The translations under genes were made by a program, and so were the position numbers. Source: Patescibacteria group bacterium (GTDB taxonomy: Bacteria > Patescibacteriota > JACPGU01). From it: a stretch of DNA of 64,000 bases. The DNA lies in assembly GCA_041675145.1 (NCBI GenBank), contig JBAYUK010000002.1, forward strand, positions 216,530-280,529, given 5' to 3'. Numbering within the stretch: the stretch's first letter is position 1; each line of letters starts with the position of its first letter. Below the pieces are notes generated by a model that was given only the letters and a program-made list of their open reading frames with translations, had not been told where the DNA came from and searched no databases. This document shows positions 1 to 64,000 of this stretch, piece after piece.

Positions 1-2325
1 GCCATGCATGAGTTAGGTATGGGTCCATCGAGTAAATACAAGAAGTCTGCTCGTCTCGTGGGAGATGTTTTGGGTAAGTACCACCCTCACGGCGATACCG
101 CAGTGTACGACTCTATGGTACGTATGGCTCAGCCTTTTTCTTTACGCTATCCACTCGTGGATGGGCAAGGTAACTACGGTTCTGTAGACGGAGATAGTGC
201 AGCTGCTATGCGTTATACAGAGGCGCGTATGAGTAAGATCGCCCCAGAGCTCTTAGTTGATTTAGATAAAGAAACCGTAGATTTTCGTCCTAACTATGAC
301 GGGTCTGAACAAGAGCCATCAGTTCTTCCAGCTCGACTCCCAAATCTTTTGTTAAACGGTACCGAAGGTATTGCAGTTGGTATGGCTACGAAGATTCCTC
401 CTCATAACCTCGGAGAGCTAGTTGATGCCATTGTGGCCGTAATTGATAATCCAGAGGTTCCAGTTGAGGATTTAACTCAGTTTGTTCCTGGTCCAGATTT
501 TCCAACAGGTGCTTCAATCTATAACAGTGAGGAACTAAAGCTTGCATATACTGCTGGACGCGGAAAAGTAGTAATGCGCGCTGAAGCAAAGATTGAAGAA
601 GGAAAAAAAGGGAGTGATTTCCAGATTATTGTGACTGAACTCCCATACCAAGTAAACAAGGCTAATCTTGTTGAAAAGATTGCTGATCTTGTAAAAGAAA
701 AAAAGATTATTGGTATCTCAGATCTACGTGACGAATCAGATCGTGATGGAATTCGTATTGTCGTTGAACTAAAAAGAGATGCGTACCCGCAAAAGGTTTT
801 AAACTCTTTGTTTAAAATGACACAGATGCAGGAGACATTCCACATTAACATGTTAGCGTTAGTTGATGGAATACAGCCTCGAGTTTTAAACCTTAAGGAA
901 GTTATTGAATATTATATTCTACACAGAAAAGACATTGTTGTGCGTCGTACTGAATTTGATCTAAAGAAGGCTCGTGAGAGATTACATATTTTAGAGGGCT
1001 TAAAGATTGCACTCGACAATCTCGATGCAGTTATTAAGACTATTCGTGAATCAAAGACCAAAGAAGAAGCAAAGGAGAACTTAGTTAAGAAATTCAAGCT
1101 AACCGAGATACAAGCTCAGGCTATTTTGGATATGCGCCTCGCTGCTCTTGCTGCCCTTGAACGCAAGAGAATTGAAGATGAATACAAAGAGAAGCTTACT
1201 ATTGTAAAAGATCTTGAAGATATTCTTGCTAAACCAAAACGAGTCTTGTCTATTATTAAAGACGAAACAACTGAACTAAAAGAAAAGTTTGGCGACAAGC
1301 GTCGTACTCGAATTCATAAAAAACAAATTGGTCAGTTTAAAGAAGAAGACTTGATACCAAATGAAGAGGTGATTATTACTCTTTCTGAAAACAACTACAT
1401 CAAGCGTATGCCTGTAAATGTGTATAGGACACAGGGTCGTGGTGGTAAGGGCGTGATCGGAGCAACAGTTAAGGAAGAAGATGCTATTGCGCATGTTATT
1501 TCTGCGATGAATCACGACTACATATTATTCTTTACGGATAAGGGTCGTGTGTTTCAGGCTCGAGTCTTTGAAATTGTTGCGGGAAGTAGGATCAGTAAGG
1601 GTCAGGCAATTGTTAATCTCATACAACTTTCTTCTGATGAAAAAGTTACCGGAATAATTACCCTAAAGGACTTCCAGAGTAAAGGATACTTCTTTATGAT
1701 TACTCGTAACGGTACTGTTAAGAAGACTGCCGTAAAAGACTATCATAACGTTCGTAAGTCTGGCCTTATCGCAATTAAGCTTGATGCTGGTGATAAGCTT
1801 GATCGCATCAAGAGTACTTCAGGAAAAGATGAAATACTAATTGTGAGTTCGGAAGGTCAGTGTATTCGTTTCCCAGAAGCAGATGTTCGCCCAATGGGAC
1901 GTGCTACTCGTGGAGTTCGTGGAATTAAACTTCGCCCGAAGGACTTCGTTGTAGGAGCAGATGTTATATCTGAAGACGATAAAGGCAAGAAGCTTTTAGT
2001 GATTATGGAAAAAGGTCTTGGTAAAAAGACTAAAGTCACCGAATATAGCGCTCAGACTAGAGGCGGTATCGGAGTAAAGACTGCAAACATTACAGACAAG
2101 ACAGGAAAGATCGTAGGTACTACACTTGTGGGTGATGACGCCCTAGACCTACTCTGTATATCTAAAGAAGGACAAGTTATTCGTGTTCCTCTCAAGGCAG
2201 TACCAAGTCTTGGACGCACGACTCAAGGAGTACGTATTATGAAGATGAAGGAGAGAGATCGTGTTGCTTCTATGAGTGTTCTCGGAGCAGACGAGGGAGA
2301 AGAGGAAATAGATACGAAAGGATAA
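1..2325 (+). CDS. gyrA: DNA gyrase subunit A, partial (5' end lies outside the window)
   Basis: ORF 4..2325 has no real start. It carries the GyrA motifs YAMHELG-like, KYHPHGD and the active-site [11 protein letters not shown], followed by the C-terminal beta-pinwheel repeats. Confidence 0.9.
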
Positions 2326-2340
2326 TGTGGGGAACAATTA

Positions 2341-4332
2341 ATGAAGGTTTCAGATATTGCAAAAAAATTAAATCTATCGATTAAAGAAATCCGAGATAAG
2401 GCAACTGATCTCGGATTTGCTATATCTCAGAAATCGAACACGATGAGTGATAAGAAGGCTAAGGAGTTTATTGATCGTGTTATGGCTGAAAAGGGAATCT
2501 CTCCACAAAAAAAATCAGAAGATATCGGAGTAGCCGAGGAGGTTGTGAGTAACATTATCCAAATTCCTGAGATATTAACCGTAAAAGAACTCAGCGAAAA
2601 AATGAACCTACCGGTTACGAAAGTAATTACTGAGCTCATGAAGAACGGAGTAATGGCTAGTCTAAATGAGAGCATAGATTTCGAGACAGCTGCTATTATC
2701 GGGGAAATTTTAGGCTTTGACATCCGTCACTTAGAAAAAGAAACTTTAATAAAGAGAGTAAATAAGTTTGAAGGCGAGAAACAGCTACGACCACCAGTTA
2801 TAACTATTATTGGTCACGTAGATCATGGAAAAACGAGTCTTATAGACCACATCAGACGAACCAATGTTGTAGCGTCAGAAAGCGGGGGAATTACACAGCA
2901 TATTGGTGCTTACCAGGTAGAAAAAGGAAAGCGAAAAATAACCATACTTGATACGCCAGGGCATGAAGCGTTTTCTGCTATGCGTGAGCATGGAGTGCGC
3001 ATCACCGATGTAGCGGTATTAGTAGTCGCAGCAGATGATGGAGTTAAGCCTCAGACTATTGAGTCCATTAACTTCGCCAGAGAAGCGGGGGTGCCTTTAC
3101 TTGTTGCAATTAACAAGATAGATAAACCAGGAGCAAACATTGAAAAAACAAAAGGAGAGTTAGCTGAACTAGGACTTATTTCAGAAGACTGGGGAGGAAG
3201 TACTGTTATGGCACACATCTCCGCTAAAACTGGGCAGGGAATTGATGAGTTAATAGATCTTGTATTGCTTGTAGCTGACATGAAGAAGATTGAAAGCTAT
3301 CTTGATGTCCCAGCTAACGGTTTTGTGATAGAGTCACATCTTTCAACCAATCAAGGTCCACTAACTACAGTTCTTGTACGTGATGGTATTCTTCATGTAG
3401 GTGATTCATTTACTGTGGGTAGTACTGTTTACGGTAAGATTCGTTCTATGGTAGATTTTCGTGGTAAGAAGGTAAAGGAAGCACGACCGTCTGACCCTGT
3501 GCAGGTTTCTGGCCTCTCAATGCTTCCTCAATACGGAGATATTCTAGAAGTCACTCCAGATCTCAATGCAGCCAAAGAGAAGGTGATGAAGGCTGCTCAC
3601 GATAGGTCAGTAAAGAGAATAAACTCGGTATCGGGACTAGCTCAAGCATCTGCACGAATCCAGAGTGGTGAGATGAAAGAACTTAAACTTATTATAAAAG
3701 TTGACGTCGCGGGTTCACTGCAAGCAATTCGTGACTCTCTTGGTAAGTTACAATTTGAAGAGGTGAGAATAAAGATAGTTAACGATGGGGTAGGAGAAAT
3801 TAACGAATCTGATATTAAGCTTGCATCTGCATCTGGGGCATACCTGGTAGGATTTAGAGTAGATGTTGGGGTTAATGCAAAGAATCTTTTAGAGTCAAAC
3901 GCTATTACAGTTGAAACTTTTACTATTATCTACGAACTTATAGACGCGGTTATTCTTGCTGCTACGGGTGCAATGGAAGCAGAAGTCGAAGAGGTTCAGA
4001 TTGGTAGAGGAAAAGTTTTAAAGATATTTAAAGACAGTAAGCGAGATAAGATTATTGGTATTCGAGTTGAAGACGGATTCTTTGAAAGAGAAAAGAAAAT
4101 TATATTTACACGAAATGGGGAAGTAGTGGCCGAAGGAAAGATCATTACGATGAAAAAAGGTGATGATGATATAGCTACCGCTAAGAAGTCTACAGAGACT
4201 GGTGTGCGTGTAATGTTTAAAAATCAAGGAGTTGAGACTGATAGTAGTGAGAGTAGGATCGTTATAAAAGAAGACGACCAGGTTGTGGTATATAAATCAG
4301 AAAAGAAAAAGAAGGAGTTAACTCGTCTATGA
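2341..4332 (+). CDS. infB: translation initiation factor IF-2
   Basis: 663 aa with the G-domain [20 protein letters not shown] and NKIDK motifs. It follows the usual N-terminal domain, C-terminal beta-barrel architecture. Confidence 0.9.
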
Positions 4333-5624
4333 AAAAAGTAGGATTAATTGGACTAACAAATGTAGGCAAATCAACGCTTTTCAATAGGCTTGTTGGTGAA
4401 AAACGAGCGGTTGTTTCTGATATCGCGGGTACTACCCGTGATTTTTTAACAGGAATAGTTAAGCTCAAAAAGAGTAAGCAAATAGAGCTATTAGACTTTG
4501 CTGGTTTTGACTTTACAGCATCAGGTCTCATTGAAAAGAAAGCACAGTTAGTAGTTCGTGACTGGATAAAGAAATGCGACATTATTATTTTTATAGTAGA
4601 CGGCAGAAAGCCTCTTAGCCCCGATGATCTTCTTTTGCGTAGTCTTGTTATGAAAATTAAGAAGCCTACTATAACAGTGGTGAATAAAGTTGAAGACGAT
4701 AAAGTTGAGATGGATAGTGGGGACTTTTATAAGCTAGGAGGGCAGCTCTTGTTTATTTCGGCTCTTAATAATAGAGGTGTTCAGAAGTTGCTAGAGAGAA
4801 TTGATGAATTAGCTTTTGAGGAAGATGGAGTAAAGATGGATCAAGAGATATTGGCTAAGATAGTATTTTTAGGTAGACCGAATGCGGGTAAGTCCTCAAT
4901 ATTTAACGCTCTTTGTGGGTATGAGAGGAGTATCGTTTCGGATATACCTGGTACCACTCGAGACCAGATTGATACTATTATAAATATGAATGGCTCCTCG
5001 TTTTTGGTTATAGATACTGCTGGTCTTAGAAGAAGAGCAAAGACTCATGAAGAGCTGGATGTTCTATCTACTAAGAAATCTTTATCAGCCATAAAAGATG
5101 CTGATATTGTAATTGTAGTGCTAGATGCAGGAGTTGGACTTGTTGCTCAAGACATCACTCTTATTGACCAGGCATTTAGTAATGGTAAGAGGGTAATCGT
5201 AGTAGTAAACAAGTGGGACCTTGTGAGTCGTGAGTATACCCAGACTCAGTATGCGAGTATGCTAAGAATAGATAACGCGTTGTTTAAAAAAGTTCCAATA
5301 TTTTTTACTTCAGTACCAAGGAGTAAAGGTATCGCAGATCTGGCTGAGTTCATCCGAGAGAACTATATCTCTTCAATGACCATACCGACTGCAAGGCTAA
5401 ATAGGGTTATAGAAAAGGTCAATGCGACATTACCAAGTACTCGTGGAAAGATCTACTATGCAACGCAAACCAGCAAGAGCCCTTTAGAGTTTGTTCTCTT
5501 TGTAAATAAAAAAGATCACTTTAATAGAAGTGGTCTTATGGCTATAGAAAATTCAATTAGGGAGACCTTTAATTTAATTGGTCTTATGATACGACTCATT
5601 ATTCGGGAGAAAGAAAAGAGATAG
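4329..5624 (+). CDS. der: ribosome-associated GTPase Der (EngA)
   Basis: Two tandem GTPase domains (GLTNVGKSTLFN, DIAGTTRD; GRPNAGKSSIFN, DIPGTTRD) and a KH-like C-terminus. Its ATGA start overlaps the infB stop. Confidence 0.85.
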   Translation: MKKVGLIGLTNVGKSTLFNRLVGEKRAVVSDIAGTTRDFLTGIVKLKKSKQIELLDFAGFDFTASGLIEKKAQLVVRDWIKKCDIIIFIVDGRKPLSPDDLLLRSLVMKIKKPTITVVNKVEDDKVEMDSGDFYKLGGQLLFISALNNRGVQKLLERIDELAFEEDGVKMDQEILAKIVFLGRPNAGKSSIFNALCGYERSIVSDIPGTTRDQIDTIINMNGSSFLVIDTAGLRRRAKTHEELDVLSTKKSLSAIKDADIVIVVLDAGVGLVAQDITLIDQAFSNGKRVIVVVNKWDLVSREYTQTQYASMLRIDNALFKKVPIFFTSVPRSKGIADLAEFIRENYISSMTIPTARLNRVIEKVNATLPSTRGKIYYATQTSKSPLEFVLFVNKKDHFNRSGLMAIENSIRETFNLIGLMIRLIIREKEKR

Positions 5625-5626
5625 TC

Positions 5627-6310
5627 TTAGTCAAAGTTTGGGTATGTAGGTTTACTTATCTGACCTATCTTAGTGATCTTAGGAATACTAATAGAGAGGC
5701 GGCCGATTTTGATTTGTTTCCATGGCGCAATTTTAATATATAGCCAGACTCGTCCGATAATATTTTTCTTGGAGACTGCACCGAAAACACGAGAGTCTGA
5801 GCTTTGAGTTCTATTGTCTCCCATGACATAATAGTTTCCGTCTTCAATTATGCCACTATCTGGTCCAATAGTGTTTTCAACAACCTGGTCTTGAAGATAT
5901 GGTTCCGGTAGTTTAACTGCCTTACTGTCTGATCCTTTTGATATAGTAACACCCTGGTTGAATTGAACTTTCTCTCCCGGTAGGGCTATTACTCGTTTGA
6001 TGTAGTTTTGATAGGTGTTAATTTGTGGCTTAAACACGATTACCTCACCTCTTTTAGGCTCAGTAAATTTATAACTTAGTTCATCAATTAATAGGTACTC
6101 TCCATTGTTAAAGTTTGGGTCCATAGATTGTCCTTCTACGTAAAAGGGTTGTACTAGGTAGAATCTGATAATAAAGGCTAGCCCAACTACAATGAACAGT
6201 GTTTTACCTACATCCCAAACAAAAGCAACTACCTCAAATAGCCAACCTAGAAAGGCAAAGCGATTTACGGGGTTTTCGGCTGGTATTTTTGGAATATCAT
6301 TTTCAAGCAT
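5627..6310 (-). CDS. lepB: signal peptidase I
   Basis: N-terminal TM segment, S26 catalytic Ser region (VEGQSMDP) and the GDNRTQSSDSR box. Confidence 0.8.
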   Translation of the reverse strand: MLENDIPKIPAENPVNRFAFLGWLFEVVAFVWDVGKTLFIVVGLAFIIRFYLVQPFYVEGQSMDPNFNNGEYLLIDELSYKFTEPKRGEVIVFKPQINTYQNYIKRVIALPGEKVQFNQGVTISKGSDSKAVKLPEPYLQDQVVENTIGPDSGIIEDGNYYVMGDNRTQSSDSRVFGAVSKKNIIGRVWLYIKIAPWKQIKIGRLSISIPKITKIGQISKPTYPNFD

Positions 6311-6409
6311 AAAGGTATACTAACAGAATACAAGGGTAAATAAAATATTTTTATTATGCTTATTGATATAGTATAATAGACAGACGGATTATCATATAAA
6401 GAGGGATAT

Positions 6410-7735
6410 ATGCAGCCTGAAATAGAAATCGTTACAATCAAAAAGAGCCCATTTAAGAAAACAGCCTTAGTTGGCGGATTTATTTTGTTGCTTATAATTC
6501 TAGGCTTCTTCTCGTATAGAGCCTACTCGTTGGCACATAAAGTAATTGCCTCTCGCTCAAATTCTGCCTCTCCGCTACTCAGTGAGGACATAGATTTAAC
6601 ACACGACTTAGAAAGACTCTCAGAGGGGGATAGAAGAGTGAATATACTCCTTCTAGGGATGGGGGGTGGCAATCATCCTGGTGGAGAATTAACTGATACG
6701 ATTATGGTTGCTAGTATTGATGTTAAGAATAAATCGGTTGCCATGATTTCGGTTCCACGAGATCTATATATCCCTGTTAAGTCTTTTGACCATGCAAAAA
6801 TAAACTCAGTATACTCTCTTGGCAAGGAGTCTTTTGAAAGTGAAGATAGGGCAATTGCGCTAGTAAAGGAGACCGTCAGTGACTTCTTGGGAGTACCAAT
6901 CCACTACTACGTTAGGGTTGACTTTGCAGGGTTTGAGAAAATTATCGACCTACTGGGTGGTGTAACTGTTGATGTAAAGAAAGATCTCTATGACGGAGAG
7001 TTTCCTGATAAAGATATGGAAGGGTATGATGCGTATTTCATTAGTAAAGGGATACATACTCTAAACGGAGAAGATGCTCTGAAGTATGCTCGTTCAAGAC
7101 ACTCAACAAGTGACTTTGACCGTGCACGCAGACAACAGGACATTATAGTGGCTTCTCGTGAAGCTGCCTTAAAGAAAGAAAATCTTCTTGATATCAAAAA
7201 GATGAATGAGATCCTTACCGTTTTGGCTGAACATATTAGGACTGACTTGCAGGTTGGTGAAATACAGGCGTTAGCAAAGATCGCCAAAACAATACCAAAC
7301 CAGAACTTTTCAAGTAAGGTAATTGATGACGGTAACGAAGGGCTCTTGTATGCTGATCGCTATGAAGAAATGTATGTTTTAGTTCCATATGATGATAAGT
7401 TCACGTCAGTTCATCAGTTTGTAAAGCAATACTTCAAAGACCCGTTCTTGTCGATGGAAGAGTCTCGGATAGCAGTAAGGAATGGTTCTGGGGTGGTGGG
7501 TGTCGGACAAAAACTTGCTGACGAACTAAAAGAGGGTGGTTTCAATATTGTCGATGTTTCTAACTCTGAAAAAAAGTATACGCAAACCTTTATGTATGAC
7601 TACTCTAACAACTTAAAAAAATATACGATACAATTTCTTCAGAATAGGCTAAAGCAGGCTCCAGTGGTTCAATTAGATAAGGAAGATAAGGGGTATGATA
7701 TAGAAATAATTATAGGTCAAGATTATGGAAAATAG
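6410..7735 (+). CDS. LCP family (LytR-CpsA-Psr) cell-wall glycopolymer transferase
   Basis: N-terminal TM segment, then an LCP core (NILLLGMGGGNHPGGELTDTIMVASID, ISVPRDLYIP, YARSRHSTSDFDRARRQQ) and a LytR_C-like tail. Confidence 0.75.
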   Translation: MQPEIEIVTIKKSPFKKTALVGGFILLLIILGFFSYRAYSLAHKVIASRSNSASPLLSEDIDLTHDLERLSEGDRRVNILLLGMGGGNHPGGELTDTIMVASIDVKNKSVAMISVPRDLYIPVKSFDHAKINSVYSLGKESFESEDRAIALVKETVSDFLGVPIHYYVRVDFAGFEKIIDLLGGVTVDVKKDLYDGEFPDKDMEGYDAYFISKGIHTLNGEDALKYARSRHSTSDFDRARRQQDIIVASREAALKKENLLDIKKMNEILTVLAEHIRTDLQVGEIQALAKIAKTIPNQNFSSKVIDDGNEGLLYADRYEEMYVLVPYDDKFTSVHQFVKQYFKDPFLSMEESRIAVRNGSGVVGVGQKLADELKEGGFNIVDVSNSEKKYTQTFMYDYSNNLKKYTIQFLQNRLKQAPVVQLDKEDKGYDIEIIIGQDYGK

Positions 7736-8456
7736 TCTTAAGAATATCCTACTTAACCAAAAGCCCTTTCTGCTATTAGCTGGTGTTGTGTTATTGTTGC
7801 TTGCGATACAGATGATCTTCCTATCCTTAATGGGGTTAGTAATCACTATAGCTTACTTTATGGTGCCGATATCACTTGTGCTTATATCTCTTTTTACTCT
7901 CCGTTTTTTTCTAAGACAGCTGGCAGAAGATAAGAGAAGGACTTTAACTATGTCGGTGTATGATATTGTGGCTGGTTTATTCTCGGTGAGTTTATTTGTC
8001 CTACTACCCGTATCAATACTTATTAAATACTTTGCCGTAGCTCTATTTGTAGTCTTTTGTGCAGTAAGGGCTATGTATGTTTCGAGACAAGACAATGCGC
8101 ATATCCAGACCTCAAGAGTAAGTGTAGGGTATAGTGTTGCAATGTACCTCGGTATGGTTGGAATATTTAGTATTTATGAGATATCGCATGAGAATATTCT
8201 CTTTATCTTGCTGTATGTATTTGTTTATATATCCACTTACTTTGCAGTTATCTTGTACTTGAAAAGAGGCATACATAGCTTTTTCCCAATGTCATTACTT
8301 ACAGGGGTTATTGCAGTAGAGCTGTTCTCGTCACTAGTATTTGCGGTAACCATTCCTCTGGTATTTAAAGTTCTATTATTCGTTTTGATGTTATATGTTT
8401 TAGAGAAATACCTTATAGATGGCATTATTCCACAAACAAGTAACATTGATACATAA
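7725..8456 (+). CDS. polytopic integral membrane protein, function unknown
   Basis: 243 aa with about 7 hydrophobic helices and no recognisable motif. It overlaps the LCP gene end by 11 nt, consistent with co-transcription. Confidence 0.4.
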   Translation: MENSLKNILLNQKPFLLLAGVVLLLLAIQMIFLSLMGLVITIAYFMVPISLVLISLFTLRFFLRQLAEDKRRTLTMSVYDIVAGLFSVSLFVLLPVSILIKYFAVALFVVFCAVRAMYVSRQDNAHIQTSRVSVGYSVAMYLGMVGIFSIYEISHENILFILLYVFVYISTYFAVILYLKRGIHSFFPMSLLTGVIAVELFSSLVFAVTIPLVFKVLLFVLMLYVLEKYLIDGIIPQTSNIDT

Positions 8457-8461
8457 ACTAT

Positions 8462-9406
8462 ATGTCTAGACGCGAGATTGTTACATTCTTTAGAAGAAAA
8501 GGTAAAAGGAGATTCCTTGTGCCTATTTTCTTATGCGTGATACTAATTTTATTCGTACATGTAGCTATACTATATAGGTACCAGTCTTCAACGAATTCGT
8601 ATATCAGCTACTTACGAGGAATTGCTCCATTGCCGTTAATTGTAGTTGGTAATCACTTCGTTACTATGAGTGACTATACGAAGGAGTTGGCTCTGTATAG
8701 GAGGATATATTCTAGTGTATATAGAGTTAACTTCTCTTCAGAAGGTAAGGGGTATAACGATATACAGGAATTAAAAGATTTTGTTCAACAGACGATGATA
8801 AACAGAATAGTACTGCAAAAGACTGCCGATAGTTTTTCTTTATCCGTTTCTACTCAAGATATAGATTCTGCTATTGAAGAGCTGCAGAAGAATGTTGGAA
8901 GTCGTGAAGAAACTTTTGGAATATTAAAGTTTGCCTCTGGGCTCTCCGAGAGTGATCTTCGTAAATTGATGTACTACGATCTTTTAGAAAAGAAGGTTAA
9001 GGAAAGAGTACTGTACCAGGTCCGTCTTGATGGGGTAGTGATAGATAAGACGGTGTCTTACGACTCTAGGGGAAAAAAAGCGAGTGCAGCTGAGGTAGCT
9101 CAAGATACAAGAGATGACATAGCTGCAAAGAAAATTTCTTTTTCTGACGCCAGGTCAGTGTATAAGTCACAAAGTAAAGACCTAGATCTTCTTGAATCAT
9201 GGTATGTTTTTGGTGATATACCTTCAATATTTAGAACCTCTCTTGATGATATTAAGAAAGGGGAGGTGGGCGGAGTAGTTGAGACTGAAGGTAGTTACTT
9301 TATACTACAGATTACAGAAGAAAGAGGTTATTTTAGGGGGACCTATTTTGACCTCTTGAAAAACCAACGAGATAGCATCTCCGTGCGTAGTTTTTTAACG
9401 ATATAA
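8462..9406 (+). CDS. hypothetical membrane-anchored protein, possibly a SurA-N/PpiD-like chaperone domain
   Basis: 314 aa with a single N-terminal TM segment and a long soluble domain. The chaperone assignment rests on weak resemblance only. Confidence 0.35.
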   Translation: MSRREIVTFFRRKGKRRFLVPIFLCVILILFVHVAILYRYQSSTNSYISYLRGIAPLPLIVVGNHFVTMSDYTKELALYRRIYSSVYRVNFSSEGKGYNDIQELKDFVQQTMINRIVLQKTADSFSLSVSTQDIDSAIEELQKNVGSREETFGILKFASGLSESDLRKLMYYDLLEKKVKERVLYQVRLDGVVIDKTVSYDSRGKKASAAEVAQDTRDDIAAKKISFSDARSVYKSQSKDLDLLESWYVFGDIPSIFRTSLDDIKKGEVGGVVETEGSYFILQITEERGYFRGTYFDLLKNQRDSISVRSFLTI

Positions 9407-9464
9407 CACAGAACTTGAAAAACAAGGCGTTAATTGGTATAATTAACCGTAAACCTATATATAT

Positions 9465-9538
9465 GCTCCCGTAGTGAAGAGGCCTATCACGTCTCCCTGT
9501 CACGGAGAAGATCGCCAGTTCGAATCTGGTCGGGAGCG
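9465..9538 (+). tRNA. tRNA-Asp (GTC)
   Basis: Cloverleaf: acceptor GCTCCCG/CGGGAGC, D-stem GTGA/TCAC, anticodon stem TCTCC/GGAGA with loop CTGTCAC, T-arm GCCAG-TTCGAAT-CTGGT. No CCA is encoded. Confidence 0.8.
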
Positions 9539-9561
9539 CTTTTACCTAGGCTCAACTTGAA

Positions 9562-9972
9562 ATGATTACTGAAGATCTCAGACGGTTTGTGTACGGAGTT
9601 CAAAAAGGGTTGAAGATCAACCCTTTTTATAAATACCTAAAAGATAATATTCTTTTTAAAAATAGAGCTCTTTGGCTCTTATTATTTGTTTGTCTTTTGC
9701 TCAACTTTTTCCTTTTTTTAATCTGGAGATATTCAATTGACACCGGGGCAGGGATTAGATTTATTGAGGAGCAACCAATAGTCCAGAATGCATTTTTTTT
9801 ACCTGCTGATTTTGTACTTCCATTTGTAAGTCTCTACTTCTTAGGTATAAATATAGTACTATCTGTTGTATTGTATCGTTTGACGCAAATGAAGATCTTT
9901 ATTTACACACTATTATCTGTAAGTATTGTTGTCTCGAGTGTGCTAATTATAGCAAGTTTGTTATCTATATAA
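9562..9972 (+). CDS. small integral membrane protein (136 aa), unknown
   Basis: Hydrophobic ORF lying directly upstream of the glycosyltransferase with a 6-nt gap. Confidence 0.35.
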   Translation: MITEDLRRFVYGVQKGLKINPFYKYLKDNILFKNRALWLLLFVCLLLNFFLFLIWRYSIDTGAGIRFIEEQPIVQNAFFLPADFVLPFVSLYFLGINIVLSVVLYRLTQMKIFIYTLLSVSIVVSSVLIIASLLSI

Positions 9973-9978
9973 ACTGTT

Positions 9979-11601
9979 ATGGAATCAAAAACAAGGCTTC
10001 ATAGATTACTTGAGATTGTACCCGGAGCAGTTACCTGGATGGTTTTATGTACTCCATTTATACTCGGCCTATACACACCTCGCTATCTCGCTTACTTTGT
10101 AATCTTCTTTGACCTCTATTGGCTTATTAAAGCAATGTACATGGGAGGTTTCCTTATTTCTTCACATATTCATATGGAAAGAGACAAGAGGATAAACTGG
10201 TTTGATCGTTGCCAGGCATTACTTGACCTACCACGCGCGATTGAAGAGAAGAAGGCTGAACTCGCTACAGTGGGGTTTCTTCACAAGAAAAAAATTAGAG
10301 AAGAGCTATCTGAATTAGTTGTATTGCAGGATCAGGAGCCGAATTATTTAAAGCGTTGGGATCAAATATATCACTTAGTGCTTCTCCCGCACTATAAAGA
10401 TGAGTACCAGATCATTCGTAGTGCAGTAGCGTCATGCGCTCACGGTAACTTTCCTAGCCAAAAAATGATTATTGTAATTGCACTTGAAGAAAGAGAAGAA
10501 GGTGAGGCAAAGTTTGAAAAAGTTAAGAAAATTCAGGAAGAGTTTGGCGATTACTTCTATGACATTTTTTATACATTACATGCAGATGCTCCTAATGAGA
10601 TTAAGGGTAAGAGCGCAAATATCAAGTGGGCAGGGAAGGTTATCCAAAAGTATATAGATGAAAAGGGTATTCCATATGACGACATTATGGTTTCTGCCTT
10701 TGATGGTGATACAAGAGTTAGCTCAGAGTACTTCGGTTGTCTAACTTACAAGTATCTTATTACTCCAGAGAGAACAAAAAGAACATACCAGCCTATTCCG
10801 TTATTTAACAATAATATATGGGAGGTGCCATTTTTAGTTCGACTCGTTTCTTTTGGGTCATCGTTTTGGCAGATGATAGAAAGTTGTCGTCCATATAGGC
10901 TCATTAACTTCTCTTCACAGGCGATGAGTCTAAGAACGCTAGTGGACATAGATTTTTGGGATGAGAAGATTGTTTCAGAGGACTCAAGACAGTACTACAG
11001 AGCCTTTTTCCGTTATCATGGAAATCACCAGGCTATACCGCTATTTACTCCAGTAAATATGGATGCTGTTTTAGGAAACTCACTGTGGCAGACATTTAAG
11101 TACCAATATTACCAGAAGAGACGTTGGGCGTGGGGGGTAGAGAACTTCCCGTATCTAGTTCTTGAATCTATGGCACACCCTGAGATTGTATTTTGGAAGA
11201 AGTTTATTTTAGTGTGGCGTATCTTTATTGGTAGCGTGGAGTGGTCAACAGCATCACTACTTATTGCATTCGCTGGTTGGTTACCGATTTTGCTCAACGC
11301 TGACTTCAGGGACAGTGTCCTGGCTTACAACTTACCAATCATTGCCAGAAACATACTGATGGCTACCTGGATAGGTATTTTTGCTTCTACGTATATAAGC
11401 TTGAAACTTGTGCCGCCACGACCAAAGAACTATCCTAAGGCAAAAGCAATAGAAATGATAGTACAATGGATCTTCGTTCCGATTACTGCTATTTTCTTTG
11501 GCTCAATACCTGCAATAGACGCTCAAACTCGAATGATGTTAGGAGGAAGATTCCGTCTTGGTTTTTGGGTTACCCCGAAGAAGTTCGTAAGACCAGACTA
11601 G
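9979..11601 (+). CDS. processive family-2 glycosyltransferase (cellulose/chitin/hyaluronan-synthase-like membrane polysaccharide synthase)
   Basis: 540 aa with N- and C-terminal TM helices. The central GT-A domain carries LHADAP, FDGDTRV and the hallmark QxxRW motif (YYQKRRWAWG). Confidence 0.65.
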   Translation: MESKTRLHRLLEIVPGAVTWMVLCTPFILGLYTPRYLAYFVIFFDLYWLIKAMYMGGFLISSHIHMERDKRINWFDRCQALLDLPRAIEEKKAELATVGFLHKKKIREELSELVVLQDQEPNYLKRWDQIYHLVLLPHYKDEYQIIRSAVASCAHGNFPSQKMIIVIALEEREEGEAKFEKVKKIQEEFGDYFYDIFYTLHADAPNEIKGKSANIKWAGKVIQKYIDEKGIPYDDIMVSAFDGDTRVSSEYFGCLTYKYLITPERTKRTYQPIPLFNNNIWEVPFLVRLVSFGSSFWQMIESCRPYRLINFSSQAMSLRTLVDIDFWDEKIVSEDSRQYYRAFFRYHGNHQAIPLFTPVNMDAVLGNSLWQTFKYQYYQKRRWAWGVENFPYLVLESMAHPEIVFWKKFILVWRIFIGSVEWSTASLLIAFAGWLPILLNADFRDSVLAYNLPIIARNILMATWIGIFASTYISLKLVPPRPKNYPKAKAIEMIVQWIFVPITAIFFGSIPAIDAQTRMMLGGRFRLGFWVTPKKFVRPD

Positions 11602-11690
11602 CTGGGGATGTGCTTGAAAAAAAGGATGATTGTGGTACAATAGGACGGCACCCTATATGGATGCTCTTTTATAAATATCTGTAATAGTGT

Positions 11691-11764
11691 CGGGGAGTGG
11701 CGCAGCTGGCTAGCGCACCTGGTTTGGGACCAGGGGGTCGCAGGTTCGAATCCTGTCTCCCCGA
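11691..11764 (+). tRNA. tRNA-Pro (TGG)
   Basis: Acceptor CGGGGAG/CTCCCCG, D-stem GCGC/GCGC, anticodon stem CCTGG/CCAGG with loop TTTGGGA, T-loop TTCGAAT. Confidence 0.85.
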
Positions 11765-11836
11765 TTTTTTACAAGAAAATGTTTGGTAGTTATATAAGTT
11801 AAGACATTAGTCTTAACAGAATAAATTGCCATATGA

Positions 11837-11909
11837 GCGGGTGTCGTATAGTGGTTCATTATGCTAGCCTTCCAAGCTGGAGAGGTGGGTTCGATTCCCA
11901 TCACCCGCT
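11837..11909 (+). tRNA. tRNA-Gly (TCC)
   Basis: Acceptor GCGGGTG/CACCCGC, anticodon stem CTAGC/GCTGG with loop CTTCCAA, T-arm GTGGG-TTCGATT-CCCAT. It closely resembles Bacillus tRNA-Gly. Confidence 0.8.
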
Positions 11910-11972
11910 CTTTTGAATCTTAAAATTCAGTATCGTGCATTTCTGCTCTTCGGCTTTTCTTGTTTCTCCAAT

Positions 11973-12044
11973 GTCCTCGTGGTGAAATGGATATCACGCT
12001 TGGCTTCGGACCAAGAATTTCGGGTTCGAATCCTGACGAGGGCA
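11973..12044 (+). tRNA. tRNA-Arg (TCG)
   Basis: Acceptor GTCCTCG/CGAGGGC, D-stem GTGA/TCAC, anticodon stem CTTGG/CCAAG with loop CTTCGGA (G37), T-loop TTCGAAT. Confidence 0.75.
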
Positions 12045-12072
12045 TTGGAAAGACGTGAAAGGGCAATAGTGG

Positions 12073-12144
12073 GGTGACCATAGTTTAGTGGTAAAACTCC
12101 AGTTTGTGGCACTGGTATCGAGGGTTCGATTCCCTCTGGCCACC
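12073..12144 (+). tRNA. tRNA-His (GTG) with an encoded G-1
   Basis: An extra 5' G pairs with discriminator C. D-stem GTTT/AAAC, anticodon stem CCAGT/ACTGG with loop TTGTGGC, T-arm GAGGG-TTCGATT-CCCTC. Confidence 0.8.
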
Positions 12145-12187
12145 CCATTGCAGCTCTTTTTGTCTGCAAGGTATTTTAACTGAGTTT

Positions 12188-12261
12188 GCGCCCGTAGCTC
12201 AGTTGGATAGAGCAGGAGACTTCTAAGCTCAAGGTCAGAGGTTCGACTCCTCTCGGGCGCG
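12188..12261 (+). tRNA. tRNA-Arg (TCT), with an unusually weak anticodon stem
   Basis: Acceptor GCGCCCG/CGGGCGC, D-arm TAGCTCAGTTGGATAGAGC, loop CTTCTAA, T-arm AGAGG-TTCGACT-CCTCT. Only 3 of the 5 anticodon-stem pairs are canonical. Confidence 0.6.
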
Positions 12262-12290
12262 TTGATATTTTCCTACTTATAGATACAATA

Positions 12291-12629
12291 ATGAGTATGA
12301 AAATAGATAGAAAAAGTTTTGAAAAGGATGTTGTTGCGCTTGTATCATCAATCCCAGTTGGCCGAGTGATGACTTATGGTCAAATTGCTGCACTGGTTGG
12401 TTTTCCTCGCGCAGCACAAATGGTTGGATGGGTCATGCATTGGTCGGATCAGAAAAAGGTTCCGTATCAAAGAGTAGTAAACCGTTTTGGCGGTCTTGCT
12501 GTTGGCTATACTAACGGTGGGATTGATGGACATAAAAACGATTTACTTAACGAAGGGATAGTAGTAGGCGAAGATGGCACCATAGATCTCGAAAGATATA
12601 TGTGGTGGCCAAAAAATGTGGATCTGTAG
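12291..12629 (+). CDS. MGMT-family (O6-alkylguanine-DNA alkyltransferase-like, ATL-type) DNA-binding protein
   Basis: 112 aa. It has the MGMT C-domain pattern (TYGQIAALVG...VPYQRVVN), with Tyr replacing the catalytic Cys of the PCHRV motif, as in ATL/YbaZ proteins. Confidence 0.6.
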   Translation: MSMKIDRKSFEKDVVALVSSIPVGRVMTYGQIAALVGFPRAAQMVGWVMHWSDQKKVPYQRVVNRFGGLAVGYTNGGIDGHKNDLLNEGIVVGEDGTIDLERYMWWPKNVDL

Positions 12630-12693
12630 CTCAGTTGGTTAGAGCAACTGCCTCTTAAGCAGTGGGTCGTGAGTTCGAGTCTCACCAGGTCCA
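12620..12693 (+). tRNA. tRNA-Lys (CTT)
   Basis: Acceptor GGATCTG/CAGGTCC, D-arm TAGCTCAGTTGGTTAGAGC, anticodon stem ACTGC/GCAGT with loop CTCTTAA. It overlaps the last 10 nt of the preceding CDS. Confidence 0.85.
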
Positions 12694-12697
12694 TTTT

Positions 12698-12769
12698 GGT
12701 CCCATCGTCTAGTGGTTAGGACATCAGGTTTTCATCCTGAAAAGAGGGGTTCAATTCCCCTTGGGACTA
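12698..12769 (+). tRNA. tRNA-Glu (TTC)
   Basis: Acceptor GGTCCCA/TGGGACT, D-stem GTCT/GGAC, anticodon stem TCAGG/CCTGA with loop TTTTCAT, T-arm AGGGG-TTCAATT-CCCCT. Confidence 0.8.
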
Positions 12770-12778
12770 TTAGGGATA

Positions 12779-12806
12779 AAAATAACTACTCAGGTAGTTA
12801 TTTTTT
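12779..12806 (+). terminator. rho-independent terminator closing the tRNA array
   Basis: Perfect hairpin AAAATAACTAC-tcag-GTAGTTATTTT followed by a T-run. Confidence 0.6.
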
Positions 12807-12859
12807 GTTCTTAATACTACTTCAAACGTATCCGCTGATTATGGTACAATCAAAAAAAT

Positions 12860-13828
12860 ATGATTAGCAAAATTGTTATGGCAGAAAAAGATAAAAAAAC
12901 AAAGAAAAGGGTTACTCCAAAGAAAGTTTCTACAAAAAAAATAGCTACCAATAAGGCTTCAGCTAGTTCTGTAAAGGAAGTGCCTACAAGTGACTTCTTG
13001 TATGTAGGTACATGGATACATACAAACTGGATGTATGTAGCTGGTGCGTTTACTGGTTTGGTCGTCGCTGCGATCCTCGTAATTGCTGGGCTACACTATA
13101 TAAACAAGACCTCTGATATGAATATGAATACCGATGATTCGGTAGCGCAGGACTCAACTACAGAAGAATCCCCGTCGCTTGGTAGTCAAACTGAGTCGGA
13201 CGAAACTTTAGACAAACGTATCTACATAGGGCCTGCTAGTAAGCAGTTAGCAAAAGCTATTTCTGAAAAAGAAAAAGCCGATGAAAATAATATAGCAGTG
13301 CAAATTCTTAAATTTGACGAGATTCATGCAAAGGGAAGGTTTTTTGTTAAGGACCACCCAGAAGATGTAAATCCAAGAAACGACTCACAGGACTGGAAAC
13401 CTTTCTTTGCGGTTCAATTTAATACTGTTTGGACAATAGTTTCGGTAAATGACGAGAACCCCACCTGTATGGATCTAAAAAAGTATACTTTTCCTGCAGA
13501 CATTATGTATCCATGTAGTGATGATAACGAAAAAAAGGCATGGAGTGACACTGACCTAGAGGATCAGGTATCTAAGATACTTGAACAAAGATATGGCTCT
13601 GATCAAATTGACTTTATAGATATAGCTCAGTTTAGTGGTGACTTTGTTAGGGGAGTACTCAACCTAACCGAAGGGGAACATGACTTTTATCTTAAGAAAT
13701 CAACTGACGGTTGGAATGTAGTATACGATGGAGCCGGTGCTATCCCATGTGATGAGCTTAAAGAAGCTGGTTTCCCACAAGATATGTTCCTATCTTCATG
13801 TTACCCTGAATACGAAATAATTAGGTAG
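12860..13828 (+). CDS. hypothetical membrane-anchored protein with a Lys-rich N-terminal tail
   Basis: 322 aa: a K-rich 45-aa N-terminus, one TM helix, an acidic Ser/Thr-rich linker and a globular C-domain. No motif recognised. Confidence 0.4.
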   Translation: MISKIVMAEKDKKTKKRVTPKKVSTKKIATNKASASSVKEVPTSDFLYVGTWIHTNWMYVAGAFTGLVVAAILVIAGLHYINKTSDMNMNTDDSVAQDSTTEESPSLGSQTESDETLDKRIYIGPASKQLAKAISEKEKADENNIAVQILKFDEIHAKGRFFVKDHPEDVNPRNDSQDWKPFFAVQFNTVWTIVSVNDENPTCMDLKKYTFPADIMYPCSDDNEKKAWSDTDLEDQVSKILEQRYGSDQIDFIDIAQFSGDFVRGVLNLTEGEHDFYLKKSTDGWNVVYDGAGAIPCDELKEAGFPQDMFLSSCYPEYEIIR

Positions 13829-13883
13829 AATAACCTAAATTATGATATAATATGATGTATATAGGAGGGTATTATTTCTATAT

Positions 13884-14843
13884 ATGTCAAAAGTATCTTT
13901 AGGCTCTCCAAGAGCTGAAATTTTAGGGTCAAACCTAGAGTTAACCGGGTCTTGGAAGTTACTACACAATTATCGTGCTCTGTTAGGCGTCGGAGTGTTA
14001 GTTATAGCTTTAACTCTTACTGGTTGTGGTATGTATATATCAATGACAGGAGTTCGAGCTACAGGCATTGCCTCTAGTTCTTTTGATGAAAATATTGAGC
14101 AGAAAGTTTTTTCAGACTATACGAAAGAGGCAGAAAATCTTAGGATAAAATACAATGGAATTAGTTTCTTTAACCCTGAGGGCTACTATGGCGTTGATGA
14201 CCTAAATACTAAGATTACTCAAAGATTATCCGGTCTTTCTGGAAACTACGGCGTATATACATATAACATAAAGACAGGGGAAGAGGCTGGGTATAATTTT
14301 AATCAGAAGTTTACTATGGCAAGTATTGCAAAGATATTTGCAGCGAGCTCTTTATACGCTAATCAGGGAACTAAAGTAAGGGTTGGGATTGTACAAAGTA
14401 TGCTTCACGCAAGCGATAACGGAGCATTTAGCCAGGCAATATCAGAAGTTGGGGTACATAATATAGTAGAGGGCATATCTCACAGTGGCGTAAGTGATAT
14501 AGACTTTGTAGGTAATGAAGCGAAGCCAAAAAGTATAGGTCAGTATCTAACACTGCTTTCACAAGAAAAGATTTTAAATCACGAAAATACTGCAAGCATC
14601 CTTAGTTTTATGAAAGGAACCACAAATGAAGAGCGGTTGCCCGCTTCTTTGCCGGAGGGAACAGATATTGCGCATAAGGTAGGGACATGGTCAGGCGCGT
14701 ATAGTGATGCAGGTATTGTTAATACTTCTTTTGGAAGTTATGTGGTTGTGGTGATGAGCGATGGCGTACGATACGATGAGGCAGTAAGTGCTATACAAGA
14801 TACTTCTCGTATTATTTATGAGTTTTGGAAAATACGTAGTTAG
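13884..14843 (+). CDS. class A beta-lactamase-like serine hydrolase (PBP-like), probable lipoprotein
   Basis: Signal/lipobox-like LTLTGCG, then SxxK (MASIAK), SDN (HASDNGAF) and a KTG-like KVGTWSG motif. Confidence 0.55.
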   Translation: MSKVSLGSPRAEILGSNLELTGSWKLLHNYRALLGVGVLVIALTLTGCGMYISMTGVRATGIASSSFDENIEQKVFSDYTKEAENLRIKYNGISFFNPEGYYGVDDLNTKITQRLSGLSGNYGVYTYNIKTGEEAGYNFNQKFTMASIAKIFAASSLYANQGTKVRVGIVQSMLHASDNGAFSQAISEVGVHNIVEGISHSGVSDIDFVGNEAKPKSIGQYLTLLSQEKILNHENTASILSFMKGTTNEERLPASLPEGTDIAHKVGTWSGAYSDAGIVNTSFGSYVVVVMSDGVRYDEAVSAIQDTSRIIYEFWKIRS

Positions 14844-14865
14844 AAATTTTAAAACGAAAATACAT

Positions 14866-16779
14866 ATGTCTGATTTTTTAAACAACCTAAATGAAGAACA
14901 GAGTAAGGCTGTGACTACGACTACGGGACCTGTACTGATCTTGGCAGGGGCTGGGTCTGGCAAGACGCGCGTTATTACATATCGTATAGCATACCTTCTT
15001 GAGCAAGGCGTATCAGCCCAGAACATTTTAGCAGTTACCTTTACGAACAAGGCAGCACAGGAAATGAAAGAAAGAGTAGCGCACGTGCTCGGTAATACTA
15101 TTCCAGATATCTGGATAGGTACATTCCATAGTATTTGTGTGAGAATTCTACGTCGTGAGATATCGAAGCTTGGCATAACAAGTGGATTTACGATATATGA
15201 CACATCTGACCAACAACAAGTAATTAAGGAAATAATAAAAGAGCTCGGATACGATGAGAAACTTATAAAGGCAAGAAGTGTTCAGTATAAGATCAGCTCA
15301 CTTAAAAACGATCTTATTACCCCAGAACAGTTTAATAAAATATACGTTACTAGTTTTTTTGATGAAAAGATTGCTGAAGTCTATGTGAGGTATCAAAAAA
15401 GGCTTAGGTCTAATAACGCACTCGACTTTGATGATCTTATTTTTTATACCACAAAGATTTTTCAAGAATTTGACGAGGTATGTGAAAGGTATCAAAAGTT
15501 ATTTCAATATATTTTAGTTGATGAGTACCAAGATACAAACCATGCGCAATACACGCTTGTAAATATACTTGCAGCCGCTCACCATAATATTTGTGTTGTA
15601 GGGGATCCAGACCAATCTATTTATAACTTTCGTGGGGCAGATATTCGAAATATTCTAAACTTCGAAAGCGATTATCCAGATTTAAAAGTTTTTCGTCTTG
15701 AAGAGAACTATCGGAGCACTCAGAATATTCTAGCGGGTGCACAGGGTCTTATAGAAAGAAATACGCAAAGGAAGGAAAAGAAAATATGGACCAGTAATGA
15801 AACGGGAGATTGTATTCGCGTTATAGAAGTTCCTGGTGAAAGAGAAGAAGGATCTTTTGTTGTATATACGATACGACGACTTCTTCAGGATAACCCGTCT
15901 AAGAACCTAAATGACTGCGTAGTGTTTTACCGTACTCATGCGCAGAGTCGAGCGTTAGAGGAATCATTTTTAACTTACTCTGTTCCGTACAGAATTGTAG
16001 GTGGTCTTAGTTTCTATGAGAGAAAAGAAGTAAAAGATATATTAGCGTACATTAGAATATTGGAAAATCCTTACGACCTTGTTTCGCTCAAAAGGATAAT
16101 AAATACCCCAGCTCGTGGTATAGGAGAAAAAACTGTTGATGAGGTTCTAGCATTCCCTGGTTTTTCTCTTACTGATACGCGGTTTCTTGATGACTTGCCC
16201 ATCAAGATACGACAAAAAGTACAGACTTTTTTTGACCTTTACGGGAGGATAAAAGAAGCTTCATTTCATCAGTCAATTTCTAGTCTTATGATGACTGTTG
16301 TAAACGAATCAAGCTATAAAGAATACTTACTGGATGGAACTAGCGAGGGAGAGGTGAGGTGGGAAAACGTAAAAGAGCTTTTAACGGTAGCTAGTCGTTT
16401 TGACCATTTGTCTCCTCAAGAGTCTATTACCGCTTTCTTAGAGGATGTATCTCTAGTTGCTCATCAAGAAAAGAAGGACAGTGTTTTGCCTGCAGTTACT
16501 CTTATGACAATTCACGGAGCTAAAGGACTCGAGTTTGATTATGTTTTTATTGTAGGGGTAGAGGAGAATATATTTCCTCACTCACAGTCAATGAGTGAAG
16601 CAAAGGATGTAGAGGAGGAAAGAAGATTATGTTATGTGGGTATTACCCGTGCTCGAAAGAAACTATACTTATTACACGCTCGTAACAGAATGATATATGG
16701 TGGTTTTCAAAATAACTCTAGATCAAGGTTTATTGACGAACTACCTGAAGATTCAGTCGAGTTTGAGCAGTCTTACTAA
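14866..16779 (+). CDS. pcrA: ATP-dependent DNA helicase PcrA/UvrD
   Basis: Superfamily-1 helicase motifs (ILAGAGSGKTRVITYRIAYL, VDEYQDTN, TIHGAKGLEFDYVFIVGVEE, GITRARKKLYL). The start is set at the internal ATG 14866 (MSDFLNNLNEEQ) to avoid overlapping the upstream gene. Confidence 0.85.
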   Translation: MSDFLNNLNEEQSKAVTTTTGPVLILAGAGSGKTRVITYRIAYLLEQGVSAQNILAVTFTNKAAQEMKERVAHVLGNTIPDIWIGTFHSICVRILRREISKLGITSGFTIYDTSDQQQVIKEIIKELGYDEKLIKARSVQYKISSLKNDLITPEQFNKIYVTSFFDEKIAEVYVRYQKRLRSNNALDFDDLIFYTTKIFQEFDEVCERYQKLFQYILVDEYQDTNHAQYTLVNILAAAHHNICVVGDPDQSIYNFRGADIRNILNFESDYPDLKVFRLEENYRSTQNILAGAQGLIERNTQRKEKKIWTSNETGDCIRVIEVPGEREEGSFVVYTIRRLLQDNPSKNLNDCVVFYRTHAQSRALEESFLTYSVPYRIVGGLSFYERKEVKDILAYIRILENPYDLVSLKRIINTPARGIGEKTVDEVLAFPGFSLTDTRFLDDLPIKIRQKVQTFFDLYGRIKEASFHQSISSLMMTVVNESSYKEYLLDGTSEGEVRWENVKELLTVASRFDHLSPQESITAFLEDVSLVAHQEKKDSVLPAVTLMTIHGAKGLEFDYVFIVGVEENIFPHSQSMSEAKDVEEERRLCYVGITRARKKLYLLHARNRMIYGGFQNNSRSRFIDELPEDSVEFEQSY

Positions 16780-16785
16780 ATACTT

Positions 16786-17577
16786 ATGTCTGAAAGATTA
16801 GGCCAGAATTTTTTAATAGATAAAAACATTATAAAAAAGATCATTCTTGCAGGGGAAGTTACTTCTTCCGATATTATTGTTGAAATAGGTCCTGGGAAAG
16901 GTATTTTAACTGGCGCTCTTGTTTCTACTGGCGCATATGTTATTGCAGTTGAAAAAGATGAGAAGTTATTTAATGACCTAAGCATAAAATATAAGAATAC
17001 TCAGAATCTCGAGCTTATCCTTGGTGATATTCGTTCATTTGACTTTGATCATCACGTGAGTCTCCTGGGTAAGAAATATAAAATCATTGCAAATATACCC
17101 TACTATTTAACTTCGTTTCTTATACGCCAGTTGATGGCTCTTTCTCATAAGCCAGACGATATTGTACTTATGATACAAAAGGAGGTGGGTGAGAGAATGG
17201 TGGCGGGCTCAGGAGACATGAACTTACTTGCTCTTTCTGTGCAGTTGTTTGCTCAAGTGAAAGTTTTGTTTGGGGTTTCAAAAGTAGCATTTAGTCCTGC
17301 GCCACGAGTAGATAGTGTTGTTGTGTCAATCATACCGAAGCCAGTATCTATATTGGATAGTAATGATATTGAGGATTTTTTTATCATTACTCGATCCGTC
17401 TTTCAGAATAAGAGAAAAATGATTGCAAATCCACTTGCTCAGGTTTTGGATATAGAAAAAACATCTGTATATGATATATTGAAATCAATAAGTATTGACC
17501 CCGATATTCGTCCTCAGGAATTATCGGTAGAACAATGGGTGGAATTATTCTATGCAACAAAAAAAATACAAAAATAA
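16786..17577 (+). CDS. rsmA: 16S rRNA (adenine1518/1519-N6)-dimethyltransferase
   Basis: GQNFLID start and the IVEIGPGKGILT SAM motif. Length is typical for KsgA. Confidence 0.85.
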   Translation: MSERLGQNFLIDKNIIKKIILAGEVTSSDIIVEIGPGKGILTGALVSTGAYVIAVEKDEKLFNDLSIKYKNTQNLELILGDIRSFDFDHHVSLLGKKYKIIANIPYYLTSFLIRQLMALSHKPDDIVLMIQKEVGERMVAGSGDMNLLALSVQLFAQVKVLFGVSKVAFSPAPRVDSVVVSIIPKPVSILDSNDIEDFFIITRSVFQNKRKMIANPLAQVLDIEKTSVYDILKSISIDPDIRPQELSVEQWVELFYATKKIQK

Positions 17578-18841
17578 AAAGAGTAAATTTACTCTAAAAG
17601 AAATGGGGAGGGTGGTGGGTCCTGGTGTTGTGACAGGCTCTTCTGATGACGATCCTTCTGGAATTGGTACATACTCTGTTGCTGGAGCATCATTTGGTTT
17701 ACGTCAGTTGTGGCTTGCTCCGTATCAATTGCCGCTCATGATTGCACTACAAGAGATGTGTGGAAGATTAGGTTTGGTAACAGGTAGAGGATTGGCAGGT
17801 AATATAAAAAAGTTTTTGCCTATTCATTTTCTGTACATTATTGTAGGTTTGCTAGTCTTTGCAAATGTCTTAAATATCGGTGCAGACATATCAGTTATGG
17901 CAGCGTCTCTTGAAATGGTGACGCATATAAACAGCTTAATTTGGGCGCCACTACTAACCATATTTATTATCCTTCTCGAAGTATTTGTTACCTATAAAAA
18001 GTATGCGGGGATCTTAAAGTGGACTACCTTATCCTTATTTGCGTATGTAATTACTGCGTTTTTGGTTCCTCAGGACTGGAGGCACATTATCATATCGAGC
18101 ATAAAGCCAACTCTAGTATTTGATCGGACTTTCATACTGACTGTTGTTGGTTTTCTTGGGACTACAATTTCGCCATATCTCTTTTTCTGGCAAACAAGTG
18201 AGGAGAATGAAGAGGAAAAAGATTCTGGTAAGTTATCTGATATTGGTTCAGCACGACCGTATATTACCAGAAAGGATATAAAGAGAATGAGGCTTGATAC
18301 TATCATTGGGATGATATTATCTCAGGTGATTTGTTTCTTTATTATAGTAACCTGTGCCAGCACTTTAAATGCTCACGGAGTTACGGATATTTCTAGCGCA
18401 CAAGAAGCGGCATCTGCATTGGTACCGTTTGCAGGAAATTGGGCAGGACTTTTGTTTGTGCTAGGGATTGTTGGTTCTGGACTTCTCGGTGTTCCTGTTT
18501 TAGCTGGCGCTGTCGCGTATGCTTTATCCGAGACATTTGGTTGGAAAGAAGGTCTGTCAAAAAAATTCAAAGAAGCAAAAGCTTTTTACATAACAATCAT
18601 AGTAGCTACATTCCTTGGACTCTTATTCCACTATCTACATATTAACCCAATAAAGGCGTTACTATATGCGGCAGTGGTCAATGGAGTAGTGGCGGTTCCT
18701 GTAATTGCTCTTATCATTTCTTTGACAAGTAATAAAAAAGTAATGGGTAAGTATACTAATACTATTTGGTCGAATGTTTTTGGTTGGGCTGCTTTTATAA
18801 TAATGTTAGGCGCAGTTGGCATTTTGATATTCGTTAATTAA
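17552..18841 (+). CDS. mntH: NRAMP-family divalent metal (Mn2+/Fe2+) transporter
   Basis: GPGVVTGSSDDDPSGIGTYSVAGA signature and about 11 TM helices. The start is uncertain; the ORF overlaps the rsmA end. Confidence 0.75.
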   Translation: MQQKKYKNKKSKFTLKEMGRVVGPGVVTGSSDDDPSGIGTYSVAGASFGLRQLWLAPYQLPLMIALQEMCGRLGLVTGRGLAGNIKKFLPIHFLYIIVGLLVFANVLNIGADISVMAASLEMVTHINSLIWAPLLTIFIILLEVFVTYKKYAGILKWTTLSLFAYVITAFLVPQDWRHIIISSIKPTLVFDRTFILTVVGFLGTTISPYLFFWQTSEENEEEKDSGKLSDIGSARPYITRKDIKRMRLDTIIGMILSQVICFFIIVTCASTLNAHGVTDISSAQEAASALVPFAGNWAGLLFVLGIVGSGLLGVPVLAGAVAYALSETFGWKEGLSKKFKEAKAFYITIIVATFLGLLFHYLHINPIKALLYAAVVNGVVAVPVIALIISLTSNKKVMGKYTNTIWSNVFGWAAFIIMLGAVGILIFVN

Positions 18842-18846
18842 TTTTT

Positions 18847-19530
18847 ATGGCAAAACTCTATATAGTTGCTACTCCAATTGGGAATACTCACGATATCAGT
18901 GAAAGAGCGAAAGAAACTCTTTCAAGTGTGGAATATGTATTTGCAGAGGATAGTCGCAAAACAAATATATTCTTACGACTTATAGGAATAAAAAAATCAG
19001 CCAAGACATATCACCATCACTCTGGGCGCGGGAAAGAAAATGAGATTATTAATCACCTACAAAAAGGTGATGATGTAGCACTTGTAACCGATGCAGGTAC
19101 TCCAGGGATATCAGATCCCGGAAATATGTTAGTTTCTCGTGTTTGGGACGAAATACAAGGTGGCGAAATGGATGTTCAAATCATACCGATACCTGGCGCT
19201 AGCGCTGTGACAACTATTTTATCTGCATGCGGTTTCCCAACCGACGAGTTCTACTTCTTAGGGTTCTTACCAAAAAAGAAAGGAAGACAGAAGAAGCTCT
19301 CACAAATAAAGGATATTAAAACCGTTTTAGTTTTGTATGAATCTCCTTACCGGGTCGTAAAGACCTTAGAAGAACTACTGCTTGTCTTTGGGGATGTACC
19401 ATGCGTAGTTGGTCGTGAGCTCACAAAAAAGTTTGAAGAAATAAACCATGGACCAATATCTCAAATACTTTCTCACTATAGGTCAAAGACAGTAAAAGGA
19501 GAGTTTGTATTGGTACTAAATAATAATTAG
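18847..19530 (+). CDS. rsmI: 16S rRNA (cytidine1402-2'-O)-methyltransferase
   Basis: LYIVATPIGNTHDISERA N-terminus of the tetrapyrrole-methylase fold, typical of RsmI. Confidence 0.8.
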   Translation: MAKLYIVATPIGNTHDISERAKETLSSVEYVFAEDSRKTNIFLRLIGIKKSAKTYHHHSGRGKENEIINHLQKGDDVALVTDAGTPGISDPGNMLVSRVWDEIQGGEMDVQIIPIPGASAVTTILSACGFPTDEFYFLGFLPKKKGRQKKLSQIKDIKTVLVLYESPYRVVKTLEELLLVFGDVPCVVGRELTKKFEEINHGPISQILSHYRSKTVKGEFVLVLNNN

Positions 19531-19536
19531 ATTCTT

Positions 19537-20385
19537 ATGATTTGGCATTCACTCTTAGCTACACTTTCTAATGCCGGTAACTCGCTTTTAGAAAAAGATT
19601 TTCTTGATCACAATAGGAGAAGGCATGACCTAGGAGTACTTGCCTTTTTGTATCTTATAGCCTTTTTACTACAAGTAGCTTTTTTGTATCCTAAATATGG
19701 ACTACTGTATGCAGGTGCTCTAGATACCAAGGTGGTTGTTTTGCTTATTCTTATGTGTGTTCTAGCAGCTATTGGCAACGGCTTCTACTACTATGGGCTA
19801 CCAAAAGAAGGACTATCTCAAATACAACCTTTTATTGTTTTCAACCCACTGCTCACTATCTTACTAGCAAGTATCTTCTTTACGGATGAGAGAGATGTTT
19901 GGAAAATAATCTTTGCCTGTATAGCAATTGGTGTCTTGATGCTAACCCACATCCGTGGTAAAAAAGTATCTCTAGGAGAAGGCTTGTCTTCAATTCTGTT
20001 GTCGATGTTTTTGTATTCGTTTGAAGTGCTCATGACAAAAGAGTTACTCTATTTCTATTCTCCAATTGCGCTATATACTATTCGCGTTGGTGTTATATCT
20101 TTACTATTTTTTATCTTCTTTAGACCTGAGGTTAGTATACTTAGAAGACAGAACATGCTGCGAGTAGTATTTCTGCCTATGGTATGGATAGTTACTATGG
20201 GAGCTACATACTATAGCTATCACGAAATTGGAATAGTAGGAACTGTATTGGTTTTGCTACTCGCACCATTTCTTACGATTATTGGTTCTCACTTTTTACT
20301 AAAGGAGCAAAAAATTGAAAAGAAGGATATAATAGCCCTAGTTCTTGTTTTGCTTTGTGTTATAGGCGCCCAGTTAAGACAGTAA
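19537..20385 (+). CDS. integral membrane protein (about 10 TM helices, EamA/DMT-like topology), unknown
   Basis: 282 aa, highly hydrophobic, no specific motif recognised. Confidence 0.35.
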   Translation: MIWHSLLATLSNAGNSLLEKDFLDHNRRRHDLGVLAFLYLIAFLLQVAFLYPKYGLLYAGALDTKVVVLLILMCVLAAIGNGFYYYGLPKEGLSQIQPFIVFNPLLTILLASIFFTDERDVWKIIFACIAIGVLMLTHIRGKKVSLGEGLSSILLSMFLYSFEVLMTKELLYFYSPIALYTIRVGVISLLFFIFFRPEVSILRRQNMLRVVFLPMVWIVTMGATYYSYHEIGIVGTVLVLLLAPFLTIIGSHFLLKEQKIEKKDIIALVLVLLCVIGAQLRQ

Positions 20386-20386
20386 T

Positions 20387-21184
20387 ATGATAGATACTCA
20401 TGCACACATCCAGGAGAAGGAATATAAAGCTGATCAGGATCAGGTTATTTCACGAGCTCAATTATCTGGTGTTGAGCAGGTATTTTGTATCGGCAGCACT
20501 ATGAGCAATAGTTACGATGCAGTTGCGCTTGCCAAGCGGTATCCTGATTTTGTTCTTCCTTCTGTAGGACTTCATCCGCATGATATGGACGAGGGCGACA
20601 CAAAAAAAACAACCCCACAGTTACTAAAGGAGTTGGAGGTATTACTAGTGGAAAATGACAATATTGTCGCTATCGGTGAGTGTGGTCTAGATTTTAATGT
20701 TCGTGAAGGTCAGGAGCTTCCACGCAGTATTCAGGATCAAAAGGAGTTGTTTGTGGGACAAATCAACCTGGCTAAGAAGTACCAGTTACCGATATTCTTT
20801 CACGTTAACAAGGCATATGATGAAGTTTTAGATATATTACTAGAAGAAGACTTAGGGGATATTCCAGGAATATTTCACTTTTATACAGGAGGAAAAAAGA
20901 GAATTCAAAAGATACTAAATAGTGGTAACTTGTATTTTGGAGTAGGAGGGGCAGTTACTTACGATCAGGGTATTATGGAAGTAGTAAAAGAACTACCACT
21001 GGATCGTATAGTACTTGAGACAGACTGCCCATATTTAGCTCCAGTCCCACATAGAGGTGAGAGAAATGAGCCCGCCTGGATCAGTTTTGTAGTAGACAAG
21101 ATAGCTGACCTTAAGCAGGTACCAGTAAATGAGGTCATATACCAGACCACGATTAATGCAAAAAGTATATTAGCCGGAAAATGA
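20387..21184 (+). CDS. tatD: TatD-family metal-dependent hydrolase/DNase
   Basis: MIDTHAHI, GECGLDF and the conserved His/Asp ligands of the TIM-barrel amidohydrolase fold. Confidence 0.8.
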   Translation: MIDTHAHIQEKEYKADQDQVISRAQLSGVEQVFCIGSTMSNSYDAVALAKRYPDFVLPSVGLHPHDMDEGDTKKTTPQLLKELEVLLVENDNIVAIGECGLDFNVREGQELPRSIQDQKELFVGQINLAKKYQLPIFFHVNKAYDEVLDILLEEDLGDIPGIFHFYTGGKKRIQKILNSGNLYFGVGGAVTYDQGIMEVVKELPLDRIVLETDCPYLAPVPHRGERNEPAWISFVVDKIADLKQVPVNEVIYQTTINAKSILAGK

Positions 21185-21190
21185 TGGATT

Positions 21191-22657
21191 TTGTATAATA
21201 CTGATATGGAAGACGAATATAGAAAAGTCCGTGCAAAAAAACGAGAAGATTTAATTATGGCAGGGGTAGATCCATACCCTAGTTCTTTTGATCGTTCTCA
21301 TGCGCTCGATAAGGCTATAAAGCTAAAGGTTGGTACAAAAAAAGTTCGGCTTTGTGGTCGCCTTATGATGATTCGAGATATCGGAAAGATTTGTTTTGCG
21401 CAGGTTCAAGATGAGTCTGGTCGCATGCAGATAGTTTTTAACCAAAATGAGATAGATCGTGAACAGTATAAATTTTTTATAAAAAACTTTGATCTTGGTG
21501 ACTTTATCGGTGTAGAGGGTGAGATCTTTACGACTAAGACTGGTGAAAAGAGTTTGCTTGTAAAGAAATTTGAGATGCTAGCAAAAGCGCTTCTACCTCT
21601 TCCAGATAAGTGGCATGGCATTCAAGATGAGGAAGAAAAGCTCCGTAAGCGCTATTTAGATATTTTACTCAACCCAGAAGTAAAGGACTTGGTGTATAAA
21701 AGGTCTATGTTCTGGCAATCTATAAGAGAGTTTTTACTTAAAGACGGATTTATTGAGGTAGAAACCCCTGTATTTGAAACCACTCCCGGAGGAGCAGATG
21801 CGCGGCCTTTTATTACGCATCACAACGCCATGGATATGGATGTGTATCTGCGTATCTCCATGGGTGAACTGTGGCAAAAGAGACTAATGGTGGCAGGGCT
21901 AGAAAAGGTTTTTGAAATAGGTCGTCAGTTTAGGAATGAGGGTATGAGTACCGAGCATCTCCAGGATTACACTCAGATGGAGTTCTATATGGCGTATAAA
22001 GATTTTCGCTATGGAATGAAGATGGCTGAGAAAATGTATAAGTATGTAATAAAGAAAACATTTGGTACGCTTCAATTTACTATTAAAGATCATAAGGTAG
22101 ACTTCAGTAAGAAATGGGAGGTCTACGATTATCGTGAGACTGTACTGAAAATGACAGGTATTGATGTTACTCAAGCTTCTGAGAAAGAGATAGAAACTAA
22201 ACTTAAGGAGCTTAAGATTAACTACGATAAAAATGGTTTCAACATTACTCGTGGGATAGATAATCTATGGAAATTCTGCCGTAAAAAGATTACAGGACCA
22301 GGATTCTTAATAAATACTCCTGTAGTCTTAGAGCCACTGGCTAAAAGAGTACCAGATCGACCTGATGTAGTAGAGCGGTTCCAGATTATTATTGCAGGAT
22401 CTGAAATAGGGAAGGGGTTTTCTGAATTAAACGACCCCATCGACCAAGCAGGACGATTTGCAGGGCAACAGGCTTTACGAGACGCAGGGGACGAAGAGGC
22501 GCAATTCAACGATACGGATTATGTTGAAGCCATGGAGCACGGTATGCCTCCTACTTTCGGATTTGGTGTCTCTGAGAGATTATTTGCTTTTCTTATGGAT
22601 CGACCGGTTCGTGAATGCCAAATATTTCCATTAATGAGACCAAAGAATAAGGAATAA
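21191..22657 (+). CDS. lysS: lysine--tRNA ligase (class II)
   Basis: OB-fold N-domain and class II motifs (FEIGRQFRNEG, GGADARPF, FGFGVSERL). Confidence 0.9.
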   Translation: MYNTDMEDEYRKVRAKKREDLIMAGVDPYPSSFDRSHALDKAIKLKVGTKKVRLCGRLMMIRDIGKICFAQVQDESGRMQIVFNQNEIDREQYKFFIKNFDLGDFIGVEGEIFTTKTGEKSLLVKKFEMLAKALLPLPDKWHGIQDEEEKLRKRYLDILLNPEVKDLVYKRSMFWQSIREFLLKDGFIEVETPVFETTPGGADARPFITHHNAMDMDVYLRISMGELWQKRLMVAGLEKVFEIGRQFRNEGMSTEHLQDYTQMEFYMAYKDFRYGMKMAEKMYKYVIKKTFGTLQFTIKDHKVDFSKKWEVYDYRETVLKMTGIDVTQASEKEIETKLKELKINYDKNGFNITRGIDNLWKFCRKKITGPGFLINTPVVLEPLAKRVPDRPDVVERFQIIIAGSEIGKGFSELNDPIDQAGRFAGQQALRDAGDEEAQFNDTDYVEAMEHGMPPTFGFGVSERLFAFLMDRPVRECQIFPLMRPKNKE

Positions 22658-22660
22658 ACT

Positions 22661-23902
22661 ATGTTAGACCTAAAATTTATTCGAGAAAACGTAGAGTTAG
22701 TCAAAAAGAACTGCCAAGATCGCAGAGTGATTGTTGATCTTGACCGGTTAGTAGTGTTAGACGACGAAAGACGTGAAATGATGCAGCAGATTGAAGTGTT
22801 GCGTGCAGAACGAAACCAAAAGTCTACCAGCAAGCCAAGTGAAGAAGAGATGGCTCGTTTGAAAAGTGTAGGTGATGTTATTTCTCAAAAAGAACAAGAG
22901 CTCGAGAAGGTTCAAGAAAAACTTGTAGCTCTATGGATGCAAATACCAAACCTGACTCATCCCCAGACTCCAATAGGGTCAGAAGAAGATTTCAAAACTG
23001 TTTTTGAAAGCCCAAAGCCAACATTCCCGTTTGAAACAAAGGATCATGAGACCCTCATGAATAACCTCAATGTAATTGATTTTGAAAGAGGAGCAAAGGT
23101 AGCAGGTGCAAAATTTTATTTTACAAAAGGGGATTTAGTTCGTCTTAACTTTGCTCTTCTTCAGTATGGAATGGATGTTTTAGCAACTTACGGTTACGAG
23201 TTGGTAGAAACCCCTGATCTTGCAAAAACAGAAATACTAACTGGCACTGGTTACAATCCTCGTGGAGATGCACAGGATCAGATATATACAATAGAGAATA
23301 CAGATCTAAGTTTGATTGCGACTGCAGAAATTACGATGGGAGGATACCATCAAGATGAGGTACTGGACTTATCAAAGGGTCCAAAAAAATATGCAGCTAT
23401 CTCTCATTGTTTCCGAAAAGAAGCTGGTGCATATGGCCGCACAAGTAAGGGACTCTACCGTGTTCATCAGTTTACGAAGTTAGAAATGTTCATTTATTGT
23501 AAGCCAGAAGAGAGTGAAGCGATGCACCAGGAACTTCTTTCTATCGAACGTGAGATTTGTGATGGGCTAGAAATCCCATATCGCGTTATAGATATTGCGA
23601 GCTCTGATCTAGGTGGCCCTGCATATCGTAAATATGATATAGAGGCTTGGATGACGATGTTAGATAACTGGGGGGAGATTACGAGTACAAGTAACTGTAC
23701 CGACTACCAGGCACGTCGACTCAAGATCCGCTATAAAGACGAAGAAGGCAAGACTCAGCTTGTGCATACGCTCAATGGAACTGCAGTGGTATTGTCTCGC
23801 TTCCCAATTGCTTTGTTTGAGAATCATCAGCAAGCTGACGGATCAATTGCGATACCAAAAGTCTTACAGAAATATTTAGGTAAGGAATTTATAGGAAAAT
23901 AA
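22661..23902 (+). CDS. serS: serine--tRNA ligase
   Basis: MLDLKFIREN coiled-coil arm and class II core (FRKEAGAYGRTSKGLYRVHQFTKLEMF). Confidence 0.9.
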   Translation: MLDLKFIRENVELVKKNCQDRRVIVDLDRLVVLDDERREMMQQIEVLRAERNQKSTSKPSEEEMARLKSVGDVISQKEQELEKVQEKLVALWMQIPNLTHPQTPIGSEEDFKTVFESPKPTFPFETKDHETLMNNLNVIDFERGAKVAGAKFYFTKGDLVRLNFALLQYGMDVLATYGYELVETPDLAKTEILTGTGYNPRGDAQDQIYTIENTDLSLIATAEITMGGYHQDEVLDLSKGPKKYAAISHCFRKEAGAYGRTSKGLYRVHQFTKLEMFIYCKPEESEAMHQELLSIEREICDGLEIPYRVIDIASSDLGGPAYRKYDIEAWMTMLDNWGEITSTSNCTDYQARRLKIRYKDEEGKTQLVHTLNGTAVVLSRFPIALFENHQQADGSIAIPKVLQKYLGKEFIGK

Positions 23903-23914
23903 TAGGAGGATACT

Positions 23915-24439
23915 ATGAAAATAACTATTTCTGGAAAAAATATCGATATCACAGATGCAATTAATAACTATATCGATGAGAAGATCTCAAAGTTAGAGAA
24001 ATATGTAGAAGGTATTGAGCCTATTCATGCTGAAGTTGAGATACAGGCTAGACCTCAAGGATCAAAAGGCCAGCCTACTGCTACTGTTGAAGTAACGTTT
24101 ACGATGCCTGAAGCAATTGTACGAGTAGAGGAGACAGCAGCAGATCTGTACGCCGCAGTTGACGCTATAGAAGAAAAGATTGAGCGCAAGATTAAGAAAT
24201 ATAAGGAACGCCACCTTCGTGATCGTAAGCAGTCTCAAGAGCTTGGTGTTGAAGATATCAAAAAAGTGATTAAAAGAAAGAAGTTTCACCTTGGCAATCC
24301 AATAACTGAAGACGAAGCAATTACTCGCATGGACTTACTTGGACATGACTTTTATGTATTTGTGGACGCTATTACTGGAGAGCAGAGAACGGTGTATCGC
24401 CGTCGTGACGGTGGTTACGGCTCAATTGAGGCCTCATAG
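23915..24439 (+). CDS. hpf: ribosome hibernation promoting factor (long HPF/RaiA)
   Basis: MKITISGKNIDITDAI start typical of the S30AE family, plus a C-terminal dimerisation extension. GGAGG RBS upstream. Confidence 0.8.
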   Translation: MKITISGKNIDITDAINNYIDEKISKLEKYVEGIEPIHAEVEIQARPQGSKGQPTATVEVTFTMPEAIVRVEETAADLYAAVDAIEEKIERKIKKYKERHLRDRKQSQELGVEDIKKVIKRKKFHLGNPITEDEAITRMDLLGHDFYVFVDAITGEQRTVYRRRDGGYGSIEAS

Positions 24440-24465
24440 AAGTATTTCAGCTCCCAGGAAAGGTA

Positions 24466-24496
24466 CAAGCTCGGCAGATCTGCCGAGCTTGTTTTA
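24466..24496 (+). terminator. rho-independent terminator after hpf
   Basis: Perfect palindrome CAAGCTCGGCAGA/TCTGCCGAGCTTG followed by TTTTA. Confidence 0.6.
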
Positions 24497-24551
24497 TGGG
24501 GGTATTTGGCATATAATGGATTAGATAGAAAATTTCACAAAAAACACGATT

Positions 24552-27158
24552 ATGGCTATTTTTGACACATTATTTGGCAGTTCTAGTACGAAAAAAGTTC
24601 GTGCCACTACTCCTTTGATAAAAAAGATTAACGAACTAGAGAATGTATTTCAGGCACTAACAGATGATGAGTTACGCGCCAAGACTGAAGAGTTTAAAAA
24701 GATACTTACTGCAAAATCTACTAAAAAGAAGAGTAATGATGGCTACGCCTCTGAAGAGGAGACAGAGAACACTTCATATGAGGTAACGCAGGCCACACTA
24801 AAAGAGATATTGCCTGAAGCGTTTGCTACTGTCCGTGAAGCTTCTCGTAGAGTTCTTGGCATGCGTCATTTTGATGTTCAGTTAATTGGTGCAATCATTC
24901 TTAATAACGGATCAATTGCAGAGATGAAGACAGGTGAGGGTAAGACTCTTGTATCGACCCTTGCTATCTATCTCAATGCTCTTATGGGTCGTGGCGTTCA
25001 TGTTGTTACCGTAAACGACTACCTTGCAAAACGTGACGCTGAATGGATGGGGAAGCTGTATGACTTCCTCGGGCTATCAACAGGTATTATTGTGCATGAT
25101 AATGCATATGTTGTTGATTATAGTGAGAAGCAGGCTCCAGTAATCGTCGCTGATTCCTCTGTGGACACCGAAGAGGCAACGGGTGAACAGCAGATTTCAG
25201 TAGAGATGACTAACTTACGTTCAGTAACTCGTCGTGAGGCATACGCAGCTGACATTACGTACGGAACCAACAACGAGTTTGGCTTTGACTATCTGCGAGA
25301 CAATATGGTGCACTCTTTAGATCAAAAGGTTCAAAGAGACCTCTACTACGCAGTGATCGACGAAATAGACTCTATCTTAATTGACGAAGCTCGTACACCT
25401 TTAATTATCTCAGCTCCAGCAGAAGAATCAGGAGACATGTATCGTCAATTCGCTCAGCTTGTACCAAGTCTTGTAGAGCATGAGGATTATATTGTTGATG
25501 AGAAGAAGAGAGTAGCGAGCCTTACCGATGCTGGTATTGAGAAGATGGAAAGACTCCTGGGCTTAGATAATATTTACGACAAAGGAGTTGAAATAGTCCA
25601 TCACCTTGAACAGGCACTAAAGGCCCTGGTGCTCTTTAAGAGAGACAAGGACTATATCGCTCGTGATGGTGAGGTGATTATCGTCGATGAATTTACCGGT
25701 CGTCTTATGCCAGGTCGTCGCTACAGTGAAGGTCTTCACCAAGCAATAGAGGCTAAAGAAGGAGTTGAAATTAAGCGCGAGAGTGTTACGTTGGCGACAA
25801 TTACTTTCCAGAACTATTTTAGACTTTATGAAAAGATATCCGGTATGACCGGAACAGCTATGACGGAGAGCGAAGAGTTCTACCGTATATATAAACTTGA
25901 TGTTGTTGAAGTTCCAACACATAGGGAACGAAAACGATCTGACGGTCCTGATCGTATTTATAAAAACGAAAAAGGGAAGTTCGACGCACTAGTAGCAGAT
26001 ATTAAAGAGCGTAACACCAAAGGCCAGCCGGTTTTGGTTGGTACTATTTCTATAGAAAAAAACGAAGTGCTCTCCCATCTTCTTAAGATTAACGGGGTAC
26101 CTCATGAACTTCTTAATGCTAAACAGCATGAAAGAGAAGCGGCCATTATTGCTCAAGCGGGAGCTAAAGGAAGCGTAACTATTGCAACGAACATGGCAGG
26201 TCGTGGAGTAGACATTATCCTTGGTGGTCACCCATATGATCAGGCAAAAGCTGACGAGGTGAGAGCCTTAGGTGGCCTTGCGGTACTTGGAACAGAGCGC
26301 CATGAATCTCGTCGTATCGATAACCAGCTAAGAGGTCGTGCCGGTCGTCAGGGAGATCCTGGATACTCGCAGTTCTATATCTCACTAGAAGATGACCTGA
26401 TGCGTATTTTTGGAGGAGAACGCATTCAAAACATGATGACCTCTCTTGGGATTCCTGATGACCAGCCTATTGAGAACGGAATAGTTTCTCGCTCAATCGA
26501 AGCGGCACAAAAAAAGGTAGAAGGACATAACTTTGATATTCGAAAACATGTACTCGAATACGATGATGTTATGAACAAGCAGCGAGCAACACTCTATACG
26601 AAACGGAACCGTATTTTAATTGGTCGTGACACTGTTGCAAACCATGATGTGAGTTTGCTTGATAAAGCAAAGGACCTTGTTTCGGTCTCATATGATATGT
26701 TGTCACAAGAATACGCTCATATTGATGAAGTAAACGACACTATGTATGCTCGTCTAGCCGATCAACTCGCATCTCTCGGTATGATGTCGCCTGAAGAATA
26801 TCTTAGCGAGGTAAAGAATATATCTACCCCTGAGGCTATCTCGGCATATATTGTTACGATTAAAGATAAGGCTCTCGGTGAGCATATCGAACAAGGTATT
26901 GTAGGGGTATTGTCTGCAGATCAAGTAACTGACTTAATACGATCACTCTATTTGCGCATTATAGATTCGTACTGGGTACGCCATCTAACTGAGATTGACC
27001 ATCTCCGTACAGGAATTGGTCTAGTAGGATATGGCCAGAAGGATCCGCTAGTTGAATATAAACATCGCTCGTATACAATGTTCCAGAAACTTCTTGCGCT
27101 TATTGATGACCAGTTTGTGAAATCTATTATGCATTTGAAGATAGAGAAAGGTAACTAA
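24552..27158 (+). CDS. secA: preprotein translocase ATPase SecA
   Basis: 868 aa with the DEAD-like motor (MKTGEGKTL, DEIDSILIDEARTPLIIS) and the conserved C-terminal domains. Confidence 0.9.
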   Translation: MAIFDTLFGSSSTKKVRATTPLIKKINELENVFQALTDDELRAKTEEFKKILTAKSTKKKSNDGYASEEETENTSYEVTQATLKEILPEAFATVREASRRVLGMRHFDVQLIGAIILNNGSIAEMKTGEGKTLVSTLAIYLNALMGRGVHVVTVNDYLAKRDAEWMGKLYDFLGLSTGIIVHDNAYVVDYSEKQAPVIVADSSVDTEEATGEQQISVEMTNLRSVTRREAYAADITYGTNNEFGFDYLRDNMVHSLDQKVQRDLYYAVIDEIDSILIDEARTPLIISAPAEESGDMYRQFAQLVPSLVEHEDYIVDEKKRVASLTDAGIEKMERLLGLDNIYDKGVEIVHHLEQALKALVLFKRDKDYIARDGEVIIVDEFTGRLMPGRRYSEGLHQAIEAKEGVEIKRESVTLATITFQNYFRLYEKISGMTGTAMTESEEFYRIYKLDVVEVPTHRERKRSDGPDRIYKNEKGKFDALVADIKERNTKGQPVLVGTISIEKNEVLSHLLKINGVPHELLNAKQHEREAAIIAQAGAKGSVTIATNMAGRGVDIILGGHPYDQAKADEVRALGGLAVLGTERHESRRIDNQLRGRAGRQGDPGYSQFYISLEDDLMRIFGGERIQNMMTSLGIPDDQPIENGIVSRSIEAAQKKVEGHNFDIRKHVLEYDDVMNKQRATLYTKRNRILIGRDTVANHDVSLLDKAKDLVSVSYDMLSQEYAHIDEVNDTMYARLADQLASLGMMSPEEYLSEVKNISTPEAISAYIVTIKDKALGEHIEQGIVGVLSADQVTDLIRSLYLRIIDSYWVRHLTEIDHLRTGIGLVGYGQKDPLVEYKHRSYTMFQKLLALIDDQFVKSIMHLKIEKGN

Positions 27159-27163
27159 ATACT

Positions 27164-27751
27164 ATGGAAGAAATAGAAGTTAAATATATCGATATAGATG
27201 TTCCTGATTTAGAAAAGAAGCTCGAAGTAATAGGGGCAGAGAAAGTGGGGGAATACCTCTACCGCTCGAAAACTTTCGATTACGCTGACTTGAGGTTAGA
27301 TAAAGACATGTCCTGGGTGCGCATGCGTGATGAAGGAGATAAGGTAACTCTTGCCTACAAGAAGCGTCTGGGTGTGACAAGTGAGGGCGGTAACGATACT
27401 GGTATGGAAGAAGTAGAGATCGAAGTTTCTGACTACGAGAAGACTGCTCAGATTTTTTTAAAAATTGGATTAATCGAAAAGTTCTCACAAGAAAAGAAGC
27501 GCATCAGGTATAAGAAGGGAACTACAGAGTTTGATATAGATTTCTGGCCAGGGATCCCACCATATCTCGAGATAGAAGCACAAAGCTGGGAGGACATAGA
27601 TGCTGTTGCTGTAGAGTTAGGCCTTACCCCAGACAAGCGTATGATTTGTTCTGCAACACAGATTTATGCCCACTACGGCATCAATGACAAGGAATATGAA
27701 ACGATGACATTTAGCGAAGGATTGGTTAAGAGAACGGTGCAGTTAGGTTAA
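27164..27751 (+). CDS. CYTH-domain protein (class IV adenylate cyclase / triphosphatase-like)
   Basis: 195 aa with an N-terminal EIEVKY motif and acidic beta-barrel residues characteristic of the CYTH fold. Confidence 0.5.
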   Translation: MEEIEVKYIDIDVPDLEKKLEVIGAEKVGEYLYRSKTFDYADLRLDKDMSWVRMRDEGDKVTLAYKKRLGVTSEGGNDTGMEEVEIEVSDYEKTAQIFLKIGLIEKFSQEKKRIRYKKGTTEFDIDFWPGIPPYLEIEAQSWEDIDAVAVELGLTPDKRMICSATQIYAHYGINDKEYETMTFSEGLVKRTVQLG

Positions 27752-27753
27752 AT

Positions 27754-27784
27754 AAAAGAGACCCGTATGGGTCTCTTTTATTTA
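27754..27784. terminator. bidirectional rho-independent terminator between the convergent CYTH gene and rplT
   Basis: AAAAGAGACCC-gtat-GGGTCTCTTTT hairpin, A-rich on one side and T-rich on the other. Confidence 0.55.
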
Positions 27785-28126
27785 TTTCACGTTCTGTACG
27801 ATTTTTGCAAAGGCTTCAGGGTGTTCCTGTGCTATCTGAGATAGCACCTTGCGATCTAGTTCTACACTCTTCTTTTTCAAGATATCTATGAATGTTGAGT
27901 ATGAAAGTCCAAGAGGGCGAACAGCAGCGTTGATCTTGATATTCCAAAGACCACGCATGGTGCGCTTCTTTGCCTTACGGTCACGATACGCCTGCCAACC
28001 GGCCTTTAGATCGGCCTGACGAGCACGCTTAATCGTAGTTCGGTTTAACATGCGACGACCCTTAGCGCGGGCGCGTAGGGTTTTATGCTTTTTGTGAGAT
28101 ATGACTCCTCGTTTGACTCTTGGCAT
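27782..28126 (-). CDS. rplT: 50S ribosomal protein L20
   Basis: MPRVKRGV...HKKHKTLRARAKG is a canonical L20 sequence. Confidence 0.9.
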   Translation of the reverse strand: MPRVKRGVISHKKHKTLRARAKGRRMLNRTTIKRARQADLKAGWQAYRDRKAKKRTMRGLWNIKINAAVRPLGLSYSTFIDILKKKSVELDRKVLSQIAQEHPEAFAKIVQNVK

Positions 28127-28149
28127 GATAGAAAATATAAACTAATAGA

Positions 28150-28344
28150 TTAAGCGTAGGGAAGTAGGCGACGAACCATCTTTGCATCAGCACGGTTAAC
28201 AGTATGTGTCTTTCCCATCTTGCGTTTACGCTTTTTTGATTTACTCGACATTAAGTGAGACTGAAAAGCGCGACGCTTCTTCAGCTTTCCGTTTTTTGTA
28301 ACAGTAATTCTCTTTGCGAGACCTTTATGCGTCTTTAATTTCAT
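28150..28344 (-). CDS. rpmI: 50S ribosomal protein L35
   Basis: MKLKTHKGLAKRITVTKNGKL is canonical L35 (64 aa). Confidence 0.85.
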   Translation of the reverse strand: MKLKTHKGLAKRITVTKNGKLKKRRAFQSHLMSSKSKKRKRKMGKTHTVNRADAKMVRRLLPYA

Positions 28345-28400
28345 GACAGGATTCTTAATGGTGTAGACCCTTTGATTGCTTCAGGGCGATACGTCTTATA

Positions 28401-28946
28401 TTACTTCTTGATTGGTGCGAGAATGGTAGAAAGTCGCTTTCCGAGATATGAGGCTGGAGTTTCGATCTGGGTGATGTCTGCAACTGAAGCAATGAGCTGG
28501 TTGACCTGAGCACGACCCTTATCTAGATACATGGCCTCACGACCGCGAAACATCATAGTGAGCTTGACCTTGTGACCTTTTTCTATGAACTCACGAATCT
28601 TCTTCATCTTGATTTCGATGTCGTGGGTATCAGTTTTTGGTCGCAAACGGATCTCTTTTGTTTCAACTACTTTTTGATTCTTTCTACTTGCTTGTTCCTT
28701 CTTCGTTTGCTCGTATTTAAACTTGCCGTAGTCCATGATCTTTGCTACCGGGGGACTATCTGACATAAGTACGAGATCAAGGTCACGATCAAAGGCCATC
28801 TGTATTGCCACCTTGGTGTCGATATCGTCTATTTTCTCTCCTGTATCTGTAATAACCGTGAGGCGAGGAATACGAATTTCTTCATTGCGGCGGTTGGCCT
28901 TTGTTTGAACCTTATTTCTTGGTTGAAAACTCTTCAAGGAAAGAAT
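28401..28946 (-). CDS. infC: translation initiation factor IF-3 (start uncertain, probably non-AUG)
   Basis: KVQTKANRRNEEIRIPRLTVITDTGEKI matches the IF-3 N-domain and the C-domain is conserved. The track ORF starts at a TTG (28994) that overlaps the upstream gene. Candidate ATT/ATA/TTG starts lie at 28967, 28955, 28946 and 28937, in the infC-rpmI-rplT operon order. Confidence 0.75.
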   Translation of the reverse strand: MLSLKSFQPRNKVQTKANRRNEEIRIPRLTVITDTGEKIDDIDTKVAIQMAFDRDLDLVLMSDSPPVAKIMDYGKFKYEQTKKEQASRKNQKVVETKEIRLRPKTDTHDIEIKMKKIREFIEKGHKVKLTMMFRGREAMYLDKGRAQVNQLIASVADITQIETPASYLGKRLSTILAPIKK

Positions 28947-28977
28947 GTTTGATATTAATAGGCTAATTCTAGCATAA

Positions 28978-29817
28978 TTACTCGCTTTGAGCAAGATTTG
29001 AAGTTGGGGTGGCGTTTTTGTCCTGAGGGACCAGTACTTTGAGGGCTTTTGGTGCTACCTTTATCACGACTGGGGTCTTTCCTGAGTTTTCACCATCTGC
29101 TTTGATCTGGAGGCCTGTTTTACCTGATATTTCAAGGTAATCTCCCTCCACAACTGTAGTCTCAGGCCTCGTTTTTTTGTTGTTTAGGTCCTCAGGCCTG
29201 CTTTTAATCTGAATATGAAGGAGCTGATCAGTTAAGAAGTCTTGGCTATGGCCTCTACCTCCGAAAGGGAAGGGACTAATGGTGAGTCGACTGATATCTG
29301 CCTGGATATGAAGACTACTACCTTCCTTTTTAAGGTCAATGGTCATTGGATAGTAAGAGATAACTGGTTTTTTGAGTCGAGAGGCGATAAAGCCAGACTT
29401 TTTGGCTGTTTGTTTGCCTTCTATCTCGATTGATGCGGTGAAATAGCGGTCGTCATAGAGCCCTAGGTCCATTTCAATAGTTTCTCCGTTCTTGAGGGCC
29501 ATGCACCCATTCATCCATGAGTTAATCCCAATAAGGTGGGCGACTAGGTTATTATCTCCTATAGGGATGACGCCGAATTCGATTGGTTGGTAGGCAAGTA
29601 CCTGGATAATGTCATTTATCATGCCATCGCCACCTATGGCCACGACTCGGTCGATGTCTTTGGTAAGCGCGAGAGAGGCAATCTTTTGCGCTTCACCTCT
29701 TTTACTAACCTCAGCAAATTGACCCGATAATCCCATGTTTTCGAGGGTTTTTTTGATTTTGGCTTTTAAAAAACGAGCCTTTTTGGCTTGCGTATTAAAA
29801 ATATAGAGAGTTTTCAT
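28978..29817 (-). CDS. diacylglycerol-kinase-family lipid kinase (YegS/BmrU-like)
   Basis: DAGK catalytic-domain signature VVAIGGDGMINDI and a C-terminal accessory domain. Confidence 0.65.
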   Translation of the reverse strand: MKTLYIFNTQAKKARFLKAKIKKTLENMGLSGQFAEVSKRGEAQKIASLALTKDIDRVVAIGGDGMINDIIQVLAYQPIEFGVIPIGDNNLVAHLIGINSWMNGCMALKNGETIEMDLGLYDDRYFTASIEIEGKQTAKKSGFIASRLKKPVISYYPMTIDLKKEGSSLHIQADISRLTISPFPFGGRGHSQDFLTDQLLHIQIKSRPEDLNNKKTRPETTVVEGDYLEISGKTGLQIKADGENSGKTPVVIKVAPKALKVLVPQDKNATPTSNLAQSE

Positions 29818-29820
29818 GGT

Positions 29821-30219
29821 TTAGGTCTCGTAGGTTGGTTTTACGATACTCTGGTCTTCAATTTTTCCGTGCATAATAGAAGATCCCGAGAAGATTCCTC
29901 CAGGTTTGACTGAGAGAATCTTAGCTGAGATGTTTCCATTCACTTTTCCGGTAGAGAGGATGTCTAGTTCGTTGACTACATTTACATCTCCATTGACGAT
30001 TCCAGCGATAGTGGCATTTTTTGCATGAATGGGAGCATTTACCTCACCGTCAGTACCAACTACAACATCACCTTCAGCCATAATCTCTCCTGAAAATGAT
30101 CCATTAATCTGAATATTGTGTTTTGCTTCTAGTTTTCCAGAAAGTGCTACACCTGCTCCGACGATAGTCTCAGCATGGGTTACATTTGCTTGTAATTCTC
30201 GCTTTTTGATCAGTGCCAT
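29821..30219 (-). CDS. bactofilin-family cytoskeletal protein
   Basis: 132 aa of beta-helical repeats (GSFSGEIMAEGDVVVG, NATIAGIVNGDVNV, GKVNGNISA) typical of DUF583/bactofilin. Confidence 0.7.
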   Translation of the reverse strand: MALIKKRELQANVTHAETIVGAGVALSGKLEAKHNIQINGSFSGEIMAEGDVVVGTDGEVNAPIHAKNATIAGIVNGDVNVVNELDILSTGKVNGNISAKILSVKPGGIFSGSSIMHGKIEDQSIVKPTYET

Positions 30220-30303
30220 ACGATATGATTAGCTGGGCTAATAGTAGAGATAATTATAGCATTTTTGATGTATTGAGGCAAATAAATAGCCTTCATCCTA
30301 TAC

Positions 30304-30332
30304 TTGCGAAACTCGGTTTTAAAGCGTATACT
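30304..30332 (+). promoter_or_regulatory. candidate sigma70-type promoter for uvrA
   Basis: TTGCGA-17 nt-TATACT, about 30 nt upstream of the uvrA ATG. Confidence 0.3.
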
Positions 30333-30361
30333 ATCAAGCATACTTTTGACTAAAAAATACT

Positions 30362-33217
30362 ATGCAGGATTATATAAAAATACGAGGAGCCAGAGAGCAT
30401 AACCTGAAGAATATCGATTTAGATATCCCGCGCAACAAACTAGTAGTTATTACAGGGTTATCTGGTTCAGGTAAGAGTAGTCTTGCCTTTGACACGCTCT
30501 ATGCAGAGGGACAAAGACGCTATGTTGAATCGCTTTCTAGTTACGCTCGGCAATTTTTAGGTCTCATGGAGAAGCCAGACGTCGATTCTATCGAAGGACT
30601 TTCTCCCGCTATTTCAATAGATCAGAAATCAGCAACAAGCAACCCTCGTTCAACTGTTGGAACCGTTACAGAGATTTATGACTACTTACGAGTACTCTAT
30701 GCCCGAGTCGGGGATGTATTCTGTCCTGAATGTGGAAACCTAGTTGTGTCTCAAACTGTGCAGGAGATGGTAGATTTTGTTATGCAAGAGAAGAAGGGTA
30801 CGAAGCTTATGATTCTATCTCCTATGGTACGAGACGAAAAAGGAGAACATAAGCACGTATTTGCCAAGATTAAAAAAGAAGGATTTGTTCGTATGAGAGT
30901 AGATTCGGTGGTTATGGACGCAGATGAAGAAGTCACAATAGATAAGAAGAAGAAACACGCAATAGATATCGTAGTAGATCGTATTGTATTGGAGTGGGAG
31001 AGTGATGAGGATAAGAATCAGCTACGAATTAGGCTACACGACTCGTTTGAAACAGCACTTCGGTACAGTGCTGGAGTTGTTGGGATAGTAAATGTAGATA
31101 CAAAAGCCGAGACTACATTATCTGAAAATTTCTCGTGCCCGAACTGTCATACGCAACTACCTGAAATATCGCCTCGTATATTTTCGTTTAACTCGCCACA
31201 TGGAGCGTGTTCTCACTGTAGTGGGCTTGGAAGAACTTTGGAAATTGATGAACAATTAGTTTTTCCAAATAAAAAACTGACCATTGCGGAAGGGGCAATT
31301 AGACCATGGAGTAGAACTACAACTAACGCTTCATGGAATATAAAAATTTTGGAAGTAGTTGGTAAGAAATACGGATTCACCGTGAATCAGCCGATTGAAA
31401 AAATGTCTAAGAAAGCACTTGATATTGTTATGCAGGGAACTGGTGATGAGAAATATGTTATTCGTTACAAAACTGCTCTTGGTCGTATTAATGAGTATGG
31501 TGCAACCTACGAAGGGGTAGTGCCTAACCTCATGCGTCGCTTCAAAGAAACTGATAGTGATGCAGCACGGCAAGATATAGAGAGATATATGAGAGAGCGC
31601 ATATGCCCGGTATGTCATGGTAAGCGACTAAAGAAAGAAATTTTAGGAATTAAGGTAGGCGATCGGTCAATCGATATGGTAGTAGAGGACACGGTAGACG
31701 GAGCTTTGGATTTCTTTAAGGCCCTACCAAAAAACCTCACAGATAAAAAACAGTTTATTGCCAAGCAGCTCGTGGCAGAAATTACGGCACGACTATCATT
31801 CTTACACGATGTGGGATTGTCGTACTTAACCATAGATCGTGGTGCAGCAACTCTCTCGGGCGGAGAAGCGCAGCGAATTCGTCTTGCTACGCAGATCGGG
31901 TCAGGTTTAACAGGAGTACTCTATATCCTAGACGAACCAACTATGGGACTCCACCAACGGGATACAAATAAGTTAGTTAAGACATTACTTCATTTGCGTG
32001 ACCTAGATAATACTGTGATAGTTGTCGAGCATGACGAACAGGTAATGATGGCATCTGACCATTTGATAGATATTGGTCCTGGTGCAGGAGAGCATGGAGG
32101 GCAAGTAATGGCACAGGGAACTCCTGAAGAAATAAAGAATAATAAGAAATCACTTACTGGAAAATACCTCTCGGGGTACCAGTCGGTTGCCATTCCAAAA
32201 AAACGTCGTCATGGTAACGGAAAGAGCCTCACCATCATAGGTGCTACTGAGCACAATCTAAAAGATATCGATGTGAGTATCCCGCTTGGAATGTTTGTGG
32301 CCGTAACGGGAGTTTCAGGGTCTGGTAAATCAAGTCTTGTAAATGAGATCTTAGCAAAACGACTCGCTGAGGAATATCATAACTCGCAACAAGAAGTAGG
32401 AAAGTGCCGTGAGATACAAGGTATAGAGAATCTCGATAAGGTGATTAATATCGATCAGTCTCCAATTGGAAGATCACCTCGTAGCAACCCTGCAACGTAT
32501 ACGGGTATTTTCACGACTATTCGTGAGTTATTTACCGCGACTATAGATGCAAAGGCCAGAGGCTACAAAGAGGGAAGATTTAGTTTTAATGTAAAAGGTG
32601 GCCGTTGTGAAGCATGTTCTGGTGACGGAGTGAATAAAATTGAAATGCACTTCTTGCCCGACGTCTATGTTACATGCGAGGTGTGTAACGGAAAGAGATA
32701 TAATCGTGAGGTATTAGAGGTCTACTATAAAGATAAGAACATTGCAGACGTGTTAAGTATGACAGTTACGGAAGCGGCAGAATTCTTTAAGAATATCCCA
32801 ACCCTCCATACTAAGCTTTCTGTACTACAAGAAATTGGTCTTGGATATATCCGCCTAGGACAAAGTGCTACCACGCTTTCTGGCGGAGAAGCACAAAGAA
32901 TTAAACTTGCTTCAGAGCTATCTCGTCGTGCTACTGGTAAGACTCTGTACATTCTTGATGAGCCTACTACAGGGCTACACTTTGATGATATCTCTCGACT
33001 ACTCATTGTGTTGCAAGCACTCGTCGATAAAGGAAATAGTGTGCTGGTAATTGAACATAGTCTTGATGTTATTAAGGTGTGTGACTGGGTTATTGACCTT
33101 GGGCCTGAGGGGGGTAATGGTGGTGGTCAGATAGTAGCACAAGGTACACCGGAAGATATTGTGAAAGTTTCTAAAAGTCACACAGGGCAATATCTTAAGC
33201 CACATCTCAAGGACTAA
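30362..33217 (+). CDS. uvrA: excinuclease ABC subunit A
   Basis: 951 aa with two ABC ATPase modules ([23 protein letters not shown]; [23 protein letters not shown]) and Zn-finger Cys clusters. Confidence 0.9.
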
Positions 33218-33799
33218 CTTAAATGTTTGCAATAAAAAAAGCAGGGAAGTATAAAAGGGGTACATATGGCCGAGGCCAGATGGTGGGATAAAATCCCGGT
33301 CTTTTATTACTTCGCCTGCTTTTAAGTAGGGAGCCATTAGTTTATGTATGCTGATATGGGTTGTACTTCGCCGAAGCGATGGGCTACGAAGGCTCACGAA
33401 GGAGCAGCAATTCATAGGACAAACCCTGCATAAAAAAACGTTGAGGCTGAACCTCCTTCCAATCAATCCCGCCTTGAGCGGGCTATTTGAGTCCGCCCAA
33501 AGTGAGTTTGGGTTGGATTGAGGGGTGCATGCGGGGAAGCGTGACACGAACCTCAGAGGAAGGAAGATGGGTGTATGGCCCGAATTAACGGGTATACCCT
33601 ATACGAGGGAGAAGTATACACCCATTTTCCTGTCTCTGAGGCTATTTTTTAAGACTTTTTCCTAGTTTTTGCCTAGGTACGAAACAATGTAACATACTTT
33701 TTTACCTGTGTCAACAAGATTTTTTAAAACAGTAGTATATTTGTCTTTTTAGCCAAGTAGCGATATGATGGATGTATATTTTTCCATGATTTATATCTC
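33218..33799. other. about 580-bp gene-free, stem-loop-rich interval (candidate structured ncRNA, unclassified)
   Basis: No credible ORF on either strand. Several GC-rich hairpins (CCCGC-cttga-GCGGG, CCCAAA-gtgag-TTTGGG) and a roughly 100-nt long hairpin (CCTCAGAGG...CTCTGAGG) ending in a T-run near 33560-33660. Confidence 0.3.
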
Positions 33800-35899
33800 A
33801 TGAATACGATTACGCTCCAGTCTTCTATACGTGATTTACCAGGTGTAGGAGAAAAGACTTTTGAGAAGATTTCTCACCTCGGTCTTGCAACTGTGTACGA
33901 TCTTTTGTATTACTTTCCATACCGCTGGGAGGACTTTTCTCGTGTTGAGCCCATTGGGAAGTTGCAGTCAAACCAAACCGTAACGGTAATTGGGCTTGTT
34001 GCTGCGGTGAGTAAGAGGAGACTGAGGGGCAGAAAGGTATTAGTGGAAATTGCTCTTAGAGATGATACTGGCGTTGTGAGACTAATTTGGTTTAACCAGG
34101 GATACAGAGCGGGGGCGTATAGCGAAGGAGACAAGCTTGTTGTAAGGGGAAAGGTCAGTATTTCGCCGAGGGGTTTTCAGATGATGCATCCAATGTGTGA
34201 AAAGATCGCAAGTGACTTGGATATACACAACGGTGATATTGTTCCTATATATAGCGTCACACAGGGAGTTAATACAACGCTGCTTTCAAAGCTTGTAAAA
34301 GGCGTTATATCGAAGGCAAATGATATACAGGACGACCTACCGGAGGTAGTAAGAAAAGAAGAAGGTCTCGCACCTCTTTCTCGTGCTATACGAGATATAC
34401 ATGTTCCAAAAGATCTAGTAAGTCTTGAAGATGCTAAGGTACGACTAGCGTTTGACGAGATGCTTATGATTCACCTGCGTCTACTTTTAAATAAAAAGAA
34501 TAATCAGGAGAAACAGGCGCCTCACATTTCCTTTGACTTAGCGGTAATGAAACATTTTCTGTCTCACCTTCCATATGAGTTAACACCAGATCAGAAAAAA
34601 GTAACGTGGCAGATCATGCAGGACATAGGCTCTACAACTCCGATGAATAGATTGGTTGAAGGGGATGTGGGTAGCGGAAAGACGGTAGTAGTAGCATCGG
34701 TGATGGCGATGGTGTCACATAGCGGGTATCAGACGGCACTTATGGTTCCAACCGAGATTCTTGCTCGTCAGCACTTCAAAAATATTGTAGCAATGTTTGG
34801 TGAGTCAGACCTTTCTATTGGTTTGTGTGTAGGCAAGGAGTGCTTGGTATGGGACAATAAGAATGGTGTTACTCAGTCTTCTCGAAAAGAATTTGTTGCA
34901 AAGTTAGGTAGTGGTGAAATAGGAATAGTAACGGGTACGCATACACTATTCTCTGATGATGTTGTATATAGTAAGTTGGGGTTAGTGTGTGTGGACGAGC
35001 AACACCGCTTTGGTGTTAACCAGAGACTACGGTTAAAAGAAAAGACAAAGAATATGGGAGAGGAGTACTCGCCTCATTTTCTATCTCTAACTGCCACTCC
35101 TATACCACGGACCCTCGCGCTCTCTCTTTACGGAGACTTGGATATATCAATGATAAAAAGTAGGCCGGCCAGTCGTAAAACAATCATCTCGATATTCATT
35201 ACACAGACTAAAAGGAAAGACGCGTACAAGCTCGTTTCTGGGCAAATAGATTCAGGTTCACAAGTCTTTGTTGTCTGTCCGTTGGTTCAAGAAATAGAGG
35301 GAGAGTCAGAAGCTATTGATGAAAGAAAAGCTGTACTTTCTGAGGTGCAAAAGTTAACGCAGTTATTCCCAGATTATGAAGTTTGTGCAATTCACGGTAA
35401 AATGAAGAAAGAGGAGCAGGAGAGTGTAATGCAGGAGTTTAGAGATGGAAAGACAAAAATTCTGGTAGCATCATCTGTTATTGAAGTGGGTATAGATATA
35501 CCGAACGCAACCGTCATCATGATTGAGAACGCAGAACGGTTTGGACTCTCGCAGCTTCATCAGTTACGAGGTCGTGTTGGAAGAGGGGAAAAACAGTCGT
35601 ACTGTCTAGTGTCCTCTGGAACTACTGATCCTGATGCAAACGAAAGGTTAGAAATGTTTGTAAAAATATCAGATGGTTTCGAGCTTGCTGAGTATGACCT
35701 ACAGAATCGTGGCCCTGGGGAATTCTGGGGATACGAACAGTCTGGTTTTGCAAAGCTTAAGATAGCAAAACTCTCAGATCATGAATTGATAATAAGAACC
35801 CGTTCGGCAGCAAAAAAGACACTCGATATCGGCCTTGCTAAGTTTCCGGGGTTAGTTCAGAGATTAGAATATTACCAGGGTACAGAACATTTTGAATAA
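33800..35899 (+). CDS. recG: ATP-dependent DNA helicase RecG
   Basis: N-terminal wedge/OB domain and SF2 helicase motifs (GDVGSGKTVVA, DEQHRFG, the QLRGRVGRG arginine finger). Confidence 0.9.
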   Translation: MNTITLQSSIRDLPGVGEKTFEKISHLGLATVYDLLYYFPYRWEDFSRVEPIGKLQSNQTVTVIGLVAAVSKRRLRGRKVLVEIALRDDTGVVRLIWFNQGYRAGAYSEGDKLVVRGKVSISPRGFQMMHPMCEKIASDLDIHNGDIVPIYSVTQGVNTTLLSKLVKGVISKANDIQDDLPEVVRKEEGLAPLSRAIRDIHVPKDLVSLEDAKVRLAFDEMLMIHLRLLLNKKNNQEKQAPHISFDLAVMKHFLSHLPYELTPDQKKVTWQIMQDIGSTTPMNRLVEGDVGSGKTVVVASVMAMVSHSGYQTALMVPTEILARQHFKNIVAMFGESDLSIGLCVGKECLVWDNKNGVTQSSRKEFVAKLGSGEIGIVTGTHTLFSDDVVYSKLGLVCVDEQHRFGVNQRLRLKEKTKNMGEEYSPHFLSLTATPIPRTLALSLYGDLDISMIKSRPASRKTIISIFITQTKRKDAYKLVSGQIDSGSQVFVVCPLVQEIEGESEAIDERKAVLSEVQKLTQLFPDYEVCAIHGKMKKEEQESVMQEFRDGKTKILVASSVIEVGIDIPNATVIMIENAERFGLSQLHQLRGRVGRGEKQSYCLVSSGTTDPDANERLEMFVKISDGFELAEYDLQNRGPGEFWGYEQSGFAKLKIAKLSDHELIIRTRSAAKKTLDIGLAKFPGLVQRLEYYQGTEHFE

Positions 35900-35906
35900 A
35901 TAACTT

Positions 35907-36446
35907 ATGAAAATAATTGAAGGAAAGTTTTCGGACAAGCATATCACATATCGGGCGCGAGAAGGGCAGAGAGTGACTGGAGAGAAGGTAAGAAAGGCAG
36001 TCTTTGATATGCTAAAACAATATATAGATTTTAACGGCGCCTCAATTGCAGATGTATTTGCTGGAAGTGGTATTTATGGCTTTGAGGCAATGAGTCGTGG
36101 TGGAGCGCTTTGTACTTTTGTAGATAACAGCCGCGAAGGTATAAAATATATAAAAGAAACCATAGAGTACTTTGGACTCAAGAATACAACCACACCTCTC
36201 TGTACGACCTGGGATAGGTTCATTTCACAAAATACAACAGAGTTTAATATAGTTTTTTTGGATCCACCTTATTTTGATTTTGACTTCGAGAAGCTCTCAG
36301 GAGTAGACGCCTTAGTGAAGTCCGGCGGGATAGTGGTGATTGAATCAAGTAAGAAAATAAAGTTGCCAGTGATGGCTGAGAGTATGATTCAGCTCGAGAC
36401 GAGAACATATGGTGATGTGAGGGTAGATTTCTTTCGAAAAAAATAA
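35907..36446 (+). CDS. rsmD: 16S rRNA (guanine966-N2)-methyltransferase
   Basis: FAGSGIYGFEAMSRGG SAM motif and the DPPY catalytic motif. Confidence 0.8.
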   Translation: MKIIEGKFSDKHITYRAREGQRVTGEKVRKAVFDMLKQYIDFNGASIADVFAGSGIYGFEAMSRGGALCTFVDNSREGIKYIKETIEYFGLKNTTTPLCTTWDRFISQNTTEFNIVFLDPPYFDFDFEKLSGVDALVKSGGIVVIESSKKIKLPVMAESMIQLETRTYGDVRVDFFRKK

Positions 36447-36475
36447 CATAAAATTATAATAAAATACAAATCTCT

Positions 36476-37187
36476 ATGCTGGAGGGCTGGAAGAATAAGA
36501 TTGCGCTATATTTTGAGGAACATCGCTTCCACATTGGTTATGTTTTGGTTAGCCTGGTGCTTATCACTAGCGTATCGTTATGGATTTATGGGGAGTGGGT
36601 AGTGCGAGTTCAGGCCTTTGAAGCGAAGATTGATCAGAAGATCGAGCAGTCGCAAGAAGATGATGTTAGTGCTATTTCAAATCTAGGTAGTAGTGAGGAT
36701 ACTGAGAAGAGAGAGATAATCTTCGATATCGAGGGTGCAGTTCGGCGCCCAGGGGTATATTAGATTGCCTTCGGATAGTGTAATATCTGACGCATTAGAG
36801 GCCTCAGGAGGCCTATCTGAGGAGGCAGACAGGGTGCGTATAGCACGAGAGATGAATCTATCTAGCCAGATTGGAAATCACACCAAACTATATATGTTTG
36901 CTCTGTACGACCGTGATGTCCCAGTAATTTCACCAGTTAAGGCTACAGATACGGTAAAGACAAGTACTACGGGAGGGTCGGTAAGTAGTTCAGGTGTGGT
37001 GAACCTTAACTCGGCGACACTGACTGAGCTCGACGGCTTGCCAAGTGTAGGGCCGGTAACTGCCCAGAAGATTATCGACTGGAGAGACGACAACGGAGGC
37101 TTTAAATCGGTAGATGATCTCAAGCAAGTAAAGGGGATTGGAGATGCTCTCTTTGAAAAAATCAAAGATCATGTTACAGTAGATTAA
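36476..37187 (+). pseudogene. comEA: competence protein ComEA, split by a +1 frameshift near 36758-36762
   Basis: ORF 36476..36763 gives a TM anchor plus SLBB domain ending ...GAVRRPGVY*. ORF 36735..37187, in the +1 frame, continues ...RLPSDSVISDALEASGGL... into tandem HhH motifs (NLNSATLTELDGLPSVGPVTAQKIIDWR). Removing one T at about 36761 restores a single ComEA reading frame. Confidence 0.6.
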
Positions 37188-37203
37188 AATACGTATGTGC
37201 TTC

Positions 37204-37229
37204 TCGCCCGCCTTCTGGTGGGCGACTTT
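37204..37229 (+). terminator. GC-rich stem-loop after comEA, abutting tRNA-Leu
   Basis: TCGCCCGCC-ttct-GGTGGGCGA, a 9-bp stem with one G-U. No strong T-run follows, so it may be a processing or attenuating hairpin rather than a terminator. Confidence 0.4.
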
Positions 37230-37311
37230 GCCCGGGTGGTGAAACTGGTAGACACGCATGGCTTAGGACCATGTGCCGCAAGGCTTGAAGGTTCGAGTCC
37301 TTTCCCGGGCA
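37230..37311 (+). tRNA. tRNA-Leu (TAG)
   Basis: Acceptor GCCCGGG/CCCGGGC, anticodon stem CATGG/CCATG with loop CTTAGGA, a long variable arm and T-loop TTCGAGT. Total 82 nt. Confidence 0.85.
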
Positions 37312-37317
37312 TTATTC

Positions 37318-37345
37318 AAAAGACAACCCTAGGGTTGTCTTTTAC
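37318..37345 (+). terminator. rho-independent terminator after tRNA-Leu
   Basis: AAAGACAACCC-tag-GGTTGTCTTT hairpin followed by TACT. Confidence 0.5.
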
Positions 37346-37475
37346 TATGTCTTAAAAAGATTTTTTGTGAGGCATTAGACCCAAAAAAGTTAGTTTTCCA
37401 CAAAATCGGAGAAAAATTCATCTGGACTGGGATCCCATCCGTGGTGGTAGTATGATTGAGCAAGGCAAACTACAA

Positions 37476-37511
37476 ATGGTAGGTAAATGATACCTACCAT
37501 ACAATATATTG
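37476..37511 (+). promoter_or_regulatory. 10-bp perfect inverted repeat plus an NrdR-box-like palindrome upstream of nrdR
   Basis: ATGGTAGGTA-aatga-TACCTACCAT is followed immediately by ACAATATATTG (a CAATATATTG palindrome, matching the core of the NrdR-box consensus acaCwAtATaTwGtgt), 24 nt before the nrdR ATG. Confidence 0.35.
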
Positions 37512-37534
37512 ATTTAACAGGTTAAACAGATCCT

Positions 37535-37984
37535 ATGCAATGTCCGTTATGCCAGGCCGATACAAAGGTCACTAATTCGCGCGAGACAGACTCAGGCCGA
37601 GCTATTAAAAGGCGACGAGAGTGCACTGTCTGTGGCCAACGATTTAGTACCTACGAGCAAATATCTCTCATAGACCTACGGGTGCAAAAACGAGGTGGAG
37701 ATATCCAGCAGTACGACAAGCGTAAGATCGTTAACGGTATCAAGATTGCGGTTCAGAAAAGGCCGATTTCGGAAGAACAGTTTAAAAAAATGATGTTTCT
37801 CATTGAGAATGATATCTTAAACCTCAAAAAAGATGTGATACCGTCCGAGCAAATAGGAAAGATAGTACTAAAAAGACTAGCAGAAATAGATAAAGTGGCA
37901 TATTTGCGGTTTGCATCAATTTACCGGGATTTTAGAACTACAAAGGCTTTTGAAAAAGAAATCCAAAAGCTAGAAAAAGACTAA
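37535..37984 (+). CDS. nrdR: transcriptional repressor NrdR
   Basis: N-terminal Zn ribbon MQCPLCQ...CTVCGQRF followed by an ATP-cone. Confidence 0.85.
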   Translation: MQCPLCQADTKVTNSRETDSGRAIKRRRECTVCGQRFSTYEQISLIDLRVQKRGGDIQQYDKRKIVNGIKIAVQKRPISEEQFKKMMFLIENDILNLKKDVIPSEQIGKIVLKRLAEIDKVAYLRFASIYRDFRTTKAFEKEIQKLEKD

Positions 37985-38013
37985 CAACAATATTTAACGT
38001 AACTCCACCTCCT

Positions 38014-40434
38014 ATGAAAGTCCCACAGATAGAAAAAGACCAAATCAATGCAACATTCTCTGAGAATGCTTTGAAGATGATGAAGAAAAGATACTTGATG
38101 CCGTTTGACGACGGTGGTCAGGAAATGCCGGCAGATATGATGGAGCGAGTTGCAAATGCCTTGGCTCTTGTTGAAAAGAAATACAAACACGACCAGAAAT
38201 TTGTAGACCAAGTCGCACGGGATTTTTTTAGCATACTATCGAATAAAGAATATACTCCTGCTGGCCGGACCATGACCAATGTGGGAACTGGAACCCCACT
38301 TATCGCGAACTGTATTGTCTTGCCAATTGAAGATTCAATGGAGAGTATTTTTCAAACTCTTAAAGAAGCCGCTCTTCTTCAGCAGGCGGGTTCTGGACTT
38401 GGCTTCTCTCTATCATCAATGCGCCCGGCTGACTATGAGACAAAGAAATCTCGTGGTCGTGCATCAGGGCCTGTTTCGTTCCTTCGGGTGTATGACACTG
38501 CATTTGGAACGATTAAACAACAGGGAAGACATGGTGCGAACATGGCGATGATGAACATTCACCATCCAGATATCTTAGACTTCATTACGTGTAAAAAGGT
38601 AGAGGGGGATATTCGTAACTTTAATATTTCAGTTACGGTATCAGATGAGTTTATGAAGCAGGTAGTAGAGGCTCCAGATACTCAGTGGTATTGCGACTTT
38701 AAAGGACAAAAAGTAAAGCCACATAGAGTTTTGCGTTACCCAAATGGAGCAACCTATGGTAGTGAAGAGGTAGATATTACTGCTCGCGAACTTTTTAATA
38801 TGATTGTTGAAGGAGCGTGGAAGAACGGTGAACCAGGTATCGTATATATTGACGAAGTAAATCGTACTAACCCGCTTCCAGGTCTTGGAAGAATTGAGAC
38901 ATCTAACCCATGTGGTGAACAGTTCCTGCATCCATATGACAACTGTAACCTAGGGTCAATTAACTTGGCTAAGTTTGTTAGTGACAAACAAGTGAACTGG
39001 GATCGTCTGAAGTTTGTAACTCGAACGTCAGTTCGCATGATGGATAACGTTATTGATTTATTTGACTTTCCGGTACAGCAGGTAACTGATCTTGCTAAAA
39101 ATAATCGGCGTATTGGACTTGGTATTATGGGATTTGCTGATATGCTTTTCCAACTTGAGATTCCATACAACACAGAAAAGGGACGCAAGATGGGGGAACA
39201 AGTCATGAGTTTTATTAACCGCGAAGCGCATCAGATGTCTCAAGAGCTCGCAGTTGAAAAAGGTGAATTTCCTAATACTCATCTCTCTATCTTTGCAAAG
39301 AAGAAAATTAAAATGCGTAACGCAGCACTTACTACTGTTGCTCCTACTGGTTCAATCTCGATGATGTTAGATTGTTCGTCGGGTCTTGAGCCAATCTTCG
39401 CACTGTACTTTGTGAAGCAAGACAAAGATGGCGTGAAGTATAACTACATGAATGAGTATCTCGAGAAGGCTATTGCTCGTTTGAACCTATCTGAGACTCA
39501 GAAGAAGGAAGTGATGGATGCATTAATTGCTGGTGGTAGTATTCAGAGCGTTTCGTTTTTGCCGAAGACTATTCGTGACACCTTCGTTACTGCGATGGAA
39601 ATATCTGGAGAGGATCACATGAAAATGCAGGCTGCTTTCCAGAAGCATGTCGACAACTCTATCTCAAAGACAATTAACCTACCAAACTCAGCAACTCACG
39701 AAGATGTATATAACGGATTTATTTCTGCTTGGAAACTGAAGTGTAAGAGTTGTACTGTATATCGTGACGGTAGCCGTATGATCCAGGTTCTCCATGTTGG
39801 TAAGAAAGATAATATTCTCTCAACAACATCAGGATTTGGCGCTTCTCAAAGTACTGAAGAGAAAGCAACAGCAGAGGACACCTCAATGCGCCTGGATATG
39901 GATCGTGTTCGTCTCAAGCCACGAGTTCGTCCTGATGTTATGACCGGTAAGACATATAAGCTTAAGACTGGATACGGAACGCTGTATGTCACTATAAATG
40001 ATGATGAGACTGGTGTGCCATTTGAAGTATTCGCTTCAATGGGAAAGACTGGTGGGTACTTCCAGGAACAATCAGAAGCACTATGTCGACTCATCTCTCT
40101 CTCGCTTCGTTCTGGAATTAAAATTGAAGCAATCATTGATGACCTAAAGGGTATTCGTGGTCCAATGCCGATCTTCACCAACAAGGGTCTTATTCTTTCA
40201 CTTCCGGATGCAATAGGTCAAATCATGGCAGAGCATGTAACGGGAGCACGTGAAATGGAGCACGTACTTGCAAAGCCTGATGGACAAGAGGCGCTACCGA
40301 TGATGGAGGAGACAAAGGTTGCTACCATTGCTGATACTGGATTTATGCCCGGATGCCCTGATTGTGGGAATACCCTAACGATGGCAGAAGGATGTATTTC
40401 ATGTAAAGCATGTGGCTTCTCTCGATGTGGCTAG
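38014..40434 (+). CDS. nrdJ: adenosylcobalamin-dependent (class II) ribonucleotide reductase
   Basis: 806 aa. Active-site region ETSNPCGEQFL, NCNLGSINLAKF, a B12-binding region and a C-terminal CxxC...CxxC zinc ribbon. Confidence 0.85.
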   Translation: MKVPQIEKDQINATFSENALKMMKKRYLMPFDDGGQEMPADMMERVANALALVEKKYKHDQKFVDQVARDFFSILSNKEYTPAGRTMTNVGTGTPLIANCIVLPIEDSMESIFQTLKEAALLQQAGSGLGFSLSSMRPADYETKKSRGRASGPVSFLRVYDTAFGTIKQQGRHGANMAMMNIHHPDILDFITCKKVEGDIRNFNISVTVSDEFMKQVVEAPDTQWYCDFKGQKVKPHRVLRYPNGATYGSEEVDITARELFNMIVEGAWKNGEPGIVYIDEVNRTNPLPGLGRIETSNPCGEQFLHPYDNCNLGSINLAKFVSDKQVNWDRLKFVTRTSVRMMDNVIDLFDFPVQQVTDLAKNNRRIGLGIMGFADMLFQLEIPYNTEKGRKMGEQVMSFINREAHQMSQELAVEKGEFPNTHLSIFAKKKIKMRNAALTTVAPTGSISMMLDCSSGLEPIFALYFVKQDKDGVKYNYMNEYLEKAIARLNLSETQKKEVMDALIAGGSIQSVSFLPKTIRDTFVTAMEISGEDHMKMQAAFQKHVDNSISKTINLPNSATHEDVYNGFISAWKLKCKSCTVYRDGSRMIQVLHVGKKDNILSTTSGFGASQSTEEKATAEDTSMRLDMDRVRLKPRVRPDVMTGKTYKLKTGYGTLYVTINDDETGVPFEVFASMGKTGGYFQEQSEALCRLISLSLRSGIKIEAIIDDLKGIRGPMPIFTNKGLILSLPDAIGQIMAEHVTGAREMEHVLAKPDGQEALPMMEETKVATIADTGFMPGCPDCGNTLTMAEGCISCKACGFSRCG

Positions 40435-40468
40435 GAAGGTACGTTGAAGTACCAAACATGATAGAAAA

Positions 40469-40495
40469 ATCGGACTACAAAAAGTCCGATTTTTT
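40469..40495 (+). terminator. rho-independent terminator after nrdJ
   Basis: ATCGGACT-acaaaa-AGTCCGAT followed by TTTTTT. Confidence 0.65.
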
Positions 40496-40557
40496 CTAAA
40501 AAAGTGTATTTCACAAGACACTAAAACATAGTACTATGAGTCTAATTAAAAGCTCTC

Positions 40558-41709
40558 ATGGCAACAAACAAAAAAACTAAAAAAATACAGAAGAAAACGA
40601 GCAGGAAAGTGGTCCCTAAAAAGATTCGTAAAGTTGCTGTTAAGACGGCAAAGAGAAGATTGGTTGTAAGGCCTAAAGCGCAAAGAAGAAAAATAGCTAC
40701 AGACACAACTGCCAAGAGCTCATTTCTTAGTTCTATAGTTCATTCACTTGCTCAAAAAGGAAAGCAGGTTGCTGATTACTTGCGCAATGTCCTCCATCGC
40801 GGAGACATAGTCCCGGTAACAGGTTTTGGATTTGCTCAGGGGATTGCGATGAGGTCTGATCATTATATTGCCGTGGCAGTCCCGAGTATTAACGGATACC
40901 CTCAGGTTATATCTGCTCATGTACACAGAGATAGTCTGCAGACTATGCCGCTCATGCACTATCCGGTGCTGCGAGGACTACACCAGCTAGTAGAGAATAC
41001 ATCAATAGTTCTGTTCCTTCAGTCTCAAATACGTAGAATGAGGAGGCAAGAGGAGGCAACTCGACCGTTTCCCGGTAGAGCAAGTGAGCGAATGTATGCG
41101 TTGAGTCGTGGAGTTATAGTGTTCTTTTTAGCTATTGGATTACTCCAATACTTATTTATTCAGATGCAGTCGTTTGCGGTTCACGACATAGGACTTACAT
41201 TTAAAGCGTTCTTAAGCGTTCTAATAGGGATTGTAATATTTCTTCTCTTGTTTGGCCTCATGGTCTCAATCCCAAGCGGTAATGTAGAGATGCTAGCGTA
41301 CCAGCGAGCGCAGCACGCACTAGTACATGCGTATATGAGTCGAGAGAAGATGACCCTTAAGTATCTAATGTCTCTGGAGGTTTCCTACGACAGGCCAGTA
41401 CTCGCTCAGGTATTTTGGACGGTAGTGATTTTGTCTTTGTTCTTGGTAGTGCTCAATGTTCACACCATAAGTATTGTTGTAGCGTTCTTCATGATCTTAG
41501 GCCTTGCTGCCTTATCGTACGCTCTTGCATTTGAACTGGTACATGCCCTAGTTCGACGTGAAGGAGGGTTTTGGTTCTCAATACTTATCACTCCTCTTGT
41601 GTTTCTCCAGCAGGCTATCTTCCAGAAACCTGAGGAACGGCACCTCTTTGTCGGGATGGCAGCCCTAGAGGAGGTTGTCCGGCTCGAGAAGCAGCACGCA
41701 GCGCAGTAA
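40558..41709 (+). CDS. DUF1385 (YqhQ-like) membrane protein with a Lys/Arg-rich N-terminal extension
   Basis: Residues about 80-180 match the DUF1385 pattern (VTGFGFAQGIAM...VAVAV...PVLRG) and several TM helices follow. The first roughly 75 aa are histone-H1-like (KKTKKIQKKTSRKVVPKKIRKVAVKTAKRR). Confidence 0.5.
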   Translation: MATNKKTKKIQKKTSRKVVPKKIRKVAVKTAKRRLVVRPKAQRRKIATDTTAKSSFLSSIVHSLAQKGKQVADYLRNVLHRGDIVPVTGFGFAQGIAMRSDHYIAVAVPSINGYPQVISAHVHRDSLQTMPLMHYPVLRGLHQLVENTSIVLFLQSQIRRMRRQEEATRPFPGRASERMYALSRGVIVFFLAIGLLQYLFIQMQSFAVHDIGLTFKAFLSVLIGIVIFLLLFGLMVSIPSGNVEMLAYQRAQHALVHAYMSREKMTLKYLMSLEVSYDRPVLAQVFWTVVILSLFLVVLNVHTISIVVAFFMILGLAALSYALAFELVHALVRREGGFWFSILITPLVFLQQAIFQKPEERHLFVGMAALEEVVRLEKQHAAQ

Positions 41710-41782
41710 GTTGGGACTTTTTTCAAACCCAGGTTCGCAGTATAATACCTATAATATCAGTGTTATCAGAAGAGGAGTCCAT

Positions 41783-42112
41783 ATGGAGCATAAAAATATT
41801 GTTGAATTGAACGACGGAACATTCGATGCGGTTGTAAATCAGAAGGACGCTGTGGTGATGGTAGATTTTTGGGCTCCTTGGTGTGGACCATGTAAAGTGC
41901 TGGGACCAATTATCGAGGAGGTTGCAGGAGAGTTTGTAGGTAAGGCGACAATTGGAAAAATGAATGTAGATGAAAACCCTATTATTCAGAGTCGTTTTAA
42001 GATTATGAGTATTCCAACGGTTTTGATCTTTAAAGATGGAAAGGTAATTGACCAGATGATTGGTCTCCAGCCAAAAGATATGATCGTTAAGAGACTAAGC
42101 TCTGCACTGTAA
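41783..42112 (+). CDS. trxA: thioredoxin
   Basis: WAPWCGPCK active site. The start is set at ATG 41783 (MEHKNIVELNDGTFD), which has a GAGGAG RBS; the longer track ORF overlaps the upstream gene. Confidence 0.85.
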   Translation: MEHKNIVELNDGTFDAVVNQKDAVVMVDFWAPWCGPCKVLGPIIEEVAGEFVGKATIGKMNVDENPIIQSRFKIMSIPTVLIFKDGKVIDQMIGLQPKDMIVKRLSSAL

Positions 42113-42113
42113 T

Positions 42114-42326
42114 ATGTATATTCTAGAATTCATGTGTTCTCAGTGTCAGAAGACCTACACGATGGCGGCACTGGATGATCACGAAAAGGAACAACTCACA
42201 ACACTTGAACAAAAATCAGAATGCTGTAATGCAAAACTTATCTTCATTAAAGCATTTGATATCTCCCATTTAATGGCAGATCAATGTTGTGGAGGATCGT
42301 GCTGTGATGAAGTGTCCGGTTCGTAA
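42114..42326 (+). CDS. small Cys-rich protein (70 aa), putative metal-binding, unknown
   Basis: CSQC...ECC...CCGGSCC clusters. It is translationally coupled to trxA (TAAtATG). Confidence 0.35.
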   Translation: MYILEFMCSQCQKTYTMAALDDHEKEQLTTLEQKSECCNAKLIFIKAFDISHLMADQCCGGSCCDEVSGS

Positions 42327-42357
42327 CATACAAAAACAAACATTTAAAGGAGGGTTA

Positions 42358-43140
42358 ATGAAACACTATATTGTCTGTAACTGGAAAATGAGTCCGAGCA
42401 GTTTTGCAAAGACTAAAGTTTTAGTTGCGCAATATAATAAGGTTTTGAAACCAAGCAAGAAGGCGAAGATAGGTAACGAAGTAGATATCGTTATCTGTCC
42501 GCCTTTTTTGTATTTCCAATACATTGATGAAAAAAGAAATAAGCACTTAAAACTTGGTGCCCAAAATGTCTTTTGGCAAGGGAAGGGTCCGTACACAGGC
42601 CAGATTTCAGCGGCTATGGTAAAAGAATTCGGTGCTGGTTTTGTAATTGTCGGACATACTGAACTACGCAGGCTAGGAGACACCGAAGAAATGGTGTTTC
42701 TTAAAATTCGCGAGGTACTCAAACAGGGGCTAACACCGATTGTATGTGTTGGCTACTCTGACTGGTTAAAAGAAGTACGCAATCTCATTACTAACTTTTC
42801 AGCCGAAGAGATAAATAAAATGATGATAGCCTACGAGCCACGAGAAGCAATCGGTAGTGAAACGGCATTACCTGCTCAAAAAGTAGCACATGTTACCTAT
42901 ACGATTAAAAAGCTCATTTATAAGCGATTCAAAAGAAAACGATTCTTAGGTATCGTAGGTATCGGTAGCCAAAAGGAGTTAATACCAAAACCACCGTTGT
43001 TATACGGAGGAGGAGTAACAGCTGAGAATTTTATGTCATATATTAATGAGGGTGGCGTACAAGGTTTTATGGTTGGTCGTGAAAGTCTCAAGCCAGACAG
43101 TATTGCCAAGATGAGTCAAAAACTGGAGCAAAGTAGCTAA
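42358..43140 (+). CDS. tpiA: triosephosphate isomerase
   Basis: VCNWKM and IVGHTELRR motifs (equivalents of the catalytic K and H-E). AGGAGG RBS before ATG 42358. Confidence 0.85.
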   Translation: MKHYIVCNWKMSPSSFAKTKVLVAQYNKVLKPSKKAKIGNEVDIVICPPFLYFQYIDEKRNKHLKLGAQNVFWQGKGPYTGQISAAMVKEFGAGFVIVGHTELRRLGDTEEMVFLKIREVLKQGLTPIVCVGYSDWLKEVRNLITNFSAEEINKMMIAYEPREAIGSETALPAQKVAHVTYTIKKLIYKRFKRKRFLGIVGIGSQKELIPKPPLLYGGGVTAENFMSYINEGGVQGFMVGRESLKPDSIAKMSQKLEQSS

Positions 43141-44051
43141 TGCGTATCAAAAAGATTTTTGAATTTGCGGCAAAAAAAGAAATTGCAATCGGGCATTTCA
43201 ATGTTAGTAATGCCGAGACTTTTGATGCAGCGGTTAGAGCGAGTCGTAAAACGAAGCTCCCAGTAATTATAGGTGTAAGCGAAGGAGCAATTGAGCATAG
43301 TGGACTTTCTTTTTTTACTGGGGGTAAGAACTATTACAGTGAGAAATACCAAACACCTGTTTATCTTCATATTGATCACGGAAGAAACCTTAAGATAATT
43401 AAAGAGGCGATTAAAGCAGGCTTTGATAGTGTAATGATTGACGCATCACATTTGTCGTACAACGAAAATGTAAAGATAACAAAACATGTAGTAGATATGG
43501 CGCACAAGGCAGGGGTGTGGGTTGAGGCAGAACTCGGTACTATCGGAGGACGCGAAGAGGCAGTAGAAGAGCGTACTATCCAGTTTACTGACCCGAGTCG
43601 TGCTAGGGACTTTGTTGCTGAGTCTGGTTGTGACTCACTGGCAGTAGCAATTGGAACATCGCATGGTATTCATAAGTTCTCAGGGCCAAGTAAGCTGGAC
43701 TTGAGGCGCTTAGCGGTTATCTCTCAAATCGTATCTGTTCCACTGGTTTTGCATGGTGCTTCGAGTATTAACTCTATTCCAGTTCGTACACTGCAAAGCT
43801 ACGGTTTGCCAATAAAGGATGCGCACGGAGTTTCAAAAACAGACCTTCGTCGTGCTATCTCCCTTGGGATTAAAAAAATAAATGTGGATACAGATCTACA
43901 GCTCGCGATGATATCTGCTATGTTTTCATACTGCTATCATCCAAATAGTGACCTGAAGGTATATAAAATGCTTGACCAGGCAAGTGATGCGATGGAAAAA
44001 GAAGTAATAAAACATATTCGTTTTTTTGCAGGCTATGATGAAACAATCTAA
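43140..44051 (+). CDS. fba: class II fructose-bisphosphate aldolase
   Basis: IGHFNVSN, the HIDHG metal-binding site and the later DxSH motif. Its start overlaps the tpiA stop (TAATG). Confidence 0.85.
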   Translation: MRIKKIFEFAAKKEIAIGHFNVSNAETFDAAVRASRKTKLPVIIGVSEGAIEHSGLSFFTGGKNYYSEKYQTPVYLHIDHGRNLKIIKEAIKAGFDSVMIDASHLSYNENVKITKHVVDMAHKAGVWVEAELGTIGGREEAVEERTIQFTDPSRARDFVAESGCDSLAVAIGTSHGIHKFSGPSKLDLRRLAVISQIVSVPLVLHGASSINSIPVRTLQSYGLPIKDAHGVSKTDLRRAISLGIKKINVDTDLQLAMISAMFSYCYHPNSDLKVYKMLDQASDAMEKEVIKHIRFFAGYDETI

Positions 44052-45048
44052 AAAATACAAATACGACATTATCGCTGTCGGGGGCATAGTTCGCGATATG
44101 TTTGTAGTGGCTCCCGCTACTATTTTGCCAGCTAAAAAAATATTTGGTGAAAAACAAAATTATCTAGCATACCCATACGGAGATAAGATTCCGGTAACAG
44201 AAGTGCACTATGATCTTGGTGGTGAAGCGTGTAATGCAGCGGTTGGTATGAGTAAATGTGGTCTAAAAGTTGCGTTTGGGGCAGTGATCGGAAATAAAGT
44301 TTCAAGAGAGCAAGCAACAAAAGTTTTGAAGAAGTATGGAATAAACGATCGCTATGTATATAACGGCACACAACAAGAAAGAGGATTTTCTTTAGTTATG
44401 GTAGGTCCCGACGGAGATCGCACTATTTTTGTATACAGAGAGAAAAACGATTACAGAAAGATTGATGTTGAAGATATGATGAAGCATTCTGCGTCCATGT
44501 TTGTAGCAGGAATAGATAAGTCTAGTGACTTTTTGCTTCCAGCAATCATTGACCATATGTGCTGCAACGGCAAGTCTCTCTATGTAAACCCAAGCTCATA
44601 CCAGCTACGCAAAAAAAATAGAAAAAAACTTCACGAGTTGCTGCAGTATACCGATATTGTATGCTTGAACCTTATAGAAGCGGCAACGCTGATTGGACAT
44701 AACCATACATCACTGAAGCACCTGCTTGAGCAAGTAAAGTCTTTGGGTCCAAAGATTGTAGTTATTACCTTGGGCAACGAAGGCTCAGTCTGCTTTGATG
44801 GAAACAGCTTTTACAAAGCAGGTATTATCAAAACGAAACGAGTAGATAGTACCGGAGCAGGAGATTGTTTTTTTGCAACTTTTATAGCAACGTATCGTAA
44901 AACTGGAGATATCCAGATGGCGCTACGGTATGCTACGATAAACGCAAGTTATGTAGTGACAGGATATGGAGGCCAAAAACCGTTATTGTCTTGGTCGCAG
45001 ATTGTAGATAAGTCTAAGAAGCTCCGCCTTAAAGTTGGTAAAATATAA
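44026..45048 (+). CDS. PfkB-family carbohydrate kinase (ribokinase/phosphofructokinase-B-like)
   Basis: N-terminal GG motif (AVGGIVRDMF, GGEACNAAVG) and the C-terminal anion hole TGAGDCFFATFIA. Confidence 0.75.
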   Translation: MQAMMKQSKKYKYDIIAVGGIVRDMFVVAPATILPAKKIFGEKQNYLAYPYGDKIPVTEVHYDLGGEACNAAVGMSKCGLKVAFGAVIGNKVSREQATKVLKKYGINDRYVYNGTQQERGFSLVMVGPDGDRTIFVYREKNDYRKIDVEDMMKHSASMFVAGIDKSSDFLLPAIIDHMCCNGKSLYVNPSSYQLRKKNRKKLHELLQYTDIVCLNLIEAATLIGHNHTSLKHLLEQVKSLGPKIVVITLGNEGSVCFDGNSFYKAGIIKTKRVDSTGAGDCFFATFIATYRKTGDIQMALRYATINASYVVTGYGGQKPLLSWSQIVDKSKKLRLKVGKI

Positions 45049-45049
45049 T

Positions 45050-46519
45050 ATGAATACTTTTTTTTCTCATATTCACGAAGGAAACATCTACCACTATCTT
45101 TCTGGTGGTGTTTGGCAGGTAAGTGGACCGGGAAAACTTCTCGATGTGATCTCGCCAATAGACCAAAGTGTAGTTGGCCGTGTACAAGCAATGAGCAAAG
45201 AAGAAATAGATAGAGTTATTTCTAATTCTTCTGTTTCACAAAAAGAATGGAAAGAGATGGAAATATCTGATCGTGCTGCAATACTTAAAAAAGCCGCACA
45301 GTTACTACGTGACCACTGCGAGGAAGTTGCACTCATGCAAGTACTCGAAGTGGGTAAGTTAGTTTCTGGATCGAGAAAAGAGATTATGCGTACTGCAGAC
45401 ATCATAGACTATACTGCAGGCCTTATAGATACCGCAAATGAACAAACAGTATTAGAGGGGAGCGAGTTCTCGCAAGACGCTGCACATAAGACAGCACATG
45501 TGTTGCGCGAACCACACGGAGTAGTGCTGGCTATTGGTCCATTCAACTACCCAGTAAACCTATTGGCTACAAAAATTGCTCCCGCACTTATGATGGGAAA
45601 TTCAGTAGTAGTAAAAGCCTCACTGCAAGGAACATTATCTGCTCTCATGTTAGTTGAGATCTTTAACCAAGCAGGAGTTCCTGCTGGAGTGATCTCGGCT
45701 GTCACAGGGGACAGTCACGAGATCGGGGATTATCTCGTATCTCACCCTGATATCGCGATGGTGAGTTTCACGGGCAGTACTACAACAGGTAAGCGTATCG
45801 CACAGCTTGCAGGGAACAAGCCACTCCAACTTGAGATGGGTGGTAAGGACGCGGCTCTCGTACTTTCTGATGCGGATCTCGACCGTGCAGCAGAGGAAAT
45901 TGTAGCTGGCGCCTTTTCCTATGCCGGACAACGCTGTACGGCAATAAAGCGGGTTCTGGCGCATGTAGATATAGTAGAGGAGCTTACACACAAGATAGCT
46001 ACCATTACACGAGAAAAATACCACCTAGTAGGGGATCCACGAGACGAAAAGAGTCAGATGGGACCACTCATTTCTATAAAACAAGCAGAATATGCCTCGG
46101 AGCTCCTTGAAGATGCTACAGCTTCAGGGGCAAAGATACTCGTAGGCGGGGAAGTAAAGCTCAATTATATGGATGTATTTGTTTTGTCTCAGGTAACAGG
46201 AGACATGCGTATAGCCTGGGAGGAACAGTTTGCTCCAATTCTACCGATCATTACCTGTGAGTCTGAAGAGCAGATGATTATTCTTCATAACCAAAGCCAA
46301 TATGGGCTTGGGGTAAGTATCTTTACGCAGAACATTGAACAGGCGAGAGAAATTGCTGGTAAGTTACAAGCTGGGGTTATCCAGATTAATGCAAAGAGTG
46401 AACGGTATCCCGATCATTTCCCGTTCCTTGGAGTAAAGGATTCAGGTCTCGGAGTACAGGGAATTGCCTGGTCAATGCAAGCAGTGAGCAGGGTAAAGAG
46501 TGTGGTATATAACAAATAA
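45050..46519 (+). CDS. gapN: NADP-dependent non-phosphorylating glyceraldehyde-3-phosphate dehydrogenase
   Basis: ALDH superfamily with the GapN-specific pattern GPFNYPVNLLATKIAPALMMGNSVVVK, ELGGKDAALV, catalytic AGAFSYAGQRCTAIKRVL and MRIAWEEQFAPILPII. Confidence 0.85.
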   Translation: MNTFFSHIHEGNIYHYLSGGVWQVSGPGKLLDVISPIDQSVVGRVQAMSKEEIDRVISNSSVSQKEWKEMEISDRAAILKKAAQLLRDHCEEVALMQVLEVGKLVSGSRKEIMRTADIIDYTAGLIDTANEQTVLEGSEFSQDAAHKTAHVLREPHGVVLAIGPFNYPVNLLATKIAPALMMGNSVVVKASLQGTLSALMLVEIFNQAGVPAGVISAVTGDSHEIGDYLVSHPDIAMVSFTGSTTTGKRIAQLAGNKPLQLEMGGKDAALVLSDADLDRAAEEIVAGAFSYAGQRCTAIKRVLAHVDIVEELTHKIATITREKYHLVGDPRDEKSQMGPLISIKQAEYASELLEDATASGAKILVGGEVKLNYMDVFVLSQVTGDMRIAWEEQFAPILPIITCESEEQMIILHNQSQYGLGVSIFTQNIEQAREIAGKLQAGVIQINAKSERYPDHFPFLGVKDSGLGVQGIAWSMQAVSRVKSVVYNK

Positions 46520-46556
46520 TTTGTCCTAGTAGCTTATTTTTGCTACAATACCGTTT

Positions 46557-47897
46557 ATGAAATCAACTACAACCAAGCTATCAGATAGCAAAATTAAGTT
46601 TGAGATAACAGGAACTGGGCAAGAGATTGCTCCTTTTTTTGACCGCGCAGCAGAAAAACTCAGTGAAACTTTGAGTATTAAAGGCTTTCGACCAGGTAAG
46701 GTACCGACAAAAGTAGCTCGTGAGGCGATAGGAGAGCATGCAATAGAGCATGAAGCACAAGAGCTGGCTATCCAGGACTCATACTATGAATTTGTACAGA
46801 AAGAAGATATCACACCAGTAGCTCCGCCAACAGATATTAAGATTAGCACATTCTCAACAGTAGACGGACTTATCTGGGAAGGAATTGTCGAGATTATTCC
46901 CGCTATTACTATCACCGACTGGAAGAAGGCAATTGCGGACAAGAAGCCGGCAATTGCCTTAGATGAGATAAAGGCAACAGAGGACGAGGTTGCTCAAACA
47001 CTCTCTGAATTGTCTCGTAATCTCGCTACAAGTGAAGAGAAGGATGGTCCGGGCGAGAAAGGTGACTGGATGAAGATAGATATTGATGTAGCAGAACATG
47101 CCCAGCTTACTGAAGACCAGAAGACGAAAGTACGCGCAACCGGTATTGGGTTAGTACTTGGAGATAGTCGTTTCATTCCAGGATTTGAGGACCATTTGAT
47201 GGGAGTTAAAGCAGGGGAAAAGAAGACATTTGATCTTACCTTCCCGTCTGATTATTTTGTAAATGACCTTGCAGCTTTAGCTGTGCCATTTGTTGTCACT
47301 GTCCAGGAAGTAAAGAAAGTTATTCTTCCTGAACTCGACGATGAATTTGCTCAAAAGTACGGTGCGCCGACACTTGATGAGATGAAGAAACAGATAGAAG
47401 ACAATGCAAGTACCCATAAACGCCAGGAAGCTCAAGAAGCATTTGAAAATGAACTTCTCGAAGCTCTTATTGAGAGCATTACATTTGAAGCACCAAAGGC
47501 ACTAGTTGAGCAAGAGAAGGATATGATCACGAGTCGCTTCCGCCGAAACGTCGAGGAGAAGCAACGCATTCCTTTTAATGATTACTTACAGGCTATTAAG
47601 TCAGATGAAGTGCAATTACGAGAAAGTTTCGCATCTCAAGCAGAGAAGAATGTTAGAATAGGATTAGTACTCGGACAGATTACGCGTGAAGAGAACATTG
47701 ACGTCACAGATAACGAGATAGATGAGATGATGATGGCGGATATTATGCAGCAGACGCTCGCTAATCGCGGTGAAAAAGTAGAGGAAATGGAGCGCGAAAT
47801 CCGTGCACGCTACAAGAACGAAGATTTTGTCGCGTCTCTAAAAAACAGTATCCGTGCTCGCAAAACCATGGATCTAATCGTTAATTCAACAAAATAA
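46557..47897 (+). CDS. tig: trigger factor
   Basis: N-terminal ribosome-binding domain (GFRPGKVP signature), an FKBP-like middle domain and a C-terminal arm. Confidence 0.9.
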
Positions 47898-47898
47898 C

Positions 47899-48915
47899 AT
47901 GAAAAAGGCACTTATTACCGGTATTACCGGACAAGACGGAAGTTATCTTGCAGAATTACTCCTTGAAAAGGGGTATGAAGTGTACGGTATTGTGCGTCGT
48001 TCAAGTGAGCGCGTCTCGACACGCATTACGCATATCCTGGATCGCGTAAAGATCATTGAAGGGGATATTACTGACTTTGAATCAGTGCTCGACATCATGC
48101 GACGTGTTCATCCAGACGAGGTATATAACCTGGCTGCACAATCTCATGTTGGGTATTCTTTCAAGGCCCCAATAGCGACGCTTGCAGCGAGTGGAGAAAG
48201 CGTCTTAATTCTCTTGGAAGCAATCCGTGAAGTGGACTCAAAGATTAAGTTCTATCAGGCATCTACTTCGGAGTTGTACGGAGGAGATCTAGGTACTGAG
48301 CCACAAAACGAGAAGACCGTTTTTAACCCACATAGTCCGTACGCAATTGCCAAACTAGCAGCGTTCCATTACGTGAAGCTGTACCGCGAATCGTATGGTA
48401 TGTTTGCCTGTAATGGTATTTTGTTTAACCACGAATCACCACGCAGAGGAGAGGATTTTGTAACGCGTAAAATAACTCGTGCCTTAACGAGAGTTACGCT
48501 TGAAAAACAGGAAGTACTTGAACTGGGCAACACGGACGCGAAACGCGACTGGGGTTTTGCTGGAGACTACGTTGAAGGAATGTGGCGTATGTTGCAAGCA
48601 GACAAGCCAGAAGACTTCGTACTCGCTACAAATGAAACCCATACCGTACGTGAATTTGTTGAAAAAACATGGCAGCATCTCGGAGGAACTATTATCTGGG
48701 AAGGAACAGGGAAGGAAGAGACTGGAAAAGATGAGGGAACAGGGAAGATTATAGTGCGAATCAACCCTGAGTTTTATCGTCCAGGTGAAGTACATCTTCT
48801 TTTAGGAGACAGTACAAAAGCGAGGACTGTGCTTGGATGGGATCCGCAGGTAGGGTTTGAGAAACTCGTTGCTATGATGGTGGATTCAGACCTTGAGCTA
48901 GCACGAAAAGAATAA
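47899..48915 (+). CDS. gmd: GDP-mannose 4,6-dehydratase
   Basis: Rossmann fold [33 protein letters not shown] and the SDR catalytic motifs (STSELYG, YAIAK). Confidence 0.9.
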
Positions 48916-48928
48916 AAACGGGTAGGAC

Positions 48929-48957
48929 TCGACACCTCCTTAGCACTCTGGTATAAT
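48929..48957 (+). promoter_or_regulatory. sigma70-type promoter for clpP with an extended -10
   Basis: TCGACA-17 nt-TGgTATAAT. The -10 lies 22 nt upstream of the clpP ATG. Confidence 0.55.
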
Positions 48958-48971
48958 GAGTGCTAAGGAGG
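48935..48971 (+). promoter_or_regulatory. perfect 14-bp inverted repeat bracketing the clpP -10 and containing its RBS
   Basis: CCTCCTTAGCACTC-tggtataat-GAGTGCTAAGGAGG. The right arm carries the AAGGAGG Shine-Dalgarno. Confidence 0.5.
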
Positions 48972-48979
48972 TTCTTTTT

Positions 48980-49579
48980 ATGATAACTAAAACTACGAAA
49001 AATTATCTCGTACCGATGGTAGTGGAGCAAAAGGGTCAGATGGAGCGCTCGTACGATATCTACTCACGACTATTGAAAGATCGCATTATTTTTCTCGGTG
49101 AAGCAATCGATGATGGCTTGGCTAATCTTGTGATTGCTCAGCTATTATTTCTAGCAGCAGAAGACCCGAAAAAAGATATTCACCTCTATATCAACTCTCC
49201 TGGGGGAGTAGCTACGGCTGGTCTGGCAATTTATGACACGATGCAGCACATTAAACCTGATATATCTACTATCTGTGTGGGTCAGGCCGCTTCAGCAGCA
49301 GCGATCATACTTGCCGGTGGTGCTAAAGGAAAGCGTATGTCGCTTCCGAGCTCACGGATTATGATTCACCAGCCTTTAGGTGGAGCAGAAGGTCAGGCAA
49401 CTGAGATTGAAATTAGGGCACGTGAAATATTGCGTCTTAAAAAATACGTGAATGAATTACTTGCAAAAGATAGTGGTCAACCTGTTTCTAAGGTAGAACA
49501 TGATACGGATCGAGACTTTTTCATGAGTCCTGATGAGGCAAAAAAATACGGCCTCATCGACACTGTTCTTACGGCATAA
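48980..49579 (+). CDS. clpP: ATP-dependent Clp protease proteolytic subunit
   Basis: [18 protein letters not shown] (catalytic Ser) and MIHQP (catalytic His). The start is at ATG 48980, 8 nt after AAGGAGG. Confidence 0.9.
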
Positions 49580-49609
49580 ATACAGAACAATTTACAGTAT
49601 TATAAAAAG

Positions 49610-49634
49610 TCCAGATAAGAGTCTGGATTTTTTA
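49610..49634 (+). terminator. rho-independent terminator after clpP
   Basis: TCCAGA-taagag-TCTGGA followed by TTTTTT. Confidence 0.65.
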
Positions 49635-49647
49635 TATAATTTCCTCC

Positions 49648-49676
49648 TTGACTACCTGCTTTTTCCTCGCTATAAT
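49648..49676 (+). promoter_or_regulatory. rRNA operon promoter
   Basis: TTGACT-17 nt-TATAAT, about 170 nt upstream of the 16S 5' end. Confidence 0.6.
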
Positions 49677-49845
49677 GACCCGAGAAATAGTTCATGCTAT
49701 TTTCAAAACAATTAAGACAACAAAGATTTCAAACTCATTGAATGGTTTGTTTTTTTGTCTCTCGATTGGTCGGACCTTAAGAACTGGAAGATGATAAGAA
49801 TGTGCTCAAGATTGTGAAATTTTGAAGCTCTATCTAGAGCTTTGT

Positions 49846-51410
<1,565 letters not shown>

Positions 51411-51584
51411 AAGGAGAAAGATTTCAAAGAAATTTGAAATTCTAGGTCGCGATCAAACATTCGTGTTTGATATGTATTGTGAAGAGCACTTCTTATCATC
51501 TTTAAGTTCTGAAGGCCGGGAGCGTAACGCAAGTTGCGCTTTCTTGGTAAATAGGCTAGGATTATCTGGTGGAATTAGACGTGA

Positions 51585-51658
51585 GGGCGTGTAGCTCAGG
51601 TGGTTAGAGCGCTACACTGATAATGTAGAGGTCGGAGGTTCGAGTCCTCCCATGCCCA
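51585..51658 (+). tRNA. tRNA-Ile (GAT)
   Basis: Acceptor GGGCGTG/CATGCCC, anticodon stem CTACA/TGTAG with loop CTGATAA, T-arm GGAGG-TTCGAGT-CCTCC. It lies in the 16S-23S spacer. Confidence 0.9.
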
Positions 51659-51675
51659 CTTTTAAACACATACAC

Positions 51676-51921
51676 ATGATATTTCAACAGTTTGTAATCT
51701 TGATTTTAGGAGTTGGCATTGGTATACTCATCCTCGTGTATCGTCGCGAGATTGTGCGTACCGTGGGGTTATCTGGTTGGGCAGAACGCGTCTTTGGTGG
51801 TGGTGGCACCCATACAATGTGGCAACTGATCGGGCTACTACTTATTATCGGAACGGTTCTGTATTCAACAGGAAAGTTAACTGCAGTATTTGATAGTATC
51901 TTTCACGCGATTGGGTTATAA
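51676..51921 (+). CDS. hypothetical 81-aa hydrophobic ORF between tRNA-Ile and tRNA-Ala (uncertain)
   Basis: The only stop-free frame spanning the 270-nt tRNA-Ile/tRNA-Ala spacer. It predicts two TM helices (FVILILGVGIGILILV, LIGLLLIIGTVLY). There is no obvious Shine-Dalgarno. Confidence 0.25.
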   Translation: MIFQQFVILILGVGIGILILVYRREIVRTVGLSGWAERVFGGGGTHTMWQLIGLLLIIGTVLYSTGKLTAVFDSIFHAIGL

Positions 51922-51928
51922 AACGCGT

Positions 51929-52001
51929 GGGCCCTTAGCTCACTTGGTAGAGCGCCTCGTTTGCACCGAGGAGGTAAGCGGTTCGAATCCGCTAGGGTCC
52001 A
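51929..52001 (+). tRNA. tRNA-Ala (TGC)
   Basis: Acceptor GGGCCCT/AGGGTCC with the G3:U70 identity pair, anticodon stem CCTCG/CGAGG with loop TTTGCAC, T-arm AGCGG-TTCGAAT-CCGCT. Confidence 0.9.
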
Positions 52002-52007
52002 CTTTAG

Positions 52008-52039
52008 AACAAAAGAACCTCTTGCGAGGTTCTTTTGTG
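52008..52039 (+). terminator. strong 13-bp stem-loop immediately after tRNA-Ala (a terminator or processing hairpin)
   Basis: ACAAAAGAACCTC-ttgc-GAGGTTCTTTTGT. The loop and 3' flank contain TTGCGA-16 nt-TATAAT. Confidence 0.45.
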
Positions 52040-52056
52040 ATAATATAATAGACCTT

Positions 52057-52881
52057 ATGCAGGAAACTTTTTCACTTATTGTTTTTAATACATGGAACGG
52101 AAGACGATGGGAGGAGTATGTTCGGTTTTTAGAAGATACAAAAAGTAGTACCGATATATATTGCTTCCAGGAAGTTCTCAATGGTCATGAACCAGGATTT
52201 ACTAAGAGTACGGGCTCGCGTATCAATCATATTACCGAAACTACAAAGATTCTCAATGCAGGGTATGTGGCATTTGCAAATCGCCAAGCCTATTTCAAGA
52301 AAGATGTACTGCTTGAGTTTCTCCCGTATGGTATCGCTACCGTTCATGATATTAACCATAAGAGAAACTTGCGATTAACTGAAAGACAAGATATTTTTTT
52401 GGTCGGTGCTATGGACAGTTGCGATGATCCATACGCAGAAAATGTTCAGTTACCTGTCGTAATTCAGAAAATTCGTTATGAAACATTTGACGGGAAACCT
52501 TTCTATATTCTCAATCTCCATGGTTATTGGCAGGATGGAATTGGAAAAGGGGATCATCCAGTGCGGCTTGAGCAAACGAAGAAGCTAGTGACGATTCTTG
52601 AAGGTTTGGATGCTCCCTGGGTTCTAGCGGGGGATTTTAATATGAATCTAAATTCAGAGAGTATCCGTTTATTAGAAGCGCTCCCAGGCGCCCGGAACCT
52701 TATACGCGAATATGAAGTCACTACTACCAGGACAAGCCTTTACCCAGAAGTGAAGCGCCTTAAGGAGCCACACGCTGATTATATTTTTGTCAAAAATATC
52801 GCCATAGATTCATTTAGGGTAGACCCTGGTTTACTAGTCTCGGATCATGCCCCGATGTATCTTGATTTCGGTGTAGTGTAG
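52057..52881 (+). CDS. endonuclease/exonuclease/phosphatase (EEP, DNase I-like) family protein encoded inside the rRNA operon spacer
   Basis: 274 aa with the ordered EEP motifs IVFNTWNG, CFQEV (catalytic Glu), LAGDFNMN and SDHAPMYLDF. There is no signal peptide. The ATG sits 7 nt after a TATAAT, consistent with a leaderless transcript. Confidence 0.75.
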   Translation: MQETFSLIVFNTWNGRRWEEYVRFLEDTKSSTDIYCFQEVLNGHEPGFTKSTGSRINHITETTKILNAGYVAFANRQAYFKKDVLLEFLPYGIATVHDINHKRNLRLTERQDIFLVGAMDSCDDPYAENVQLPVVIQKIRYETFDGKPFYILNLHGYWQDGIGKGDHPVRLEQTKKLVTILEGLDAPWVLAGDFNMNLNSESIRLLEALPGARNLIREYEVTTTRTSLYPEVKRLKEPHADYIFVKNIAIDSFRVDPGLLVSDHAPMYLDFGVV

Positions 52882-53044
52882 CCGCTTGTTTTCTCCCTAA
52901 AATAAGTGCTTGACGGGAGGTATCTTTATAGATTAAAATGCAAGGACAGGTTTAGCCCTGTTTTATTTATCTTATTCAATGATTTTTTCTCAAACACACA
53001 GTATTTCACAGATACAGCCGTAGCCCGAGGAGAAACCCTCTTGG

Positions 53045-53067
53045 CCGCTGTAGAAGCGGTTTTTTTA
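53045..53067 (+). terminator. rho-independent terminator downstream of the EEP gene
   Basis: CCGCT-gtaga-AGCGG followed by TTTTTTTA. Confidence 0.5.
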
Positions 53068-53233
53068 TCCCCATTTGGCCCACAATTTAGTATTTCTTTC
53101 ATGAGGAATACTAATAGTGAATCAAATCTGTACATTAAAAATTTTGAAATTCGAGTAACAAAGTAACTTCGAAGGTTAACATGTATTGTGAATCGCAAGA
53201 GACGCACAAGGTATAATGCTTTGCGCGTTGTAG

Positions 53234-56201
<2,968 letters not shown>

Positions 56202-56276
56202 TACAACGCCAAGAGCGTTATGGAACTTCGCATTGCTTTGTGATACTCGAATTTCAAAAATATTTCATAGATACTA

Positions 56277-56383
<107 letters not shown>

Positions 56384-56418
56384 CAGTATCTATGAAATTG
56401 TACAGATTGATCTCAAAG

Positions 56419-56450
56419 AAAACCCCTCCACATTGTGGAGGGGTTTTCTT
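56419..56450 (+). terminator. rho-independent terminator of the rRNA operon
   Basis: AAAACCCCTCCA-cattg-TGGAGGGGTTTT followed by CTTGT. Confidence 0.65.
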
Positions 56451-56503
56451 GTGGTTCTCCTGTTTATCTGGCATACTAGAGGTACTATTACATACAAACT
56501 ATT

Positions 56504-56863
56504 ATGAATATACCAGATGAGAATATTGACGATGTAGTGCGCGATGAGGCTGTGGTTCACGAGGCTTTTGAAGCACAAAAGATTACTCCAGAGGAGCTAT
56601 CTTCAATTGAAACAGTAGAGCAGTTACAAGCTCAGTCACAGACATTGCAGGCTGGCGAAGCGCTAGAAGAGGTTTCGGATGTTGTTATGCCATCTAGTGA
56701 AGATCATGGGAAAATAGAGGAGATAATAATTCCTTCTCAAGTAACTTCAAAAGAACAAGTAAGTGCAACAACAGATGTACCTGAATCCTTACAAGAGATT
56801 AAAGAGAACAGTGAAGTATCTAACGAAGTTAAGCCTCACAATTCTGAGATTAAGAATCGATAG
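56504..56863 (+). CDS. hypothetical acidic protein (119 aa)
   Basis: Glu/Asp/Gln-rich with no motif. It lies in the same orientation directly upstream of mutM. Confidence 0.4.
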   Translation: MNIPDENIDDVVRDEAVVHEAFEAQKITPEELSSIETVEQLQAQSQTLQAGEALEEVSDVVMPSSEDHGKIEEIIIPSQVTSKEQVSATTDVPESLQEIKENSEVSNEVKPHNSEIKNR

Positions 56864-56871
56864 TATTTTCT

Positions 56872-57753
56872 ATGCCAGAATTACCCGAGGTACAAACGGT
56901 AGTAGATGGATTGAACCAAAAAATGGTAGGGCATACTATTCTGGATTTGGTGTATTGTGATGCACCAAAACTTATTCACGGAGCAACGCTTGCAGGGTTT
57001 AAGAAAGAAGTTACAGGTCAAAAAATAGTTCGCGTTACCCGCCGTGCAAAAAATATTTTGATATATCTCTCGGGAGGTAAGATACTTCATGTGCATTTAA
57101 AAATGACGGGCCACTTGATTGTAAAAAAAGATACATACAAAGTAGTAGACGGAAAGTGGCAGGGAAGTAATCTACCGCCAGAACTTACAGACCCCATTAA
57201 TCAGTTCATTCATATTGTTTTTTTGTTGTCAGGTGGATTGCAACTCGCGTACTCAGATATGCGTAAGTTTGGTTTTTTTCACCTCATAGATACCGATGGA
57301 GTGTTAGAGGTGGATGAGAGACATGGACCGGAACCTGTATATAATCCAGATTTTACTCTTGAGGTCTTTAGGGTGATACTCAAGAAATACCCTAACAATA
57401 AGATAAAGGCATTACTACTAGACCAGCAAAAGATTGCAGGTATTGGTAATATATATGGAGATGAAATATTGTTTCTTGCGCGGGTTCTTCCTGATCGAAA
57501 AGCTGGATCACTATCTACTATAGAAACGAAGAGAGTGTACGAGAATATTGAACCAGTATTGCTTGATGCAATTAAGAAGCGAGGTACGAGTATCGGTGAC
57601 TTTCGTGACTCAGATGGGAGGATAGGGAGTTATCAAGAGTCGCGTTTGGTCTACGGACGCGAAGGACAGAGCTGTGGAGTGTGCGGGAGTATAATTAAAA
57701 GAATAAAGATTGGGCAACGCAGTGCTCATTTTTGTTCCACATGTCAAAAATAA
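56872..57753 (+). CDS. mutM: formamidopyrimidine-DNA glycosylase (Fpg/Nei family)
   Basis: N-terminal MPELPEV (catalytic Pro2/Glu3), an H2TH domain and a C-terminal zinc finger CGVCGSIIKRIKIGQRSAHFCSTCQ. Confidence 0.85.
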   Translation: MPELPEVQTVVDGLNQKMVGHTILDLVYCDAPKLIHGATLAGFKKEVTGQKIVRVTRRAKNILIYLSGGKILHVHLKMTGHLIVKKDTYKVVDGKWQGSNLPPELTDPINQFIHIVFLLSGGLQLAYSDMRKFGFFHLIDTDGVLEVDERHGPEPVYNPDFTLEVFRVILKKYPNNKIKALLLDQQKIAGIGNIYGDEILFLARVLPDRKAGSLSTIETKRVYENIEPVLLDAIKKRGTSIGDFRDSDGRIGSYQESRLVYGREGQSCGVCGSIIKRIKIGQRSAHFCSTCQK

Positions 57754-57754
57754 C

Positions 57755-58504
57755 ATGAACGAGTTTTATAAAACAGAAGGCATTATTATTGGAAAGCGAG
57801 ATTTCTCTGAGGCAGATAAACTGCTGATCGTTTTGACGCCTGACATGGGAAAGATTACGATTAAAGCCAAAGGGCTCAAGAAGACACTCGCTAAAATGAG
57901 TGGGCACTTAGAACTCTTCAATCAGGTAAAAATTGAGATGGTGCAAGGGAGAACTTTTTTTATTGCAACTGGTGCGCAGACAATTGAAAATTTTAACAAT
58001 GCAAAAAACGATTTCTCACGAATGAGCACCTTGTACTATTTAGGGGAGTTGGTAAACAACCTAGTGCCTGACCATATTCCACAAAAAGAGGTGTATCAGA
58101 ATTTAGTCCAGGCCATTGCAATGGTTTCTGCTAACACATTTGATATGGCAATTGTAACTCTCTCGTTTGAAGTACAGCTTCTTCACTTATTAGGGTACAA
58201 GCCAGAGCTTGGCAACTGTGTAGTGTGTCACAACGCTGTTATAGCAGAAGGATTTTGTATGAGTGTAGAAAAAGGAGGGGTGATGTGTACTGTATGTGGT
58301 CATGATGACTGGCAGACGCGCACATTATCTACTAACGCACTGAAAGCAATGAGGCTGATGGGATCGTATAATTTTGATACTGTTTCTAAAGTGAGAATAG
58401 AACAAGGAATTGTAGGGGAGCTGAGAAGTATTTTAGATTTGTTGCTTGAACAACAAATGGGGAAGCGGTTAAAATCACGATCATTTTTACAAGCAATCGT
58501 ATGA
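57755..58504 (+). CDS. recO: DNA repair protein RecO
   Basis: N-terminal OB fold (GIIIGKRDFSEADKLLIVLT) and a C-terminal CxxC...CxxC zinc motif. The start is set at ATG 57755 (MNEFYKT). Confidence 0.8.
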   Translation: MNEFYKTEGIIIGKRDFSEADKLLIVLTPDMGKITIKAKGLKKTLAKMSGHLELFNQVKIEMVQGRTFFIATGAQTIENFNNAKNDFSRMSTLYYLGELVNNLVPDHIPQKEVYQNLVQAIAMVSANTFDMAIVTLSFEVQLLHLLGYKPELGNCVVCHNAVIAEGFCMSVEKGGVMCTVCGHDDWQTRTLSTNALKAMRLMGSYNFDTVSKVRIEQGIVGELRSILDLLLEQQMGKRLKSRSFLQAIV

Positions 58505-59646
58505 CGCAACACAATAAAGAAAATCTATCTTCAGTATGGTGTGAGATACAGCTTGCTAACATCTCACATAATGTTGATGTGATAAAAAAGAATATTGGAA
58601 AGACAAAACTAATGGCGGTTTTGAAGTCTAATGCGTATGGCCATGGACTGGTTGCGGTTGGTTTGCATTTAGATACTAAAAAAGAAGTAGACTACTTTGG
58701 TGTCTATACGGTAGAAGAAGGAGTAGCTCTAAGGGTTGCTGGAGTTACAAAACGTATTGTAGTGTTAGGTCCGATTTTCAACGAGGGGGATTACCAACTA
58801 ATTCACGACCATTCCTTAGAATTTATGTTGATGGGTATGGATGAAATGAGCGCGCTTGTAGCTCACTCTCACTTAAAGTTTAAGGTGCATATTAAAATAG
58901 ATACGGGACTGCATCGTTTTGGTTTTGATCCATCAGAGATGGCGCAGGTTATTATGCTCCTTGAAAATAATACCCATATTATTCCTGTCGGAGTTGCATC
59001 ACACCTTGCATCTCTCGAAGATGGCATGCTGGACTATACGCATAAACAGATTACGCTTTTTACTCAATCAGTTCGCATGTTGCAGTCTCATGGGTTTGCG
59101 CTCATCAAACATATCGGAGCAGCTAGTTCACTATTATCAATTCCAGAAGCTCACTTTGACATGGTACGAGTTGGTATTAGTTTGTACGGTTTGTGGCCAA
59201 CAGACGAGATGCAAAAAAAATATTCGAATAAACTTGATCTTCGTGCCGCACTTTCTTTTAAGACGAGAATTGCATATCGTAAGAGAATTGAAGCAGGGGA
59301 CTTCATTGGGTATGGTGGAACATTTAAAGCAGATACAAAAATGACCATTGGTATCTTGCCAGTTGGCTATTATGAGGGCCTGGATAGAAGACTATCTAAT
59401 ATAGGAGAAGTATTAGTAGGTGGAAAAAGAGTAAAGATTATTGGTCGAATAGGTATGAATACTGCAATAATAGATTTAACAGATGTTCCTGCTGTGCGAG
59501 TGGGTGACGAAGTTGTTTTAATAGGAGAAGACGGGTCTGGAAATACGATATCTGCGGAAGAGATGGCTGGCTTAATTGGCACGGTCCCGCACGAGATTAC
59601 GACTGCTCGTATCCCAGATTTTGTGCCACGGATCTATTTAGGGTAG
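58501..59646 (+). CDS. alr: alanine racemase
   Basis: PLP-lysine motif AVLKSNAYGHG and a C-terminal beta-domain. Confidence 0.85.
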   Translation: MTQHNKENLSSVWCEIQLANISHNVDVIKKNIGKTKLMAVLKSNAYGHGLVAVGLHLDTKKEVDYFGVYTVEEGVALRVAGVTKRIVVLGPIFNEGDYQLIHDHSLEFMLMGMDEMSALVAHSHLKFKVHIKIDTGLHRFGFDPSEMAQVIMLLENNTHIIPVGVASHLASLEDGMLDYTHKQITLFTQSVRMLQSHGFALIKHIGAASSLLSIPEAHFDMVRVGISLYGLWPTDEMQKKYSNKLDLRAALSFKTRIAYRKRIEAGDFIGYGGTFKADTKMTIGILPVGYYEGLDRRLSNIGEVLVGGKRVKIIGRIGMNTAIIDLTDVPAVRVGDEVVLIGEDGSGNTISAEEMAGLIGTVPHEITTARIPDFVPRIYLG

Positions 59647-59678
59647 AATAATACATATATAAGAACTAAACGAAGCAT

Positions 59679-61139
59679 ATGGCAGAGCAACAGGTGACTA
59701 TGGAAAAGATTGTAAGTCTGTGTAAAAGACGGGGATTTGTATTCCCAGGTTCAGATATTTACGGAGGACTAGCCAACTCATGGGATTACGGTCCTTTAGG
59801 AGTGGAGCTCAAGAATAATATCAAGCAACTGTGGTGGAAGACGTTTGTTCACGATCGTGACGATATGGTCGGTATTGATGCTGCTATTATTATGAATCCA
59901 AAGGTGTGGGAGGCAAGTGGCCATGTAGCAACCTTTAACGACCCGCTTGTAGAGGATAAAAAAACGAACGAACGATTCCGCCTTGATCACCTTCTTGAAG
60001 AGAATGGTGTTAATGTGGCTGGCATGACTTTTGAACAGATGGCAGCTAAGCTTTATGACCTGGGACTCAAGAGCCCGAAAGGAAATGAACTGTCTACACC
60101 GAAGAAGTTTAACCTGATGTTTGAGACATATATAGGCCCTGTAAATCCTCTTTACGATGCCTGGGATGCAATGAAGGGTAGGATTCTACCAAATGAAAAT
60201 TGGGATGAAGATCGTGCAAGGAATCTAATGGCCGGATTAGACAAGGGAAGGGTTTATTTGCGCCCTGAGACTGCTCAGGCGATGTTTGTAAATTTTAAGA
60301 ATGTAATCCAGTCTACCCGCAGTCAGATTCCTTTTGGAATCGCACAAATCGGAAAAGCGTTTCGTAACGAAATTACTCCCGGTAACTTCATATTTAGACA
60401 ACGTGAGTTTGAGCAGATGGAGATTGAGTACTTTGTGCATCCAAGCCGGGCCAGTGAAGCTTTTGAATACTGGCTCATGCGTCAAAAAGAGTGGGTGAAG
60501 ACTATTGGACTCGATGAAGCAAACGTGCGCTACATAGAAATACCTGATTCAGATCGCGCTCACTACAGTAGCAGAAGTGTCGATACTGAGTATATTTTTC
60601 CTTTTGGACAGAAAGAGCTGTATGGACTCGCGAATCGAACTGATTTTGACTTGAAAAGCCATATTGAACACTCGGGTCAGTCGCTTGACTATGTTGATCC
60701 GCAAACAAACGAAAAGTATGTTCCATATTGTATAGAGCCAACCTGGGGCGTAGATCGTACGGTTCTAGCTGTTCTTTGTGCTGCATACAAGGAAGAAGGT
60801 GAAGGGGATGAGAAGCGGGTCTATCTCGCTCTTGCCCCAAAACTTGCGCCTTATACGGTGGCAGTATTTCCGCTTATGAAAAACAAGCCAGAGCTAGTAG
60901 AAAAAGCTCAGGGTATATATAGAGAGTTAAAGAAGAACTTTACCGTTGCGTGGGATGATCGAGGTAACGTAGGGAAGCGGTACTATGCTCAGGATGAGAT
61001 AGGAACCCCGTGGTGTGTTACGGTTGATTTTGAGACGCTTGAGGATAACACAGTTACGATTCGTAATCGTGACACTATGCAACAGGAGAGAATAGTAATT
61101 TCTGAGCTCGGAAAATATATACAAGAAAGGCTTGTGTAA
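59679..61139 (+). CDS. glyQS: glycine--tRNA ligase (dimeric class II GlyQS)
   Basis: RRGFVFPGSDIYGGLANSWDYGPLG, the FRNEITPGNFIFRQREFEQME motif 2/3 region and a C-terminal anticodon-binding domain. Confidence 0.9.
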   Translation: MAEQQVTMEKIVSLCKRRGFVFPGSDIYGGLANSWDYGPLGVELKNNIKQLWWKTFVHDRDDMVGIDAAIIMNPKVWEASGHVATFNDPLVEDKKTNERFRLDHLLEENGVNVAGMTFEQMAAKLYDLGLKSPKGNELSTPKKFNLMFETYIGPVNPLYDAWDAMKGRILPNENWDEDRARNLMAGLDKGRVYLRPETAQAMFVNFKNVIQSTRSQIPFGIAQIGKAFRNEITPGNFIFRQREFEQMEIEYFVHPSRASEAFEYWLMRQKEWVKTIGLDEANVRYIEIPDSDRAHYSSRSVDTEYIFPFGQKELYGLANRTDFDLKSHIEHSGQSLDYVDPQTNEKYVPYCIEPTWGVDRTVLAVLCAAYKEEGEGDEKRVYLALAPKLAPYTVAVFPLMKNKPELVEKAQGIYRELKKNFTVAWDDRGNVGKRYYAQDEIGTPWCVTVDFETLEDNTVTIRNRDTMQQERIVISELGKYIQERLV

Positions 61140-61176
61140 ACATCAAAGTACAGATACAATCAAGACAAAGATATAC

Positions 61177-64000
61177 ATGCAAAAAAACACGAAACTTACA
61201 AAAGCACTTACCTCTGCCCTAGCTGTAGGATTTACTACTGTGGCAGGGGTTTTGTTGTTTGTAGGCTCATATACAACCCATATCCCTTCTGCTCGTGCGG
61301 CAGCCTTTGCATCTTCTGTCACCGGTAACTGGGATGTTGGAACAACTTGGGGAGGAGCCTGTGCTTCGAGTTGTATTGAAGGAACTGATTTTCCAGGAGT
61401 CACTGATTCAGTTACTATTTCTGATGGTCATATTGTGACTGTGAATAGTGCTGCTTCAGCAGCGAGTGTCACAATTAATGTGAACACCGGGACAGGTAAT
61501 GGTATTACAATTTCTGGAACCAACTCGCTCACCGTTTCAGGAGCCGTGACGCTCAATATGCCAACAGCAAACACGACTGACCTTAATGTAAACGCTGGTA
61601 CGCTGTCGGCAGCTAGTATAGCAATTCCTGGTAGTGCTACTGCGAACCGGTTTGCGACCGTGCTTGTTACTACTGGTACCGTCAATGTGACTGGTGATAT
61701 TACTTTCTCAGGGTCAGCTGCTCGTGCTCGCTATACCTCAACGGGAGCGAGTAATACTAATATTGGCGGGAACTTCACCTCAGGTGGAACTCTTACGACC
61801 AGCGCTACCGGTACATTCACCTTTAATGGATCAGGCGCCCAGAATATGGGTAGCTATACAACCTATAATAATGTTGTGATTAATAAGTCAGGCGGCACCG
61901 TGACAGCCCTTAGCGCGGTGACGGTTGGTGGTACTTTGACCGTAACAGCAGGAACCATAGACTCCTCAACAGCAAACTTCGCGGTGACTGGAGCTACTAC
62001 TATCGATAGTGGGGGTACTGTGACAATCAGTAGTGCGACAGGTACTAAAAACTTTGGCTCGATGACAATAAATAGCGGTGGTAATTTTAACCACACTGCA
62101 GCCGAGAGTACTATTATCACAGGAGACCTTACCTTAAATGGTACGGGTGTTGTGACGAGTACGACCGGCACTGTTATTTCGCTTTCTAAAGTAGGAGGTG
62201 GAACCTTGGGTGGTACGAGAACTGCAACTACAACGATCGATGGCCTAACATTTACAACCAGCTATAGTGTAAATATACCACTCTCTATTACAAATACGCT
62301 CACTTCAACTACGCCGGCGGTTGTTACTAATAATACTACCATCACAGCAACCAATGCGCTGTCTGGGACGGGTACATTTACGCAAGGATCGGGGAGTGTA
62401 TTGAATCTTGGTAACGCTACTACCGTTACAACTTTCGATGCTTCAGCTAGTACTAATGAGGTGCACTATATAAGTACAACCGCTGGACAGACTATTAAGT
62501 CTTCAACCTATCACCATCTATTTATTGATAAAACAGGTCAAATAGGAACACTTGGTGGGGCTATTACAGTCAACGGCAACCTTACTGTTTCTGGTGGTAG
62601 CTTGAGTGACGGAGGGTTCCAGATTACCGGTAATGCGACCGGTACATTTAGTATTACAAGTAGTTCGACGTTGACGCTGGGAACAACCACGGGAACTGGA
62701 ACGAGCTTCCCAACAGGTTTCTTGGCTGGCAATATCACTATTCCATCTGGATCAACAGTGAGCTATAGCTCTAACTTTGCGCAGACTATTTCGGATATTG
62801 TTCCATATCATAATCTCTCTCTCGTTTCAGGAGCTGCTATTACCAAGACAGCGGCGGGTGCACTCACCGTCAACAACAACCTCTCGGTAGGGACAAATAA
62901 TACGCTGGCTGACGGCGGCTTTACGATTACCGTGAAAGGAAACCTCACTGGAGCTGGTGCTCACTCAGGTACGGGTAAGATTTTACTTACCGGAGGAGCT
63001 GGTGCTCACTCGGTCTCTATTGCTGGTGACGCAGGTAATATAGAACTCAACGATAGTAATGGTGTTACTCAAGCAGGTGCCTTTACTACTACAGGCAGTT
63101 TTACTATTACAACAGGAAACTGGACTATTGGTGCCTTTGCGTTAACTCTGAGTGATACAAACTCAATTTCTGGTGCCCTAACCTTTAGTAGTGCAACTGG
63201 TGCAAAGTCCCTTTCCAATACTACTATTAACTCGGGAGGGTTAATTAATTTTACTGCGGCATCAGCAGCTACTTTCACAGGCGATTTAACTATAAACGGT
63301 ACCGGAACTATTACTGGTACTACTGGAGTTATTACATTTTCTAAAGTTGGAGGAGGAGCAATATCAGGAACCGCTACAAGTCTATCGCTTACGAGTGCAA
63401 CCTTTACTACGAGTTATACACTGGGTATCGCTGCCACTATTCCTACTGTAACAGTAACAAGCCCAGCAGTATTAACGAACAATACTACACTTACAGTTGC
63501 AACAAGCTTAGCGGGAACTGGTCAACTTACGCAAGGTACAAGCGCGACACTTAATATTGGAGCGGCATCTACTATTACTACACTTGTTGCCTCTGCTAGT
63601 CCGAACACAGTGAACTATACTGGGACGGCTCAGACAGTGCATACTGCTACTTATCATCATGTCACTACTACTGCTGGCGCGAATGTGCTCGGCGGAGTAA
63701 TCACAGTTAACGGCAACATGACAGTCGGTGGTAATCTTGCTGATAGTGGAAACCAAATTACTGGAAATGCTACCGGTACATTCATTATCTCAGGATCAAC
63801 TACTTTGACACTGGGTACACCAGGAGTCGCAACAGCATTTCCGACTGCATTCTTGAATGCAAACATCACTATCCCTGCTGGATCAACTGTGGTTTATAAC
63901 TCAGACCAAGCGCAGATTGTTAGTGGTGTACCTACCTACGGTGGTAACCTAACCCTTACAGCGACCGCTGGCGTAACTAAAACAGCGAGTGCTGCCGTTA
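61177..64000 (+). CDS. very large repetitive Thr/Gly/Ser/Asn-rich secreted or surface protein (5' part only; it continues beyond the window)
   Basis: ATG 61177, then a signal or TM segment (LTSALAVGFTTVAGVLLFVG). By my own translation the frame stays open, with no in-frame stop, to the window end, giving more than 940 aa. This ORF is absent from the supplied track, presumably because it has no stop. It is a beta-helix-like low-complexity repeat protein (ITGNATGTF, NITIPSGSTV). The minus-strand ORFs listed across this region are shadow ORFs. Confidence 0.7.
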   Translation, partial: MQKNTKLTKALTSALAVGFTTVAGVLLFVGSYTTHIPSARAAAFASSVTGNWDVGTTWGGACASSCIEGTDFPGVTDSVTISDGHIVTVNSAASAASVTINVNTGTGNGITISGTNSLTVSGAVTLNMPTANTTDLNVNAGTLSAASIAIPGSATANRFATVLVTTGTVNVTGDITFSGSAARARYTSTGASNTNIGGNFTSGGTLTTSATGTFTFNGSGAQNMGSYTTYNNVVINKSGGTVTALSAVTVGGTLTVTAGTIDSSTANFAVTGATTIDSGGTVTISSATGTKNFGSMTINSGGNFNHTAAESTIITGDLTLNGTGVVTSTTGTVISLSKVGGGTLGGTRTATTTIDGLTFTTSYSVNIPLSITNTLTSTTPAVVTNNTTITATNALSGTGTFTQGSGSVLNLGNATTVTTFDASASTNEVHYISTTAGQTIKSSTYHHLFIDKTGQIGTLGGAITVNGNLTVSGGSLSDGGFQITGNATGTFSITSSSTLTLGTTTGTGTSFPTGFLAGNITIPSGSTVSYSSNFAQTISDIVPYHNLSLVSGAAITKTAAGALTVNNNLSVGTNNTLADGGFTITVKGNLTGAGAHSGTGKILLTGGAGAHSVSIAGDAGNIELNDSNGVTQAGAFTTTGSFTITTGNWTIGAFALTLSDTNSISGALTFSSATGAKSLSNTTINSGGLINFTAASAATFTGDLTINGTGTITGTTGVITFSKVGGGAISGTATSLSLTSATFTTSYTLGIAATIPTVTVTSPAVLTNNTTLTVATSLAGTGQLTQGTSATLNIGAASTITTLVASASPNTVNYTGTAQTVHTATYHHVTTTAGANVLGGVITVNGNMTVGGNLADSGNQITGNATGTFIISGSTTLTLGTPGVATAFPTAFLNANITIPAGSTVVYNSDQAQIVSGVPTYGGNLTLTATAGVTKTASAAV
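61970..64000 (+). repeat. intragenic tandem repeats (about 1.16 kb, about 387 aa period) within the surface protein gene
   Basis: The protein segment starting DLTLNGTGVVTS (about nt 62122) recurs as DLTINGTGTITG (about nt 63283). The repeats stay collinear over several hundred residues at roughly 60-65% nucleotide identity. Confidence 0.5.

Follow-up and report, generated by a model that had tools for sequence, protein, structure and literature searches.

An intact open reading frame with the hallmarks of the EEP nuclease/phosphatase superfamily lies in the 16S-23S rRNA spacer of an ultra-small Patescibacteria bacterium, and the question is why a protein-coding gene of this kind should be found there. 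The locus was studied within a 64,000-nucleotide stretch of DNA, referred to here as the window. A sequence-only reading of the window had suggested that the gene might be a domesticated or selfish rDNA nuclease or an rRNA-processing factor; an rDNA-embedded nuclease, if true, would have hinted at a new selfish element or rRNA-maturation factor. The evidence presented below points to an ordinary gene at a permissive boundary. We consider it probable that this is an ordinary EEP gene lying between separate 16S-tRNA and 23S-5S units of a loosened Patescibacteria rRNA locus.

Organization of the rRNA locus

The rRNA genes, tRNA genes, processing stems and protein-coding genes of the locus were located as follows.

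~49787-49808 and ~51484-51502: arms of the 16S processing stem (complementarity of the 16S flanks)
49843-51408, + strand: 16S rRNA gene (Rfam, 1473 bits)
51585-51659, + strand: tRNA-Ile(GAT) (Rfam, ARAGORN)
51676-51921, + strand: gene for a two-helix membrane protein of 81 aa (ORF; annotated as MFA7309143.1)
51929-52002, + strand: tRNA-Ala(TGC) (Rfam, ARAGORN)
52057-52881, + strand: predicted EEP-superfamily metal-dependent phosphoesterase gene, 274 aa (ORF with ATG start, Pfam, structure model)
53142-53245, + strand: 5' arm of the 23S processing helix, pairing with 56190-56259 (direct complementarity)
53233-56203, + strand: 23S rRNA gene (Rfam, 2613 bits)
56278-56383, + strand: 5S rRNA gene (Rfam)

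According to Rfam, ARAGORN and the ORF list, the order on the + strand is 16S, tRNA-Ile, 81-aa ORF, tRNA-Ala, 274-aa ORF, 23S and 5S. The 16S-23S spacer measured 1824 nt by Rfam coordinates, which bears out the earlier impression of an abnormally long spacer of ~1.8 kb. The duplex formed by the 16S flanks had an energy of -77.5 kcal/mol (-55 +/- 6 in shuffles), that of the 23S processing helix was -73.1 kcal/mol (-30.1 +/- 4.4 with a shuffled 3' flank), and each helix was complete on the flanks of its own rRNA. A permissive Rfam scan of 51400-53260 returned the two tRNAs and chance-level matches only, with no known leader, riboswitch or sRNA family.

The EEP gene and its product

GenBank already annotates the EEP ORF as MFA7309144.1. 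A longer version with a TTG start encodes 306 aa and has an exact match in a public contig, whereas the 274-aa version has none. The protein carries the motifs VFNTWNG, YCFQEV, AGDFN and VSDHAP in that order and scored 32.6 bits with the PF03372 profile (cut-off, 24.5), the alignment being limited to the C-terminal half (residues 157-264). The catalytic set of motif I Asn, metal-binding Glu, Asp-x-Asn and Asp-His was present as N11, E39, D193, N195, D263 and H264, all invariant across 69 family members. The structure model had a pLDDT of 93.9, and structure comparison recovered the four-layer alpha/beta-sandwich of the EEP fold. The 274-aa ORF is a genuine, intact EEP-superfamily gene with an intact active site, as had been proposed from the order of its motifs. 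Its base composition is native to the genome, with a GC content of 41.3% and a GC3 of 36.7% compared with averages of 40.5 +/- 2.6% and 35.4 +/- 3.7% for the genes of the window.

The nearest structures were uncharacterised bacterial EEPs (3g6s, 3mpr, 3l1w and 4ruw), neutral sphingomyelinase 2, TDP2 and Nocturnin/CNOT6L. A sugar phosphatase and a sphingomyelinase were both among the top structural neighbours, which also included the RNA-end enzymes CNOT6L, Nocturnin, PDE12 and ANGEL2. Sequence identity to these neighbours was just 13-20%, and the EEP family found here has its own invariant motif, HG..(W)..GK.D...R..Q; a substrate is not transferable from the neighbours to this protein. When the PDB was searched by sequence, no EEP entry matched the protein; the sole hit, an ATP phosphoribosyltransferase (E value of 0.023), was dismissed as chance. 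No NCBIfam model reached its cut-off. The Exonuclease III/APE1 class of AP endonucleases was rejected, as the protein neither matched the curated Xth/ExoIII model nor had this class as its closest structural branch. Searches of PHROGs and PADLOC with the EEP protein and the second protein gave no match, and the phage and defence-system readings were dropped on that ground. The product is predicted to be a cytoplasmic, Mg2+-dependent phosphoesterase. We lean toward a nucleic-acid end as its likeliest substrate, implying end cleaning of DNA or RNA or exonuclease action, and other phosphoesters may serve as substrates.

rRNA loci of related genomes

Relatives were found through conserved synteny on either flank of the rRNA locus and are designated by locus number (L091 and so on). 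The nearest that were recovered are distant, with 16S identities of 75-90% and Fpg identities of 53-60%. Upstream, the shared order was Aldedh-Tig-epimerase-ClpP-16S; downstream, it was 5S...Fpg-RecO, followed by Alr and ProRS in L091 and L093. The EEP gene was present in none of the rRNA loci of ~8 relatives, and the slot between tRNA-Ala and 23S was either empty or held other genes.

The spacers of these relatives ranged from 1.3 to 7.5 kb, and their contents varied widely. In L104, the EEP slot is occupied by Sua5/YrdC and a 194-aa gene. L097 has a gene for a 640-aa molybdopterin oxidoreductase between 16S and tRNA-Ile and only 39 nt between tRNA-Ala and the 23S promoter. Other genes account for 4-6 kb of the spacers in L102 and L106, GIY-YIG genes among them, and the spacer of L105 holds a large serine recombinase. 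The tRNA cassette is inverted in L095 and L099, and the 23S gene of L093 carries group I introns. The EEP gene looks like a passenger, one of several genes that can take each other's place in a loosened rRNA locus.

Candidate transcription signals around the 16S, EEP and 23S genes

The following candidate signals were found around the genes of the locus.

49648-49676, + strand: candidate promoter of the 16S unit, TTGACT-17-TATAAT (11/12 consensus), after the ClpP terminator hairpin
52004-52043, + strand: hairpin after tRNA-Ala, a 13-bp perfect stem with an A-run and a T-run on its flanks
52022-52049, + strand: candidate EEP promoter, TTGCGA-16-TATAAT (10/12 consensus), with the -10 ending 7 nt before the ATG
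52910-52939, + strand: candidate promoter of the 23S-5S unit, TTGACG-18-TAAAAT (10/12 consensus)
52943-52964, + strand: hairpin where the 23S leader transcript is predicted to begin, without conservation in relatives
53043-53068, + strand: 23S-leader hairpin, GGCCGCT-GTAGA-AGCGGTT followed by TTTTTTT, conserved, with T-run
56421-56451, + strand: terminator-like hairpin after 5S, AACCCCTCCA-CATTG-TGGAGGGGTT followed by TTCTTG, read from the sequence and omitted by a simple hairpin scan

The strong hairpin reported to flank the EEP gene was recovered at 52004-52043, with a folding energy of -20.2 kcal/mol and a z score of -6.7; none of 200 shuffles was equally stable. L097 has no equivalent of it after tRNA-Ala. 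In the window it probably serves as an intrinsic terminator, possibly in both directions, at the end of the 16S-tRNA unit. Since the -10 of the candidate EEP promoter ends only 7 nt before the ATG, a leaderless mRNA is implied. No Shine-Dalgarno motif precedes this ATG; such a motif was seen in 9 of the 41 long ORFs of the window, and a hexamer resembling TATAAT lies 6-8 nt ahead of the ATG of several others. Expression from a leaderless mRNA is thus probable for the EEP gene, as for many other genes here.

The site at 52910-52939 is a credible 23S promoter. A TTGAC(C/T/A)-17/18-TAAAAT-like site was found in the equivalent position in L091, L095, L097, L102, L104 and L105, beginning in L097 39 nt past tRNA-Ala. 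An inverted tRNA cassette, as in L095 and L099, calls for a separate 23S promoter, and such a promoter appears to be required in L095. The leader hairpin was similarly conserved: the pattern CCGCT-N3-9-AGCGG-N0-2-TTTTT occurred only 140-366 nt upstream of 23S, in five genomes (1.16 Mb searched), and variants of the motif lie upstream of 23S in L091 and L104. In the relatives, an upstream AAGCGGC could alternatively pair with the same GCCGCTT of this hairpin. The promoter and leader hairpin are together common to seven genomes, most of which have no EEP gene.

Two hairpins at ~52950 and ~53045 had been read as terminators of the EEP gene. Both exist (52943-52964 and 53043-53061), but their reading as EEP terminators was not supported: they lie downstream of the 52910-52939 site, and the element at 53043-53068 is also present in relatives that lack the gene. 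This element is terminator- or attenuator-like, and EEP transcripts may also be stopped there. Similarly, the weak TATAAT before 23S was confirmed at 53212-53217 but not supported as the 23S promoter, being buried in the processing helix that pairs 53142-53245 with 56190-56259. The stretch from the promoter to the T-run may instead be a separate small-RNA gene; this interpretation was given second place, since the interval from the T-run to the processing stem has no conserved promoter that could serve 23S. The proposal that 16S-tRNA and 23S-5S are transcribed separately was upheld, from the sequence, as the most likely arrangement.

Taken together, these signals would describe a Patescibacteria (CPR) rRNA "operon" that has loosened into adjoining but separate transcription units. 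The first would run from the promoter at 49648-49676 through 16S, tRNA-Ile, the membrane-protein ORF and tRNA-Ala, most likely ending at 52004-52043. The second would be the EEP gene, an ordinary chromosomal gene with its own promoter-like site, placed in the gap between the first and third units, a boundary that tolerates insertions. The third would start at the conserved promoter at 52910-52939 and comprise the 23S leader, 23S and 5S, with a terminator near 56421-56451; its leader would contain the conserved hairpin with T-run and then the ~100-nt arm of the processing helix. Two features count against this three-unit arrangement. RNA polymerase must read through the leader hairpin and T-run downstream of the proposed promoter, and no separate terminator follows the EEP ORF ahead of the 23S promoter, so that EEP transcripts may continue into the 23S leader, with some coupling to 23S synthesis.

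A small membrane-protein gene between the spacer tRNAs

The 81-aa gene fills the gap between tRNA-Ile and tRNA-Ala, starting 17 nt after the former and stopping 7 nt before the latter; the longest version of the ORF starts at 51652 and overlaps tRNA-Ile. The protein shares 44% identity with the ORFs that L095 and L097 have in this position, with 32 invariant columns, and belongs to a family of 24 clusters and 148 representatives. Wherever the rRNA context was visible, the family was situated within the 16S-23S spacer, adjacent to tRNA-Ile, tRNA-Ala or both (6/6 distinct loci, namely, the window, L095, L097, L102, L104 and L106); the loci of L099, L103 and L105 are partial or rearranged. The 81-aa gene is a more notable feature of the locus than the EEP gene. 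A membrane-protein gene stably embedded between spacer tRNAs would represent an unusual route for obtaining a protein from a pre-rRNA transcript.

Genomic context of the EEP homologues

The EEP protein has 197 homologues, with E values as low as 4e-71, and PF03372 was found in 120/120 of the homologues among the matches listed. Members of the family occur widely but patchily among CPR bacteria and DPANN archaea. The closest homologues (47%, 41% and 36% identity) sit in ordinary protein-coding neighbourhoods, and no rRNA gene was found near any of 89 homologue loci (907 kb scanned), a search in which the positive control worked. Clustering of the neighbourhoods of 80 homologue loci revealed RecA/RecX/RNase Y (in one clade), SNase, Nth, MetK and acylphosphatase, which hints at nucleic-acid metabolism and is too inconsistent for assigning a function.

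A tRNA gene lay within 100 nt of the EEP homologue at 20 of these 80 loci, compared with 37 of 524 other ORFs of the same loci. Ten different tRNA species were involved. In several lineages the homologue ATG is positioned -1 to +8 nt from the 3' end of the tRNA. A single conserved tRNA-Pro(GGG) synteny contributed half of the tRNA-adjacent cases, and once clades were collapsed the enrichment was ~2.5-fold. Given this excess over background, a connection to tRNA genes, whether through function or through mobility, is conceivable.

Alternative explanations for the position of the EEP gene

If the enzyme acted on rRNA or tRNA precursors, for instance in 3' trimming or the removal of 2',3'-cyclic phosphates, a site in the spacer would produce the enzyme together with its substrates. 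The start of the gene 55 nt past tRNA-Ala, a transcript able to enter the 23S leader, the frequency and closeness of tRNA genes beside the homologues, and the RNA-end enzymes among the structural neighbours are all consistent with this. However, the homologues are never near rRNA (0/89 loci), the rRNA loci of the ~8 relatives are free of EEP, and the EEP gene is set off from tRNA-Ala by a strong hairpin and by a promoter-like site of its own. The tRNA adjacency is itself weakened by its dependence on the tRNA-Pro(GGG) synteny, and other genes directly adjoin tRNAs too, among them Sua5 in L104 and the small ORF; close packing of genes against tRNAs seems to be usual in this group of genomes. 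The earlier suggestion of an rRNA-processing factor was therefore not borne out, and we regard precursor processing as quite unlikely. A broader version, in which the EEP family is a tRNA/rRNA-end processing or repair enzyme with a functional place in the rRNA spacer, in a clade that excises translatable mRNAs from pre-rRNA via tRNA processing, is likewise unlikely. Under that version, EEP genes would be recurrently wired to the tRNA genes of ultra-small bacteria and archaea, the position just past tRNA-Ala and before the 23S leader would matter for function, and EEP mRNAs with a start codon so near a tRNA 3' end would be freed as the tRNA is processed. The 81-aa gene would be one excised mRNA, in a bacterial counterpart to the "tRNA punctuation" of mitochondria.

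A nuclease that is selfish or was recently mobile, with rDNA or tRNA genes as its insertion sites, in the manner of R1/L1 APE-type or homing endonucleases, would explain why this genome alone among the related rRNA loci has the gene. The patchy sharing of the family between CPR bacteria and DPANN archaea, the moderate enrichment beside tRNA genes and the mobile DNA accepted by relatives' spacers (serine recombinase in L105, GIY-YIG in L102 and L106) are in keeping with such an origin. Against it, a repeat search around the gene gave short chance-level repeats only, with no target-site duplications and no terminal, direct or inverted repeats, and the gene is not accompanied by a reverse transcriptase, integrase or transposase. 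The ORF is a stand-alone 274-aa domain, with no reverse transcriptase or other long ORF in the spacer; its composition is native, PHROGs and PADLOC are silent, and with the closest homologue at 47% identity there is no sign of recent spread. An R1-like rDNA retroelement endonuclease was rejected on the same evidence (no reverse transcriptase, no flanking repeats, no EEP at related rDNA and 0/89 homologue loci near rRNA), and a homing endonuclease or intron insertion was rejected because the gene is in the spacer, Rfam detected no intron RNA and the enzyme is an EEP protein, not LAGLIDADG, GIY-YIG or HNH. The idea of a domesticated or selfish rDNA nuclease thus found no support, and mobility of this kind is very unlikely. 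It is extremely improbable that the gene was joined to the rRNA locus by metagenome mis-assembly. rRNA regions are notoriously difficult for short reads and the genome is a MAG, but a second public assembly was identical across 20.9 kb covering the whole locus (contigs of 366 kb and 300 kb; the two may come from the same reads), and synteny with relatives is kept at both flanks, which together make a chimeric join unlikely. Furthermore, the junctions (tRNA-Ala/hairpin/EEP and EEP/conserved 23S leader) lie in unique sequence, and relatives independently hold genes in the same slot.

Implications and comparison with known systems

With an ordinary gene at a permissive boundary as the preferred explanation, the EEP gene itself is of little import, because loosened rRNA loci are already documented in Patescibacteria and other reduced genomes. 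In this clade, rRNA spacers vary and accommodate genes, which affects ITS typing, long-amplicon 16S-ITS-23S surveys and MAG assembly. The 23S-5S unit has a conserved candidate promoter, and its conserved, terminator-like leader element offers a possible handle on the balance of 16S and 23S synthesis.

The rRNA spacer of Borrelia burgdorferi also holds protein-coding ORFs, including one for a DNA-repair glycosylase. In keeping with the split predicted here, experiments have divided the Borrelia rRNA region into three transcripts, 16S-tRNA-Ala, tRNA-Ile and 23S-5S (PMC3037291). Its lineage, gene content and tRNA order differ from those of the window. The APE-type endonucleases of R1Bm, TRAS1 and L1 are structurally farther from the EEP protein than are TDP2 and the CCR4 branch; unlike those elements, the window has no reverse transcriptase domain, target-site duplication or repeated copies, and its gene is in the spacer and not inside an rRNA gene. 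Homing endonuclease and intron insertions in CPR rRNA genes, as cited in 10.1101/705046 from Brown et al. 2015, resemble the present case in tying protein-coding DNA to CPR rRNA genes, and the group I introns in the L093 23S are of this kind. They differ in that the EEP gene lies between rRNA genes, with no intron RNA detected around it, and EEP is not a homing-endonuclease family.

A paper on large variations in bacterial rRNA genes (PMC3457768) has nothing on genes in spacers, and genes inside long spacers are not described by Brewer et al. (10.1101/705046), who call rRNA genes "unlinked" when the 16S-23S distance exceeds 1500 nt. These authors report that such loci occur often, and in phylogenetic clusters, among Patescibacteria as well as other lineages with small genomes or slow growth (10.1101/705046). 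At 1824 nt, the spacer of the window exceeds that distance and resembles them in this respect, yet its 16S and 23S genes are still adjacent and co-oriented with the canonical tRNA-Ile/tRNA-Ala pair between them, placing the locus at the mild end of the spectrum.

Layout of the rRNA locus

[quoted passage not shown]

Features of the rRNA locus (rRNA and tRNA genes from Rfam/ARAGORN)
49843-51408, + strand, 16S rRNA gene
51585-51659, + strand, tRNA-Ile(GAT)
51652-51921, + strand, small ORF, longest version
51676-51921, + strand, small ORF, annotated version (81 aa, MFA7309143.1)
51929-52002, + strand, tRNA-Ala(TGC)
52057-52881, + strand, EEP ORF (274 aa; FNTWNG, CFQEV, GDFN, SDHAP in that order)
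53233-56203, + strand, 23S rRNA gene
56278-56383, + strand, 5S rRNA gene

The EEP gene is deposited in GenBank as MFA7309144.1, an "endonuclease/exonuclease/phosphatase family protein" of a Patescibacteria group bacterium MAG. A second public assembly showed zero base differences over 20.9 kb across the rRNA locus, and the gene order of relatives matched that of the window on both flanks; a chimeric join, a possibility raised in the sequence-only reading, is therefore unlikely. The observation holds: the EEP gene exists and is intact.

The window is also dense in tRNA genes elsewhere, with nine on the + strand between 9465 and 12770. The tRNA scan of the window placed tRNA-Asp at 9465-9539 and a Pro, Gly, Arg, His, Arg, Lys, Glu cluster at 11690-12770, all on the + strand. 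This arrangement was considered unremarkable.

The EEP gene is not tied to rRNA

EEP homologues were collected from 80 genomic loci of CPR bacteria and DPANN archaea (28 to 40% identity) and from nine further metagenomic loci taken for the closest homologues (47%, 41%, and 36% identity), the best found anywhere being just 47% identical. A blastn search of these 89 loci (907 kb in total), using the three rRNA genes of the window (16S, 23S, and 5S) as queries, found rRNA in none; the positive control worked. The rRNA loci of relatives were located by two routes, through the small ORF or through the downstream synteny of 5S with Fpg-RecO, which are followed by Alr and ProRS in the closest relatives. 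The nine loci (L091, L093, L095, L097, L099, L102, L104, L105, and L106) had 16S genes 75 to 90% identical to that of the window, and none of the nine had an EEP gene. Hence, the EEP gene is not tied to rRNA, and the suggestion that it encodes an rRNA-processing factor was not borne out.

The sequence-only reading had also envisaged a domesticated or selfish nuclease of rDNA. A search for repeats flanking the gene, direct or inverted, returned chance-level matches only, giving no target-site duplications, and no reverse transcriptase, integrase, or transposase was present within the 16S-23S spacer of the window. The base composition of the gene (41.3% GC, 36.7% GC3) was inside the distribution for window genes (40.5 ± 2.6% and 35.4 ± 3.7%), and its product had no match in PHROGs or PADLOC and no homologue above 47% identity. 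We thus found no sign that the gene is mobile or selfish. Taken together with the 0/89 homologue loci carrying rRNA, these results speak against an rDNA-directed, selfish, or rRNA-processing nuclease. The observation itself stood, and its interpretation was supported in part: the gene is genuine and undamaged, the spacer is abnormally long, and separate transcription of the 16S-tRNA and 23S-5S units is the likeliest arrangement.

The spacers of relatives differed widely in content.

Contents of the 16S-23S spacer in relatives
L097:2137-4059, gene for a 640-aa molybdopterin oxidoreductase, located between 16S and tRNA-Ile; predicted 23S promoter 39 nt past tRNA-Ala
L104:7321-8588, Sua5/YrdC gene starting 10 nt past tRNA-Ala, and a 194-aa gene
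L102:3432-9314, 4.3 kb of assorted genes; GIY-YIG gene beside the small ORF
L106:6676-12968, 6 kb, chiefly cell-wall genes (amidase, holin-like, racemase, MurD-like, LtaS); GIY-YIG gene adjoining the small ORF
L105:1941-6655, insertion of roughly 6 kb with a large serine recombinase and several small ORFs
L095:1355-1808, tRNA-Ile/small ORF/tRNA-Ala cassette inverted relative to 16S and to the visible 23S
L099:1405-1796, the same cassette inverted relative to 16S

Because the cassette is inverted in L095 and L099, the tRNAs there cannot belong to a 16S-23S cotranscript. The differing contents indicate that the spacer of this clade is a variable, gene-holding region, and that the EEP gene is its occupant in the window genome. 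Within the 23S genes themselves, L093 had group I introns (1-188 and 1127-1359), and the L091 23S region (524-4587) was about 1 kb beyond model length, which suggests an insertion; rRNA insertions are known from CPR bacteria, and both features agree with this.

EEP homologues and their neighbors

By record titles (L010 to L089), the EEP family at 28 to 40% identity was common to many CPR lineages and DPANN archaea (Micrarchaeota, Aenigmatarchaeota), suggesting either exchange among ultrasmall symbionts or shared retention. Several records titled "Gammaproteobacteria" or "Methanosarcinales" resembled mislabeled bins. Genes near the homologues included RecA/RecX/RNase Y (in one clade), a staphylococcal-type nuclease, endonuclease III, MetK, and acylphosphatase, which is mildly suggestive of nucleic-acid metabolism. 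In its structural model, the EEP protein begins beta-strand 1 at residue 4 and has no N-terminal extension, so it is probably cytoplasmic.

In 20 of the 80 loci (e.g., L013:5938-6013/6013, L015:5921-5992/5995, and L071:960-1045/1054), no more than 100 nt separated the EEP gene from a tRNA gene, which was upstream in 16, compared with 37 of 524 other ORFs in the same loci, an odds ratio of 4.4 uncorrected for phylogeny. Half of the 20 were a single conserved synteny with tRNA-Pro(GGG), the tRNA occurring in both orientations; the others involved Val-GAC, Val-TAC, Gly-GCC, Gly-TCC, Glu-CTC, Glu-TTC, Ser-GCT, Arg-TCG, and Ala-GGC, giving ten tRNA species in all, and one six-member archaeal cluster had three different adjoining tRNAs. 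After clustering at 60%, 11/57 clusters had a tRNA-adjacent member against a per-gene background of 7%, a modest enrichment of about 2.5-fold. In several lineages the distance from the tRNA 3' end to the EEP ATG was -1 to +8 nt. Comparably tight junctions were seen at Sua5 of L104 and at the small ORF, so this closeness may be how these genomes commonly express genes rather than anything specific to EEP. A functional or mobility link to tRNA genes keeps a small probability. A simple account of the window is that a gene prone to sit by tRNAs sits here by the spacer tRNA-Ala.

Between 5S and Fpg, two relatives had nucleic-acid end-repair genes (LigD phosphoesterase domain and UDG; L095:6860-9291, L097:8354-9549), with RtcB in L095 only. 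The sole gene in this stretch of the window encodes a 119-aa acidic protein of no known family (56504-56863). A related end-cleaning function for the EEP enzyme is pure speculation.

Predicted transcription units

The transcription architecture was derived entirely from sequence.

Predicted transcription and processing signals
49648-49676, + strand, 16S-unit promoter-like site, TTGACT-17-TATAAT (11/12 consensus matches)
about 49787-49808 with 51484-51502, + strand, 16S processing stem on the gene's own flanks
52004-52043, + strand, hairpin after tRNA-Ala, 13-bp perfect stem between A- and T-runs
52022-52049, + strand, EEP promoter-like site, TTGCGA-16-TATAAT
52910-52939, + strand, 23S-5S promoter-like site, TTGACG-18-TAAAAT
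53043-53068, + strand, 23S-leader hairpin with T-run, GCCGCT(T), 3- to 9-nt loop, AGCGG, T6-7
about 53142-53245, + strand, 5' arm of the 23S processing helix, pairing with 56190-56259

The hairpin after tRNA-Ala (-20.2 kcal/mol, z -6.7) had no counterpart of its kind in L097. The -10 element of the EEP promoter-like site ends 7 nt ahead of the ATG, and no Shine-Dalgarno motif precedes the gene. Such motifs preceded just 9 of the 41 long ORFs in the window, though the 16S 3' end retains CCTCC, and several window genes had a TATAAT-like hexamer 6 to 8 nt ahead of the ATG (e.g., starts 12860, 21206, 45050, 46557, and 52057). Leaderless mRNAs may therefore be common in this genome, and leaderless EEP expression would be normal in the window.

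The 23S promoter-like site had the same relative position in the window and six other genomes, reading TTGACC-17-TAAAAT (L091 and L095), TTGACC-17-TAAACT (L097), TTGACA-17-TAATAT (L102), TTGACA-17-TATATT (L104), and TTGACT-17-TAAAAT (L105). The weak TATAAT at 53212-53217, which the sequence-only reading had placed just before the 23S processing stem, falls within the processing helix (duplex energy of -73.1 kcal/mol; shuffles, -30.1 ± 4.4), 16 nt ahead of mature 23S. Transcription from that point would leave out the processing stem, which makes the site implausible as a promoter.

The hairpin near 53045, previously assigned to the EEP gene as a terminator, belongs instead to the predicted 23S leader, in which it is conserved, and is not peculiar to the EEP gene. 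It was found in all seven genomes (L095:2175-2198, L097:4812-4834, L102:9590-9609, and L105:7646-7666, with variants at about 313-345 in L091 and 8880-8915 in L104), about 100 to 150 nt past the promoter-like site and 140 to 366 nt upstream of 23S. The strict motif CCGCT-N3-9-AGCGG-N0-2-TTTTT occurred nowhere else in 1.16 Mb scanned on either strand, and the hairpin matched no Rfam family. In relatives, an upstream AAGCGGC offers GCCGCTT an alternative partner, a pairing taken in the minimum-energy fold of L097, and so the element looks like an attenuator. The EEP ORF lacks a dedicated terminator, and its transcripts may likewise end at the leader hairpin. The other hairpin, at 52943-52964, was not kept in relatives. 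A boxA-like string, TTTCTCAAACA, at 52984-52994 was identical in L097 and resembles ATTTTCAAAACA of the 16S leader, a weak hint of Nus-type antitermination.

A conserved small ORF between the spacer tRNAs

A small ORF overlooked in the sequence-only reading takes up the 269 nt that separate tRNA-Ile from tRNA-Ala; in its annotated version, it starts 17 nt past tRNA-Ile and stops 7 nt ahead of tRNA-Ala. The product, a putative membrane protein, is hydrophobic with two predicted helices and was 44% identical to the same-position ORFs of L095 and L097, the three sharing the core VG..SWAER..GGGGT..MWQLIG. It had no match in Pfam, PADLOC, or PHROGs and only a subthreshold, chance-level match in NCBIfam, placing it outside known families. 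A word-indexed search gave 24 clusters; an exhaustive one recovered 148 representatives (50% identity), each roughly 65 to 100 aa long.

In every locus with visible context, the ORF had this kind of setting: it lay beside tRNA-Ile and/or tRNA-Ala in the 16S-23S spacer of the window, L095 (1448-1699, - strand), L097 (4282-4530), L102 (4854-5072), L104 (7001-7234), and L106 (7001-7264); it was tRNA associated too in L099, L103, and L105 (7001-7249), where the loci are partial or rearranged. This association was kept at 75 to 90% 16S identity despite inverted cassettes or swapped tRNA order. Other family members were mostly on very short contigs, as expected of rRNA-adjacent DNA. Of the protein-coding genes in the spacer, the small ORF is the one that is conserved. 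A tRNA would lie at each end of its mRNA, a layout reminiscent of tRNA punctuation in mitochondria.

Comparison with known rRNA loci

The EEP gene is most likely an ordinary passenger, independently expressed to judge from its predicted signals, at the boundary of two rRNA transcription units, and the remaining interest lies mostly in the small ORF and in the terminator-like hairpin conserved ahead of 23S. Rickettsia has its 16S gene apart from 23S-5S, and protein genes are also found in the Borrelia burgdorferi rRNA spacer. Experiments have shown the B. burgdorferi rRNA region to be divided into three transcripts, 16S-tRNA-Ala, tRNA-Ile, and 23S-5S (PMC3037291). rRNA genes with a spacer of >1500 nt have been termed "unlinked," and such loci were reported as common and clade conserved among Patescibacteria as well as in further genomes of symbiotic or reduced type (Brewer et al., 10.1101/705046). 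The present locus is a further instance of these unlinked or split loci, at the mild end.
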